From NCBI GenBank assembly GCA_041737125.1, contig JBGSSJ010000014.1, positions 134,375 to 193,758 on the forward strand: a stretch of 59,384 nt of DNA, in the 5' to 3' direction. Below the pieces are notes generated by a model, which worked only from the letters and a program-made list of their open reading frames with translations, made no database searches and had not been told where the DNA came from. Position numbers and translations under genes: made by a program. Shown piece by piece: positions 1 through 59,384 of this stretch (its first letter is position 1; each line of letters starts with the position of its first letter). Source of the DNA: Minisyncoccia bacterium (GTDB lineage: Bacteria > Patescibacteriota > Minisyncoccia > Phycocordibacterales > UBA9973).

Positions 1-1
1 G

Positions 2-589
2 ATGTCCTCCCGTAAGGGCAATGTTGTTACTGGCGAATCTTTACTTCGAGACTCTATGGATGTAGTGAGAGAGAAAGTAGCAGAGCGAGAATTAACAGAA
101 GAAGAGAAGAATAATATTGCAGAAATTGTGGGTGTATCAGCACTTAAGTACTCAATTCTCCGTTCGTCACTTGGCTCTGATATTGTTTATGATTTTGAGA
201 AGTCTATATCGTTCGAAGGGGACTCTGGTCCATATTTGCAGTACACAGCAGTGCGCGCAAGCTCTATTTTGAAAAAAGCAGATGAATTGGAATTACGAAT
301 TACTAATTACGAATTACTAATTATACCTGAAGAAGTTACTACCTTAGAGAAAACCCTATATCAATTTGGAGAAGTTGTTGCTAGGTCATACTCACTTCTT
401 GAACCACATCATATAGCTACTTATCTTACAGAGCTTGCGAGTGCATTCAATACTTTCTATGGTAACACTATTATCGTAGATAAGAATGACCCTCATACTC
501 TATACCGCCTTGCTCTAGTTCAAGCATTCCATATAACCATGAAAAACGGTCTCTATCTTCTCGGTATAAAAACTCCAGAGAAGATGTAA
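2..589 (+). CDS. argS: arginine--tRNA ligase, C-terminal part (anticodon-binding DALR domain); 5' end outside the window
   Basis: ORF open from the window edge; HHIATYLTELASAFNTFY and a C-terminal ...EKM are typical of ArgRS. Confidence 0.88.
   Translation: MSSRKGNVVTGESLLRDSMDVVREKVAERELTEEEKNNIAEIVGVSALKYSILRSSLGSDIVYDFEKSISFEGDSGPYLQYTAVRASSILKKADELELRITNYELLIIPEEVTTLEKTLYQFGEVVARSYSLLEPHHIATYLTELASAFNTFYGNTIIVDKNDPHTLYRLALVQAFHITMKNGLYLLGIKTPEKM
291..323 (+). repeat. tandem 14-nt repeat AATTACGAATTACT x2.4 (ATTACGA heptamer family) inside argS, translated ELRITNYELLII
   Basis: 291-304 and 305-318 are identical; frame checked against the ORF. Confidence 0.9.
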
Positions 590-591
590 AT

Positions 592-1095
592 ATGAAGAAA
601 ATTATAATCATAGGTATGACTGGGTCAGGGAAGACGACACTTGCGCAAGAAATTAGCAAGGAATTGGATATACCTATCTACTACTTGGATTTGATTTTCT
701 GGAATGAAGAGGGCTATTTGAAGGATAGGGAATTCACAATAGAACAAGAGAAGATTATGGCACACGACAAATGGATTATAGACGGATCTTTTCCTAGATC
801 AAAGTCTCTCGATTTGCGAATACAAAATGCCGATACTATTATCTTCTATGATCTACCTCTACTTGTAATTCTATGGAGGCAGTTGAAAAGGTATATAAAG
901 TATCGGAATAAAGTGAGGCCAGATTTCGGGAAGAAGCAGCCTTACCCATTCACGATAAAGGATTTAAAATATGCTATGGATTATCCTAAGGATATGATTT
1001 ATGAGAAGCTAGAGGCTCTCGGGAAAGGGAAGGACATATATGTCATTCGGAATAATATAGATCAAAATAACTTTTTAAATAAAATAAAAAAATAA
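592..1095 (+). CDS. P-loop NTPase, adenylate-kinase / topology-modulation (FlaR-like) family
   Basis: N-terminal Walker A GMTGSGKTT; 167 aa; start 3 nt after the argS stop. Confidence 0.65.
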   Translation: MKKIIIIGMTGSGKTTLAQEISKELDIPIYYLDLIFWNEEGYLKDREFTIEQEKIMAHDKWIIDGSFPRSKSLDLRIQNADTIIFYDLPLLVILWRQLKRYIKYRNKVRPDFGKKQPYPFTIKDLKYAMDYPKDMIYEKLEALGKGKDIYVIRNNIDQNNFLNKIKK

Positions 1096-1119
1096 TCCTA
1101 TGCTGAAGCAGCATAGGAT
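1095..1119 (+). terminator. hairpin ATCCTATGCTG-AAG-CAGCATAGGAT followed by a T-rich tract
   Basis: 11-bp perfect stem overlapping the stop codon. Confidence 0.55.
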
Positions 1120-1255
1120 GTATTTAATATTTTAGATGTCAAAGCTTGCCATGATAGGAGTGAATGGTTAATACTAGACTTAAGTATAAGTATTCACTCG
1201 AATGGAGCTTTGATTTTTAAGTTACAATTTTGCTAATTTAGCAGGTTCTACTTCA

Positions 1256-1285
1256 ATAGAATATATCATATATGATATATTCTAT
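1256..1285. repeat. perfect 30-bp palindrome ATAGAATATATCATA|TATGATATATTCTAT
   Basis: The sequence equals its own reverse complement; it lies upstream of the ileS leader. Confidence 0.9.
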
Positions 1286-1354
1286 GCAAGTCTTATTCTG
1301 TGGATAATTAAGCCGTCTTGCAAAAATAGCATTTTATAGTTATTCTATATGTAT

Positions 1355-1514
1355 GCGTTGAAAGGGCTATCACCCTGGAGCTTCGGAAAGAAAGCGTAAG
1401 CAAGTAAAATCCGGCGGGTAAGCCCGTTATAGCTGTAATGAGAATAAACTAAGGTGGTACCGCGATTAAAATCGCCCTTGGAAATAATATTTTATTATTT
1501 TTATGGGCGATTTT
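1355..1514 (+). promoter_or_regulatory. T-box leader RNA with Ile (AUC) specifier and a start-codon sequestrator
   Basis: Conserved T-box AAGGTGGTACCGCG at 1451-1464. An antiterminator-like helix (1451-54/1476-79 and 1462-66/1471-75) has a 7-nt bulge TGGTACC. AUC-A at 1369-1372 sits in a GGG..CCC loop. The alternative helix 1468-1477/1505-1514 covers the G of the ileS ATG. Confidence 0.75.
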
Positions 1515-4500
1515 AATTTTATGGAACAAGACAAAAAATCAGACAATGCAATAAGAGAGGAAAAAATTCTAGAACTATGGAAAGAGAATAATACTTTCAA
1601 AAAAAGTTTGGAGAAGGATGCTCCGAAAGGGAACTATGTTTTCTACGATGGTCCTCCTTTTGCGACAGGGCTTCCTCACTATGGTCATATACTAGGTAGT
1701 ACTGCTAAAGATGTTATCGGTAGGTACAAGACGATGCAAGGCTATCGTGTTCCACGTCGCTGGGGCTGGGATTGCCACGGCTTACCTATTGAGAATATTG
1801 TCGAGAAAGATTTAGGTATTTCAGGGAAGAAGGCTATCGAAGCGCTTGGTGTAGATAAGTTCGTAGGGCATGCTCGCAGTAAAGTACTCACTTATGTTTC
1901 TGAATGGCACAAGACTGTCGACCGTATGGGCCGCTGGGTGGACTTTGATAATTCATATAAGACTATGGATAACAGTTTCATAGAGAGTGTATGGTGGGCC
2001 CTCGGTGAGATGAATAATAAAGGATTACTATATGAAGGTGTGCGAGTGCTAGCCTACTGTCCGAGATGTGAGACTCCAATAGCCAACTCTGAAATAGCCA
2101 TGGACAATAGCTACAAAGATATTACTGATATCTCAGTTTATGTGAAGTTCAGATTAGTTGATAAAGAGAATACATATTTACTTGCTTGGACTACTACGCC
2201 ATGGACTCTGCCAGGTAATACTGCAATAGCTGTGAATAACGAGATAGATTATATATACGTAAAGAATGAAAATGACACCTTAATTTTAGCGAAAGAATTA
2301 TTTGAAAAACTAAAAGAGAAATTTACTAATCCCGAAATTATAAAAGAAGTGAAAGGAAGTGAATTGGTGGGCCTTTCTTACGAACCAGTATTTCCATATT
2401 ATAAAAATGTTGATATGCCAAATAAGGAAAACATTTGGAAAGTTTGGCATGCAGACTTCGTGACCGCTGATCAAGGCACAGGTATTGCTCATGAAGCTCC
2501 AGCATTCGGTGAGGACGATATGAACTTGGCAAAGGAGCATAATATTCCTTTTATTCGCCATGTAGAGCCGAATGGATTCTTCACCAAAGAAGTTACTGAT
2601 TTCCCAGATGTAAAAGCGAAACCGAAAGACGACCCACAATCGACCGATGTTCTTGTAATTAAATATCTTGCAGGTAAAGGAACTCTTTTTGCCAAAGAAA
2701 AAATAATTCACTCATATCCACATTGCTATCGTTGCGATACACCGCTACTTTACTATGCATTACCATCATGGTTCGTGAATGTACAGAAAGTGAAGAATGA
2801 AATGCTAGAGAAAGCAAAGACCATGAACTGGATTCCAGAACATTTAAAGGAGGGTAGGTTCAAAAATATTATGGATAATGCTCCCGACTGGACTATCTCT
2901 CGTAATCGCTATTGGGCAAGTCCTTTACCTATATGGAAGTCGAAAGAGGGCAAGCTCATGTTTGTAAATTCACTCGATGATCTAAAAGCTAAAACAAAGA
3001 AAAGTGGGAATAAATATCTAGTTATGCGTCATGGAGGCACTATTGGTAATGTGTCAGAGCTAATAAGCTACAAGAATCAAGAGACAGATCATCTAACTAG
3101 AGAAGGCTGTGACCAGGTACGCGAAACAGCTGCGCAATTAAAATCCGAGAACATAGACTTGATAGTGTATTCTACATTTACTCGTACTCATCAGACTGCA
3201 GAAATAGTTCGTGATGCCTTAGGCTTGGATAAAGAGAAGATGATTCCTGATGCAAGATTAATAGAAATAAATCCTGGAAATTTCGATAGCAAAACATGGA
3301 ATGATTACCATGCTCACATTGCAAATAGTATAGGCATGGATTGGTTCACAGAGAAGATTGGTGGAGGTGAATCCCTTCACGATGTACAGAAGCGTACAGC
3401 AGAAGTGCTATATGAACTAGAAGAGAAATACAAAGGGAAGAATATACTAATAGTTACTCATGGAGGTCCGGCATGGCTATGCTTCGTGAATGCAGGGTTA
3501 TTCGTACCGGAGAATAAAGAGTACCAAGTTGCAAATACTCATATATTCGTCTCAGACTTCAAGCGCTTTAGTAATGCAGAAGTGCGCCCACTTGATTTCG
3601 TGCCGATACCACATAATCATGAGTACGAGCTTGATTTACATAGGCCATATATCGATAATATAAAACTTATAGATGAAAATGGTGAAGAATATAATCGCAT
3701 CCCAGAAGTTATCGATTGCTGGTTCGAGTCTGGTTCTATGCCTTTTGCTCAGGATCACTATCCATTCGAGCGTCCAGACTGGCAGAAAGAAAATTTCCCT
3801 GGTGGATTTGTGGCTGAATATATTTCACAAACTCGAACGTGGTTCTACTACACACACATCATCTCTACTATATTATTCGGCAAAGCTCCATTTGAGAATG
3901 TGGTGACTACTGGTACTGTTCTTGCAGAAGATGGACAGAAGATGTCGAAGTCGAAGAATAATTTCCCTGACCCATGGCTTATATTTAATAGTTTCGGAGT
4001 CGACGCACTGCGCTTCTATCTGATGTCCTGTCCTGTGATGAGAGGAGAGGATTTGAACTTCTCCGAGAAAGGAGTCAAAGATATAACAAGTAAGATAATC
4101 ACTCGATTGGATAATGTTGTAGCTTTCTATGAATTGTATAGAGATAAAGGATTAGAAGGGAATGCGAATACGAGCACATCTACTAATGTTTTGGATATAT
4201 GGATTACTTCTCGATTAAATGAGCTTGTAAAAGAATCTACAGAGAATATGGAAATTTATGACATGACTTCAGCTACACGACCTTTTGAGCTATTCATAGA
4301 AGACTTGTCTACTTGGTATTTGCGTCGCTCGCGCGACAGATTAAAAGATGGTGATAGAGATGCAAGGCAGACTCTATATACTGTACTGAAATCAGTATCA
4401 GTATTACTTGCACCATTTACTCCATTCTTGGCAGAAGATATCTGGCAGAAATTAAAGGGAGAAAATGATGTAGAGAGTGTGCATTTGGCGAAGTGGCCGG

Positions 4501-5000
4501 AAAATGGAAGTCCGGATGTGGAAATTATTAAAGAGATGAGCCAGGCAAGAGAAATAGTAACTCTGGGACTACAAGCAAGACAGAAAGAAAATATAAAAGT
4601 TCGTCAGCCACTTAGTCAATTACGAATTACGAATTACGAATTAGGAATGGAATATCAGGAAATCATAAAAGATGAATTGAATATTAAGGAGATAAAATTC
4701 GAGAAAGGCGAAGAATTAAAAGTTGAATTAGATACGAATATAACAGAAGACCTTAAGAAAGAAGGCCAGTATCGCGAGCTCGTGCGTGCTGTACAAGATA
4801 TGCGTAAAGCGGATGGATTAAGTCCTAGTGATATAGTGACTCTAGTTATCGCTACTAATACTGATGGTGAAGAACTCATAAGTCTATTCAAAGATGAATT
4901 CATGAAAGTAGTAGGAGCAAAAGAAATACAGATGGGGGATAATGATGGCACAGAAGTGAAGATAGATGAATTATTATTTATGATAAATATTTTAAAATAA
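1503..5000 (+). CDS. ileS: isoleucine--tRNA ligase (type 2 layout) with an embedded histidine-phosphatase domain
   Basis: PHYGHILG (HIGH), KMSKSKNN (KMSKS), WTTTPWTLPGN editing domain, DCWFESGSMP; 1165 aa. Confidence 0.95.
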   Translation: MGDFNFMEQDKKSDNAIREEKILELWKENNTFKKSLEKDAPKGNYVFYDGPPFATGLPHYGHILGSTAKDVIGRYKTMQGYRVPRRWGWDCHGLPIENIVEKDLGISGKKAIEALGVDKFVGHARSKVLTYVSEWHKTVDRMGRWVDFDNSYKTMDNSFIESVWWALGEMNNKGLLYEGVRVLAYCPRCETPIANSEIAMDNSYKDITDISVYVKFRLVDKENTYLLAWTTTPWTLPGNTAIAVNNEIDYIYVKNENDTLILAKELFEKLKEKFTNPEIIKEVKGSELVGLSYEPVFPYYKNVDMPNKENIWKVWHADFVTADQGTGIAHEAPAFGEDDMNLAKEHNIPFIRHVEPNGFFTKEVTDFPDVKAKPKDDPQSTDVLVIKYLAGKGTLFAKEKIIHSYPHCYRCDTPLLYYALPSWFVNVQKVKNEMLEKAKTMNWIPEHLKEGRFKNIMDNAPDWTISRNRYWASPLPIWKSKEGKLMFVNSLDDLKAKTKKSGNKYLVMRHGGTIGNVSELISYKNQETDHLTREGCDQVRETAAQLKSENIDLIVYSTFTRTHQTAEIVRDALGLDKEKMIPDARLIEINPGNFDSKTWNDYHAHIANSIGMDWFTEKIGGGESLHDVQKRTAEVLYELEEKYKGKNILIVTHGGPAWLCFVNAGLFVPENKEYQVANTHIFVSDFKRFSNAEVRPLDFVPIPHNHEYELDLHRPYIDNIKLIDENGEEYNRIPEVIDCWFESGSMPFAQDHYPFERPDWQKENFPGGFVAEYISQTRTWFYYTHIISTILFGKAPFENVVTTGTVLAEDGQKMSKSKNNFPDPWLIFNSFGVDALRFYLMSCPVMRGEDLNFSEKGVKDITSKIITRLDNVVAFYELYRDKGLEGNANTSTSTNVLDIWITSRLNELVKESTENMEIYDMTSATRPFELFIEDLSTWYLRRSRDRLKDGDRDARQTLYTVLKSVSVLLAPFTPFLAEDIWQKLKGENDVESVHLAKWPENGSPDVEIIKEMSQAREIVTLGLQARQKENIKVRQPLSQLRITNYELGMEYQEIIKDELNIKEIKFEKGEELKVELDTNITEDLKKEGQYRELVRAVQDMRKADGLSPSDIVTLVIATNTDGEELISLFKDEFMKVVGAKEIQMGDNDGTEVKIDELLFMINILK
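4618..4643 (+). repeat. (AATTACG)x3.7 heptamer array inside ileS, translated QLRITNYELG
   Basis: Direct reading; frame verified. Confidence 0.9.
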
Positions 5001-5443
5001 TGCTCAAAGAACAATGTTATGGAATAGTCATAGTTTATAAAGAACAAAATGAGAACTTTTTTCTTCTGTTACAACAATACAATAAACTCTTTTCTAAAGG
5101 TTCATGGTCATTCCCCAAAGGTCATCATGAAGGTACGGAAAAACCAAAAGATACAGCATTAAGAGAATTGGAGGAAGAAACCGGAATTACAGAAGTTGAA
5201 TTTGTAGATTTTCCTCTTATATATGAAGAGTATTGCATAGAAAGAAAAGGAGAAAAAATTTTAAAGATAAATGAGTATTTTATCGGTTTTGTAAAAGATA
5301 AAAAAGTGACTCCACAAGAGGGGGAGATAATAGATTACAAATGGCTTTCTTATGAAGAAGCTATGGATACTTTTGTATTCAAGAAAGAAGATAGGCAAAA
5401 AGTCCTAAAACAAGCCAAGGAATGCTTGGATATGCTCAATTAA
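5000..5443 (+). CDS. NUDIX hydrolase
   Basis: Nudix box GHHEGTEKPKDTALRELEEETG; start overlaps the ileS stop (ATAATG). Confidence 0.85.
   Translation: MLKEQCYGIVIVYKEQNENFFLLLQQYNKLFSKGSWSFPKGHHEGTEKPKDTALRELEEETGITEVEFVDFPLIYEEYCIERKGEKILKINEYFIGFVKDKKVTPQEGEIIDYKWLSYEEAMDTFVFKKEDRQKVLKQAKECLDMLN
5404..5434 (+). repeat. direct repeat copy 1 (last codons of the NUDIX gene)
   Basis: 28 of 31 nt identical to 5833-5863. Confidence 0.85.
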
Positions 5444-5444
5444 A

Positions 5445-5468
5445 AACCACCTCTATTTTTAGGTGGTT
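5445..5468 (+). terminator. hairpin AACCACCT-N8-AGGTGGTT after the NUDIX stop
   Basis: 8-bp stem. Confidence 0.5.
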
Positions 5469-5517
5469 GGTTAATTAATTGTTATTTCGATGTCTTCCTT
5501 ATTGTAAGGAAGCTTGT

Positions 5518-5775
5518 CTAAAAAATTTCTATAATAAGGTCTCCTAGAATTTTCTGCAGATATCCAGAAGTATGTTTTTGGAGTTTTATATTAATAAAAA
5601 TCTTTTTTACTTCTAAAGAGTGAGCTGAAAAGTTTATTACCGTTTCCCTCCCAAATTTCTTTAGAAGGTCTTTCATGGCACAACGTGTTGGGGTGGTAGT
5701 TGAGGAGTCACCCATAACTACAGTTTCTTGTTTAGGGTATTTTACAATAACCCTGTTGGTGTTTATCTTTTTCAT
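5518..5775 (-). CDS. hypothetical protein (85 aa) on a ~400-bp insert
   Basis: ORF with an upstream TAGAAT box and a downstream hairpin CTTCCTTA-TTG-TAAGGAAG; no recognisable motif. Confidence 0.4.
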   Translation of the reverse strand: MKKINTNRVIVKYPKQETVVMGDSSTTTPTRCAMKDLLKKFGRETVINFSAHSLEVKKIFINIKLQKHTSGYLQKILGDLIIEIF

Positions 5776-5832
5776 TTCAGAGTTGTTTTGTTTGTTGTTA
5801 TTCTAGCTATATTTGAGAAATGTCCATACCTA

Positions 5833-5863
5833 CCTAAAACAAGCCAAGGAATACCTAGATATG
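5833..5863 (+). repeat. direct repeat copy 2 (orphan NUDIX 3' end, would read LKQAKEYLDMVK*)
   Basis: Matches 5404-5434; its stop lies 4 nt before the next gene. Confidence 0.85.
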
Positions 5864-5876
5864 GTAAAATAGAGGT

Positions 5877-6272
5877 ATGAAAACAATCTTAATAGACGCA
5901 GTCTATACTTTTATTATCGAGACCGAGGGTAATTTTGGTGTGTTTAAAGATATGTATGACCTACTTGAGAAATTCCCAAATAAGAAAATAATTCTTACAA
6001 ATGCCTCAGATGATAAATTTGAAACATATGGATTAAATAATTTACCATACGAATTTTTTACACTTAAACATAACCCAGATAAAATAGATCCGAAATACTT
6101 TGAGACTTTCTTGAATGAGTTTAATCTAACAATAGATGATGTTATTTACTTTGAGCACGACATAGAAGCCGTCAAAAGTGCTGAGTCAGTAGGAATAAAA
6201 AGTTATTTTTACGATGAAAATAAAAAAGATTTAGTAGGCTTAGAGAATTTCCTAAAAGAGAATTTATTATAA
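5877..6272 (+). CDS. HAD-like hydrolase family protein (small, atypical motif I)
   Basis: ILIDAVYT, ILTNAS, FEHD arrangement resembles HAD motifs I, II and IV. Confidence 0.45.
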   Translation: MKTILIDAVYTFIIETEGNFGVFKDMYDLLEKFPNKKIILTNASDDKFETYGLNNLPYEFFTLKHNPDKIDPKYFETFLNEFNLTIDDVIYFEHDIEAVKSAESVGIKSYFYDENKKDLVGLENFLKENLL

Positions 6273-6856
6273 TGCATCACATTTACCACACAAATAGTTT
6301 TATATTGAGTTCGAGGAATAAAGGTGAAGCGAATAAGATGCTCACCTTATATACTCGTGAGATGGGGCTCGTGCGGGCAGTGGTGCAAGGTATCAGGCTC
6401 GGTAAGTCTAAGCTCCGCTTTGCACTCCAAGACTTTTCTTATGCAAATATTGATCTCGTAAGAGGCAAGGAAATGTGGCGTGTGACTTCAGCTACGAATA
6501 TTACTTCATTCCCATTTGCGCGTGCTGACAAACAGTCACTATTACTCATCGCTCGTATTAGCAAACTCATTGAGAGGTTCTGCGATGGGGAAGAAGCCAA
6601 TATACAAATATTTGATGAGTACATCCAAGCCCTGTACTTACTCGATGATGAATCTATGGAGAAAAGTAAGCGTGAGGCACTCGAGCTTCACCTAGTGCTT
6701 AGTATTATGAATCGCTTGGGCTATATCGGCGAGTCGGATTTATTATTGAATTATTTATCGAAGCCATTCGGAGAGATAGAGATAGAAGAATTATTGAAGG
6801 AGCGCCAGTCTATTATCTCACATATTAATAAGGCTCTGAATGAAAGTCAGCTTTAA
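6272..6856 (+). CDS. recO: DNA repair protein RecO
   Basis: The N-terminal OB-fold region resembles RecO (ILSSRNKGEANKMLTLYTREMGLVRAVVQG); 194 aa. Confidence 0.75.
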   Translation: MHHIYHTNSFILSSRNKGEANKMLTLYTREMGLVRAVVQGIRLGKSKLRFALQDFSYANIDLVRGKEMWRVTSATNITSFPFARADKQSLLLIARISKLIERFCDGEEANIQIFDEYIQALYLLDDESMEKSKREALELHLVLSIMNRLGYIGESDLLLNYLSKPFGEIEIEELLKERQSIISHINKALNESQL

Positions 6857-6870
6857 GATAATGTTCTATA

Positions 6871-6879
6871 TGGTATAAT
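6871..6879 (+). promoter_or_regulatory. extended -10 TGgTATAAT, 7 nt before ATG 6887 (leaderless geometry)
   Basis: Sequence match and spacing. Confidence 0.45.
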
Positions 6880-6886
6880 AAAACTT

Positions 6887-8791
6887 ATGTCAGATAATGA
6901 ACATCCATTAAATAAAATTGAAGATATAAAGCGCCACCTCTATGACCGTGAAGATACTGTGACGAACAGGCCTCGTGAGGGCACACTGCATCCGATTGCT
7001 CACCATGTACCTGATACCTGGCAGAAAGAAGTGAAGGAAGAGATTAATATTAAAGATAATTTTAAGAAGCCACCTATGTCACCATTCAAAAAATTCTTCA
7101 TGGGAGCGTTCGTATTCTTTGTTGCAGCTTTGGGATTTGCATACTATATGTTTTCGAATGAAAGAGTATCTGTATCAAATGAGAAGATAGAAATTACTGT
7201 CATAGGTAATGCATTCACAAAGGGGGGCGAAGAATTACCACTTCAAATAGAGATAAGGAATAATAATAATGCGAACCTAGAGCTCGCTGACTTACTAATA
7301 GAGTATCCGAAAGGGGCGAGTGATAGCCCTACTGATGTTGTCCGTATGCCACGCGATACAGTGGGCACCATAGAGAGTGGAGGTACAGTTATCCGTAATA
7401 TTAAAGTGAAGCTTTTCGGCGATGAGAAGTCAGCCCGAAATATAAAGATAACTTTGGAGTATCATCCACAAGGCTCGAACGCTATCTTCACGAAAGTAAA
7501 AGAATATCCTGTAACCATTAGTACTTCACCCCTTTCTCTGACTATCGAGGGTCCAGATCAGACTGCATCAGACCAGCTTATAACCTTCAAAGTAAGAGCA
7601 TCTCTAAATACCTCACTACCGGAAGGCGAATCTGTTATACAGGTGTCTTATCCAAATAATTTTATTTTTGAAAGTGCTACTCCTATGCCATCGTTGGGCA
7701 AGAACATATGGAGCATGGGATCTCTTACTCAAGAAGAACCTTTGAATATTGAAATAAAGGGTCGCTTATTGGGAGAAGATAATGATGAACAAATTTTCCA
7801 TGTCTATGCGGGTACTACGAGCCCATCTAATCAGTCTGTGGTAAATGTAGTTTATAATTCATTGCTGAAGAGTGTACTTATAACGAAGCCTTTCTTGGAA
7901 GCTCGTATCCTTGTAAATGGGCAAGATTTACCTAGCTACACTGCCAATGGTGGCTCTAATGTTAGTGGGCAGATTTATTGGATGAATAATCTTCCGAATC
8001 GTATCACAGATGCAGAAGTCATACTGAAGCTCTCAGGTAATGTACTTGATAAAGAACAAGTGGAGACACTCGATGGATACTACGATTCTACTAACAGTCA
8101 GATTGTGTGGAATAAGAATACAAGTGAAGATTTGGGTTCTATCGAGCCAGGAGCCAGTGGGTACCTATCTTTTAATTTCAAGCCTGTGTCTCTAGTAGGA
8201 GCATCTTCTATCAAAGATCCTCAAGTAGTACTCGATGTAAGCATAAAAGGCAGACAACCGTCAGAGGGGTTTACTTATAATGAAGTGAATAATTTCATAA
8301 ATAAAACTGTAAAAATATCTTCTGATTTCCAGATTGCATCATCTGCATCTTTCTTATCTGGTTCACTTCCACCCAAAGCAGAGACAGAAACAAGGTACAC
8401 TGTAACATGGACATTGTCTAACTCCTCTAACAATGTTACAGGAGCACAAGCAAAAGCCATTCTACCTATCTATGTAAAGTGGGCAGGGAAGACTGCTGGC
8501 TCAAATGAGAATATTTCTTACAATGAATCAACTAGGGAAGTAATATGGAATATAGGTTCCGTCCGAGCAAATACTGGTTTTGATGCAATGAACCGTGAAG
8601 CTTCATTCGTACTATCACTTACTCCTTCACTTTCACAAGTGGGAGCCGTGCCTCAGCTTATGAAGGAAGTCTCCCTCTCTGGAACCGATAGCTTTACAGG
8701 TACTGTGGTGAAGAGTACTCGTGGGCCGATCACTACTTCCCTCCGTAATGACCCGAGCTTTGCGCCTGGTAATGAACGTGTTATAAAGTAA
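6887..8791 (+). CDS. hypothetical N-terminally membrane-anchored extracytoplasmic protein (634 aa)
   Basis: Long ORF with one TM segment (FFMGAFVFFVAALGFAYYMF); the remainder looks beta-rich. Confidence 0.7.
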   Translation: MSDNEHPLNKIEDIKRHLYDREDTVTNRPREGTLHPIAHHVPDTWQKEVKEEINIKDNFKKPPMSPFKKFFMGAFVFFVAALGFAYYMFSNERVSVSNEKIEITVIGNAFTKGGEELPLQIEIRNNNNANLELADLLIEYPKGASDSPTDVVRMPRDTVGTIESGGTVIRNIKVKLFGDEKSARNIKITLEYHPQGSNAIFTKVKEYPVTISTSPLSLTIEGPDQTASDQLITFKVRASLNTSLPEGESVIQVSYPNNFIFESATPMPSLGKNIWSMGSLTQEEPLNIEIKGRLLGEDNDEQIFHVYAGTTSPSNQSVVNVVYNSLLKSVLITKPFLEARILVNGQDLPSYTANGGSNVSGQIYWMNNLPNRITDAEVILKLSGNVLDKEQVETLDGYYDSTNSQIVWNKNTSEDLGSIEPGASGYLSFNFKPVSLVGASSIKDPQVVLDVSIKGRQPSEGFTYNEVNNFINKTVKISSDFQIASSASFLSGSLPPKAETETRYTVTWTLSNSSNNVTGAQAKAILPIYVKWAGKTAGSNENISYNESTREVIWNIGSVRANTGFDAMNREASFVLSLTPSLSQVGAVPQLMKEVSLSGTDSFTGTVVKSTRGPITTSLRNDPSFAPGNERVIK

Positions 8792-8811
8792 TTATAATTA
8801 ATTTATACAAT

Positions 8812-10110
8812 ATGGCAGAAAATAACGACAATCTAATGGAAAAAATTACTTCCCTTGCGAAGCGCAGAGGTTTTGTTTACCAAGGGTCTGAGGTCTATGG
8901 GGGACTTGCAGGTACTTGGGATTACGGTCCACTAGGGGTGGCACTGAAGAATAATATTAAGGATTTATGGAGGAAGAAGTTTGTCTCTTCTCGTACTGAT
9001 ATGTATGAAGTAGATGCTGCAATTCTGATGAACTCCGCTGTATGGAAAGCATCTGGTCATGTGGATACCTTCTCTGACCCGCTTGTGGAATGTACGAAAT
9101 GTAAAAAAAGATTTCGTGCTGATCAACTCAAAGAGAAAGGTTTGTGTGACGACTGCGGAGCGACCACGGGAGAAGCTCGTCAGTTTAATATGATGTTCGA
9201 AACAAAGATTGGTGCGGTAGAGGATAGCTCTGCAACCGTTTATTTAAGACCAGAGACTGCTCAAGGTATGTTTGTGAATTTTAAAAATGTTGTAGATTCA
9301 TTCCATCCGAAGCTTCCTTTCGGTATGGCCCAAATTGGTAAAGCATTTAGGAATGAGATAACTCCACGTGATTTTATTTTTCGTGTACGCGAATTTGAAC
9401 AAATGGAAATTGAGTACTTTATACGCCCTGAAGATTGGGAAAAGTATTTTACATATTTTAAAGACGAAATGATTGAGTGGATGGATAATATGGGTATTGA
9501 TATGGCGAAAGTTCATGAACTCGAAGTGGCACCCGAAGATCTCGCTCACTATTCAAAACGCACTATTGATTTCGAATTTGATTTTCCTTTCGGAAGAAAA
9601 GAGTTATATGGGTTAGCTTATCGTACAGATTTCGACCTAACCAATCACAATCTTTCATATCAAGATGAGGAGACTAGTCAGAAGCTTGTACCTCATGTAA
9701 TCGAACCTACTTTTGGTGTGGACCGAACTGTACTAGCTCTAATAGCATCAGCTTATAAAGAGGATACACAGAACGAAGAAGTGCGTAGCTACTTGGCGTT
9801 CAAACCGAATGTCGCTCCTGTTATATGTGCAGTCTCTCCACTATTGAAGAATAAGCCAGAACTTATAGAGGAAGCACGCATTGTTTACGGCATGCTGAAA
9901 GCTGAGTTTGGTAGAGTCATGTGGGATGATAATGGCAATATTGGCAAGCGCTATCGCAGACAAGATGAGATAGGTACACCTTGGTGTATAGTTATCGACT
10001 TTGATACTCTAATAGACGAGGCGGTAACCATCCGCGACCGCGACACAGGCATGCAAGAGAGAATAAAGAAAATTGATGTTGTAGATTATATAAAAGATAG
10101 ATTGAATTAA
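8812..10110 (+). CDS. glyQS: glycine--tRNA ligase (alpha2 type)
   Basis: RRGFVYQGSEVYGGLAGTWDYGPLG and class II motifs. Confidence 0.93.
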   Translation: MAENNDNLMEKITSLAKRRGFVYQGSEVYGGLAGTWDYGPLGVALKNNIKDLWRKKFVSSRTDMYEVDAAILMNSAVWKASGHVDTFSDPLVECTKCKKRFRADQLKEKGLCDDCGATTGEARQFNMMFETKIGAVEDSSATVYLRPETAQGMFVNFKNVVDSFHPKLPFGMAQIGKAFRNEITPRDFIFRVREFEQMEIEYFIRPEDWEKYFTYFKDEMIEWMDNMGIDMAKVHELEVAPEDLAHYSKRTIDFEFDFPFGRKELYGLAYRTDFDLTNHNLSYQDEETSQKLVPHVIEPTFGVDRTVLALIASAYKEDTQNEEVRSYLAFKPNVAPVICAVSPLLKNKPELIEEARIVYGMLKAEFGRVMWDDNGNIGKRYRRQDEIGTPWCIVIDFDTLIDEAVTIRDRDTGMQERIKKIDVVDYIKDRLN

Positions 10111-11382
10111 ATGCAAAAAGCTAAAAAGAAAATATTTAAAAATGGGTTGCGTGTGGTGACTGTGCCGATGAAGGATAATCCGACCGTTACAGTGCTTGTG
10201 CTTGTAGGCACAGGTAGCGACTACGAGACGAAGGAGCTCGGTGGTATTTCGCACTTCCTCGAGCATATGTGCTTCAAGGGTACGACGAAGCGCTCTAATG
10301 CGCAGGCTATAGCACACGAGCTTGATGCTTTGGGTTGCCAGTATAATGCCTTCACAGACCATGAGATGACAGGCTACTATGCGAAAAGTGATGCGAAGAA
10401 TTTCAAGAAAATTTTCGATGTTATTTCTGATATATATCTGAATTCGACTTTCCCTGAAGCAGAAATTGAGAAAGAGAAGGGCGTCATAGTAGAAGAGATA
10501 AATATGTACGAAGACATGCCTTCTCGCCATGTGCAAGATTTATTCCAGGAAGCCCTCTATGGCGACCAGCCAGCAGGGCGCAACATCGCCGGTACGAAGG
10601 ACAATGTCCGTGCTATGACTCGCGCAGATTTCATTAAATATAAGAAGACTCACTACGTAGCAGAAGGCACTGTCATCGTAGTTGCAGGTTCTGTGTCATC
10701 GGCTGACGTTTATAAAGAAGCGGCGAAGCACTTTGGTAATGTCCACACTGGCAAGAAAGGAAATAAGGTAAAGACAATAGATAAACAACAGACTCCAAAT
10801 GTTTTACTCAAACACAAAGAGACAGATCAGACTCACTTCGTCTTAGGCGTGCGTACTTTCCCATTGAAAGACAAGAGGAATGCGACTCTGTCTGTACTCG
10901 CGAGTATACTTGGTGCTGGTATGAGTTCACGACTATTCATAAAGCTTCGGGAAGAAATGGGTGTCGCTTACTATGTACGTGCTTATAATGACCCCTCTCT
11001 TGACCGTGGGTCTTTGCAGATATCTGCAGGAGTGAATAATGCAAGATGTGAAGAAGTCATAAAAGAAATATTGAAAGAATGTACACTACTTGCCAAAGAT
11101 GGAGTCACCGAAGGTGAATTAAGTAAAGTGAAGTCCATGCTAATAGGAAATACAAAGCTATCTCTCGAAGCAACAGATGATATAGCTAATTTTTATGGTT
11201 CCCAAGAATTACTAAAGAAAGAGATAAAGACCTTAGAAGAAAAAATAAAAGATATAAATAAAGTTACAAAAGAAGATATAAAGAAGATGGCTAACTTGAT
11301 ATGGAAGAATAGCAACTTGAACCTCGCTCTTATAGGCCCACTGAAGGATAAAGCCCCTTTACTACAAATCCTTAAATTCTAG
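10111..11382 (+). CDS. M16 (pitrilysin) family zinc peptidase
   Basis: HFLEHMCFKGT inverted zinc motif HxxEH; abuts the glyQS stop. Confidence 0.9.
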   Translation: MQKAKKKIFKNGLRVVTVPMKDNPTVTVLVLVGTGSDYETKELGGISHFLEHMCFKGTTKRSNAQAIAHELDALGCQYNAFTDHEMTGYYAKSDAKNFKKIFDVISDIYLNSTFPEAEIEKEKGVIVEEINMYEDMPSRHVQDLFQEALYGDQPAGRNIAGTKDNVRAMTRADFIKYKKTHYVAEGTVIVVAGSVSSADVYKEAAKHFGNVHTGKKGNKVKTIDKQQTPNVLLKHKETDQTHFVLGVRTFPLKDKRNATLSVLASILGAGMSSRLFIKLREEMGVAYYVRAYNDPSLDRGSLQISAGVNNARCEEVIKEILKECTLLAKDGVTEGELSKVKSMLIGNTKLSLEATDDIANFYGSQELLKKEIKTLEEKIKDINKVTKEDIKKMANLIWKNSNLNLALIGPLKDKAPLLQILKF

Positions 11383-11400
11383 TCATATAGAACATCTCTG

Positions 11401-11409
11401 TGTTAGAAT
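11401..11409 (+). promoter_or_regulatory. extended -10 TGtTAGAAT, 6 nt before ATG 11416
   Basis: Sequence match and spacing. Confidence 0.45.
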
Positions 11410-11415
11410 AGTATT

Positions 11416-12486
11416 ATGGATAAACAAATGACACATACTAGGATATCTATAACGAACGGCTCTATAATTCGAGTTTTTCTATTCCTTTTCCTCGTATGGG
11501 CATTAATCGAACTGACTGAAATTATACTTATAATACTTACTTCCATCGTTATTGCTTCATTCATAGGATACGCTGTAGATAAGATGAAGAAATATATCAA
11601 GAATAGAACTGCGGCGGTATTCCTTATATTCTTTTTATCATTCGGTATTATAATTGCTTTAATGTCTGTTTTTGTCCCAGTATTTATTGAGGAAATGTCC
11701 ACACTTGTCACTCAGCTTGGTCAATATATTCCAGATAGTAGTATCTTAAATAGCTTCCAGCCGGATACTATCTCTGGAGCACAAGGTGTAGCCAAAGACA
11801 TTACAAGCAATGCGTCTCTTGAAGATGTAGTAAAGAGTACACAAGGTATGGTGCAGAGTCTATCCGGAGGTTTCTTCAATATTTTTGGTCTTGCTTTCGG
11901 GGGAATTATGAACTTGGTATTGATAATGGTTATATCTTTCTACTTATCTGTTACAGAAAAAGGCGTGGAGAACTTCTTGCGTATTATAACCCCCGCTACT
12001 CACGAAGAATACATTATACATCTATGGCAGAGAACTGAGCTTAAGATTGGCCTCTGGATGCAAGGACAACTACTGATGGGTGTCATTGCTGGTATGCTTA
12101 CTTACCTTGCTCTTACTATTATAGGAGTGAAATACTCTCTCGTGCTTGCTCTCATTGTTGTCGTGGCTGAGCTAATACCTTTCGGCCTAATACTTGCAAC
12201 AGTCCCTGGTGTACTATTCGCATATCTTGATGGTGGAGTGGCTATCGCTGCACTCACACTTCTTATATACTTCATCATTGGACAGTTTGAGACTTACCTC
12301 ATATACCCACTCATAGTGAAGAAGGCGACTGGCATATCGCCGCTCGTTGTTATAATATCTTTACTTGTAGGAGGCACGCTTGCGGGATTCTGGGGTGTGA
12401 TACTTGCTGTGCCTTGTGCTGTGGCCTTACTTGAATTCCTAGATGACATAGAGAAAAAGAAAGTTATAGCAGTAAAAACTGATTAA
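11416..12486 (+). CDS. AI-2E family transporter (PerM/UPF0118)
   Basis: Multi-TM protein with the family-typical C-terminal half (LIPFGLILATVPGVL...GISPLVVIISLL). Confidence 0.8.
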   Translation: MDKQMTHTRISITNGSIIRVFLFLFLVWALIELTEIILIILTSIVIASFIGYAVDKMKKYIKNRTAAVFLIFFLSFGIIIALMSVFVPVFIEEMSTLVTQLGQYIPDSSILNSFQPDTISGAQGVAKDITSNASLEDVVKSTQGMVQSLSGGFFNIFGLAFGGIMNLVLIMVISFYLSVTEKGVENFLRIITPATHEEYIIHLWQRTELKIGLWMQGQLLMGVIAGMLTYLALTIIGVKYSLVLALIVVVAELIPFGLILATVPGVLFAYLDGGVAIAALTLLIYFIIGQFETYLIYPLIVKKATGISPLVVIISLLVGGTLAGFWGVILAVPCAVALLEFLDDIEKKKVIAVKTD

Positions 12487-12487
12487 T

Positions 12488-13930
12488 ATGCAAAAGACCT
12501 TCTATATCACTACTACGCTTCCTTATGTAAATGCGCCACTTCATATGGGGCATGCTCTTGAATTTGTGCGTGCAGATACTATAGCCCGCCACAAAAAGCT
12601 AGCCGGTTATGATGTCTTCTTCAACACTGGTACCGATGAGCACGGTATAAAAATTTATGAAAAAGCACAAGAGAAGGGCATCGATGTGCAAACTTTTGTC
12701 GACCAAGGATTCGATACTTTCAAAGAAAGTTTTAAAATATTAGGAGTAAGTGAAGATATACACTTCATACGCACCACAGATAAAAGTCATGAGAAGTCCG
12801 CCCAAGAATTCTGGAGAAAAGTTCGTGATAATGGATATATTTATAAGAAGATTTACCAAGCGAAGTATTGTGTAGGTTGTGAAAGTGAGAAGACAGATTC
12901 AGAATTAGGTGAAGATGGCTACTGTCCTGATCATCCTGGTATAGCTCTACAAGTTATAGAAGAAGAGAATTACTTCTTCAAATATAGCGAGTTCGGTCCG
13001 AAGTTGCTCGCATTCTATGAAGTTAATCCGACTTTTGTTATACCAGACTTTCGTTTTAATGAGATGAAGGCATTCGTCGAGCGCGGACTTCAGGATTTCT
13101 CTATATCAAGACTAAAGAGCAAGATGCCATGGGGTATAGAAGTGCCAGACGATAGTGATCACGTGATGTATGTGTGGTTCGATGCATTAACTAACTATAT
13201 CAATACATTAGGGTGGCTGGAGGGTAGTGATAATTTTGAAAAATATTGGACCAATGGCACACCGACGCAGTATTGTGGCAAGGATAATACACGCTTCCAG
13301 TCTGCTATGTGGCAAGCTATGCTCATGGCGGCAGGATTCCCCAATTCGCATCAGATAGTAGTGAATGGATTTATTACTGGTGATGGAGGAGTGAAGATGT
13401 CGAAGACACTCGGTAATGTTGTAGACCCACGTGATATTGTGACCGAGTATGGCACGGATGCCCTGCGTTACTTCTTACTTCGCGAAGTTTCTTCTTTTGA
13501 AGATTCACCTTTTACTATAGAGCGATTCAAGGATGCTTATAATAGTGGTCTTGCAAATGGGTTGGGGAATTTAACTTCACGCATTTTGACACTATCTGAG
13601 AAATATTTAGATAAATGCCCAGAAATAGATGAGAATTCTATACCACAAGAATTTTTTGATATACTTGAAACTTTTGATATCAAAAAAGCGACAGATTTCA
13701 TTTGGAATGAAGTGGAGAAATTGGACAAATTCATTCAAGAAACAGAACCATTTAAAGTTATAAAAGTAGATGAAGTTAAAGGTAGGGAACTTATAACTGA
13801 AATGGTTATAAGGTTATACACAATAGCACGTATGTTAAACCCAATAATGCCTGAAACAAATAAAAAACTAAAAGAACTCATTAAAATAAACAAAAAACCA
13901 GAGCAACCATTGTTTTTGAGGAAAGACTAA
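12488..13930 (+). CDS. metG: methionine--tRNA ligase
   Basis: PYVNAPLHMGHALE (HIGH), KMSKTLGN (KMSKS), Cys knuckle CVGCES...CPDH. Confidence 0.95.
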   Translation: MQKTFYITTTLPYVNAPLHMGHALEFVRADTIARHKKLAGYDVFFNTGTDEHGIKIYEKAQEKGIDVQTFVDQGFDTFKESFKILGVSEDIHFIRTTDKSHEKSAQEFWRKVRDNGYIYKKIYQAKYCVGCESEKTDSELGEDGYCPDHPGIALQVIEEENYFFKYSEFGPKLLAFYEVNPTFVIPDFRFNEMKAFVERGLQDFSISRLKSKMPWGIEVPDDSDHVMYVWFDALTNYINTLGWLEGSDNFEKYWTNGTPTQYCGKDNTRFQSAMWQAMLMAAGFPNSHQIVVNGFITGDGGVKMSKTLGNVVDPRDIVTEYGTDALRYFLLREVSSFEDSPFTIERFKDAYNSGLANGLGNLTSRILTLSEKYLDKCPEIDENSIPQEFFDILETFDIKKATDFIWNEVEKLDKFIQETEPFKVIKVDEVKGRELITEMVIRLYTIARMLNPIMPETNKKLKELIKINKKPEQPLFLRKD

Positions 13931-14770
13931 ATGCCAAAATATATAGACATACATTCACATGTGAACTTTAAAGCATTCGATGAAGATAGGGATGTAGTAA
14001 TTCGTCGGGCACTCGATGCTGATACCTGGGTTATAAATGTAGGAACGCAGATAGATACTTCAAGGAATGCAGTAGAGATTGCGCACGGGTATGAGGAAGG
14101 CGTGTATGCTATCATTGGCCTTCATCCGATACATACAGGAGCTTCATACCACGATGAGAAGGAGCTTGGTGAAGGTGGCATAGAGTTTACTTCACGAGGT
14201 GAAGTATTCGACAAAGATAAATACCTAGAGCTACTTCGTGACCCGAAAGTTGTTGCTGTTGGGGAGTGCGGACTCGATTATTTTCGCCTAGAAGAGGAAT
14301 CTATCGAGAGGCAGAAGCAAGCATTCATAGCACAGATAGAAATTGCCAACGAGGTAGGTAAGCCACTGATGCTTCATATTCGTAACAATCCGGAGGATAA
14401 AATTCACAATGCATACATGGATGCACTCGATATCTTGAAACAGCATGCGAAAGTTAAGGGTGATGTGCACTTCTTCGCAGGAAGCCTTGATGATGCGAAA
14501 GCATTTATAGATTTCGGCTTTACTCTTTCTTTTACAGGGGCGATAACTTATGGCAAGAATTATGAAGAGGTTATAAAAGCTATTCCACTTGATATGATCA
14601 TGTCCGAGACGGATGCCCCATATGTGTCTCCTGTGCCGTACAGAGGCAAAAGGAATGAACCCGTCTATGTGAAGGAAGTAGTGAAAAAGATAGCAGAAAT
14701 AAAAGGTTTATCTGAGTCTGAAGTAGCCGAAGCTATAGTCGCTAATGTAAAACGTGTTTTTGACATATAG
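13931..14770 (+). CDS. tatD: TatD family metal-dependent hydrolase
   Basis: IDIHSHVNF start, GECGLDY, SETDAPY motifs. Confidence 0.85.
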   Translation: MPKYIDIHSHVNFKAFDEDRDVVIRRALDADTWVINVGTQIDTSRNAVEIAHGYEEGVYAIIGLHPIHTGASYHDEKELGEGGIEFTSRGEVFDKDKYLELLRDPKVVAVGECGLDYFRLEEESIERQKQAFIAQIEIANEVGKPLMLHIRNNPEDKIHNAYMDALDILKQHAKVKGDVHFFAGSLDDAKAFIDFGFTLSFTGAITYGKNYEEVIKAIPLDMIMSETDAPYVSPVPYRGKRNEPVYVKEVVKKIAEIKGLSESEVAEAIVANVKRVFDI

Positions 14771-14936
14771 GCTTAATTCTGTTAGTATAACTCTACGTTT
14801 ACCTATGGTAGACAAGTCTTATTTGTCCCGACCCTGAAGTCGGTACACACAGGTCCATAATAAGATTTATATTAAAAGTAACAATTATTGTATTCTAATG
14901 CTCGTAGCCTAGTGCTACTAGCTAGAAGCTATTTAT

Positions 14937-15440
14937 ATGGCAAAGAAAAAAGAAGTTGTAGAAAGTGAAGAGGGTGTAGAGGAGAGTGGAGTTAAAGCGA
15001 GTATTTATGAAGTCGGTTATATCATGGTTCCTAGTATTGCAGAGGAGAACTTGGGTGGTGAAGTTACATCATTCAAAGACACTCTTACTGATATAGGAGT
15101 GACATTTATCTCTGATGAATATCCAAAGATGATGGAACTTGCTTATGAGATGTCTCGTTCTATTATGAACAAGAAGCAGAAGTTCTCATACGGGTATTTC
15201 GGCTGGGTAAAGTTCGAATGTTCTACGGATCAAGCTAAAGTCGCAAAAGACATGCTTGATAAGAACGAAAAGCTAGTTCGTTACCTTATGGTGAAGACTG
15301 TTCGCGAGAGTACTATGTCTGCGAAGAGGCCTTATGGTAAGACAGATGGAGCAAAGCGAAGATTTACTCCAAAAGTAGAAGAAACAGGTCCAATAAATGA
15401 AGAGGTTATAGATAAAGAAATTGATGCACTTGTAGTATAA
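14937..15440 (+). CDS. rpsF: 30S ribosomal protein S6 (with terminal extensions)
   Basis: IYEVGYIMVP core; rpsF-ssb-rpsR synteny. Confidence 0.88.
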   Translation: MAKKKEVVESEEGVEESGVKASIYEVGYIMVPSIAEENLGGEVTSFKDTLTDIGVTFISDEYPKMMELAYEMSRSIMNKKQKFSYGYFGWVKFECSTDQAKVAKDMLDKNEKLVRYLMVKTVRESTMSAKRPYGKTDGAKRRFTPKVEETGPINEEVIDKEIDALVV

Positions 15441-15472
15441 TAGATTTATTAGTATTAATCTCATAAATATAT

Positions 15473-15922
15473 ATGTATTTAAACAAAGCATTAATTATAG
15501 GTAACCTTACTCGAGATCCAGAATTGAAAGCTATTCCTTCCGGAATAAAAGTTTGTAGTTTCTCTGTTGCTACTAATCGTGTCTGGAAGGACAAGAATGG
15601 TGCCAAGCAAGAAGCCGCTGACTACCACAATGTAGTAGTATTCGGTCGTCAAGCAGAGACAGTGGCTCAATATATGAAGAAGGGTAGCCAGGTTATGATC
15701 GAAGGCCGCATGCAGACTAGATCTTGGGATGATGCAGGTACTGGCACAAAGAAGTATCGTACAGAGATAATAGCTGACCGCGTACAATTCGGTAGTAATA
15801 CTGGAGGAGGGTCTACTGGTCCGAAGCAAAGTACTCCTGCTACACAAGGAGAAGAAGATGGTTCACTTGATACTATCGAGTATCCAGATGAGCAGATAAA
15901 CGCAGAAGATATACCATTTTAA
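15473..15922 (+). CDS. ssb: single-stranded DNA-binding protein
   Basis: NKALIIGNLTRDPE OB fold, Gly-rich linker, acidic tip DIPF. Confidence 0.95.
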   Translation: MYLNKALIIGNLTRDPELKAIPSGIKVCSFSVATNRVWKDKNGAKQEAADYHNVVVFGRQAETVAQYMKKGSQVMIEGRMQTRSWDDAGTGTKKYRTEIIADRVQFGSNTGGGSTGPKQSTPATQGEEDGSLDTIEYPDEQINAEDIPF

Positions 15923-15925
15923 GAC

Positions 15926-15949
15926 AACCTGCCTGCCGGTAGGCAGGTT
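15926..15949 (+). repeat. CCTGCC hairpin family copy 1 (AACCTGCCTGCCGGTAGGCAGGTT); terminator-like, inside the rpsF-ssb-rpsR cluster
   Basis: Stem CCTGCCT/AGGCAGG; related copies at 27782-27803 and 30613-30633. Confidence 0.8.
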
Positions 15950-15976
15950 AAGAATTACTAATTAAGAATTACGAAT
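15950..15976 (+). repeat. degenerate ATTACGA-family array (AAGAATTACTAATTAAGAATTACGAAT) abutting the rpsR ATG
   Basis: Direct reading. Confidence 0.75.
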
Positions 15977-16177
15977 ATGAAACAAGATTATTTTTCATCA
16001 AACAATATAAAGCACATAGACTATAAAGATATAGATCTATTGAAGCGCTTCCTTACACCTAGCGCTCGTATGCAAGCCCGCCGTCGAACAGATGTGACTG
16101 CGAAGAATCAGAGAAAGCTTGCTATTGCTATCAAACGCGCTCGTTTTATGGGGTTGCTACCTTATATAGCGAAATAA
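15977..16177 (+). CDS. rpsR: 30S ribosomal protein S18
   Basis: IDYKDIDLLKRFL...RRTDVTAKNQRKLAIAIKRARFMGLLPY. Confidence 0.95.
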   Translation: MKQDYFSSNNIKHIDYKDIDLLKRFLTPSARMQARRRTDVTAKNQRKLAIAIKRARFMGLLPYIAK

Positions 16178-16200
16178 CAAGTATATATTAAGACCTAATT

Positions 16201-16422
16201 ATGTTCTCAGGAGGAATTTTCTCTTTCTTTTATTATTTAAAATCAGTTCAGGCTGTGATAGCTTTAACTGAGGTTGAAGGATCGAAAGAAGGAGTGAGTG
16301 GGAAGGATCCTGCTCTCGCTAGTAGCGATAAGATAAAAAAAGAACCATGGCCTGAGCCAGGTGACAATATTACTTTCGACGGTCCGAGTGTCCAGAGAAT
16401 GAAAATAAAGTTCCCTCGTTAG
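16201..16422 (+). CDS. hypothetical small protein (73 aa), uncertain
   Basis: ORF only; followed by a terminator. Confidence 0.3.
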   Translation: MFSGGIFSFFYYLKSVQAVIALTEVEGSKEGVSGKDPALASSDKIKKEPWPEPGDNITFDGPSVQRMKIKFPR

Positions 16423-16429
16423 GCCCAAG

Positions 16430-16462
16430 CACCTGTCACATATTTTGTGGCGGTGTTTTTTT
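16430..16462 (+). terminator. imperfect hairpin followed by T7
   Basis: CACC..ACA / TGT..GGTG arms, then TTTTTTT. Confidence 0.5.
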
Positions 16463-16594
16463 ATTTCACTCCAAAATATAAGGATTTTGTGTAAATTTAT
16501 CTATATTTATATATGGGGATAAACCATTTGCCTACATGGTTGTAAATGATACCATTTGTATATATCAGAATAACGTGCCAAATTATCATACCTT

Positions 16595-17386
16595 ATGAAT
16601 AAATTAATAAAGTCTAGTTTCGTTCTGTTCTTATTAATCGGGTTCGGACTCTCATTATCAGCAAATACTGCCTCTGCGGTGACATACATGCCAGGTTGTA
16701 ATGCAAACACTATATACAGTGCTACAACAGGGAAGAAGTGTATTCCTCTAACTGTGAAGGGCGTCTCTACTCTTTCTAATGAAGTGGAAATCTTAGATGA
16801 TGAGGTACTACCTACATTGCCTGATACAACACCTCGCATCGCTTACTGGTGGGGTAAGGTGAATCAGCACGTAGATAATGAAGGGAACTGGCTGACAGAC
16901 CCAGATGGTACTTCTGGTGCAAGTATAGACAAGCTCGCATATTGTAAGAAGTGGTACCCGAACACTATAAGAGTAGAAGCCTATAAAACCGAGACTATTA
17001 ATACTTGGAGCGCAGCTCGTAATAGAGGTATATACTCTTATGCAGTTGTAACTGATAAATGTGTGCAAGATTCAACGTCATTAGAAAAGCCTACTATCAC
17101 AGTAATTTCTCCGAATGAAAGCAGTAGTTTTATTTCCGGGAATGATATTTCTCTTTCTTGGTCAAGCATTAATGCTCCATCAAGTGCTGTTGTCGATTTA
17201 TATTATTCGTCTTGTTCAGATGGATCATGTCCTTCCAGTTTGATTAAAAAAGGTTTAAGTCCAACTGGAAAAATTACTTGGAAAGCCAATCTTGATACAG
17301 GATTATATTATATAAATTTTGATTTACGTAACAATCAAGGAATAGGAAGTTACACACTTGAACAAAAAAAATCCGTATTTATATAA
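16595..17386 (+). CDS. secreted repeat-domain cell-envelope protein, 5' reading frame (ends 12 nt after an A8 tract)
   Basis: Signal peptide MNKLIKSSFVLFLLIGFGLSLSANTASA; first copy of the ~79-aa PRIAxxWG...YCKKWYPNT...TDKCVQ domain. Confidence 0.8.
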   Translation: MNKLIKSSFVLFLLIGFGLSLSANTASAVTYMPGCNANTIYSATTGKKCIPLTVKGVSTLSNEVEILDDEVLPTLPDTTPRIAYWWGKVNQHVDNEGNWLTDPDGTSGASIDKLAYCKKWYPNTIRVEAYKTETINTWSAARNRGIYSYAVVTDKCVQDSTSLEKPTITVISPNESSSFISGNDISLSWSSINAPSSAVVDLYYSSCSDGSCPSSLIKKGLSPTGKITWKANLDTGLYYINFDLRNNQGIGSYTLEQKKSVFI

Positions 17387-18888
17387 ATTCAATTGAATCC
17401 TCTTCTGTAACAGTACTTTCTCCTAATGGCGGAGAAACATATACAGCAGGGCAACAGATTAATGTTAAGTGGGAAACTAAAAACATACCACCTTCAGATG
17501 AATTAAATGTGACTTTAATTCATAATGCACCTGCACTGTGTGTAAATTATACTCTAAAAACAAAAAATACCGGTTCTGTTAATTATCAATTAAGTTCTGG
17601 AGATCAATGTGCTGGCTATGGTAAAAATTACAAAATAAGTATTACAGCAGTAAACGATAGGAATATATATGATCACTCTAATGATACTTTTACAATTCAG
17701 GCTGTAGTACCTCTTGATCCGACACCTCGTATTGCAATGCGTTGGGGTATGGTTAATCAGTATGTAGACGCGCGAGGTAATTGGATTAGCGACCCAGATG
17801 GAATTTCTGGCTCAAACATAGACAAACTTACATATTGTAAGAAATGGTATCCAAATACCGTAAAAGTAGAATCTTATAAAAGGGAAATGATTGTGTGGAA
17901 GGAAGCAGGCAATAGGGGTACATATTCTTTTGAAGTTCTTACTGATAAATGTATACAAGGTGAACCGCCATTAATTCCTATGGTTAAAGTTCTTTCTCCA
18001 AATGGTGGAGAAGTGTATGAAGAAGGACAGAAAATAACCGTTAAATGGGAGACTAAAAATATTCCAATTACTTCAAGAACAGCTATAGTTTTGCACGACA
18101 AGAGTAATGGTAATAAGGGCTGGAACGTCTATTCAACGAATGATGGGGAAGAAGTTTTTACCTTACCAGTAAGTATCTATGATTGGAATATTCTTAATCA
18201 TGGTAAAAATTTTGAAATTATAATTTCTTTTAGCTCCATTGGCACTCCATATAGAGAAGATCAGCTTGTAGATTATTCTGATAGTACTTTTACAATTCAA
18301 AATTCAAAATTAGACCCGACATCTCGCATAGCATATAAGTATGGTCTTGTTAATCAGCATGTAGATTCACAGGGTAACTGGCAGACAGATCCTGATGGAT
18401 CATCAGGCGCAGATATAGATAAGCTTACATATTGTAAAAAGTGGTACCCCAATACTGTAAAAGTGGAACAATACAAAACTGAGACTATAAATACATGGCG
18501 AGCAGGAGGTAACTACGGTTTGTACTCTTACACAGTTATGACTGACAAATGTGTTCAAGAGGGTGGAGTACCTCCGGGCAAGACTGACCCATCAACTCTC
18601 GTATCACTCATTACCAACGGCTGTGCTGGTACAAAATACAACACTAACACAGGTGAACTATGTATAAACCAGACAACTCCTAAATTCACTAGGACTCTGA
18701 AAATTGGTGTACCTAAAAGTATAGAGGTGCAGGAATTACAATCTGTTCTAGGTATTAAAGCAGATGGTATATTTGGTAAAGGTACTGCACAAGCGGTGAA
18801 AGACTGGCAGGCGCTTCAAGGCCTTACAGCTGATGGAGCTTTTGGTCCAAAGAGTTCTAAAATATTATTAGAACAAATAAGTCTTTAA
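17362..18888 (+). CDS. continuation of the same protein in the -1 frame: SPNGGE modules, two more domain copies, C-terminal peptidoglycan-binding domain
   Basis: The frame is open from 17362. Homologous modules (SVTVLSPNGGETY...KWETKNIP) lie upstream of the tracked GTG at 17509. C-terminus has ADGIFGKGTAQAVKDWQALQGLTADGAFG. Confidence 0.75.
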   Translation, partial: TKKIRIYINSIESSSVTVLSPNGGETYTAGQQINVKWETKNIPPSDELNVTLIHNAPALCVNYTLKTKNTGSVNYQLSSGDQCAGYGKNYKISITAVNDRNIYDHSNDTFTIQAVVPLDPTPRIAMRWGMVNQYVDARGNWISDPDGISGSNIDKLTYCKKWYPNTVKVESYKREMIVWKEAGNRGTYSFEVLTDKCIQGEPPLIPMVKVLSPNGGEVYEEGQKITVKWETKNIPITSRTAIVLHDKSNGNKGWNVYSTNDGEEVFTLPVSIYDWNILNHGKNFEIIISFSSIGTPYREDQLVDYSDSTFTIQNSKLDPTSRIAYKYGLVNQHVDSQGNWQTDPDGSSGADIDKLTYCKKWYPNTVKVEQYKTETINTWRAGGNYGLYSYTVMTDKCVQEGGVPPGKTDPSTLVSLITNGCAGTKYNTNTGELCINQTTPKFTRTLKIGVPKSIEVQELQSVLGIKADGIFGKGTAQAVKDWQALQGLTADGAFGPKSSKILLEQISL

Positions 18889-18893
18889 AATAA

Positions 18894-18929
18894 ACAAAAT
18901 ACCTCCAGCCTAGGCTGGAGGTATTTTGT
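18894..18929. terminator. bidirectional terminator hairpin (17-bp stem)
   Basis: ACAAAATACCTCCAGCC-TA-GGCTGGAGGTATTTTGT between convergent genes. Confidence 0.85.
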
Positions 18930-19634
18930 TTACTTTAACTCTAAAGATTTTAGAAGTTCATCTAACTGATTACCTTTAATTTCTTCAAATCCACCGAAGG
19001 GGATTTTGCCTATTTCTATATTCATAATGCGGATGCGGCGCAGGTCGATAACTTTGTGGTGTAGAGCCTCACACATACGGCGAATTTGCCTCTTCTTGCC
19101 CTCTGTGAGGATGATGTGGAAGGTGTCTGTATTCTTGCGCCATACTTTACACTTCTTACTGACAAAGCCATCGAACTTTACACCATTTCCCATGAGCTCT
19201 ATGAATTTGTCGGAAATGTTCGGTTCTACTCTGACTACATATTCTTTTTCATGCACATACTTGGGTGATAATAGTCTGTCTGTCATACGGCCATCATTCG
19301 TCATGATGATGAGTCCATGTGAATCTTTATCTAGTCTACCGATAGGGAAGACTTTCGTAGGGAATTTCGTAACCTTAAGAATATCTTTAGTCCCTATGTC
19401 TGGATTGGTGGATATACCCATCGACTTATTGTATGCATAATAGACCAAGTCATTCTTTGCTCCTTTTTTACTTACTTCTACTTTGTCACCTTCTTCTACT
19501 TTGTCACCGAGCACTGCCTTCTTACCATTAATAGTAACTAAGCCCTTTTTTATAAGGTCATCAGCGCCTACGCGAGTGGCATAGTTATGTAATGCTAAAT
19601 AGCGATTAATTCTAATTGGATAAGTGAAGTTCAT
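18930..19634 (-). CDS. pseudouridine synthase, RsuA/RluB family
   Basis: N-terminal S4 domain plus GRLDKDSHGLIIMTNDG catalytic motif. Confidence 0.9.
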   Translation of the reverse strand: MNFTYPIRINRYLALHNYATRVGADDLIKKGLVTINGKKAVLGDKVEEGDKVEVSKKGAKNDLVYYAYNKSMGISTNPDIGTKDILKVTKFPTKVFPIGRLDKDSHGLIIMTNDGRMTDRLLSPKYVHEKEYVVRVEPNISDKFIELMGNGVKFDGFVSKKCKVWRKNTDTFHIILTEGKKRQIRRMCEALHHKVIDLRRIRIMNIEIGKIPFGGFEEIKGNQLDELLKSLELK

Positions 19635-20790
19635 CTTGTGAATGTCTTAATTTTGGTATGTAATAAAGTGCGCTTAGTATCAATAAACCAAGTACTATAA
19701 ATAAATATTTAAATGGTAGGAGCGTTAGTACTGCAGTTCCTAGAAGTGGAGCGATAAGGTATGCAAGTGGTGACATGTCACGGAATAGCGATAGCAAGTG
19801 GGCATCCTCTTCTTTTACATGAGTGAAGAAGTATAGCTCAGATACAGCTTCTACTGTCGCAGCACCAACACGTGTTATGAATAGTATCATAGCCCAAAGG
19901 ATAACACTATCTATCTTAATGAAAGATATAGACATAGCGCCTATGCTCATGATAAGTATTCCTAGTCTTATAAGTTTGGTTTTATGTAATTTATATTTCT
20001 CCACTAGGTAGCCTAGGGTGATAGGCATGATGACAAAAGGTGCAAGCATTATAGTGAATATAATAGACAGACTCTTCCACGTAAAGCCAATATGTTCTAT
20101 GAGGTATATCGGTGTATATATGACCATCCAGACATAGAAGAAGTGAAGTATAAAGTTTATGATATTTATAGATGCAAGGTGGTGCTTCGTTCGGAGAAAT
20201 TTGTAAGCTTGCATGAACGGTACTTTGTTATAAGTTGCATCGTCGAATGATGGTATCCATATCATAAGGCCGACCATGGTGATGATAGCAAGAGCCAAAG
20301 ATACTTCATAGACAGCATTATAGCCATTACCTTGTAGTGTTAGGAACCCAGTTATGAAAGGGGAAGCTAGCCAACCAATGTTATACATAGTAAGGTAGAT
20401 GCCTCTTGTTTTCATAAGAGCATCCCTATTGCTGAAGTGTTCTACGAATATATCAATACAGAAGAAGAATAATGTATTCGTAACATTGAATATTATAAAA
20501 GAAGCACCTATTAGATAAGGGTTTATTCCATAAATCATCCCTGATATTCCTAATATATTCATGATTAGGAATAATAGAATCAGTTTTCTATTGCCCAAAC
20601 TTTTAAGTACTTGGGAGCTTTGGGACAAGAATACTAGAGCAAGAACAGATGAAGCTGTGAATATAAGACCGACATACTTGGCAGATATAATCTCAGTTAG
20701 AAATGTAGAATTCACGTATGCAGCGATAGCCACATGCAAAGCAAAAAGGAAGGATAGTATATAAGTCTTGTGTATTTTTTTAATTACCAT
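19612..20790 (-). CDS. MFS transporter
   Basis: About 12 TM segments; 392 aa. Confidence 0.75.
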   Translation of the reverse strand: MVIKKIHKTYILSFLFALHVAIAAYVNSTFLTEIISAKYVGLIFTASSVLALVFLSQSSQVLKSLGNRKLILLFLIMNILGISGMIYGINPYLIGASFIIFNVTNTLFFFCIDIFVEHFSNRDALMKTRGIYLTMYNIGWLASPFITGFLTLQGNGYNAVYEVSLALAIITMVGLMIWIPSFDDATYNKVPFMQAYKFLRTKHHLASINIINFILHFFYVWMVIYTPIYLIEHIGFTWKSLSIIFTIMLAPFVIMPITLGYLVEKYKLHKTKLIRLGILIMSIGAMSISFIKIDSVILWAMILFITRVGAATVEAVSELYFFTHVKEEDAHLLSLFRDMSPLAYLIAPLLGTAVLTLLPFKYLFIVLGLLILSALYYIPKLRHSQDELHLSN

Positions 20791-20791
20791 T

Positions 20792-22840
20792 TTATACAGA
20801 TAGTAATACAGGTATTACGAGGGGTCTTTTTGCTGTTTTCTGGTAGAGGAATTTAGATATATTATCACCGAGGGCAGTTTTTATAGAGTCGAAATTTATC
20901 GGGTTCATGTCACGAGTCCCATCTTCGATCGTCTTCTTGATTATTAACCTTACTTGGTGAAGTAATTCTTGATTCTCTTTTAGGTAGATAAATCCACGAG
21001 AGATAATATCTGGAGATTTACGTAATTTACCTGTCATTGAGTCGATAGTTGCGATAAGTACGAACATACCGTCTTGCGCAAGCATCTGCCTGTCACGTAT
21101 TACAACTTCTTGTTCATCTCCTACAGAAAATCCGTCAACCATCATAGGACTAGAAGGTGCTTTGTCTTTACGCATGGAAATTTTGGTTCCATTATCTGTG
21201 ATCTCTATGATTGATCCATTGTCAGGGACTACTATGTTCTCTTCAGACATACCGAGAGACATAGCTATCTCTTTGTGTTTGACTAGCATTGAATGCCATC
21301 CGTGTATAGGAATGAAGAATTTAGGGTGAGTCTTCCTGTGAAGCCACTTGATGTCCTCTTGGTTACCGTGTCCTGTCGCATGGATTGTCTCTTCACTTGT
21401 TCTGTAACTGATTATTTTGACTCCATGACGAGCTAGGTTATCCTTCAAATGCTGAACAGATATTTCATTCCCTGGAACAATAGAAGCAGAAAGGATGATA
21501 GTATCTCCGGCACGGATTGTGAACTTCTTGTGGGTTTTATTAGCAGCACGATTTAGCGATGCGAATTCCTCTCCTTGAGCTCCCGTCATAAGGACTATAA
21601 CTTTATTCGGTGGGTAGCTATCAGCATCCTCGACTGGTATGATTGTGCCTTTCTTTGGTTTAAAGAGCCCTGCTTGTTCGCAGACTTCCATATTTGTCTT
21701 GAGGGATCTACCATCAAGCACTACTTTCTTGCCGAGGGCTTCTGCAGTTTCCACTACTTTTACAAGGCGAGTGATATGGGAAGCGAATGCTGCAATGATA
21801 AGGCGTCCACTACTTGCACGGATGAGTTTACTTAAACCTTCATTTACCTTTGATTCAGGTAAAGAGAATCCTTCGTTTTCGATATTTGTTGAATCTGTTA
21901 GAAGACAGAGAACATTTTCTTTGTCGAAGAATGAATATTCCTTCTCTTCCTCGTCTGAGACTTTGCCGTCTATTTGGTCGAGCTTGTAGTCTCCTGGGGT
22001 GACTATAGATCCGTAAGGCGTTTCTATTATGACACCCATAGAGTCAGGAACAGTATGTGTAACTCCGAAGAATCGCACTCGGATATCACCTGCGTAAATT
22101 ACAGAATCTTTCTCTACTATTTGGCAGTTGAGTGCAGGTAGATGTGCGAACTCCTCCTGTCTTTTCTTCATAAGAAGGATAGAAAGGTTACGAGAATATA
22201 GTGGGGGATTGCCAATACGACTCATAACCAAAGGTATGCCACCTATGTGGTCGAGGTGTCCGTGTGTTACGAACATGGCGCGTATCTTGTCCTTCCTTTC
22301 TTCGAGGTATGTAGTGTTCGGTATGATGTAGTCTATGCCTGGTGTGTCTTCAGTTTTGAATTGCATGCCAGCATCAACTACTATGATGTCATTACCTATC
22401 TCTATAGCAGTCATGTTCTTACCTATTTCTTCTACTCCACCAAGAGGGATAATTCTGATTACTCCAGGTGCTGGTGGGGGGATAAGGTGAGTACGCCTCT
22501 TTTTGACCACTGTATCTTCTAGCTTTTGTGCAGGCCTCGCTTCTGCTCGAGGGCGTCTGCCACCTTTATTATTACCATATTGGTAACTACCACGACTGCC
22601 TTTGTTCGCAGTATTCTGTGTGTTCTTATTGTGGTTGGTATGTGGGGCATGTTTTACACCTGTAGTAGATGTGTTTGTGTGTGTTGCTGAACTAGGCCTA
22701 TGTGTAGGGCGAGGTGTTGCTCCTGTCCCTGCTGTTGTTCTTTGGAAATTTGATTTATTCCCATGGTATGGACGAGGTGTTCTGCCACTTACGTGTGCTC
22801 TTGGTTTGCCGTTATCTTGTGGCTGTTGTATTTGATTCAT
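20792..22840 (-). CDS. rnj: ribonuclease J with a ~120-aa low-complexity basic N-terminal extension
   Basis: Metallo-beta-lactamase HGHLDHIGG, beta-CASP layout. Confidence 0.9.
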   Translation of the reverse strand: MNQIQQPQDNGKPRAHVSGRTPRPYHGNKSNFQRTTAGTGATPRPTHRPSSATHTNTSTTGVKHAPHTNHNKNTQNTANKGSRGSYQYGNNKGGRRPRAEARPAQKLEDTVVKKRRTHLIPPPAPGVIRIIPLGGVEEIGKNMTAIEIGNDIIVVDAGMQFKTEDTPGIDYIIPNTTYLEERKDKIRAMFVTHGHLDHIGGIPLVMSRIGNPPLYSRNLSILLMKKRQEEFAHLPALNCQIVEKDSVIYAGDIRVRFFGVTHTVPDSMGVIIETPYGSIVTPGDYKLDQIDGKVSDEEEKEYSFFDKENVLCLLTDSTNIENEGFSLPESKVNEGLSKLIRASSGRLIIAAFASHITRLVKVVETAEALGKKVVLDGRSLKTNMEVCEQAGLFKPKKGTIIPVEDADSYPPNKVIVLMTGAQGEEFASLNRAANKTHKKFTIRAGDTIILSASIVPGNEISVQHLKDNLARHGVKIISYRTSEETIHATGHGNQEDIKWLHRKTHPKFFIPIHGWHSMLVKHKEIAMSLGMSEENIVVPDNGSIIEITDNGTKISMRKDKAPSSPMMVDGFSVGDEQEVVIRDRQMLAQDGMFVLIATIDSMTGKLRKSPDIISRGFIYLKENQELLHQVRLIIKKTIEDGTRDMNPINFDSIKTALGDNISKFLYQKTAKRPLVIPVLLSV

Positions 22841-22849
22841 ATTTTTATT

Positions 22850-24649
22850 TTATTTAGTAAAGATTTTCCATACATGATCTTTCTCTGCGTACCAGTTGTG
22901 TATAGATACGAATCGATCAGATGGATTTGTTAATGTATTTAATTGTAAATTATTTAATTTTGGTAATGTTGCGTATAAGTACTTTGGTGAATAGATTAGT
23001 AGGGCAGGAGTGTCTTTATTGAACTCATTCACAAAGCTTTCGTATTTATCCATGCGGGCACTTTTATCGAGTGTCTTCTGTGCAGATTCAAGTAATGCAT
23101 CTGCATTCTTGTTGCTATACATGGCAATATTGAGGCCTGGATCTTGCCTCTGACTTCCATGCCAGAAAGAATATAGATCGGACTCGTGGTTTATAATTTG
23201 TCCGAAGAATAATGCTTCATAATTACGACTACGTATATTCTGGCTGAGTGGACCTGGCTCATGTATCTTCACCTCTATCTCGGCGCCCACTTTCGCAAGT
23301 TGTTCCTTTATAAGCATGGCCGCGTCCTTGAGCTCTGGTGTGTCGCCTGTAGTTATGGAGAATGATAGTCTTGTTACTGGGCCGTTATTGACTGGGACTT
23401 TCTCTGTAACTGTTTTCTTGCCTACCTTTTTAGTCCTTGTGACTACTGATGATCCACCTTTTACTCTTATGCCATCCTCTTTTACTATCCATCCGGCTTT
23501 GTCTAGTATATCTCTTGCTTCTTCAAGAGATAGAGTTATGTCTTTCTTTGTATTAGTATCTTTTGTCGTAATACTTGGAACTGGACTATCTGAAACACTA
23601 CCGTAACCATATAATATTTTATTAATGAGCTCTTCTTTATCGAGAGCCTTATCAAACGCTCGTATAACAGATGTATCAGCAAGAACTTTATTATTATTAC
23701 TATTAAAAAATAATCCAAAGATACGAGGGAGTTTTGCTTCGTGAATACTATAACCCGCCTCTTCTATATCAGAAGCATTCTCAGGGGAGAGGCCACTTGC
23801 TTGGTCTATATCATTCGACAACATGGCTTTGATTAAATCCTTCTCATTTGCAAATGACACCATAGTGAGCTTCTTGATATTGGGTACACCGAGAGCGAAA
23901 TCTTTATAAGATGATAGCTCGTATACTTCAGGTACTCCTTCTTTGTCTTTTGATACAGAATTTATCTTGTAAGTACCGGAACCAATCGCCTTAATATTAA
24001 GTGTAGATAAATTAAATTCTGCAGGATTGATATTCTTCCATATATGCATTGGTAGTATGCCAATAACTGTATTATCGAGGAATGATATATATGGCTGATT
24101 AAGGTTGAATACTACAGTGTAATCATCAGTCTTCGATACACTGATACCATCCCAGCCTAGCTTCCTAGGGCTCTTGATAAGAGGGTCTTTTATCTTCTCT
24201 ATTGTGAATATCACATCATCGGCTGTGAGTTTCGCTCCGTCGTGGAACTTTAAATCCTTCTTCAGGATGAAAGTATAAGTCATACCATTGGCAGACACTT
24301 CATATGATTCTGCAAGGTCTGGAATGAATTCTCCTTCCGTAGTCTTCCTCATAAGGCCACTGTATACGAGTGTAGTGAGGTCTTTATCTGCATCAGATAG
24401 GGCAAGGACTGGGTTTACTAGTGTTGGTGTGCCTATGATTCCTTCTGTAATGGACCCTCCTTTTGCAGGGACTTCCACCATGAAAGAGTTGTTGAGCTTA
24501 CTTACAATCATGACCATAGAGACAAATGCTACAAGTAGAGCGAATACCCAGATTTGATACTGTTTCTTAGAAAAGGATGCTTTTGCATCGAATAATTCTT
24601 GTTTCTTTGGGATTTTAAATTCTTTTATAAAGGTAATAAGATTACGCAT
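22850..24649 (-). CDS. ABC transporter substrate-binding protein, family 5 (peptide/nickel type), membrane-anchored
   Basis: N-terminal TM segment, then SBP_bac_5-like sequence (KFHDGAKLTADDVIFT). Confidence 0.8.
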   Translation of the reverse strand: MRNLITFIKEFKIPKKQELFDAKASFSKKQYQIWVFALLVAFVSMVMIVSKLNNSFMVEVPAKGGSITEGIIGTPTLVNPVLALSDADKDLTTLVYSGLMRKTTEGEFIPDLAESYEVSANGMTYTFILKKDLKFHDGAKLTADDVIFTIEKIKDPLIKSPRKLGWDGISVSKTDDYTVVFNLNQPYISFLDNTVIGILPMHIWKNINPAEFNLSTLNIKAIGSGTYKINSVSKDKEGVPEVYELSSYKDFALGVPNIKKLTMVSFANEKDLIKAMLSNDIDQASGLSPENASDIEEAGYSIHEAKLPRIFGLFFNSNNNKVLADTSVIRAFDKALDKEELINKILYGYGSVSDSPVPSITTKDTNTKKDITLSLEEARDILDKAGWIVKEDGIRVKGGSSVVTRTKKVGKKTVTEKVPVNNGPVTRLSFSITTGDTPELKDAAMLIKEQLAKVGAEIEVKIHEPGPLSQNIRSRNYEALFFGQIINHESDLYSFWHGSQRQDPGLNIAMYSNKNADALLESAQKTLDKSARMDKYESFVNEFNKDTPALLIYSPKYLYATLPKLNNLQLNTLTNPSDRFVSIHNWYAEKDHVWKIFTK

Positions 24650-24698
24650 AAATGCATGTAAATAGATTTAATTTAAGGATGATATTAGGGAACCAATA

Positions 24699-24932
24699 TT
24701 ACTTAACGAGTATTGCAGTAACTGCAGAAATAACAAAAAGTATCGCAACTACAATAGTTGTAACAAATAGAAACTTTTCGAAACCACGTCGTGTATGATA
24801 CAGTCCACCACCATCTCCACCTCCAAGTACGCCACCTATACCACTGCTTGATTGCTGGAGTAGGACTGCGACCACTAAAATAATCGATAGTATAATCTGT
24901 ATATACGGTAATAAAGTAGCAATAATCGTCAT
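24699..24932 (-). CDS. secG: preprotein translocase subunit SecG
   Basis: 77 aa, two TM segments, LLQQSSSGIGGVLGGG motif. Confidence 0.8.
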   Translation of the reverse strand: MTIIATLLPYIQIILSIILVVAVLLQQSSSGIGGVLGGGDGGGLYHTRRGFEKFLFVTTIVVAILFVISAVTAILVK

Positions 24933-24983
24933 AGGTCCTATGGTACTATATTTGGGTCAATATTGCAAATAGCCATATTGGTA

Positions 24984-24989
24984 TATAAT
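24984..24989 (+). promoter_or_regulatory. -10 TATAAT, 6 nt before ATG 24996
   Basis: Sequence match and spacing; TTGCAA lies 15 nt upstream. Confidence 0.4.
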
Positions 24990-24995
24990 AAAAAT

Positions 24996-25520
24996 ATGAT
25001 TTATTTTATAAGGCATGGAGAATGCGAAGCAAATGAGAGGAAAGTATTTGCTGGGCAGAAAGATGATTCTATTTTAACGGAGAAAGGCAAAGAACAAGCC
25101 AAATCGACAGCAAAAGAGATAATATCAACAGGGATAAAGATAGATAGAATAATAAGCTCTCCTCTAAGTAGGACAATGGAAACTGCTCATATAGTAGGTA
25201 GTGAGCTTGGTTTTGATAATTCAAAAATAATAGAAGATGGGCGTATTATCGAGTATGATCTAGGGGATTTGTCTGGGAAGCCATGGAATCCAGTTATCGA
25301 TTTGGTGGGGGCAAAAGGTGCTGAGGACCCATATGCTTTTAGGGATAGAATAATGTCTTGTATTATGGAGTTATCCAAATTAGAAGGGAATACTCTACTC
25401 GTAAGCCATGGCATCGTAGCTAGAATGCTGAAGACCATAAAAGCTGGTAATGATATAAAGACCTTCAACGGAATGCCAACACTAGAAAACGCTTCTATCC
25501 TAAAAATAGATTGGGTTTAG
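24996..25520 (+). CDS. histidine phosphatase (phosphoglycerate-mutase-like) family protein
   Basis: MIYFIRHGECEAN, SPLSRTMETA, LVSHG. The tracked TTG start at 24963 lies inside the promoter, so ATG 24996 is preferred. Confidence 0.85.
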   Translation: MIYFIRHGECEANERKVFAGQKDDSILTEKGKEQAKSTAKEIISTGIKIDRIISSPLSRTMETAHIVGSELGFDNSKIIEDGRIIEYDLGDLSGKPWNPVIDLVGAKGAEDPYAFRDRIMSCIMELSKLEGNTLLVSHGIVARMLKTIKAGNDIKTFNGMPTLENASILKIDWV

Positions 25521-25563
25521 GGAAGGTGGGACACTCATGGGTTGAATGTACCCCCTAATTAGC

Positions 25564-25592
25564 TTGACATAATCTTATATTTATGCTATTAT
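25564..25592 (+). promoter_or_regulatory. promoter TTGACA-17-TGcTATTAT
   Basis: Near-consensus boxes. Confidence 0.5.
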
Positions 25593-25649
25593 TTGACATG
25601 TAAAGTTCTTTTTATAAATCCGAGCTAGTCATATGAAAACCAACGACTT

Positions 25650-26024
25650 ATGTCCTTGCTTGACCTATCACTATCTCAAAAAATCAAAGTTATGACAGAT
25701 TATTGGATTTCTTTCGGGTTGATTTTTTGCGCCTTTAGTTTCTTTATGGGCTACATTTGGGGTAACTCCAAAAAGGGTAGTTTAGTAGACTACACCAACG
25801 AATTACCTAATGGGTACATGAAGGTAATTTGTACCGATAAAGTTTCTTCTGTGTTGGAAGAAATAAGCGTCGGGAAAAAAAGGTTCCTGGTTTCCACAGA
25901 AGTTTTCGGACAGTCAGTTCGGCCTGGTGATACTGTCCGTAAAATAAAGGACTGTAAAGAAGCCAAAAATCTAGGTATCAAGGTTCCAGGATACCCTCCT
26001 CTTATTAAAGAGGACATTCTGTAA
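25650..26024 (+). CDS. hypothetical membrane protein (124 aa)
   Basis: ORF with one TM segment; start uncertain. Confidence 0.4.
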   Translation: MSLLDLSLSQKIKVMTDYWISFGLIFCAFSFFMGYIWGNSKKGSLVDYTNELPNGYMKVICTDKVSSVLEEISVGKKRFLVSTEVFGQSVRPGDTVRKIKDCKEAKNLGIKVPGYPPLIKEDIL

Positions 26025-26080
26025 CAGAATAAATTCTGGCATCTCTCCAGTAATTGTCGTAGACAAGAGAAAATATAACT

Positions 26081-26110
26081 CAAGACCCTTATCTTTATGA
26101 TGAGGGCTTG
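26081..26110. terminator. hairpin between convergent genes
   Basis: CAAGACCCT...AGGGCTTG with one bulge. Confidence 0.5.
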
Positions 26111-26151
26111 TTTATTTTACACTGAAGTAAAGACAGTGCCTGCAATATTTA

Positions 26152-34953: not shown

Positions 34954-34985
34954 AAGAAAACCCCTCCAGTGAGGGGTTTTCTTTT
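34952..34985 (+). terminator. intrinsic terminator
   Basis: AAAAGAAAACCCCTC-CAGT-GAGGGGTTTTCTTTT. Confidence 0.85.
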
Positions 34986-35039
34986 ACTTGACTATTTTTG
35001 TGGTTGGGGTAGATTATAAGGGAATCAAAAATTACCGCT

Positions 35040-35402
35040 ATGAAAAATTTTTTTGGAGAACAAGAAAGTACTTTAGAGAGAATTAAAAATCTTCAAATGG
35101 GCTATGTTATTATAAATGAGTCTGAAAAGACCATTCACTATCTTCCATTGTACCATGCTATTGCAGTGTGGACAAAAAAAGAAAATGCAATTCAATATAT
35201 TAAGGAAAATTCACCAGATAAAGAATTTGGTATGGTTATGAGTTACACGATGTCTTATTTATATTTAGCTTGCATTAAGGCAGGGTTCGATAACCTGGTC
35301 TTTGATTTAAAAAGAAATAGGGTTAATGATGGAGATGAAATTATAATTTATTCAATTACAGCGTTAGATAATTATTACTTAAAGATGGAGGTCTGTAATT
35401 AA
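35040..35402 (+). CDS. hypothetical protein (120 aa)
   Basis: ORF only. Confidence 0.4.
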   Translation: MKNFFGEQESTLERIKNLQMGYVIINESEKTIHYLPLYHAIAVWTKKENAIQYIKENSPDKEFGMVMSYTMSYLYLACIKAGFDNLVFDLKRNRVNDGDEIIIYSITALDNYYLKMEVCN

Positions 35403-35461
35403 AAATCTAAATTTATTCTTGCAAATGTCATATCAATAGATATGACATTTAATTTTGTTTG

Positions 35462-35551
35462 GGAGGAATTTCGAATCTTACAGATTCTGTACACCTTTCG
35501 TATCGTACTCGTTTCACTCCATGCGATATACTCAAGGTTTTCTCATCCTCC
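35462..35551. ncRNA. candidate structured RNA, copy B (strand unresolved)
   Basis: Paralog of 27252-27350 with a different apical segment (GTTTCACTCCAT). Confidence 0.5.
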
Positions 35552-35553
35552 AC

Positions 35554-35575
35554 AAAAGCTACATCGTAGCTTTTT
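35554..35575 (+). terminator. hairpin AAAAGCTA-CATCG-TAGCTTTT plus T (terminator-like on the + strand)
   Basis: 8-bp stem and T run; a structural counterpart with unrelated sequence lies at 27354-27375. Confidence 0.5.
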
Positions 35576-35586
35576 CCGCCGCATAT

Positions 35587-35611
35587 AAAAAACGGCCGAA
35601 GCCGTTTTTTT
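35587..35611. terminator. bidirectional terminator AAAAAACGGC-CGAA-GCCGTTTTTTT 3' of tRNA-Tyr
   Basis: Stem-loop flanked by A and T runs. Confidence 0.7.
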
Positions 35612-35615
35612 CTTG

Positions 35616-35698
35616 TGCGCCGGGGAGGATTCGAACCTCCGTAGGCCGAAGCCGACAGATTTACAGTCTGTTGTAATTGACCACTCTACCACCGACGC
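35616..35698 (-). tRNA. tRNA-Tyr (GUA), class II
   Basis: Loop CTGTAAA, long variable arm, GGAGG-TTCGAAT-CCTCC. Confidence 0.9.
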
Positions 35699-35751
35699 AT
35701 ACAAAGGGGAGTATACATGGTTTTGTTTAATTTTTCAACATAACAAAAATA

Positions 35752-35760
35752 TGCTAAAAT
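35752..35760 (+). promoter_or_regulatory. extended -10 TGcTAAAAT, 7 nt before ATG 35768
   Basis: Sequence match and spacing. Confidence 0.45.
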
Positions 35761-35767
35761 ACAGAAC

Positions 35768-36787
35768 ATGTCACAGCTATATAGTAATTCAATTTTCTGG
35801 GTTGATGTAGATAAAGTAAAGCCGAACCCTTTTCAGCCTCGTCGTGAGTTCGACGAAGCTCGTCTTCGTGACTTGGCAGATTCTATCCGTCAGTATGGTG
35901 TGCTTCAGCCACTTACAGTGTCACGTATTGAAGTAATTAAGGAAGACGAAGGCATAGTAGTAGAATACGAACTCATTGCTGGTGAGCGTAGGCTTCGTGC
36001 TTCGAAGCTTGCAGGGCTTCAACAAGTACCGGTTATTATCCGTGTAGGTGATGATAATATGGTGAAGCTTGAGCTTGCCATTATCGAGAACCTCCAGCGT
36101 GAAGATCTCAATGCTGTCGAGCGTGCTCGAGCCTTCTTCCGCTTAGCTGAAGAATTTAAATTCACTCACGGACAAATTGGAACGAAAGTGGGGAAGAGTC
36201 GCGAGCATGTATCGAATACTCTGCGTTTACTTGCTCTACCTCAAGAGATGCTAGATGCACTTTCTGCAGGCAAGATAAATGAAGGCCACACTCGCCCTAT
36301 ACTCATGCTATCCGATAGACCCGAGGAGCAGTCAGTTCTGTTCAAGGAGATAATGTTTAAGAAGATGACAGTTCGCGATGCCGAGAGAGTGGCTCGCAGA
36401 ATTGCAGTTGATCGAATTCGCAAGAAGGAATATATTCCTGATCCAGAAATTGCAGACCTTGAAGATAAACTCCAAGAGACACTAGGTACCCGTGTCCACA
36501 TAGATAGAAAAGAGAATGGTGGCCAGATTACCATCGACTTCTTCTCTAATGACGATTTGCATACAATTTTGAATCTTATTAAGTCTAACAAAGAAGGCAA
36601 TCCGAATGCTATGCTCGAGAACTTCATCGCAAGTAAAGGTTTGGAAGAGGCGCCTCTAGTCACAATCACAGAGGAAGTGATAGCGGATGATAATGAAGAT
36701 CACTTATTAGATGATCGTACTCCCGATGAAGTGAAGAAAGCCGAAGAAGATGCAGATTTGTATAGCTTCAAAAACTTCTCTATATAA
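35768..36787 (+). CDS. parB: ParB/Spo0J partition protein (no adjacent parA)
   Basis: KPNPFQPRREF, LIAGERRLRASK, HTH region. Confidence 0.9.
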   Translation: MSQLYSNSIFWVDVDKVKPNPFQPRREFDEARLRDLADSIRQYGVLQPLTVSRIEVIKEDEGIVVEYELIAGERRLRASKLAGLQQVPVIIRVGDDNMVKLELAIIENLQREDLNAVERARAFFRLAEEFKFTHGQIGTKVGKSREHVSNTLRLLALPQEMLDALSAGKINEGHTRPILMLSDRPEEQSVLFKEIMFKKMTVRDAERVARRIAVDRIRKKEYIPDPEIADLEDKLQETLGTRVHIDRKENGGQITIDFFSNDDLHTILNLIKSNKEGNPNAMLENFIASKGLEEAPLVTITEEVIADDNEDHLLDDRTPDEVKKAEEDADLYSFKNFSI

Positions 36788-36797
36788 GTAAAACTAA

Positions 36798-36905
36798 AGA
36801 AAAGCAGAATATACTAAAAATTTATTCGCTTAGCCCCATTTCTCATTTCATTCGAAACGGCACGCCCCCACCTACTCATAAATTTTTAGTATATTCTGCT
36901 TTTTT
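36798..36905. repeat. long inverted repeat (25 bp perfect, about 27 bp with a wobble pair) enclosing about 54 nt; MITE-like or giant hairpin
   Basis: AAAAGCAGAATATACTAAAAATTTA at 36800-36824 versus its reverse complement at 36879-36903. Confidence 0.8.
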
Positions 36906-36906
36906 C

Positions 36907-37019
36907 ATAATAAAAAAATAGTTATTCCATCGGGTCCGGAAATTTCTTGCTAGAAATTTCCTCATTGCTTGTGTCGACACACTACGCGAGCCCCTCTGAT
37001 GTAAATATTTTTTTATTAT
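36907..37019. repeat. second long-range inverted repeat (14 bp A/T) enclosing nested hairpins
   Basis: 36907-36920 pairs with 37006-37019. Inner stems are GGAAATTTCT/AGAAATTTCC, GTGTC/GACAC and CATC..GGG/CCC..GATG. Confidence 0.6.
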
Positions 37020-37021
37020 TC

Positions 37022-38515
37022 TTAGCTTTTTCCAAAAGATAAGAATTTTGAAAGCAAACTATGTGACTTCAGATAGTTATTTATATGTTTGCGGGCGAGG
37101 CTTGTCTTCGTATAGTCTAGCCATTTGGAGGATGGATTAGTATTTTTATTTACTTGTATTTCTACAATGTCATTGGTCTTCAGTTTTGTATGAAGAGCCA
37201 CATTCTTGCCATTCACTCTTGCGCTCTGAGTATGATTACCAATATCTGTGTGTATTGCATAAGCGAAATCTATAATAGAGGAATCTTCTGGCAAGTCGAT
37301 AATGTCACCCTTCGGAGTGAAGACGAATACACGGTCTTTAAAGAAATCCATTTTAATTTCTTTTAGGAATTTCTCTGGATTATCACCACTATCATTCATG
37401 TCATTGAGGTCTTTCAATTCACGAACCCATTCAAGCTTATCTGAATCCATGTCTGCAATATCTTTCTCTTTATACATGAAGTGCGCTGCTATACCGTACT
37501 CGGCTTCTTTATGCATTTCATAAGTACGAATTTGTATTTCTACGATGCCACCAGTACCAGTGAATATGGTAGTGTGCAAGCTTCTATATCCGTTTAGTTT
37601 CGGTGTAGCGATATAGTCTTTGAATCTGTTTGGTAGTGGTGTCCATGTACCGTGGATAATACCTAGCACGTGGTAACAGTCTGCTACAGAGTTCACTACT
37701 ACACGAAGTGCAAGTATATCGTAAATTTTCGATATATCCATTTCATATTTATTTAATTTCTTCCAGAGAGAGTATTTATGTTTCTGTCTGTAATCTACGT
37801 GAGTATTATCTATCTTTTCTTTTTCTAATTTATTTATGAGTTCATTCTTCACCTCAATTAAGTATTTCTCCTCTACATCCTTTTTGGATACGAGTAACTT
37901 GCTTACTTCTTCATATTCTTTCGGGTATGCGAAGCGGAAAGCAGAGTCTTCTAGTCTACCCTTCAATTTACCCATAGAGAGTCTGTTTGCAAGCGGGGCA
38001 TAGACTTCGAGAGTTTCAAGTGCGATGCGCCTCTGCTTGTCAGGTCGGACGTGCTCGAGAGTCTCTATGTTGTGTAGTCTATCGGCAAGCTTGATCACTA
38101 GCACTCGCAAGTCCTCTGTCATCGATACGAAGAATCGGCGCAAGTTCTCGACATTCCTCTCGATGCCTTTATACTTTACAGTTCCCAATTTCGTCACTCC
38201 TTTGACAAGAGATACTATGACATCATCAAATTCTTTCCTTAGTTCATCTTCAGAAGTTTTCGTATCTTCTAATACATCGTGCAGGAACCCAGCTGCTATG
38301 ACAATAGGGCTCATTCCTAGGTCGGCTAAGTTCTTGGCAGTTTGGAATACGTGGAAGAAATAGGGCTCACCGCTTTTACGAAGCTGGCCCTCGTGTGCCT
38401 TCTCTGCGAAAGAATAAGCCTTCTCTATAAGGGTCTTACCTTTGCTGTCCATATTATGCGCGACTTCTAGTATTTCTTCTACCTTTGGCATATACCCAGT
38501 ATATATGATTGACAT
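37022..38515 (-). CDS. rel: bifunctional (p)ppGpp synthetase/hydrolase, RelA/SpoT homolog (short, 497 aa)
   Basis: HD domain HDVLEDT, synthetase YRSLHTT, TGS VFVFTPKGD. Confidence 0.9.
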   Translation of the reverse strand: MSIIYTGYMPKVEEILEVAHNMDSKGKTLIEKAYSFAEKAHEGQLRKSGEPYFFHVFQTAKNLADLGMSPIVIAAGFLHDVLEDTKTSEDELRKEFDDVIVSLVKGVTKLGTVKYKGIERNVENLRRFFVSMTEDLRVLVIKLADRLHNIETLEHVRPDKQRRIALETLEVYAPLANRLSMGKLKGRLEDSAFRFAYPKEYEEVSKLLVSKKDVEEKYLIEVKNELINKLEKEKIDNTHVDYRQKHKYSLWKKLNKYEMDISKIYDILALRVVVNSVADCYHVLGIIHGTWTPLPNRFKDYIATPKLNGYRSLHTTIFTGTGGIVEIQIRTYEMHKEAEYGIAAHFMYKEKDIADMDSDKLEWVRELKDLNDMNDSGDNPEKFLKEIKMDFFKDRVFVFTPKGDIIDLPEDSSIIDFAYAIHTDIGNHTQSARVNGKNVALHTKLKTNDIVEIQVNKNTNPSSKWLDYTKTSLARKHINNYLKSHSLLSKFLSFGKS

Positions 38516-38579
38516 CCTTTCGCAAAATGGTAGTATTTAAAAAATCTCAAAAATTTTGTAAATAATTAAAAAAGATCTT

Positions 38580-39032
38580 ATGAAAATCTCACCTTTTATT
38601 TTTATTGGCGATGCCAATGATTGTTTTGACAACGAACTTAATCTTCTAAAGGAAGAACCCTTTAAATTTCTGATGTTAGTTGTATCAAATGAATTAAAGA
38701 TGCTGCTAATGATAAAAGGTAAACCTTATAACCTTCATGCCCAAGGGTTGAAAAAGTATATGGAAGACGAAGAGCTAAAAGAAATAATTGTTCATGGGGG
38801 TGGTTGTATAAACTTTGACCCCAATATAAATTATTCAAATGTTTCTATTTTTTCTTATGCTTTTAAAGGAATAGACCGTGAAGAAGTTTCTCGTTTTTTA
38901 AAAAGCATATGGCCTTCAATGGAAGTAGACACCAGTGAAGCATATCCCATAGATAAAGAAAAAAACAAAGAAACTTATCATCGAGTTTATACCTTGGAGG
39001 AAGTAATTAAAGAAGCAAGTGTACAAGTGTAG
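38580..39032 (+). CDS. hypothetical protein (150 aa)
   Basis: ORF only. Confidence 0.4.
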   Translation: MKISPFIFIGDANDCFDNELNLLKEEPFKFLMLVVSNELKMLLMIKGKPYNLHAQGLKKYMEDEELKEIIVHGGGCINFDPNINYSNVSIFSYAFKGIDREEVSRFLKSIWPSMEVDTSEAYPIDKEKNKETYHRVYTLEEVIKEASVQV

Positions 39033-39062
39033 AATGTAGAATTTTTTTGGTAATAGATTATG

Positions 39063-39090
39063 GAGCTCTTATAAGGAGCTCCCTTTTTTA
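39063..39090. terminator. bidirectional terminator GGAGCTC-N7-GAGCTCC plus T6
   Basis: Lies between convergent genes. Confidence 0.75.
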
Positions 39091-41325
39091 TTTATTCAAT
39101 TTTACATTCTCTCCTGTTTTGTGAGGATTGTGCATTTTGCACATCTTATTGCTACAGCGTTCTGGAATTGTCTTCGTACCTTCCATCATGAGTGATTGGC
39201 ACAGTGGGCAGATGTTGCCTGTAGGTTTCGCTTTGATAGCATTCTTGCAAGTAGGGTAGTTACTGCAAGAATAGAATATACCGAATCGTCCACGACGCTC
39301 CATCATAAATCCTTTCTTGCATTCTGGGCACTCTACCTCTGTCATCTTTTTCTTCTTTTCTTCTTCGTCTTCCTTTATGAATTTACATTTAGGATAGCGT
39401 GAGCAGGATACGAATGCACCGAACTTACCTTGGCGAACGACAAGCTTACCTGGTTCATGTTTTAGTACACCCTTTTTATTTACTGGTGGCACTCCACACA
39501 AAGGACAAAGTTCACCAGTTTCCTTTGGACCTTCAAGTTCCAATCCTTCCATGGTGCGAGCGCCATTACAGTCAGGGTACTTTGCACAAGAGTAGAATTT
39601 ACCATTACGTGCGAGCTTTATAATCATTTCGCTATCGCACTTTGGGCACTTCATATCCGCAGGGGCTTCACCCATGTTTGTCGCTTTTGCAAGCTTGTCT
39701 TTCTCTTTTATATCTTTCTGGAAAGGAATGTAGAAATCTTTCAGAGTTTTCGTATATTCGCGATCGCCATTGGCTATGTCATCGAGCTTGTCTTCCATAT
39801 CTGCTGTGAATGTGTCACTGATATATTCGGCGAAGTTATTCTCAAGGAAGCTCGACACCACATCACCTGTATCAGTAGGGAATAGCGTTCGCCCTTCTTT
39901 AGTAACATATCCTCTCTCCTCGATTGTTCGCATGATGGACGCATATGTCGAAGGTCTGCCTATGCCACGAGCTTCGAGCTCTTTCACAAGGCCTGCTTCA
40001 CTGTATCTGTTTGGTGACTCGGTATACTTCTCTGTGTCTCTTAGTTCAAGTAATTTAATTTCTTCACCTACAACTACAAGTGGGAGCTCTACATCCTCTC
40101 CGGCAGCTTCAGTATCACAAGCAAGCCATCCGAGCGATAGCATACGTGAGCCATTCGCAGTAAAGTCTGGAACTCTATCTCCCTCAACATTCGCGATGAT
40201 TTTTGTCTTCATCATTTTCGCATCTATCATCTGTGAGGACACAGTGCGCTCCCAGATAAGTCGATAAAGTTTCTTCTGCTCGTCATTGCTACCTTCATTC
40301 ATAGATTCTGGATGTGTAGGGCGGATAGCTTCGTGAGCTTCTTGGGCATTCTTTGATTTAGTTTTATAGACGCGTGCTTCTACTTGGTCTTTGCCATATT
40401 TCTTCTCTATCACTTTTACCATAGAGTCTACTGCAGCCTTTGCTAAGTTCGTCGAATCAGTACGCATGTAAGTAATAAAACCTTGCTCATATAATTTCTG
40501 AGCTACTTGCATAGTGCGTGAAGGTGAGAAGCCAAGCCGTGTGCTTGCTGTCTGCTGTAGAGTAGATGTAGTGAATGGAGCCTTTGGACTTCGCTTCGCT
40601 TCAGATGCTTTTAAATCCTTTATATACCACTTCTCTTTATTGCCTAGGTTAAGTATATTGTCGACTGTTTTTCTGTCGCGCGGTTCTTCCGTACAAGTAA
40701 GAGTTATCTTACTTTTCTTTTTCGTTTCGAATAATCCTTCTAGAGTAAAATATTGCTCCGGCACGAAGGCACGAATCTCACGCTCACGCTCCATAATTAT
40801 ACGAAGAGCAGGGGACTGCACACGCCCAGCAGAAAGACCGTAGCGAACTTTCTTCCATATAATTCCAGAGAGATCATAGCCCACTAGTCTATCGAGTACT
40901 CGGCGAGCTTCTTGAGCGCGACGTAAATCTGTGTCTATATCACGTGGGTGCTTGAGTGCTTCCTCTACTGCTTCCTTTGTAATTTCATGGAAAGTCACAC
41001 GCTTAATTGGTGCTTTTATCTTTTTATCATTGTGGAGTATCTCTTCTATGTGCCAAGCGATAGCCTCACCTTCGCGGTCAGGGTCAGTCGCAAGCATTAT
41101 TTCTGTAGCTTTATGTGCTAGTGTCGTAAGTTCGTGGACAACTTTCTCTTTACCTTTTGATATTTCATAGTTTGGAATAAATCCTCCAGGTATGTCGATG
41201 GCTTTTGTGTTGGACTTCGGTAAGTCGCGTATGTGCCCGACAGATGCACGGACAGTAAATGCACCATCTAAATACTTCTCAATAGTCTTTGCTTTTGAAG
41301 GTGACTCAACAATTAATAATTTCAT
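39088..41325 (-). CDS. topA: DNA topoisomerase I
   Basis: TOPRIM LIVESPSKAKTIEKYL, active-site GFITYMRTDS, multiple C-terminal CxxC zinc ribbons. Confidence 0.95.
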   Translation of the reverse strand: MKLLIVESPSKAKTIEKYLDGAFTVRASVGHIRDLPKSNTKAIDIPGGFIPNYEISKGKEKVVHELTTLAHKATEIMLATDPDREGEAIAWHIEEILHNDKKIKAPIKRVTFHEITKEAVEEALKHPRDIDTDLRRAQEARRVLDRLVGYDLSGIIWKKVRYGLSAGRVQSPALRIIMEREREIRAFVPEQYFTLEGLFETKKKSKITLTCTEEPRDRKTVDNILNLGNKEKWYIKDLKASEAKRSPKAPFTTSTLQQTASTRLGFSPSRTMQVAQKLYEQGFITYMRTDSTNLAKAAVDSMVKVIEKKYGKDQVEARVYKTKSKNAQEAHEAIRPTHPESMNEGSNDEQKKLYRLIWERTVSSQMIDAKMMKTKIIANVEGDRVPDFTANGSRMLSLGWLACDTEAAGEDVELPLVVVGEEIKLLELRDTEKYTESPNRYSEAGLVKELEARGIGRPSTYASIMRTIEERGYVTKEGRTLFPTDTGDVVSSFLENNFAEYISDTFTADMEDKLDDIANGDREYTKTLKDFYIPFQKDIKEKDKLAKATNMGEAPADMKCPKCDSEMIIKLARNGKFYSCAKYPDCNGARTMEGLELEGPKETGELCPLCGVPPVNKKGVLKHEPGKLVVRQGKFGAFVSCSRYPKCKFIKEDEEEKKKKMTEVECPECKKGFMMERRGRFGIFYSCSNYPTCKNAIKAKPTGNICPLCQSLMMEGTKTIPERCSNKMCKMHNPHKTGENVKLNK

Positions 41326-41380
41326 ATTTGCATAGTATTACACGAAACAATATTTTTTTGCAAATATTGTAATAGATATT

Positions 41381-42244
41381 CTATATCTTCCTTATCTCAC
41401 CAAGCTCTTCTTTTATTAATTCTTTTATTTCCATTATAGAGAGGAGGGCGTTGGCAGTGGCTATGTCCATACCGGACATGCGGATCAGATCATCACGCTC
41501 AACGGGCTCACGGAGGATCTCTATTATCTTCATCTCATCTTTACCGCAATCTATATATTTATCTTTGTCACTCATCTTGTCTTTCTTCACTTCAAATCCT
41601 AGAGCTTCGAGTATTTCCTCGCTTGTTGTCACAGGTGTTGCTCCTTGGCGAATCAGTGTGTTAGTACCTCTTGAGTTCGAGGAGAAGGCAGATCCGGGGA
41701 CGGCGAGCACATCACGATTATAGTCGAGAGCCATACGAGCTGTGATGAGTGTACCCGACCTTTCTTCTGCTTCTATTATAAGTACGGCTTTCGATATGCC
41801 AGCCATGAGTCTATTCCTCTGCGGGAATGAATAGAGAGTCGCTTTCCATTTCGGATCAAGCTCAGATATGAGGCAGCCACCGGACTCCACTATCTCGCGG
41901 GCAAGGGCTATGTTACTCCTGGGGTGGAGCACAGAGTCATCGATACCTGATCCAGGGAATGACATAGTGATAAGCCCTGCATCAAGTGCAGCTCTATGAG
42001 CAATACTATCTATGCCAAGCGCAAGCCCTGATACAATAACAATAGGGTAGCCTTTGAGTCCGTGGATTAAATTCTTACAAATATCACGACCATAAGAAGT
42101 GTATTTACGTGAGCCGACAATAGCTAGGTATATGTAGCCGCTCGGAGGTAATTTTCCTTTTATATAGAGAGTGCGTGGAGGCTGAGGTATTTCGAGCAGA
42201 GGTTTCGGAAATTCTTCAGGTTTTAGTTTTATAATATCTGCCAT
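41381..42244 (-). CDS. dprA: DNA processing protein DprA
   Basis: VSGLALGIDSIAHRAAL Rossmann core. ATG 42244 (MADIIKL) is preferred over the tracked TTG at 42298. Confidence 0.88.
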   Translation of the reverse strand: MADIIKLKPEEFPKPLLEIPQPPRTLYIKGKLPPSGYIYLAIVGSRKYTSYGRDICKNLIHGLKGYPIVIVSGLALGIDSIAHRAALDAGLITMSFPGSGIDDSVLHPRSNIALAREIVESGGCLISELDPKWKATLYSFPQRNRLMAGISKAVLIIEAEERSGTLITARMALDYNRDVLAVPGSAFSSNSRGTNTLIRQGATPVTTSEEILEALGFEVKKDKMSDKDKYIDCGKDEMKIIEILREPVERDDLIRMSGMDIATANALLSIMEIKELIKEELGEIRKI

Positions 42245-42314
42245 AATATTAGTGTCTAAATTATAACATTTTTGATGTGTAAAAATAAATTTTGTCAAAA
42301 ATACAACTTAGGTA

Positions 42315-42320
42315 TATACT
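42315..42320 (+). promoter_or_regulatory. -10 TATACT, 6 nt before ATG 42327
   Basis: Sequence match and spacing. Confidence 0.4.
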
Positions 42321-42326
42321 AAAGGA

Positions 42327-43589
42327 ATGTTAGATATCAAATTCATCCGTGAGAATAAGGACATAGTGAAAGATGGTGCGAAGAAAAAGCACGTAGATAT
42401 TGATATTGATCACCTTATAACACTAGATGAGAAGCGTTTGGAATTACTTGCTCGAGTAGAATTCCTTCGAAGTGAACAGAATAAAGTCAGCCAGTCCATG
42501 GGTGGTAATGTGGCTGTTGAAATTCGCGCTCAAATGATCAAAGAAATGACTTTGGTTAAAGAAGAATTGAAAGAGAAAGAAGATCAACTACGCGCAGTCA
42601 TAAAAGATTGGCAAGCTCTTATGGTCAAAGTCCCAAACATTCCTGACATTTCTGTCCCAGAAGGTGAGACAGATGAACAAAATCAAGAGATAAGATCTTG
42701 GGGTGAAAAGCCAGTTTTTAGTTTTACACCACGCAATCACGTAGAGCTCCTAGAGAGGAATGACATGGCAGACTTTGAAAGAGGGATTAAAGTTTCCGGT
42801 TTTCGTGGTTACTTCATGAAGAATGAAGGTGCGCAATTATTCTTCGCACTTTGGAATTATTTCTATGAATATTTTATAAAGATAGGTTACACTCCGATGA
42901 TTGTACCTTCACTTGTCCGTAAGGAATCATTCTTTGGTACAGGATTTCTGCCTCAATCTGAAGAGGATCTATATAAAGTAGGCGAGAATGAGTATCTAGC
43001 GGGTACAGCAGAGGTTGCAACTATGGGTTATTACATGGATGAGATGTTGCCGAAGGAATCTTTACCGAAAAAGTTCATATCCTTCTCCCCATGTTTCCGT
43101 GCTGAAGCAGGCAAGCATGGTGCTGATACCAAGGGTATAATTCGTGTCCATGAATTCTTCAAAATAGAGCAAGTCCTCCTCTGCGAAGCATCACATGAAG
43201 AAAGTGTGAAATTCCACGAAGAGATAACTGCTCATGTCGAGCACCTTATGCAAGAGCTTGAAGTCCCATACAGAGTAGTGCTTAATTGTGGGGGAGACTT
43301 GGGTCTAGGTCAGGTGAAGAAGTACGACATAGAAGCATGGATGCCATCCCAAGACAAATATAGGGAGACTCATTCATCTTCATATTTCCATGATTTCCAG
43401 ACAAGGAGACTCAATATCAGATACAAAGATACAGATGGCAAGATAAAATACGTACACTCACTCAATAACACTGCCTGTGCTACTTCTAGGTTACCTGCGG
43501 CAATTATGGAGAACTATCAACAAGAAGACGGCAGTATAAAAATTCCAAAAGTATTACAGAAATATTTCGGTAAAGAAATTATTTCCTAA
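42327..43589 (+). CDS. serS: serine--tRNA ligase
   Basis: MLDIKFIREN coiled-coil arm; class II core FRAEAG...RVHEF...NNTACATSR. Confidence 0.95.
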   Translation: MLDIKFIRENKDIVKDGAKKKHVDIDIDHLITLDEKRLELLARVEFLRSEQNKVSQSMGGNVAVEIRAQMIKEMTLVKEELKEKEDQLRAVIKDWQALMVKVPNIPDISVPEGETDEQNQEIRSWGEKPVFSFTPRNHVELLERNDMADFERGIKVSGFRGYFMKNEGAQLFFALWNYFYEYFIKIGYTPMIVPSLVRKESFFGTGFLPQSEEDLYKVGENEYLAGTAEVATMGYYMDEMLPKESLPKKFISFSPCFRAEAGKHGADTKGIIRVHEFFKIEQVLLCEASHEESVKFHEEITAHVEHLMQELEVPYRVVLNCGGDLGLGQVKKYDIEAWMPSQDKYRETHSSSYFHDFQTRRLNIRYKDTDGKIKYVHSLNNTACATSRLPAAIMENYQQEDGSIKIPKVLQKYFGKEIIS

Positions 43590-43595
43590 CTTAAT

Positions 43596-44459
43596 ATGAA
43601 AGAAATTCTTACGTCACCACGTATGGAAGATATCAAGCGTATACGTCGCAAGCGACGTATACGTGCTACTATCTTATTTTTTATTTTTTTAATTATTTTA
43701 ATTGGAGGACTTTCTTACTTTTCTGGTCATAAAAATATAACCATAAACAACATAAATATTACTGGTACCCGTATTATAAATAGTAACCAAATAAAAGATA
43801 AGACAGAGGAAATACTCAAAGGTAGGTATTTGTATCTATTTGCCAAGAGTAATAGCCTCATATACCCGCACCAAGGTTTATATAATCAATTACGAGAAAC
43901 TTTCCCTCGTATTGAGAAGATTACTATAAATCGCACAGGTTGGAACACTCTTGAGATTGATATAAGTGAGCGTGCTGGGTCATATCTGTACTGTGGTAGT
44001 GTTATCCCAGAGAATAGGGATGATGTTGGTGAGAATTGCTACTTCATGAATAACGATGGATATGTTTTCGATAAAGCTCCGTACTTCTCTGGGAATGTGT
44101 ACTTCAAATATTATCTACCTACCAAAGATGAAAGTCCTTTAAGTAAGGAGATAGTACCTCCACTAGAATTCCATAAATTAGTTCGTTTCGTCGAAGGTGT
44201 ACAAGCTCTCGATTTCAAACCGACACATATACTATTAAATGATTCTGGTGGATATCTATACTTAGATCACAAAGAAGGATCCAGTAATCCCTATATAGCA
44301 TTTAAAAATGATAATAACTTAGAAGATATATTAAAGAATCTATCTTACTCCATGAAGAAGCCCGAATTTGCTTCAGAGATAAATTCAAAGTATGATATCC
44401 TTTCTTATATAGATTTAAGATTTAATAATAAAGTATTGTATAAGTTTAATAATGAATAA
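43596..44459 (+). CDS. FtsQ/DivIB-like cell division protein (TM plus POTRA)
   Basis: Basic N-terminus, TM segment, then INNINITGTRIINSNQIKD POTRA-like start. Confidence 0.5.
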   Translation: MKEILTSPRMEDIKRIRRKRRIRATILFFIFLIILIGGLSYFSGHKNITINNINITGTRIINSNQIKDKTEEILKGRYLYLFAKSNSLIYPHQGLYNQLRETFPRIEKITINRTGWNTLEIDISERAGSYLYCGSVIPENRDDVGENCYFMNNDGYVFDKAPYFSGNVYFKYYLPTKDESPLSKEIVPPLEFHKLVRFVEGVQALDFKPTHILLNDSGGYLYLDHKEGSSNPYIAFKNDNNLEDILKNLSYSMKKPEFASEINSKYDILSYIDLRFNNKVLYKFNNE

Positions 44460-45411
44460 TTTCTGGAGTAAATTACCGAAACCATTTTTCGTCCTCGCAC
44501 CTATGGCTGATGTTACAGATAGGGCTTTTCGTCGTATTATTTGTAAATATGGCAAGCCCGATGTTGTATGGACAGAATTCGTATCTGCCGATGGACTCTC
44601 AAGCCCTGGGCGTGAAGTTCTAAAGTATGATTTAGAATATACAGAAGGGGAAAGGCCTATCATCGCGCAACTTTTCTCTGCTCATCCAGATAAGATGAGG
44701 GAGGCTTCGAAGTACGTAGCGGAACTTGGCTTTGATGGCATAGATATAAATATGGGTTGTCCTGATCGCTCTATCGAGAAGCAGGGTGCAGGAGCTGCCA
44801 TGATGAAGAACAAAGAATCAGCCAAGCAAATTATCCAAGCAGTCAAAGACGGTATAGCGGATGCAGGGAAAGATATATCTGTCTCTGTGAAGACTCGCGT
44901 GGGATACAACAAAGTAGAGATAGATGAGTGGGTTCCTTTTTTGCTCGAGCAAGATTTATCTGCGCTCACAATTCATGCACGAACCAGGAAAGAAATGTCA
45001 GATGTGCCAGCGAGGTGGGAGCATGTGAAAGAAGTAGTGAGTATAAGGGATAGAATGAATCTTAAAACTAAAATCCTCGGTAACGGCGATGTTAGAGATA
45101 TAGCTCATGCGAAAAGTTTAGCAGAAGAGACAGGGTGTGATGGTGTAATGCTCGGTCGTGCCATATTCGGTAATCCATGGCTCTTTGCACAACATGTTCC
45201 AACAGTTGAAGAGAAGCTAAAAGTCATGGTAGAACATACGAAACTATATGAAGAATTACTCGGAGGTATCAAGAACTTCGCCATAATGAAGAAGCATTAT
45301 AAGGCCTATGTAAATGGTTTCGATGGGGCCAAAGAGCTCCGTGTGAAGCTTATGGACTGTAATAATGCGAGTGAGATAGAGTCGACAGTAAATGAATTTT
45401 TGAACAACTAA
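44452..45411 (+). CDS. dus: tRNA-dihydrouridine synthase
   Basis: FVLAPMADVTDRAFRRI, INMGCP, HARTR motifs. Confidence 0.9.
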   Translation: MNNFWSKLPKPFFVLAPMADVTDRAFRRIICKYGKPDVVWTEFVSADGLSSPGREVLKYDLEYTEGERPIIAQLFSAHPDKMREASKYVAELGFDGIDINMGCPDRSIEKQGAGAAMMKNKESAKQIIQAVKDGIADAGKDISVSVKTRVGYNKVEIDEWVPFLLEQDLSALTIHARTRKEMSDVPARWEHVKEVVSIRDRMNLKTKILGNGDVRDIAHAKSLAEETGCDGVMLGRAIFGNPWLFAQHVPTVEEKLKVMVEHTKLYEELLGGIKNFAIMKKHYKAYVNGFDGAKELRVKLMDCNNASEIESTVNEFLNN

Positions 45412-45416
45412 CTCTG

Positions 45417-45425
45417 TGATATAAT
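45417..45425 (+). promoter_or_regulatory. extended -10 TGaTATAAT, 6 nt before ATG 45432
   Basis: Sequence match and spacing. Confidence 0.45.
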
Positions 45426-45431
45426 ATCATC

Positions 45432-46469
45432 ATGTCAGATTCTAATATCGCCTTATATAGAAAATACCGCCCAGAGAATTTCTCGGAAGTTATGGGTCAA
45501 GATCACATAGTGAAAGCTATTTCGGGCTCACTTAAGACAGGTAAAGTTGCGCATGCATATCTACTCTGTGGACCTCGTGGTACAGGGAAGACGACAGTCG
45601 CTCGCATTATAGCGCGCGAGCTTAATACATCAGTCAATGACATATATGAGATGGACGCTGCTTCGAATAGAAAGATTGAGGATGCCCGCGATATAAATGA
45701 GAACGTGCGCACCATGCCTTTTGATTCGAAATATAAAGTGTACATCTTGGATGAAGTTCATATGCTTACCAAAGAAGCTTGGAATGCATTGCTGAAAACT
45801 ATCGAGGAACCACCAGAGCATGTGATATTTATACTCGCTACTACAGAACTCGAGAAAGTTCCAGAGACTATTATCTCTCGTTGCCAGACTTTCATGTTTA
45901 AGAAGCCGACAGATGCAATACTTGCGCATGCTGTAAAAAATGTCGCGAAGAAAGAAGGCTATGAATTAGAAGAGGGTGGACCTGAGCTTATAGCACTACT
46001 CTCCGATGGAGCATTTCGTGATGCTTTGGGAACTCTACAGAAAGTTATCGCATTTACTAGTAGTAAGAAAATAAGTAAAGAAGATATAGAGAAGGTGACC
46101 GGCGCACCGAGTACGGTCCTCGTCGACGAATTTCTTCTCGCAATTAAAGATGGAGATATTGAGCGAGGCTATAGTGCTATCGGAAGAGCCTCAGTAGAGA
46201 ACCTCGATATGCAAGTATATCTGAAGATGATCTTAGCGAAGCTCCGCTTTGCTCTTATGCTACGCTATGCACCAGGAACGAAGAGGATGATAGGAGAGAG
46301 CGTGTCAGTCGCTGATATGGAATTCATAGAATCCCTTATAAAAGATAAACCAAAAAATATATCATCAAATACTCTTAGTATATTGCTTGAGTCATATCAG
46401 TCACTCCGTAATAGTGTAATAAGTGAGCTCCCACTTGAGCTTGCGCTTGTGAAAATATTGAGCGTGTAG
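45432..46469 (+). CDS. dnaX: DNA polymerase III subunit gamma/tau (short form)
   Basis: YRKYRP, GPRGTGKTT, DEVHML, SRCQ. Confidence 0.9.
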   Translation: MSDSNIALYRKYRPENFSEVMGQDHIVKAISGSLKTGKVAHAYLLCGPRGTGKTTVARIIARELNTSVNDIYEMDAASNRKIEDARDINENVRTMPFDSKYKVYILDEVHMLTKEAWNALLKTIEEPPEHVIFILATTELEKVPETIISRCQTFMFKKPTDAILAHAVKNVAKKEGYELEEGGPELIALLSDGAFRDALGTLQKVIAFTSSKKISKEDIEKVTGAPSTVLVDEFLLAIKDGDIERGYSAIGRASVENLDMQVYLKMILAKLRFALMLRYAPGTKRMIGESVSVADMEFIESLIKDKPKNISSNTLSILLESYQSLRNSVISELPLELALVKILSV

Positions 46470-46470
46470 T

Positions 46471-47493
46471 TTACTTTACAATTTCTTGTCGGTAAATAGA
46501 TACTAGACTATAGAGCAAAGATACAACTAGTGGTCCTATAAGCAAACCTATTGGTCCCATAAGAGCGATACCTCCGAGTATAGATAACAGGATAAAGAGA
46601 GATGATATCTCTGTGTTTTTAGATATGAAGTATGGAGAAAGAGCATTATCCACCAGGCCTATAATAACAACAGACCATATGAGTAGTCCTAATGCTTGCG
46701 CTTGAAAGCCATTGAAGAACAGATAAATCATAGCTGGCACCGATACTATTGATGTACCAAATGTAGGGATGAAGGATGCAATCCCTGCCACTACTCCCCA
46801 GAGTGCCGGATTAGGAATACCGAAAATTGAGAATCCGACACTAACGAGCAAGCCCTGAATGATAGCAATTAAGAACGAACCCCTTAGTATGCGATTGACA
46901 GCACTTTCAAGTTTAGAAAATATTTCTGTGATGTGTTCTTCTGAGAGTGGAGTAATACTTACAATACTCCTCTTCCAGTATTTACCGTCTTTAAGTAAGT
47001 AGAAAAGAGTCATAACCATAAGTATGAACATGAGTATAGAGTTGAATGTCCCTGTGAAGAATTTGGTCATGTTGTTGGAAAGGAATGTACCTAACTCTTG
47101 TATTTTTGCTTCAGTGTTGAAAGTAAATCCATTCGGCATCGCTTTGTTTATAGAAGTGTCTAGCTTCTGGACTAGTTCACTTGCACTATGTCCATTCTCG
47201 GTAATATAGCGATAGGCATCTTGTGCTTGGTCAAATACTACTGTGCCTATGAAGAATAGTGGTATGCACATAACTATAAGGAACAGCAACACTGTCATGA
47301 GTGAAGCAAGCCAAGCTATGCCCTTGGTAACACGATGCTTAATCCATGAGTAAACTGGGCCGAGCACAACAGAGAAAGCTGCTGCAAGAATGATCATCGA
47401 AATAAATGGGAAAAATATCGCAACAGTTAAACCCATAACTAATATAATTAACGCGAATAAGAAGTATCTTTCTGTAGAAGTTGTATTATTCAT
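46471..47493 (-). CDS. AI-2E family transporter (second paralog)
   Basis: Multi-TM protein, same family features as 11416-12486. Confidence 0.8.
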   Translation of the reverse strand: MNNTTSTERYFLFALIILVMGLTVAIFFPFISMIILAAAFSVVLGPVYSWIKHRVTKGIAWLASLMTVLLFLIVMCIPLFFIGTVVFDQAQDAYRYITENGHSASELVQKLDTSINKAMPNGFTFNTEAKIQELGTFLSNNMTKFFTGTFNSILMFILMVMTLFYLLKDGKYWKRSIVSITPLSEEHITEIFSKLESAVNRILRGSFLIAIIQGLLVSVGFSIFGIPNPALWGVVAGIASFIPTFGTSIVSVPAMIYLFFNGFQAQALGLLIWSVVIIGLVDNALSPYFISKNTEISSLFILLSILGGIALMGPIGLLIGPLVVSLLYSLVSIYRQEIVK

Positions 47494-47585
47494 ATGTTTT
47501 TATTATATCATAATAATCTAATATATTGACAAATAGTTAATAAAATATAGGATAAAAGAAAAATCAATCTTTAATCCTTAAAATA

Positions 47586-47593
47586 AAGGAGGT
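47586..47593 (+). promoter_or_regulatory. canonical Shine-Dalgarno AAGGAGGT, 4 nt before ATG 47598
   Basis: The only strong SD seen in front of any gene in the window. Confidence 0.6.
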
Positions 47594-47597
47594 AAAA

Positions 47598-48092
47598 ATG
47601 AGAAAGTTGTTCAGCATTCATGAAATCGCCGAACAGCTACAGAATAGCAGAGTCGGCAAAAAAGTTGTTTATTGTTCAGGAACATTTGATATAGTCCACT
47701 GTGACCATATTTATTTCCTAGAACAAGTAAAAAGTTATGGTGATATTGTTGTTGTTGGGATTAATGATGATGTATCTGTTTCGAGAAGGAAAGGTCCTGC
47801 TAGGCCTATTATTCCTGAAGAAAAAAGAATTATTGTCGTTTCCGCTATCTCTTTTGTGGATTTTGCTTTTATAAAAAAGTTTGATTTGCACAAAGAAGAT
47901 ATTATAGAAATATTACAGCCTAATGTTGTCATTGCTAATAATGATAAAGACAGGTCAGAGTATTATATAAAACGCTGGGATTCTTTGGCAGCAAAATTCC
48001 CGAGTGTTGAATTTATTTTATCTCTTGAGCATAAAAGAGATGAAAATAATTCAACAACAGCAATAATAAACAAAATAAAAAAATTGGGATAA
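47598..48092 (+). CDS. cytidylyltransferase-like nucleotidyltransferase
   Basis: SGTFDIVHCDH (TxGH-type motif) and a small Rossmann fold. Confidence 0.65.
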   Translation: MRKLFSIHEIAEQLQNSRVGKKVVYCSGTFDIVHCDHIYFLEQVKSYGDIVVVGINDDVSVSRRKGPARPIIPEEKRIIVVSAISFVDFAFIKKFDLHKEDIIEILQPNVVIANNDKDRSEYYIKRWDSLAAKFPSVEFILSLEHKRDENNSTTAIINKIKKLG

Positions 48093-48119
48093 ACAAGGTT
48101 CATGGCACGAACCTTGTTT
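48091..48119. terminator. bidirectional terminator AAACAAGGTTC-N7-GAACCTTGTTT
   Basis: 11-bp stem followed by a T run. Confidence 0.8.
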
Positions 48120-48126
48120 TTTCTTT

Positions 48127-48263
48127 TGGACAGGGAGTTTCTCGCCCTACGGTCGCGGGTACTTTTCGATCAGCAAAGCTGATATCGAAAAGTCTTTCTC
48201 ATCCCTGGCGCGAGACAAGCAGTTGTCTCGCTTCCCCAAGCAAATCTCGCTTGGCTCTATTTG
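48127..48263 (-). other. highly structured tRNA-Gln-derived or tRNA-like tail (three hairpins bracketed by acceptor-like ends)
   Basis: It starts with TTGGGGA, the tRNA-Gln 5' acceptor strand. It ends with AGGG-N9-CCCTGTCC-AAAAG, resembling the T-arm and 3' acceptor. Hairpins lie at 48162-48192, 48210-48231 and 48234-48270. Confidence 0.4.
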
Positions 48264-48334
48264 CTTGGGGACAGGGATTCGAACCCCAATTAATGGCTTC
48301 AAAGGCCACTGTCCTACCATTAGACGATCCCCAA
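48264..48334 (-). tRNA. tRNA-Gln (UUG)
   Basis: U1-A72 start TTGGGGA, loop CTTTGAA, TTCGAAT T-loop. Confidence 0.85.
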
Positions 48335-48384
48335 ATACTTCTTTAAAATACACTAAAAATACAAAAAACACAATCTAAAAAATT

Positions 48385-48393
48385 TGGTATAAT
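48385..48393 (+). promoter_or_regulatory. extended -10 TGgTATAAT, 6 nt before ATG 48400
   Basis: Sequence match and spacing. Confidence 0.45.
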
Positions 48394-48399
48394 ATATAT

Positions 48400-48828
48400 A
48401 TGAACAAATTTGTACTGGCTTTTATTTTCGATCAAACATTTGAGCATGTATTGCTCATGCATAAGAATAGGCCCGAATGGCAGAAGGGGAAAATAAACGG
48501 ACTAGGTGGGAAAGTAGAAGAAGGGGAGAGTGCTCTCAATTGTGTACACCGGGAAGTGAAAGAAGAATCCGGACTCCAAATAGAAGCAGGCGACTGGGTG
48601 AAGTGCGGAGTTATGTATTCTGATAGTTTTACTATGGATGTCTTCGGCTGTGCGTATAAAGGTAACCCGAGTGATGCTCAAACTCTAGAAGACGAGCCTA
48701 TCGAGTGGTTCTCTGTGAATTCTTTACCGAAGAATACAATAAACAATCTACAATGGCTTATGAACATAACTTTAGATAAAGTGAAAAATGAAGATATAGA
48801 AGACTTTGAGGTGAAATACAAGCTGTAA
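48400..48828 (+). CDS. NUDIX hydrolase (second)
   Basis: GLGGKVEEGESALNCVHREVKEESGL Nudix box. Confidence 0.85.
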   Translation: MNKFVLAFIFDQTFEHVLLMHKNRPEWQKGKINGLGGKVEEGESALNCVHREVKEESGLQIEAGDWVKCGVMYSDSFTMDVFGCAYKGNPSDAQTLEDEPIEWFSVNSLPKNTINNLQWLMNITLDKVKNEDIEDFEVKYKL

Positions 48829-48857
48829 ATAAAGGGGATTATTAGGAGCTTTACCTA

Positions 48858-48885
48858 TTGACAAAAAGCTTAAAAGGTGTATAAT
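48858..48885 (+). promoter_or_regulatory. promoter TTGACA-16-TATAAT, 9 nt before ATG 48895
   Basis: Consensus boxes. Confidence 0.5.
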
Positions 48886-48894
48886 AGGTACATT

Positions 48895-49233
48895 ATGAAG
48901 AAATTATATACAACATTCTCAATATTTTTATTAGTTTTTGGTTTCGCTTTACTAGCTGTTCCAAAACCTTCTGAAGCTGGATTCTCTATATCACTGGGCT
49001 TAGGATTAGGTTATACTAGTAATAATAATGGCTATTATGATAGCTATCGTGGCTACGGAGGTGGTAATTACTATCAGCAAGGTTACGCTCCATGTTTTAA
49101 TTCTTGTGGTTATGATAATAATATTTATCCTACAAGAGGTTACTATGGTAACTCATACAACGGAGGATACTATTCTAACCCAGGGTTCGCTAATAACAGT
49201 TACGGTGGTTGCTGGACATATCCTTGCTACTAA
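48895..49233 (+). CDS. secreted Gly/Tyr/Asn-rich low-complexity protein
   Basis: Signal peptide MKKLYTTFSIFLLVFGFALLAVPKPSEA, then G/Y/N-rich sequence with 4 Cys. Confidence 0.6.
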   Translation: MKKLYTTFSIFLLVFGFALLAVPKPSEAGFSISLGLGLGYTSNNNGYYDSYRGYGGGNYYQQGYAPCFNSCGYDNNIYPTRGYYGNSYNGGYYSNPGFANNSYGGCWTYPCY

Positions 49234-49244
49234 AATAGATAAAG

Positions 49245-49274
49245 AAAATCCCCCGACTTTAGTCGGGGGATTTT
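49245..49274. terminator. bidirectional terminator AAAATCCCCCGAC-TTTA-GTCGGGGGATTTT
   Basis: 13-bp stem. Confidence 0.85.
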
Positions 49275-49275
49275 G

Positions 49276-50325
49276 CTATTCATCGCTCGCAGGCTTGTCT
49301 ATAGATAGGCTTTCTATGCTAAGAGCATCGCCTGTAATACGCATCACGTCCTTATCTATCTTCTTGAATTCATTATTGGACTTGTTGAAGTGGTTCACTG
49401 TGGTCGCAAGTGCATTGCCGAGCTTCGTATGAGCTTCTTCGTATGTGCGCAAGTGTGTACCGAGCTCACCGACACGCTTGATGATGTCTTTCGCACTCTC
49501 TTCTATCTGGAGTGCTTTCAATCCTTGGAGGACAGTCTGAAGATAAGCGAGGAATGAAGTAGGGGATACAATGATGACTTTGTACTTACCAGCGGCTCTC
49601 TGGATGAGGTTCTCTGTATCCTCAGACACGGCACCTATCTTATTGATAAGTAGATCATAGTATATAGCTTCATGAGGTATGAACATGAAAGCGAAGTCCA
49701 TCGTGCCTTCCTCTGGCTGTATGTATTTCGATGTCTCTACTATTCTATTCTTCAGATCGTTTACGAATACTTTCTCGAGTCTTTCCTTCTCTACTACATC
49801 GTTCGTCTCGGATATTCGATTATAATTCTCGAGAGAGAATTTCGAATCGATAGGTATGACTTTGTCTTTCACAAACACTGCCGCATCAACTATGGTTCCA
49901 TCCGGGAAAGGGTACTGCATCTGATATGATCCCGGAGGCATAATATTCTTCAGTAATGTCTCGAGGTAGTATTCGCCAAGTATTCCGCGCTGCTTCGGAT
50001 TCTTAAGTATATCTTGCAGATTCTTCAGTTGGTCCGCAAACGATACGACTTGCTTGTTCGTCTCATCTAATCTCGTAATCTTCTCTGTAATGTCGGCAAC
50101 TATGCGTGATGTCTCGCTCGACTGGTGGCGCATTGTTTGAGTCATCTCCTTTTGAGATTCACCGAGCTTTTGATCGACAGTTCTTGAGAGCTCATTGATC
50201 TGGCTTAAGAGTAGCTGTAGGGCAGTGTCATTATTATTCTCTCCCGGTTTGTTCCGGAGGAATAAAAATAGGCCGATAATAAGGAGTACAAGTAGGCACA
50301 AAATGACAATCAATAATATATTCAT
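49276..50325 (-). CDS. rmuC: DNA recombination protein RmuC
   Basis: N-terminal TM and coiled coil; C-terminal nuclease-like core (VIPIDSKF...FMFIPHEAIY). Confidence 0.85.
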   Translation of the reverse strand: MNILLIVILCLLVLLIIGLFLFLRNKPGENNNDTALQLLLSQINELSRTVDQKLGESQKEMTQTMRHQSSETSRIVADITEKITRLDETNKQVVSFADQLKNLQDILKNPKQRGILGEYYLETLLKNIMPPGSYQMQYPFPDGTIVDAAVFVKDKVIPIDSKFSLENYNRISETNDVVEKERLEKVFVNDLKNRIVETSKYIQPEEGTMDFAFMFIPHEAIYYDLLINKIGAVSEDTENLIQRAAGKYKVIIVSPTSFLAYLQTVLQGLKALQIEESAKDIIKRVGELGTHLRTYEEAHTKLGNALATTVNHFNKSNNEFKKIDKDVMRITGDALSIESLSIDKPASDE

Positions 50326-50331
50326 GAGTTT

Positions 50332-50340
50332 ATTCTAACA
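50332..50340 (-). promoter_or_regulatory. extended -10 TGtTAGAAT, 6 nt before ATG 50325
   Basis: Sequence match and spacing. Confidence 0.45.
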
Positions 50341-50451
50341 AATAATCAACAAGTAGAGAAATTGACAAGCGGTGCAGATAATGATAAAAATTGAGCATAA
50401 ATTGATCTTCGAAATTTTTTTAAACAACCCTTCAATGGGCAAATTTTTTTT

Positions 50452-50808
50452 ATGAAAAAGATTACTTTAATGCTGATCGTTGTTGTAACCTTATTTGCAA
50501 TTACAGAAGCAAATGCACAAACTGTAAAAGAGCCTTGTTCGAGATTAACAAAGGATACAAGTATCCGAGCAAAAAACGATACAGTGATGATTATTACTTT
50601 TGCTTCTTATTCTGAAACAGAAACGGGTTTCATTAAGATGGTATTTTTTACGGAAAATCATGACTCACTGACACTTGTAACACCTGAAATACCTTTCAAC
50701 ATTGTTGAAGGTAAAAAGTACAGATTGGAAGTTGTCTCTAATTCAAAAGCCAAAAGGATTAGAGGTAAAGATCTTCCAATGTACGGTTCGTATCTCAAAG
50801 AACTTTGA
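50452..50808 (+). CDS. hypothetical secreted protein (118 aa)
   Basis: Signal peptide MKKITLMLIVVVTLFAITEANA. Confidence 0.5.
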   Translation: MKKITLMLIVVVTLFAITEANAQTVKEPCSRLTKDTSIRAKNDTVMIITFASYSETETGFIKMVFFTENHDSLTLVTPEIPFNIVEGKKYRLEVVSNSKAKRIRGKDLPMYGSYLKEL

Positions 50809-50820
50809 AAGCACTAACTC

Positions 50821-50846
50821 GCCCCTCTAACCCCGGGGCATTTTTT
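50821..50846 (+). terminator. GC hairpin plus T6
   Basis: GCCCC..GGGGC followed by ATTTTTT. Confidence 0.6.
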
Positions 50847-50847
50847 A

Positions 50848-51570
50848 TTACATTTTACCTAGGTAATGCTTCAATGTATAAATCCAATCTTCGTCTTCTG
50901 GGTTCTGAGTTTCTTTAGTATTGAGGAACCATTCGAGGTAGCTTCTATCAGTTGATGCCACTTCGGCGACAGTCTTGCCTACATGCTTCCCGAAAGAGAA
51001 TAAGTGCATAAGCGAAGGCTTGCTCGATATATCTATCATCATATCGAGAGCTTCTTCGTCTATATTATTCTTCGTCTCCTTTTTAATACCAACAAGTAAT
51101 CTTTCAAAAAGCTTCTCTAGTACCATCACGTCACCGAGTGCATCGTGTGCTTGCGCTTCGATCTCTATATCGAGATAGTAGCGTAGATACTGAAGCTTGT
51201 GCTGAGGGATTTTATGTTCACGATCTAGGTACCTGGCTACTCGCAGAGTGCAGATATGGTTACTCGGATTTATATCTTCCTTCTCTATCATACCTAGGTC
51301 GAACTTCGCATTATGAGCGACCATGATAGTATTCTCGTCTTCAAGCATTGCTTTTATTCTCTTGTAGTCTCCGCTTTCTTTAAAGCTTGGTTTATCCGCC
51401 ACCATTTTGTTGGAGATATGTGTCACAGAGCTTGCTTCTATGGAAATTTTTACTGGAGGCTTGAAAAGTTCGCAATATATTTCGCTGTCTGTTTTATATG
51501 CAAGCTGACATAAGTAGTCGTTTACTTCAGTACCCGTAGTTTCTGTATCTAAGAAAATAATTTTTTTCAT
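50848..51570 (-). CDS. DEDDh 3'-5' exonuclease (DnaQ/ExoX-like) with an extra C-terminal domain
   Basis: FLDTETTG, VAHNAKFDLGM, HDALGDV motifs. Confidence 0.8.
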   Translation of the reverse strand: MKKIIFLDTETTGTEVNDYLCQLAYKTDSEIYCELFKPPVKISIEASSVTHISNKMVADKPSFKESGDYKRIKAMLEDENTIMVAHNAKFDLGMIEKEDINPSNHICTLRVARYLDREHKIPQHKLQYLRYYLDIEIEAQAHDALGDVMVLEKLFERLLVGIKKETKNNIDEEALDMMIDISSKPSLMHLFSFGKHVGKTVAEVASTDRSYLEWFLNTKETQNPEDEDWIYTLKHYLGKM

Positions 51571-51576
51571 GTTTTT

Positions 51577-51585
51577 ATTTTAACA
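51577..51585 (-). promoter_or_regulatory. extended -10 TGtTAAAAT, 6 nt before ATG 51570
   Basis: Sequence match and spacing. Confidence 0.45.
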
Positions 51586-51726
51586 TATTATGTTTCATCA
51601 AAATAGCTCTTTTTAAAATGCACACATAATTTCCTGCTGAAAATTTGCTCTACTCGGCTCGTCAGCCTCCGTAAGGCATTTCTCAAAGACTATTTTGATT
51701 ACACTTTTTACATATCTAGTATATTT

Positions 51727-51735
51727 TGATACAAT
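51727..51735 (+). promoter_or_regulatory. extended -10 TGaTACAAT, 6 nt before ATG 51742
   Basis: Sequence match and spacing. Confidence 0.45.
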
Positions 51736-51741
51736 ACATAT

Positions 51742-52191
51742 ATGTTACACGAAGAAATAAAAGGAGAAATAAAGAAAGCAATGATGGCGAAAGACACAGT
51801 TCGCCTAGAAGTTATGCGTGGTCTTGTGACTGCATTTATGAATGAATTAGTAGCTACAAATCGCACACCACAGGACATGCTTACAGATGAAGAAGTTATA
51901 AAAGTTATCACTCGCGCTTCCAAGCAGAGGAAGGACTCCATAGAGCAGTTCACGAAAGGTGGAAGGATGGACTTAGTAGATGAAGAGAAGCCACAGCTAG
52001 CTATTCTTGAAGCATACTTGCCGAAGCTTATGGATAAGAGCGAAGTAGAAGTTATTGCGAAAGCGAAGAAAGATGAGCTTGCGATAACTGACCCGACAAA
52101 GAAAGGAATGCTCATGTCTGCCGTGATGAAGGACCTGAAAGGCAAAGCAGATGGAACTATAGTCAAAGAGGTCGTTGATTCATTATTCTAA
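51742..52191 (+). CDS. GatB/YqeY domain protein
   Basis: IKGEIKKAMMAKDTVRLEVMRGL start typical of YqeY. Confidence 0.85.
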   Translation: MLHEEIKGEIKKAMMAKDTVRLEVMRGLVTAFMNELVATNRTPQDMLTDEEVIKVITRASKQRKDSIEQFTKGGRMDLVDEEKPQLAILEAYLPKLMDKSEVEVIAKAKKDELAITDPTKKGMLMSAVMKDLKGKADGTIVKEVVDSLF

Positions 52192-52203
52192 TCAAACATT
52201 TAC

Positions 52204-52545
52204 ATGAAAATTATTTTACATTGGGTTATTCTATCTGTCGCTGTGTGGCTCTCCACACAAGTCGTCACAGGGATTAGTCTTGATCCACTATGGGTGGCTC
52301 TTATTGTCGGAGCGTGTCTGACTTTGTTCAACATGTTCGTGAAGCCTATTATTACATTACTAACTCTACCTCTCACTATCGTTACTCTCGGATTATTCTC
52401 ACTAGTTGTAAATGGATTAATATTTTGGTATTTGGGTAAAGTTATAGAAGGCTTCTCTGTTTATAATTTCAGTGCAGCATTCTTCGGTGCATTACTTGTG
52501 TCAGTCATTAATTGGTTGTTGAAAAAGATCTTTAGATTTGAATAA
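52204..52545 (+). CDS. phage-holin-family-4-like (DUF360/YvlD) membrane protein
   Basis: 113 aa, 3-4 TM segments, FNMFVKPIITLLTLPLTIVTLGLF. Confidence 0.6.
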   Translation: MKIILHWVILSVAVWLSTQVVTGISLDPLWVALIVGACLTLFNMFVKPIITLLTLPLTIVTLGLFSLVVNGLIFWYLGKVIEGFSVYNFSAAFFGALLVSVINWLLKKIFRFE

Positions 52546-52550
52546 ATATT

Positions 52551-53156
52551 ATGTTAAGCATAAGCTATCTCCAACATTTTGTAGAATCAAATGCAGAAAT
52601 AGTTTATATGCTGATTGTTCTCGGGGTTATAATTGAAGGGGAGATAGTGGTCATCATCGCCGGCATATTTGCCCATTTGGGCGCGCTTAATATTTTCTTT
52701 GCATTTATTGCTACAATGATAGGTGGGGGACTTAAGTCGGTGATTGGCTATAGTGTCGGTTACTATCTACATAAGCACCACTCTCATCACCTAATAGTTC
52801 GGCAGTCCGAGAGGAGAATACATTACTTCTTCCCTAGGTTTAGCGAAAGGCAGTTCTGGTCCATATTTCTCTCCCGGTTCCTGATACTTGGTTTACATTG
52901 GTTCTCTTTGATATTCTCAGGATATAGGCGGATAAAGATGAAGATTTTCGCAGAAGGTGAACTGGCATCACTCCTCGTATGGTCATCTTCTATACTTGCT
53001 CTTGGTTACTTTTTCAGCTACACTGCACTGTCTATAAGTAAAGACGTCCGTAAGTTCCTGGGAATCATACTTATATTCTTGGTTTTATTTTTCATAGTAG
53101 AGAAAATTATCGCATTTATTATTGAGTTAGTAGAGACTAAAGATAAGAATATTTAA
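52551..53156 (+). CDS. DedA/VTT-like membrane protein
   Basis: GEIVVIIAG...GGGLKSVIGYSVGYYL pattern. Confidence 0.45.
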   Translation: MLSISYLQHFVESNAEIVYMLIVLGVIIEGEIVVIIAGIFAHLGALNIFFAFIATMIGGGLKSVIGYSVGYYLHKHHSHHLIVRQSERRIHYFFPRFSERQFWSIFLSRFLILGLHWFSLIFSGYRRIKMKIFAEGELASLLVWSSSILALGYFFSYTALSISKDVRKFLGIILIFLVLFFIVEKIIAFIIELVETKDKNI

Positions 53157-53157
53157 T

Positions 53158-54045
53158 ATGTCATTTTTTACGAAAAAGAAAATACTAGTCACACATAACG
53201 GAGCTTTCCATGCTGACGACCTTTTTGCTACTGCCACGCTCTCCATTCTGAATAACGGCAATATTAAAATCATCCGCACTCGTGATGAAGATGTCATTAA
53301 GACAGGCGATTATGTCTACGATGTAGGAGGCGAACATGATCCGGAAAGGAATAGATTCGATCATCATCAGAAAGGTGGTGCAGGCACACGCGATAATGGA
53401 GTACCTTATGCTGCATTTGGATTAGTCTGGGCGAAGTATGGCGAGCAAATTTGTGGTAGCAAAGAGGCCTCAATGAAAATAGATGAAGAATTGGTACAAG
53501 CTATAGACGCTCATGACAACGGATTAAATACATACAAGACAGAAGGAGCAGTCGGCCCATATATTATCGAAAGTTTATTCACTGCATTCCGACCTACATG
53601 GAAAGAAGAAGAGGATTATGATACTCCATTTGTAAAACTCGTTCCTTTCGTTCGCGAATTTCTAGAGAGAAGAATTAAAAAGACTAAAGACGCACTCGAA
53701 GCTGAATCTTTTGTAAGAAAAGATTATGAAGATGCGAAAGATAAAAGATTGATTATTATAGATGGTAATTATCCTTGGAATGACATTCTTATGGAATACG
53801 AGGAGCCTTTGTTTGTAGTTTGGCAGAGAGCAAATCTCTGGAGAGTGGGTTGTGTTCGTAAAGAACATAATTCATTTGATAATAGGAAATCACTACCTAT
53901 AGAGTGGGCAGGTCTTAGTGGTGAAGATATGGCTCGTGTAAGTGGTGTACCTGATGCCACATTCTGCCATAATGGCAGGTTCTTAGCTGTAGCTAAATCC
54001 AAAGAAGGAGCAATCAAGCTTGCTCAAATAGCACTTAGCAGTTAG
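53158..54045 (+). CDS. MYG1 family (UPF0160) metal-dependent protein
   Basis: THNGAFHADD, YDVGGEHDPERNRFDHHQ. Confidence 0.85.
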   Translation: MSFFTKKKILVTHNGAFHADDLFATATLSILNNGNIKIIRTRDEDVIKTGDYVYDVGGEHDPERNRFDHHQKGGAGTRDNGVPYAAFGLVWAKYGEQICGSKEASMKIDEELVQAIDAHDNGLNTYKTEGAVGPYIIESLFTAFRPTWKEEEDYDTPFVKLVPFVREFLERRIKKTKDALEAESFVRKDYEDAKDKRLIIIDGNYPWNDILMEYEEPLFVVWQRANLWRVGCVRKEHNSFDNRKSLPIEWAGLSGEDMARVSGVPDATFCHNGRFLAVAKSKEGAIKLAQIALSS

Positions 54046-54055
54046 CTCTTAGCAC
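54028..54055 (-). repeat. (NNGCTAA)x4 heptamer array, inverted orientation; contains the MYG1 stop codon
   Basis: On the + strand it reads ATAGCAC TTAGCAG TTAGCTC TTAGCAC. Confidence 0.8.
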
Positions 54056-54065
54056 TTCAAAATAT

Positions 54066-54428
54066 ATGATAGGAGATTATAAAAAACTTCAAATATGGGA
54101 AAAATCGATGGTTTTTGTAACGGATATTTATAAAATTACAAATGATTTTCCTAAAGATGAAATTTATGGAATTACTTCCCAGGTTAGAAGAGCTGTCGTT
54201 TCTATTCCCGCAAACATAGCAGAAGGTAAATTAAGAGGTACAGATCCAGAATTTAAACATTTCTTACTTATTGCTTTTGGGTCTGGTGGTGAGTTAGAAA
54301 CCCACTTAGAAATTGCTAAAAGACTAGGTTATATTGACGAAATAAGGTATAAAAGATTAATAAATGATCTCTCTGAGATTATGAAGATGTTGAATTCATT
54401 AATTAATAAGCTAAAAGCCAAAAGCTAA
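54066..54428 (+). CDS. four-helix-bundle protein (23S rRNA intervening-sequence protein family)
   Basis: YKKLQIWEKS...ITSQVRRAVVSIPANIAEG...FGSGGELETHLEIAKRLGYI. Confidence 0.85.
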   Translation: MIGDYKKLQIWEKSMVFVTDIYKITNDFPKDEIYGITSQVRRAVVSIPANIAEGKLRGTDPEFKHFLLIAFGSGGELETHLEIAKRLGYIDEIRYKRLINDLSEIMKMLNSLINKLKAKS

Positions 54429-54435
54429 TTGCTAA
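54408..54435 (+). repeat. (NNGCTAA)x4 heptamer array; contains the four-helix-bundle stop codon
   Basis: AAGCTAA AAGCCAA AAGCTAA TTGCTAA. Confidence 0.8.
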
Positions 54436-54445
54436 AATCTACCCC

Positions 54446-55414
54446 ATGTTTATAGACGAAATTACAATTCATGCACAAGCAGGCCACGGTGGAGACGGGG
54501 TTGTTCGTTGGCGTCGCGAGAAGTTCATAGACAAAGGAGGTCCGAATGGTGGAGATGGCGGACGCGGGGGCAGTGTTATAGCTCTGGCAGTGTCAGACAT
54601 CAATTTACTTTCCAAATACAAGCACATGAAGGAGTTCCGGGCTTTTCGTGGTGAGGATGGTATGGGTGGTAGCAAGCACGGTAAAGATGGCAAGGATTTG
54701 ATTATAGAGCTCCCTGTGGGGTCTATTATCATGAATGTAGAGAATGGCGCCTCTGTGTCCTTGGATAAACCAGGACAGAAAGAATTACTCCTCAAAGGTG
54801 GACTTGGTGGCTGGGGTAATGAGCAATTCAAGACTTCTATAAATACGACTCCAACGAAAGCTACGAAAGGAAAACTCGGTGAGCAAGGACATTTTAAAAT
54901 TGAGCTCGAACTCTTTGCTGATATCGGATTGATAGGATTACCTAATGCTGGGAAAAGCTCACTACTAAATGCTGTTACAAATGCTCATGCGAAAATTGGT
55001 AGCTATCAGTTCACAACTCTTGATCCGAACCTGGGCGACTTCTATGGTAATATTATTGCCGATATTCCAGGACTTATCGAAGGTGCATCTGAAGGGAAAG
55101 GCTTGGGTATCAAATTCCTCAAGCATATAAAGCGCACCTCCACTCTTGCACACCTAGTGTCGCTTGAGAATGAGAAGCCGATGGCAGTGTACAAACAGAT
55201 TCGCAAAGAACTTGGTGCCTACGATAAGACACTACTTTTGAAAGATGAAATAATAGTTCTAACGAAGACAGATATGGTAGACCAGAAGACAATAGACAAG
55301 AGAGTGAAAGAATTCGAGAAGCTAGGCAACCCAGTTATGACACTATCTCTCTATGACGACAAATCTATAAAATCATTTATGAAAGAATTAGCGAAGTTAC
55401 TGAAAAATAAATAA
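54446..55414 (+). CDS. obg: GTPase Obg/CgtA
   Basis: Gly-rich Obg fold (GGDGGRGG), GLPNAGKSSLL, DIPGLIEGA. Confidence 0.95.
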   Translation: MFIDEITIHAQAGHGGDGVVRWRREKFIDKGGPNGGDGGRGGSVIALAVSDINLLSKYKHMKEFRAFRGEDGMGGSKHGKDGKDLIIELPVGSIIMNVENGASVSLDKPGQKELLLKGGLGGWGNEQFKTSINTTPTKATKGKLGEQGHFKIELELFADIGLIGLPNAGKSSLLNAVTNAHAKIGSYQFTTLDPNLGDFYGNIIADIPGLIEGASEGKGLGIKFLKHIKRTSTLAHLVSLENEKPMAVYKQIRKELGAYDKTLLLKDEIIVLTKTDMVDQKTIDKRVKEFEKLGNPVMTLSLYDDKSIKSFMKELAKLLKNK

Positions 55415-55442
55415 AGAGCATTTACCGGGGTAAATGCTCTTT
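55413..55442 (+). terminator. terminator AAAGAGCATTTACC-GG-GGTAAATGCTCTTT
   Basis: 14-bp stem. Confidence 0.8.
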
Positions 55443-55465
55443 AGAAGTTGGTCGTTGATGTTCGA

Positions 55466-55846
55466 TTATTTTTTCCTTGCGTTTATTAGACACCAGGAAA
55501 CTTCACGACCTACAACCATTCTTCCTCTCGTGTTAGAAAAAAAATAATCAGGCCTGATCTCACCTCTGGTAATCTTTAATTCAAAATTCTTGCCGTATTC
55601 CTCAGCCAGTTTTTTGCAATAATTAAATACTCGCAATTTCTGGCTGTCTTTCAAGGTTTCGGGATTTAAGGGGATTTCTCCTGTAAAATGATTTGAAGAA
55701 TTGTAGGTCACTTTTACTATGCGAAAGTGCACAGCAATTGTCAGGTTCCCTCCTCTAGTTGAACCCCATATAATAGATGGAGAACTAAACAGGGCGAGGG
55801 TATAACCCCCATTTTTTTCGTTTTTCGAATCGGTTTTTAGATGCAT
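55466..55846 (-). CDS. hypothetical protein (126 aa)
   Basis: ORF with an upstream TTGACA-16-TAGAAT (55870-55897). Confidence 0.45.
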   Translation of the reverse strand: MHLKTDSKNEKNGGYTLALFSSPSIIWGSTRGGNLTIAVHFRIVKVTYNSSNHFTGEIPLNPETLKDSQKLRVFNYCKKLAEEYGKNFELKITRGEIRPDYFFSNTRGRMVVGREVSWCLINARKK

Positions 55847-55982
55847 CGTACAAATTTTTGGTTATGTCAATTCTATAATATAATTATATTTTGTCAAGGA
55901 TAAGTTATACCACTCTCAACTTTTAATCCCACTATCGTATTATGGAGAAAGTTTTAGAAAAAAATGAGTAAAATAGTTAGCT

Positions 55983-56011
55983 TTGACTTTGAGGTGCTAA
56001 TTATATAGAAT
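55983..56011 (+). promoter_or_regulatory. promoter TTGACT-17-TAGAAT, 7 nt before ATG 56019
   Basis: Consensus boxes and spacing. Confidence 0.55.
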
Positions 56012-56018
56012 TTAATAT

Positions 56019-56708
56019 ATGGTAATGACAATGGATCATAAATTTTCTAAAGAGGAAGTAGACCTTACGAAACTCGAAAAGTTGGAGGTGACTGAAGGTG
56101 GGAAGGGAATCCCTGAATCACTAGAAGTAAAGGGAAAAATAGAAGCACCACAGAATACACCATCTTCACAAGACTTAGATAACAAAAAGTTTGATTCACT
56201 TACAAAGAGGCTAGATAATTTAAATAATATAGAAAATGTAAGAAAGGAATTGGGTCTCGATGAGTTAAAGAAAGAAACAACAGATATTATTGCTCGACAG
56301 AAGATGAAGATTCAGGAAGAGATGACAGGTATGAAACAGCAAACGACAGAGACAAAACAGGGAGATTTAGAAAATAATGTTCCTGTTCCACCAGCTGAAG
56401 TTTCTAATCCAATAAAGAATATAGAAAGCAAAGAAGCGGAACCATTTGATATTAAGAAAGTTTATAATGCTCTAGGGGATATGCTTGCTGTATTTAGTAG
56501 AAGGCCTGATATTATACCTAACAGTTCGTTGGGTGCACTGTCGGAACTACATGATTTCATGACAAAAAAAATAATTGGTGAAGATCCAAATAAGGTAGGA
56601 GAGAAAGTTAATCTTGATTTTGTAAATCCAGATGAGATAAATAAAGAAATGATAGAAAAATTAAAGACAGCAATGGATTCTCTGGTTATTACTGATACAG
56701 GAGGTTAG
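56019..56708 (+). CDS. hypothetical acidic protein, upstream part (ends at an in-frame TAG)
   Basis: ORF; leaderless-type promoter. Confidence 0.55.
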   Translation: MVMTMDHKFSKEEVDLTKLEKLEVTEGGKGIPESLEVKGKIEAPQNTPSSQDLDNKKFDSLTKRLDNLNNIENVRKELGLDELKKETTDIIARQKMKIQEEMTGMKQQTTETKQGDLENNVPVPPAEVSNPIKNIESKEAEPFDIKKVYNALGDMLAVFSRRPDIIPNSSLGALSELHDFMTKKIIGEDPNKVGEKVNLDFVNPDEINKEMIEKLKTAMDSLVITDTGG

Positions 56709-56744
56709 CAGATTAATGGTTCACAAGAAGAATACGCTAGAGAT

Positions 56745-56936
56745 ATGGAAGATATAAGAAATGTTATGGGTGCTATGTCAGGTGAGCTTGGACCACTTAC
56801 AGAGGCACTTAAAAAAGGTAATGAATATACTGATTTAGTTGGTCCCCTAGAGACTGCTACACAAAAGACGAATAATCTTGCAGGATTCTTTGACGGAAAA
56901 GCTAAAACATTTAGAGAGTATATGGGGCAGAATTAA
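56745..56936 (+). CDS. same-frame continuation ORF (63 aa) after the TAG
   Basis: Same frame as 56019-56708, with no other stop between 56709 and 56744. Confidence 0.4.
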   Translation: MEDIRNVMGAMSGELGPLTEALKKGNEYTDLVGPLETATQKTNNLAGFFDGKAKTFREYMGQN

Positions 56937-56948
56937 AGGTTAGATTTA

Positions 56949-57128
56949 TTAAAAATTAAAAAAATCTTCAATCATCACCCCCAATATAATTGCAGGAATA
57001 AATAATAAGATACTTATTAAAGTGGCAAGGATTTTCTTACCCCATGTTTTTTGGCGTAATAAAATATCAGTCCACCATAGGTTTATAATTATAGAAATAA
57101 TAAAGACTATTATCTTTAAAGTCATCAT
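56949..57128 (-). CDS. small two-TM membrane protein (59 aa), below the ORF-track cutoff
   Basis: MMTLKIIVFIISIIINLWW...ILATLISILLFIPAIILGVMI; preceded by TTGACT-16-TAAAAT-7-ATG. Confidence 0.45.
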   Translation of the reverse strand: MMTLKIIVFIISIIINLWWTDILLRQKTWGKKILATLISILLFIPAIILGVMIEDFFNF

Positions 57129-57135
57129 AAATTAT

Positions 57136-57163
57136 ATTTTAATATATCAAAAAATCCAGTCAA
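57136..57163 (-). promoter_or_regulatory. promoter TTGACT-16-TAAAAT, 7 nt before ATG 57128
   Basis: Consensus boxes and spacing. Confidence 0.5.
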
Positions 57164-57183
57164 GGCATCTAGGGTATTTTTTG

Positions 57184-57256
57184 TGCCCTCGGTAGGAATC
57201 GAACCTACGACCATCTCCTTAAGAGGGAGCTGCTCTACCAACTGAGCTACGAAGGC
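57184..57256 (-). tRNA. tRNA-Lys (CUU)
   Basis: GCCTTCG acceptor, loop CTCTTAA, GTAGG-TTCGATT-CCTAC. Confidence 0.9.
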
Positions 57257-57299
57257 AAAAATAAAACAATATTTTAAACTGTACTATATAACTAATCAG

Positions 57300-57330
57300 A
57301 TCTGTTATCCACCCAAACAGCTACGAAGGC
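57300..57330 (-). repeat. decayed tRNA-Lys 5' fragment, repeat unit 1
   Basis: GCCTTCGTAGCTG matches tRNA nt 1-12; unit ATCTGTTATCCACCCAAACAGCTACGAAGGC. Confidence 0.7.
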
Positions 57331-57373
57331 GTATTGAACTTTATCTTACTTTATTACATTAAATGATTACCCA

Positions 57374-57404
57374 ATCTGTTATCTATCAAAACAGCTACAA
57401 AGGG
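57374..57404 (-). repeat. decayed tRNA-Lys 5' fragment, repeat unit 2 (74 nt from unit 1)
   Basis: ATCTGTTATCTATCAAAACAGCTACAAAGGG. Confidence 0.65.
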
Positions 57405-57464
57405 TAAACATGAACAATTTAAAAACTATGTCATTATTGCAGATAAAAAGACTTTTGTAAATGT

Positions 57465-58193
57465 TTAATTTTGCTTATGAATCTTCTTTATATAGATTAG
57501 TACGATCATTTCTTCAAATGCTACAAGGAAACCCAAAGCTGTGTTTATAGTATGAAGGACAGAAAATCTTAATGTTTTTAAGGTGTTTATTTTATTAGCT
57601 TCATAGATTATCTTCTCATAATATTTGTAAGAAGAAGTACTGTTTTCTTTTGCATGATTTCTAAATTTTAAAATATCATTTTCGAATCCTCTTGAGATAG
57701 CTACATTGTTTGTATTCTTCTCTAATCTTTGAATGAAATCTTTAGAGAAACAGAACATATATGAAAGACCAAGAAGCTCAGTGGCACTTCTTTTTGTATA
57801 ATCCAGAGCATGAGCCATTTCATGAGCAAGTATTCCTTTTTGCTCCTCTCTCGATAGTGAATAGAATGGGATAGGTGTATTCTTGTTTGTATTTATCACA
57901 ATTGGGATTACTCTGTCTTTTCTCTTGTTTAATAAAGAAAGTAATGGAGGGTAAGAACGAAGAGTATGCTGAATTCCATAGAACTTATTTTCTATAACGA
58001 TAATATATGTGTCTTTTAACTCCGGATAGTAGACAATAGTTTCATAAAAAAGTTGCTCTAAGTGCTTAGGTACTACTTTATTCTTACCAAAAATCTTTTT
58101 TATTTCTTCTGTACCACTTGGGTGTTTGTTTTCAATGGGGATTTCCCAAAGTTGAATTTTATAACGAAAAGGGTTTGGAATTTTATAAATCAT
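57465..58193 (-). CDS. putative zinc metalloprotease (HExxH)
   Basis: GILAHEMAHALDY motif; the rest is unrecognised. Confidence 0.55.
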   Translation of the reverse strand: MIYKIPNPFRYKIQLWEIPIENKHPSGTEEIKKIFGKNKVVPKHLEQLFYETIVYYPELKDTYIIVIENKFYGIQHTLRSYPPLLSLLNKRKDRVIPIVINTNKNTPIPFYSLSREEQKGILAHEMAHALDYTKRSATELLGLSYMFCFSKDFIQRLEKNTNNVAISRGFENDILKFRNHAKENSTSSYKYYEKIIYEANKINTLKTLRFSVLHTINTALGFLVAFEEMIVLIYIKKIHKQN

Positions 58194-58255
58194 GAGTGCT
58201 TATAATAACATAATTTTAAACCCTAAAAAAGTATTGGATTTTAAAATTATAGGAG

Positions 58256-58261
58256 TATAAT
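58256..58261 (+). promoter_or_regulatory. -10 TATAAT, 7 nt before ATG 58269
   Basis: Sequence match and spacing. Confidence 0.4.
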
Positions 58262-58268
58262 TATTGTT

Positions 58269-58703
58269 ATGAGTGATCATAGCCCACATTTCAATCCAAA
58301 CTTTATAGAACACAATAAAGAAATTCCCCATAAAGATCCGGAAGATCAAAATTTTAGAAATATTGGAATACATAAAGTCCCCACTAATGAATATTTAGAA
58401 AAAATAAAAAATGAAGATTTTGATAGATATCTCGAATGGGCTAATCTTATTTCTGAACTTGAAGAACAAGAACAATATAAAGATCACCTAGAATTAATTC
58501 TTAATGATTTGGATCAAAAATATCCTGATGCTAAATTAAACCCTTCTCTGGTGGGGTATAAAGGGAACGGAATTTATACTTTCAAAGGTGAGCAAATCAG
58601 CCTTAAGCAATTAGAGGATGAATTTCTAAAATTAGATGAATTATATAAAAAACCGGAAGGTAAATTCGAACGAATACAATCTTATGGTCGGGGGCAAGAT
58701 TAA
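58269..58703 (+). CDS. hypothetical acidic protein (144 aa)
   Basis: ORF only. Confidence 0.45.
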   Translation: MSDHSPHFNPNFIEHNKEIPHKDPEDQNFRNIGIHKVPTNEYLEKIKNEDFDRYLEWANLISELEEQEQYKDHLELILNDLDQKYPDAKLNPSLVGYKGNGIYTFKGEQISLKQLEDEFLKLDELYKKPEGKFERIQSYGRGQD

Positions 58704-58721
58704 TCTATTAAAACCCTTATT

Positions 58722-58756
58722 TTGCTAGGGGCTAAGAGCTAATTGCTAATAGCTGT
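58722..58756 (+). repeat. solo (NNGCTAA)x5 heptamer array
   Basis: TTGCTAG GGGCTAA GAGCTAA TTGCTAA TAGCTGT. Confidence 0.75.
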
Positions 58757-58763
58757 CTATCGC

Positions 58764-58791
58764 TTGACTTCTTTTCTTATATGTATATAAT
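58764..58791 (+). promoter_or_regulatory. candidate rRNA promoter P1, TTGACT-16-TATAAT
   Basis: Consensus boxes upstream of the 16S gene. Confidence 0.55.
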
Positions 58792-58831
58792 AGGAGTCAC
58801 GGCTTGGTTAATTCCAGTCGTTTTAATTTCC

Positions 58832-58861
58832 TTGACATAAGAATAGGTATGCAATCATAAT
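58832..58861 (+). promoter_or_regulatory. candidate rRNA promoter P2, TTGACA-18-CATAAT
   Basis: Consensus-like boxes. Confidence 0.4.
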
Positions 58862-58997
58862 TAAAGTCCTATGCAAATAGGCTAGCTAAACTCGTGCTAA
58901 TCACAATGAGTTTGGTGAAGAAAGTCTCTACGAGTGCAATCGTGGAGCAGTCAGTTAATGGAAGCATTAGATATTTTTTCTTTTGTTCCGTTCTATT

Positions 58998-59384
<387 letters not shown>

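What the first reader, a model, noticed from the sequence alone, without database searches (positions are those of the whole stretch)
2994..3626. Complete histidine-phosphatase (PGAM-like) domain embedded in the catalytic core of IleRS
ileS encodes 1165 aa. About 210 residues (aa ~498-708) interrupt an otherwise colinear type-2 IleRS. They lie between ...PIWKSKEGKLMFVNSLDDLKAK and ELDLHRPYID, segments that are normally only about a dozen residues apart, upstream of KMSKS. The insert carries the histidine-phosphatase signature elements in canonical order. These are LVMRHGG (RHG at nt 3027-3035), STFTRTHQTAE, GGGESL and LIVTHGG (His codon 3459-3461). It therefore looks catalytically competent rather than decayed. 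The frame is continuous and no intein-type junctions are present. A free-standing member of the same superfamily sits at 24996-25520. I do not know of an aaRS with a phosphatase inserted in its Rossmann fold. Any role, such as alarmone or nucleotide hydrolysis, tRNA-end phosphate removal or regulation, is speculation.
Basis: partly seen in the sequence, partly recalled or inferred. Interest (0 to 1): 0.72.

Follow-up and report, generated by a model that had tools for sequence, protein, structure and literature searches.

The report
Phosphatase domain nested inside IleRS
In this candidate-phyla-radiation bacterium, the essential enzyme that charges tRNA with isoleucine carries a complete, apparently active histidine-phosphatase domain spliced into one of its surface subdomains; the same arrangement is conserved across hundreds of related species and shows up in automatic annotation, but I found no study of it.

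Summary
ORF 1503..5000 encodes a 1165-aa type-2 IleRS (TIGR00392 864 bits, cutoff 621). A His_Phos_1 domain interrupts it at aa 506-687 (E = 9e-31), and the whole insert spans aa 498-708.

It is not an assembly artefact. All 120 best full-length homologs (63-71% identity) carry the domain, and so do at least 237 species-level Patescibacteria genomes. ileS is a single intact ORF in 67 of 81 loci examined.

The insert evolves about twice as fast as the IleRS core. Even so, R509, H510, R561, E588 and H653 are invariant or nearly so, and HYGH, KMSKS and the editing motifs are also kept. AlphaFold2 models both parts with confidence. The insert's nearest structures are small-molecule phosphatases (GpgP, PspA, CobC, PhoE).

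- The insertion site is the variable, sometimes zinc-binding CP3 subdomain, not the Rossmann core.
- The general-acid Glu is E588, not the Glu of GGGES.

Peregrinibacteria IleRS carries two or three such domains in CP3, and other variants carry up to four, all with intact catalytic residues.

Best reading: a bifunctional IleRS with an active phosphomonoesterase whose substrate is unknown. Sequences and automatic dual names are public, but I found no literature on it. Interest 0.62.

The parts
1503..5000 (+). ileS, 1165-aa type-2 IleRS with a nested phosphatase domain
   Evidence: ORF. TIGR00392 scores 864 bits against a cutoff of 621. Best solved-structure hits are IleRS2 8c8v (E = 1.5e-224) and 1ile. 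The AF2 model has pLDDT 89.2 and pTM 0.81. Foldseek gives 1ile TMt 0.90 and 8c8v TMt 0.80.
1677..1688 (+). HIGH signature (HYGH, aa 59-62) of the synthetic site
   Evidence: 100% conserved in 120 homologs.
2187..2207 (+). CP1 editing-site motif WTTTPWT (aa 229-235)
   Evidence: 93-100% conserved in 120 homologs. This is the threonine-rich editing motif of IleRS (assignment from established knowledge).
2880..2921 (+). CP2-CP3 linker APDWTISRNRYWAS (aa 460-473), counterpart of the yeast IleRS linker that lines the tRNA 3'-CCA pocket
   Evidence: Read directly from the sequence. The yeast linker 453-ARDWNVSRNRYWG-465 and its role come from PMC7955072.
2922..2993 (+). Host CP3, N-terminal half (aa 474-497, PLPIWKSKEGKLMFVNSLDDLKAK). 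KSKEGK sits where relatives have a CxxC half zinc knuckle.
   Evidence: 16 of 68 homologs keep CxxC here and CxC after the insert. CP3 definitions come from PMC7191050 and PMC7955072.
2994..3017 (+). Entry linker TKKSGNKY (aa 498-505), strongly conserved
   Evidence: The K-K-S-G-N-x-Y columns are 90% or more conserved in 120 homologs.
3018..3563 (+). His_Phos_1 (branch-1 histidine phosphatase) domain, aa 506-687
   Evidence: Pfam PF00300, E = 8.9e-31. AF2 model of the insert alone: pLDDT 91.4, pTM 0.90. Foldseek matches 6s2q, 4ij6, 4qih, 9mmh, 6nru and 1h2e at E = 1e-14 to 1e-11.
3027..3035 (+). R509-H510-G511: phosphate-binding Arg and nucleophilic His
   Evidence: R and H are present in 120/120, 68/68 and 116/116 for each Peregrinibacteria copy.
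3183..3185 (+). R561, second phosphate-pocket Arg (FTRT)
   Evidence: 120/120 and 68/68.
3264..3266 (+). E588 (RLIEI), inferred general acid, aligned to Glu83 of PhoE
   Evidence: Alignment to 1ebb/1h2e. Conserved 120/120, 66/68 with 2 Asp, and 116/116 in both Peregrinibacteria copies.
3369..3371 (+). E623 of GGGES, a conserved family motif (not the general acid)
   Evidence: 116/120 and 66/68.
3459..3461 (+). H653 (VTHG), second catalytic His
   Evidence: 120/120 and 68/68.
3564..3626 (+). Return segment (aa 688-708, ...NAEVRPLDFVPIPHNHEY) leading back into CP3
   Evidence: The N-A-E...F.P.PHN columns are conserved. A strand is predicted at aa 694-697.
3627..3713 (+). Host CP3, C-terminal half (aa 709-737, ELDLHRPYIDNIKLIDENGEEYNRIPEVI). 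IDENGEE sits where relatives have the CxC half knuckle.
   Evidence: Aligns to 8c8v from residue 480 onward. Zn-knuckle comparison. The end coordinate is approximate.
3939..3953 (+). KMSKS signature (aa 813-817)
   Evidence: 98-100% conserved in 120 homologs. K..K is present in 68/68.
24996..25520 (+). Free-standing His_Phos_1 paralog (context only, not part of the fusion)
   Evidence: Pfam E = 1.2e-29. 33% identical to the insert.

Best explanation
The gene encodes a bifunctional protein. The host is a complete type-2 isoleucyl-tRNA synthetase with its synthetic and editing sites intact. Its peripheral CP3 subdomain has a whole branch-1 histidine phosphatase domain of about 200 residues spliced into a surface loop.

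SHOWN:
- The architecture, the exact insertion site and the confident fold of both parts.
- The same architecture in at least 237 Patescibacteria species.
- Strict conservation of the phosphatase catalytic set (R509, H510, R561, E588, H653) in a domain that otherwise diverges about twice as fast as the IleRS core.

INFERRED:
- The domain is an active phosphomonoesterase using the standard mechanism of the superfamily. H510 attacks the phosphate, which is held by R509, R561 and H653. E588 protonates the leaving group, and water then hydrolyses the phospho-histidine.
- IleRS charges tRNA(Ile) normally.

LESS CERTAIN (my best guess, about 0.6 given an active domain): the substrate is a small phosphorylated metabolite or nucleotide, as it is for all the closest structural relatives (PhoE, CobC, PspA, GpgP, riboflavin HFP). 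No specific subfamily assignment is possible.

Whether the two activities are mechanistically coupled, or merely co-expressed on one polypeptide in a reduced genome, remains open. Three things argue for more than an accidental fusion: the nested position, the conserved linkers, and the recurrence of one to four intact copies in IleRS of two distant CPR classes.

The confidence of 0.7 applies to 'bifunctional IleRS with a catalytically active nested histidine phosphatase'. The small-molecule substrate class is held with less confidence.
For: Domain calls: His_Phos_1 E = 8.9e-31, ileS equivalog above its cutoff.

Boundaries: about 203 extra residues relative to 8c8v.

Prevalence:
- All 120 best homologs carry PF00300.
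- At least 237 GTDB species genomes carry the fused region. They include Nomura-, Kaiser-, Adler-, Vogel-, Zambryski- and Taylorbacteria.
- 67 of 81 loci have one intact ORF.

Selection:
- Insert conservation is 0.37-0.40, against 0.80-0.86 for the Rossmann halves. R509, H510, R561 and H653 are 120/120, and E588 is 120/120.
- The same holds in 68 sequences at about 52% backbone identity.
- HYGH, KMSKS, WTTTPWT and the editing Asp motif are about 100% conserved.

Structure:
- Full model pLDDT 89.2, pTM 0.81, with the insert at 90-97 over most of its length.
- Insert alone pLDDT 91.4, pTM 0.90.
- The host superposes on 1ile with TMt 0.90.
- The insert matches GpgP, PspA, CobC, PhoE, HFP and TIGAR.

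Site: CP3, flanked by CxxC...CxC in 16 of 68 homologs. CP3 is structurally variable and binds zinc in T. thermophilus (PMC7191050).

Recurrence:
- Peregrinibacteria IleRS has 2 copies (116 of 120) or 3 copies at two adjacent CP3 loops, with all catalytic residues kept.
- Other variants have 4 tandem copies, or a copy after KMSKS.
Against: No enzymatic activity has been measured for any member.

No NCBIfam equivalog reaches its cutoff: CobC 82 against 163, PspA 54 against 350, dPGM_arch 64 against 225, SixA 37 against 74.5. So the substrate class rests only on fold neighbours at 20-26% identity.

Gene neighbourhood gives no functional hint. The conserved block is argS-ileS-recO-634aa, and the Nudix gene follows ileS in only 2 of 81 loci.

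A phosphatase fused only for co-expression would more commonly sit at a terminus than be nested. That leaves the 'independent housekeeping enzyme' version somewhat uncomfortable.
Confidence: 0.7

Rival explanations
1. The phosphatase acts on the tRNA itself, or on a nucleotide product of the IleRS reaction. For example, it might remove a 3'-phosphate, a 2',3'-cyclic phosphate or a 3'-pyrophosphate from a damaged tRNA(Ile) CCA end so that the same enzyme can then charge it. Or it might degrade a nucleotide by-product or inhibitor formed at the synthetic site. On this view the nested position places the phosphatase next to the acceptor-end pocket.
For: - The insert sits in CP3, which begins directly after the CP2-3 linker. 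In yeast IleRS that linker lines the tRNA CCA-end pocket (PMC7955072; window aa 460-473).
- Nested insertion, conserved linkers and recurrence of 1-4 copies in IleRS only, among the hits examined.
- From my own knowledge: toxSAS/CapRel toxins pyrophosphorylate tRNA 3' ends, and Rv2228c-type proteins fuse a His_Phos domain to RNase H. NCBIfam NF005567 is hit at 74 bits against a cutoff of 326.
Against: - The Paceibacteria inserts are acidic (median pI 5.75, net charge -4). That is not what one expects of a surface that docks on RNA.
- All the closest structures act on small molecules.
- No branch-1 histidine phosphatase is known to me to act on tRNA ends.
- Nothing explains why only IleRS would need such repair.
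- The spatial relation to the CCA pocket could not be measured.
Confidence: 0.12
2. The domain is a protein phosphatase with a regulatory role. It would remove phosphate from IleRS itself or from a partner protein, in the manner of SixA (phospho-His) or PGAM5/Sts (phospho-Ser/Thr/Tyr). One possibility is that it counteracts kinases that inactivate aminoacyl-tRNA synthetases.
For: - The superfamily includes protein phosphatases, and SixA is weakly hit (36.6 bits).
- A fixed, nested position would suit action in cis.
- From my own knowledge: HipA-family toxin kinases phosphorylate GltX and TrpS.
Against: - The SixA score is below its cutoff of 74.5.
- At about 200 aa, with the PhoE-like 'GGES' region, the domain resembles the small-molecule enzymes rather than the shorter SixA (about 155 aa).
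- No kinase is conserved in the neighbourhood.
- Two to four copies are hard to explain for autoregulation.
Confidence: 0.07
3. The domain is a pseudo-enzyme. It would be retained only as a structural or tRNA-binding or oligomerisation module that replaces the lost zinc knuckle of CP3, with no catalysis.
For: - CP3 is structurally variable between species (PMC7191050).
- The window's protein has lost the zinc-knuckle cysteines that some relatives keep.
- The insert evolves fast overall.
Against: - The five catalytic residues and N516 are invariant or nearly so across more than 400 domain copies, at 27-40% overall identity. A scaffold role would not require that.
- Relatives that keep the zinc knuckle carry the insert too, so the insert is not a replacement for it.
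Confidence: 0.05
4. The feature is an artefact or a selfish element: a chimeric assembly, a mis-joined ORF, or an intein-like or mobile insertion that is removed or is irrelevant to the mature protein.
For: - The window is from an uncultured organism.
- One related 733-kb contig has ileS broken into four ORFs (L001).
Against: - The same junctions are found in hundreds of independent assemblies from NCBI, JGI, ENA and Logan.
- 67 of 81 loci have an intact single ORF.
- There is no GC break at the junctions.
- No intein, Hint or endonuclease family is hit.
- The linkers are conserved and insert length is constrained to 196-212 aa.
Confidence: 0.01

Closest known systems
Type-2 (eukaryote/archaeal-like) isoleucyl-tRNA synthetase, e.g. 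Priestia megaterium IleRS2 (PDB 8c8v) and Thermus thermophilus IleRS (1ile)
   Same: - Colinear over the whole length apart from the insert. E = 1.5e-224 to 8c8v. The model superposes on 1ile with TMt 0.90.
- HIGH, KMSKS and the CP1 editing motifs are present.
- The C-terminal Anticodon_1 + DUF5915 organisation is present.
- The 4-Cys zinc motif of CP3 in T. thermophilus is still seen in 16 of 68 insert-bearing relatives.
   Different: - About 203 extra residues, forming a whole enzyme domain, sit inside CP3 where 8c8v has about 19 residues.
- The window's protein has lost the CP3 cysteines.
Small branch-1 histidine phosphatases: PhoE/YhfR of Geobacillus stearothermophilus (1ebb/1h2e), GpgP Rv2419c (4qih), PspA-type phosphoserine phosphatase (4ij5/4ij6), CobC alpha-ribazole phosphatase (6nru), riboflavin-pathway HFP (9mmh)
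   Same: - Same fold, with TM 0.6-0.7.
- Same catalytic residues in the same order.
- Similar size, about 200 aa.
- Best sequence hit to a solved structure is PhoE, E = 2e-9.
   Different: - Those enzymes are free-standing, whereas this domain is nested in another enzyme.
- Identity is only 20-28%.
- None of the NCBIfam equivalog models reaches its cutoff, so no substrate can be transferred by homology.
Rv2228c / SCO2299-type bifunctional RNase H-acid phosphatase (NCBIfam NF005567)
   Same: - A CobC/PhoE-like His_Phos domain joined on one polypeptide to an enzyme of nucleic-acid metabolism.
- The model hits the insert at 74 bits.
   Different: - That is an end-to-end fusion, not a nested insertion, and the partner is RNase HI rather than an aaRS.
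- The score is far below the cutoff of 326.
- My description of that family's biology is from memory.
IleRS with an extra enzymatic domain: NCBIfam NF040702 'ileS_w_GNAT'
   Same: - An IleRS that carries an additional catalytic domain.
- One relative found here, P0323, has both a His_Phos insert and a C-terminal GNAT domain.
   Different: - The extra domain is an acetyltransferase, and in P0323 it sits at the C-terminus rather than in CP3.
- The window's protein scores 336 bits against a cutoff of 1999, so it is not a member.
CP1 editing domain of class Ia synthetases (IleRS, ValRS, LeuRS)
   Same: It is the established precedent for a complete hydrolytic domain nested in the catalytic domain of these enzymes through a two-strand connection. 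PMC13114784 lists it as an insertion-only module.
   Different: CP1 is universal and hydrolyses mischarged tRNA. The His_Phos insert is restricted to certain lineages, is unrelated in fold, and carries out phosphoryl-transfer chemistry.

Membership tests
Isoleucyl-tRNA synthetase (TIGR00392 equivalog) | Whole-protein HMM score above the curated cutoff | tested here: met
   864.2 bits against a cutoff of 621.4, even with the match split by the insert.
Isoleucyl-tRNA synthetase (TIGR00392 equivalog) | Class I signature motifs HIGH and KMSKS, plus the CP1 editing motifs | tested here: met
   HYGH at aa 59-62, KMSKS at aa 813-817, WTTTPWT at aa 229-235 and GTGIAHEAPAFGEDD at aa 325-339. All are about 100% conserved in 120 homologs.
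Isoleucyl-tRNA synthetase (TIGR00392 equivalog) | Aminoacylation of tRNA(Ile) | not testable with these tools
   Needs a biochemical assay.
Type-2 IleRS (IleRS2) | Closer to IleRS2 and eukaryotic enzymes than to IleRS1, with a C-terminal ARD2/ARD3-type region instead of the IleRS1 zinc-binding domain | tested here: met
   8c8v (IleRS2) E = 1.5e-224, against 1ffy and 8c9e (IleRS1) at 7e-88 and 3e-84. DUF5915 is present at the C-terminus. Foldseek ranks the IleRS2 and yeast enzymes first.
Histidine phosphatase superfamily, branch 1 (Pfam PF00300) | Domain HMM score above the gathering threshold | tested here: met
   107.5 bits in the full protein and 112 bits for the insert alone, against a cutoff of 21.7.
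Histidine phosphatase superfamily, branch 1 (Pfam PF00300) | Catalytic core: RHG (Arg + nucleophilic His), second Arg, general-acid Glu, second His | tested here: met
   R509/H510/G511, R561, E588 and H653 are present. They are invariant or nearly so in 120, 68 and 2x116 sequences. E588 aligns to the PhoE Glu.
Histidine phosphatase superfamily, branch 1 (Pfam PF00300) | Alpha/beta fold of the superfamily | tested here: met
   AF2 pLDDT 91.4. Foldseek probability 1.00 and TM 0.6-0.7 to many superfamily members.
Histidine phosphatase superfamily, branch 1 (Pfam PF00300) | Phosphatase or mutase activity through a phospho-histidine intermediate | not testable with these tools
   Needs an enzyme assay with an H510A control.
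Cofactor-dependent phosphoglycerate mutase (dPGM; GpmA/GpmB/dPGM_arch equivalogs) | Equivalog HMM score above cutoff | tested here: not met
   dPGM_arch 63.8 against 225, GpmB 55 against 261, PRK01295 27.6 against 316. The JGI auto-names that say 'phosphoglycerate mutase' are therefore not supported.
Alpha-ribazole phosphatase CobC (TIGR03162) | Equivalog HMM score above cutoff | tested here: not met
   81.7 bits against a cutoff of 162.9.
PspA-type phosphoserine phosphatase (NF045917 / PRK13463) | Equivalog HMM score above cutoff | tested here: not met
   54.1 against 350, and 54.9 against 277.
SixA phosphohistidine phosphatase (TIGR00249) | Equivalog HMM score above cutoff | tested here: not met
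   36.6 bits against a cutoff of 74.5, and only the N-terminal half aligns.
Intein / mobile insertion | Hint or intein splicing motifs, a homing-endonuclease domain, or sporadic distribution | tested here: not met
   No such Pfam family was hit. The insert is fixed in all 120 close homologs and in at least 237 species.

The most novel reading that the evidence does not exclude
The histidine-phosphatase domains were recruited into the CP3 subdomain of IleRS because they work on the same substrate cycle as the synthetase. Recruitment may have happened more than once, and the domains were then multiplied to as many as four copies. One example of such coupling would be clearing a phosphate or pyrophosphate block from the tRNA(Ile) 3' end. 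Another would be destroying a phosphorylated nucleotide by-product or inhibitor made at, or bound to, the synthetic site. Either would amount to a third, previously unrecognised catalytic function built into a class I aminoacyl-tRNA synthetase, alongside synthesis and editing.
Probability: 0.12. Interest if true: 0.9.

Novelty: new variant of a known kind. Interest (0 to 1): 0.62.

Why it matters
Aminoacyl-tRNA synthetases are among the best-studied enzymes, and the domains they have gained over time are used to trace new functions. To my knowledge no phosphatase has been described inside one. Seven literature searches, and a 2026 survey of 96,219 IleRS sequences, turned up none.

Here the phosphatase is not a one-off:
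- It is the standard form of an essential enzyme in large parts of the candidate phyla radiation.
- Its catalytic residues are under strict selection.
- It has been multiplied to as many as four copies.

In organisms with some of the smallest bacterial genomes, keeping 600-2400 extra bases inside ileS implies a real benefit.

Practical consequences:
- Metabolic reconstructions of CPR genomes that count these genes as 'phosphoglycerate mutase' are probably wrong. JGI auto-names do say this.
- The insert is a clean lineage marker.
- The protein is a tractable target for expression, with a simple first experiment: phosphatase assay with and without H510A, and aminoacylation with and without the insert.

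Tried and rejected
1. Nudix link. The gene at 5000..5443 overlaps the ileS stop codon and looks like an Ap4A hydrolase. But it follows ileS in only 2 of 81 related loci, so it gives no functional clue.

2. Recent duplication of the free-standing paralog at 24996-25520. Rejected: it is only 33% identical to the insert.

3. Assembly chimera or intein. Rejected.

4. Assignment to a specific phosphatase subfamily (dPGM, CobC, PspA, SixA, GpmB, PhoE-like equivalogs). All are below their cutoffs.

5. Single origin against independent insertion. The Paceibacteria insert, Peregrinibacteria copy 1, copy 2 and the free-standing homologs are all 27-34% identical to each other. The free-standing set is biased by how it was selected, so this is inconclusive.

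6. Exchange of the insert between IleRS backbones. Insert and backbone identities correlate weakly (r = 0.25), and some pairs have inserts more alike than their backbones, for example L002/L005 at 0.60 against 0.49. This is suggestive, but I built no trees, so it is left open.

7. Charge test for RNA binding. Paceibacteria inserts are acidic. This is only weak evidence against a direct tRNA-docking role.

8. Spatial relation of the phosphatase pocket to the synthetic site. Not obtainable, because model coordinates are not exposed to scripts (one search lists /data).

9. Literature. Searches on IleRS or aaRS combined with histidine phosphatase, His_Phos_1, phosphatase domain, CPR, Patescibacteria and Peribacteria, plus targeted reading, found no description. 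The library excludes most subscription journals, so absence is not proof.


Full report
**Observation**

The window has an ORF at 1503..5000 (+) of 1165 aa. Pfam finds tRNA-synt_1 in two pieces, Anticodon_1, DUF5915, and between the two synthetase pieces His_Phos_1 at aa 506-687 (E = 8.9e-31, 107.5 bits against a cutoff of 21.7). The excised insert scores E = 3.6e-32. NCBIfam's ileS equivalog TIGR00392 scores 864 bits against a cutoff of 621, even though the match is interrupted.

GC content runs smoothly through both junctions, and no intein or Hint family is hit. The free-standing His_Phos_1 gene at 24996-25520 is real, but it is only 33% identical to the insert.

**Boundaries and site**

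Against the solved type-2 IleRS of Priestia megaterium (8c8v), query residue 481 pairs with chain residue 460 and query 704 with chain 480. So about 203 residues are extra, where the ordinary enzyme has about 19.

Published domain maps place CP3 at residues 473-534 in Candida albicans IleRS and 459-526 in yeast IleRS. CP3 lies between CP2 and the second half of the Rossmann fold. Its topology differs between species, and it carries a zinc-binding motif in T. thermophilus (PMC7191050; PMC7955072). The insert lies inside this subdomain.

In 16 of 68 insert-bearing relatives a CxxC pair lies just upstream of the insert and a CxC pair just downstream. The phosphatase is therefore spliced into the tip of what was a zinc-knuckle hairpin. 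The window's own protein has lost these cysteines (KSKEGK ... IDENGEE).

'Embedded in the catalytic core' is therefore too strong. The domain sits in a peripheral, variable connective subdomain. That subdomain does begin right after the CP2-3 linker, which in yeast IleRS lines the tRNA CCA-end pocket. The window's counterpart is APDWTISRNRYWAS at aa 460-473.

**Not an artefact, and widespread**

- A search with the full protein returned 8000 hits. The 120 best (63-71% identity, 1145-1232 aa; NCBI, JGI, ENA and Logan sources; many on contigs of 50-360 kb) all carry PF00300. One of them is a 2015-era UniRef entry from Parcubacteria GW2011_GWD2_35_7.
- A search with the insert plus its flanks found fragments carrying both families down to 34% identity.
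Names include Nomura-, Kaiser-, Adler-, Vogel-, Zambryski- and Taylorbacteria, Paceibacterota and Minisyncoccia.
- In 67 of 81 loci ileS is one intact ORF. Eleven are cut by contig ends and three are interrupted.
- The block argS - ileS - ... - recO - 634-aa gene is conserved. The Nudix gene that overlaps the ileS stop codon in the window follows ileS in only 2 of 81 loci.

**Selection**

In the 120-sequence alignment, the fraction of residues identical to the query is 0.86 and 0.80 in the two Rossmann halves, but 0.37-0.40 in the insert. Insert length stays within 196-212 aa.

Against that background:
- R509, H510, R561 and H653 are 120/120, E623 is 116/120, and E588 is 120/120.
- In 68 species-level sequences with about 52% backbone identity and about 37% insert identity, R509, H510, R561, R631 and H653 are 68/68. 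E588 is 66/68 with two Asp. KMSKS is kept.
- HYGH, KMSKS, the editing motif WTTTPWT and the editing Asp motif are about 100% conserved.

The alignment to PhoE puts the PhoE general-acid Glu opposite E588 in 'RLIEI'. The PhoE residue numbering (His10, Glu83, His151) is from my memory of the PhoE structure papers, and it is consistent with the printed alignment.

Invariant catalytic residues in a fast-evolving domain are what an active enzyme looks like, not a decayed or purely structural one.

**Structure**

- AlphaFold2 with a 140-sequence alignment gives mean pLDDT 89.2 and pTM 0.81. The insert is at 90-97 over most of its length, with a dip to 70-80 at aa 660-690.
- The host part superposes on IleRS2 and yeast and Thermus IleRS (1ile TMt 0.90, rmsd 2.9 Å; 8c8v TMt 0.80).
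- The insert modelled alone has pLDDT 91.4 and pTM 0.90. Its best matches, at E = 1e-14 to 1e-11 and TM 0.6-0.7, are all small-molecule phosphomonoesterases of about 200 aa: mycobacterial hydrolase 6s2q, PspA-type phosphoserine phosphatase, GpgP Rv2419c, a riboflavin-pathway phosphatase, CobC, TIGAR and PhoE.
- By sequence the closest solved protein is PhoE (E = 2e-9).
- No NCBIfam equivalog reaches its cutoff, so the substrate cannot be transferred by homology. In particular, the 'phosphoglycerate mutase' label is not supported.

**Variants**

An exhaustive HMMER search with the insert found 5428 representatives at E <= 1e-3. Among the best 143 new ones, 29 are at least 1000 aa long, and 61 of 64 mid-length ones have IleRS motifs. 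So the insert's nearest relatives are mostly other IleRS inserts. Several have more than one copy.

Following one of them (P0368) showed that the normal IleRS of Peregrinibacteria/Peribacteraceae, including the complete Ca. Peribacter riflensis genome, is 1430-1650 aa, and all 120 best hits carry PF00300. Of these, 116 have two copies and 4 have three.
- Copy 1 is at the same CP3 position as the window's insert.
- Copy 2 is about 15 residues further on, in the loop that corresponds to the second half of the zinc knuckle.
- Both copies keep R, H, N, R, E, R and H in 115-116 of 116 sequences.

Other variants:
- Four tandem copies (P0254).
- A copy after KMSKS, just before the anticodon-binding domain (P0376).
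- A protein with an IS200-like domain, a His_Phos insert and a C-terminal GNAT domain (P0323).

JGI's pipeline already names some of these proteins 'isoleucyl-tRNA synthetase/bisphosphoglycerate-dependent phosphoglycerate mutase', '/broad specificity phosphatase PhoE' or '/phosphohistidine phosphatase SixA'.

The Paceibacteria insert, Peregrinibacteria copies 1 and 2, and free-standing homologs are all about 27-34% identical to one another. One ancient insertion and independent recruitment therefore cannot be told apart here.

**Mechanism**

Shown:
- A complete IleRS2 with a complete His_Phos_1 domain nested in CP3.
- Both parts have intact catalytic motifs.
- The arrangement is conserved across at least two CPR classes.

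Inferred:
- The protein is bifunctional.
- The phosphatase uses the superfamily's phospho-histidine mechanism (H510 nucleophile; R509, R561 and H653 phosphate pocket; E588 general acid).

Best guess: the substrate is a small phosphomonoester (metabolite or nucleotide), because every close structural neighbour is such an enzyme and the Paceibacteria inserts are acidic (median pI 5.75).

Whether the two activities are coupled is open.
- For coupling: the nested position, the conserved entry and return linkers, the site next to the CCA-pocket linker, and the repeated multiplication of the domain specifically in IleRS.
- Against, or neutral: gene context is uninformative, the surface is acidic, there is no precedent, and I could not measure distances because model coordinates are not exposed.

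Rivals, with my confidence in each:
- A phosphatase for the tRNA end or a nucleotide by-product: 0.12.
- A protein phosphatase or regulator: 0.07.
- A pseudo-enzyme scaffold: 0.05.
- An artefact: 0.01.

**Comparison and novelty**

The host is a member of IleRS2, and the insert is a member of PF00300. Both memberships were tested and met. Membership of dPGM, CobC, PspA and SixA was tested and not met.

The nearest precedents in concept are the CP1 editing domain (a hydrolytic domain nested in the same enzymes), the RNase H-CobC fusions of actinobacteria, and IleRS with a GNAT domain.

I found no paper describing a histidine phosphatase in any aminoacyl-tRNA synthetase. It is also absent from a domain-insertion survey, a 96,219-sequence IleRS survey and the Peribacteria genome paper. 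The searchable library is incomplete, so this is absence of evidence only.

The sequences, and some automatic dual names, have been public for about ten years. I therefore rate this a new variant of a known kind rather than categorically new.

Interest is 0.62. This is a surprising, strongly conserved and easily testable feature of a textbook enzyme. It scores no higher because its function is unknown and the architecture is already visible in databases.

Noticed in passing
L082 8001-12407 and L083 3955-8361 (P0379/P0368); 120 relatives: Peregrinibacteria/Peribacteraceae IleRS, including Ca. Peribacter riflensis, carries two His_Phos_1 domains (three in 4 of 120) in two adjacent CP3 loops. All catalytic residues are intact. 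JGI auto-names some of these proteins 'isoleucyl-tRNA synthetase/bisphosphoglycerate-dependent phosphoglycerate mutase'.
   Followed up: yes
L084 1932-6191 (P0376, 1419 aa): This IleRS has one His_Phos copy in CP3 (RHA instead of RHG) and a second copy at aa 872-1053, after KMSKS and just before the anticodon-binding domain. That is a different insertion site. It was seen on a single contig.
   Followed up: partly
P0254 (1161 aa, truncated) and P0357 (1087 aa): P0254 has four tandem His_Phos copies after residue 428. P0357 has copies both before and after the WFxSG motif, and a further RHG near its truncated end. Both are from short contigs, so the full architecture is unknown.
   Followed up: partly
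P0323 (1066 aa, JGI contig of 11.3 kb): This IleRS has an IS200-like Y1 transposase domain at aa 340-461 (inside the CP1 region), a His_Phos insert at aa 680-854 and a C-terminal GNAT acetyltransferase at aa 935-1063. It could be a real multi-domain protein or a disrupted or merged gene call.
   Followed up: no
L001 4316-7854 (733-kb contig, ERZ25039480): The ileS homolog is split into four ORFs (496, 213, 133 and 227 aa stop-to-stop) in an otherwise syntenic argS-ileS-recO locus. This could be frameshift errors in a long-read assembly or a pseudogene. L011 and L055 are also interrupted once each.
   Followed up: partly
window 2922-2993 and 3627-3713, compared with 68 loci: The window's CP3 has lost the four cysteines (CxxC...CxC) that flank the insert in 16 of 68 relatives. 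Zinc-knuckle loss and retention are mixed across the clade, and both states carry the insert.
   Followed up: yes
Loci L002-L081; fragments P0001 and P0003: The insert is carried by at least two clearly different IleRS backbones ('DCWFESG...AEYIxQTRTWFYY' and 'DVWFDSG...DQTRGWFYTL'). Insert identity and backbone identity correlate weakly (r = 0.25). Some pairs have inserts more alike than their backbones (L002/L005: 0.60 against 0.49), which hints at exchange of the module by recombination or at very uneven rates.
   Followed up: partly
window 5000-5443 (+): A 147-aa Nudix hydrolase with the box GHHEGTEKPKDTALRELEEETG starts at the last base of the ileS stop codon, so the two genes overlap by one base. 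This adjacency is found in only 2 of 81 related loci (L004, L009).
   Followed up: yes
window 2-8791 and loci L001-L081: The block argS - ileS - (variable genes) - recO - a 634-aa protein is conserved. Of 81 loci, argS is present in 57, recO in 71 and the 634-aa protein in 66. The function of the 634-aa protein was not examined.
   Followed up: partly
window 27423-27955 (-): A 100-aa ORF at 27510..27812, with a GIY-YIG-like N-terminus by eye (YYTYVLKS...YVGLTSDIDRRLNEHN), lies between tRNA-Leu (27423-27505) and tRNA-Cys (27881-27955). I did not check it against any profile library.
   Followed up: no
window 58998-59384 (+): The 5' end of a bacterial 16S rRNA gene (model positions 1-376) runs off the end of the window. 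It could be used to place the organism taxonomically.
   Followed up: no
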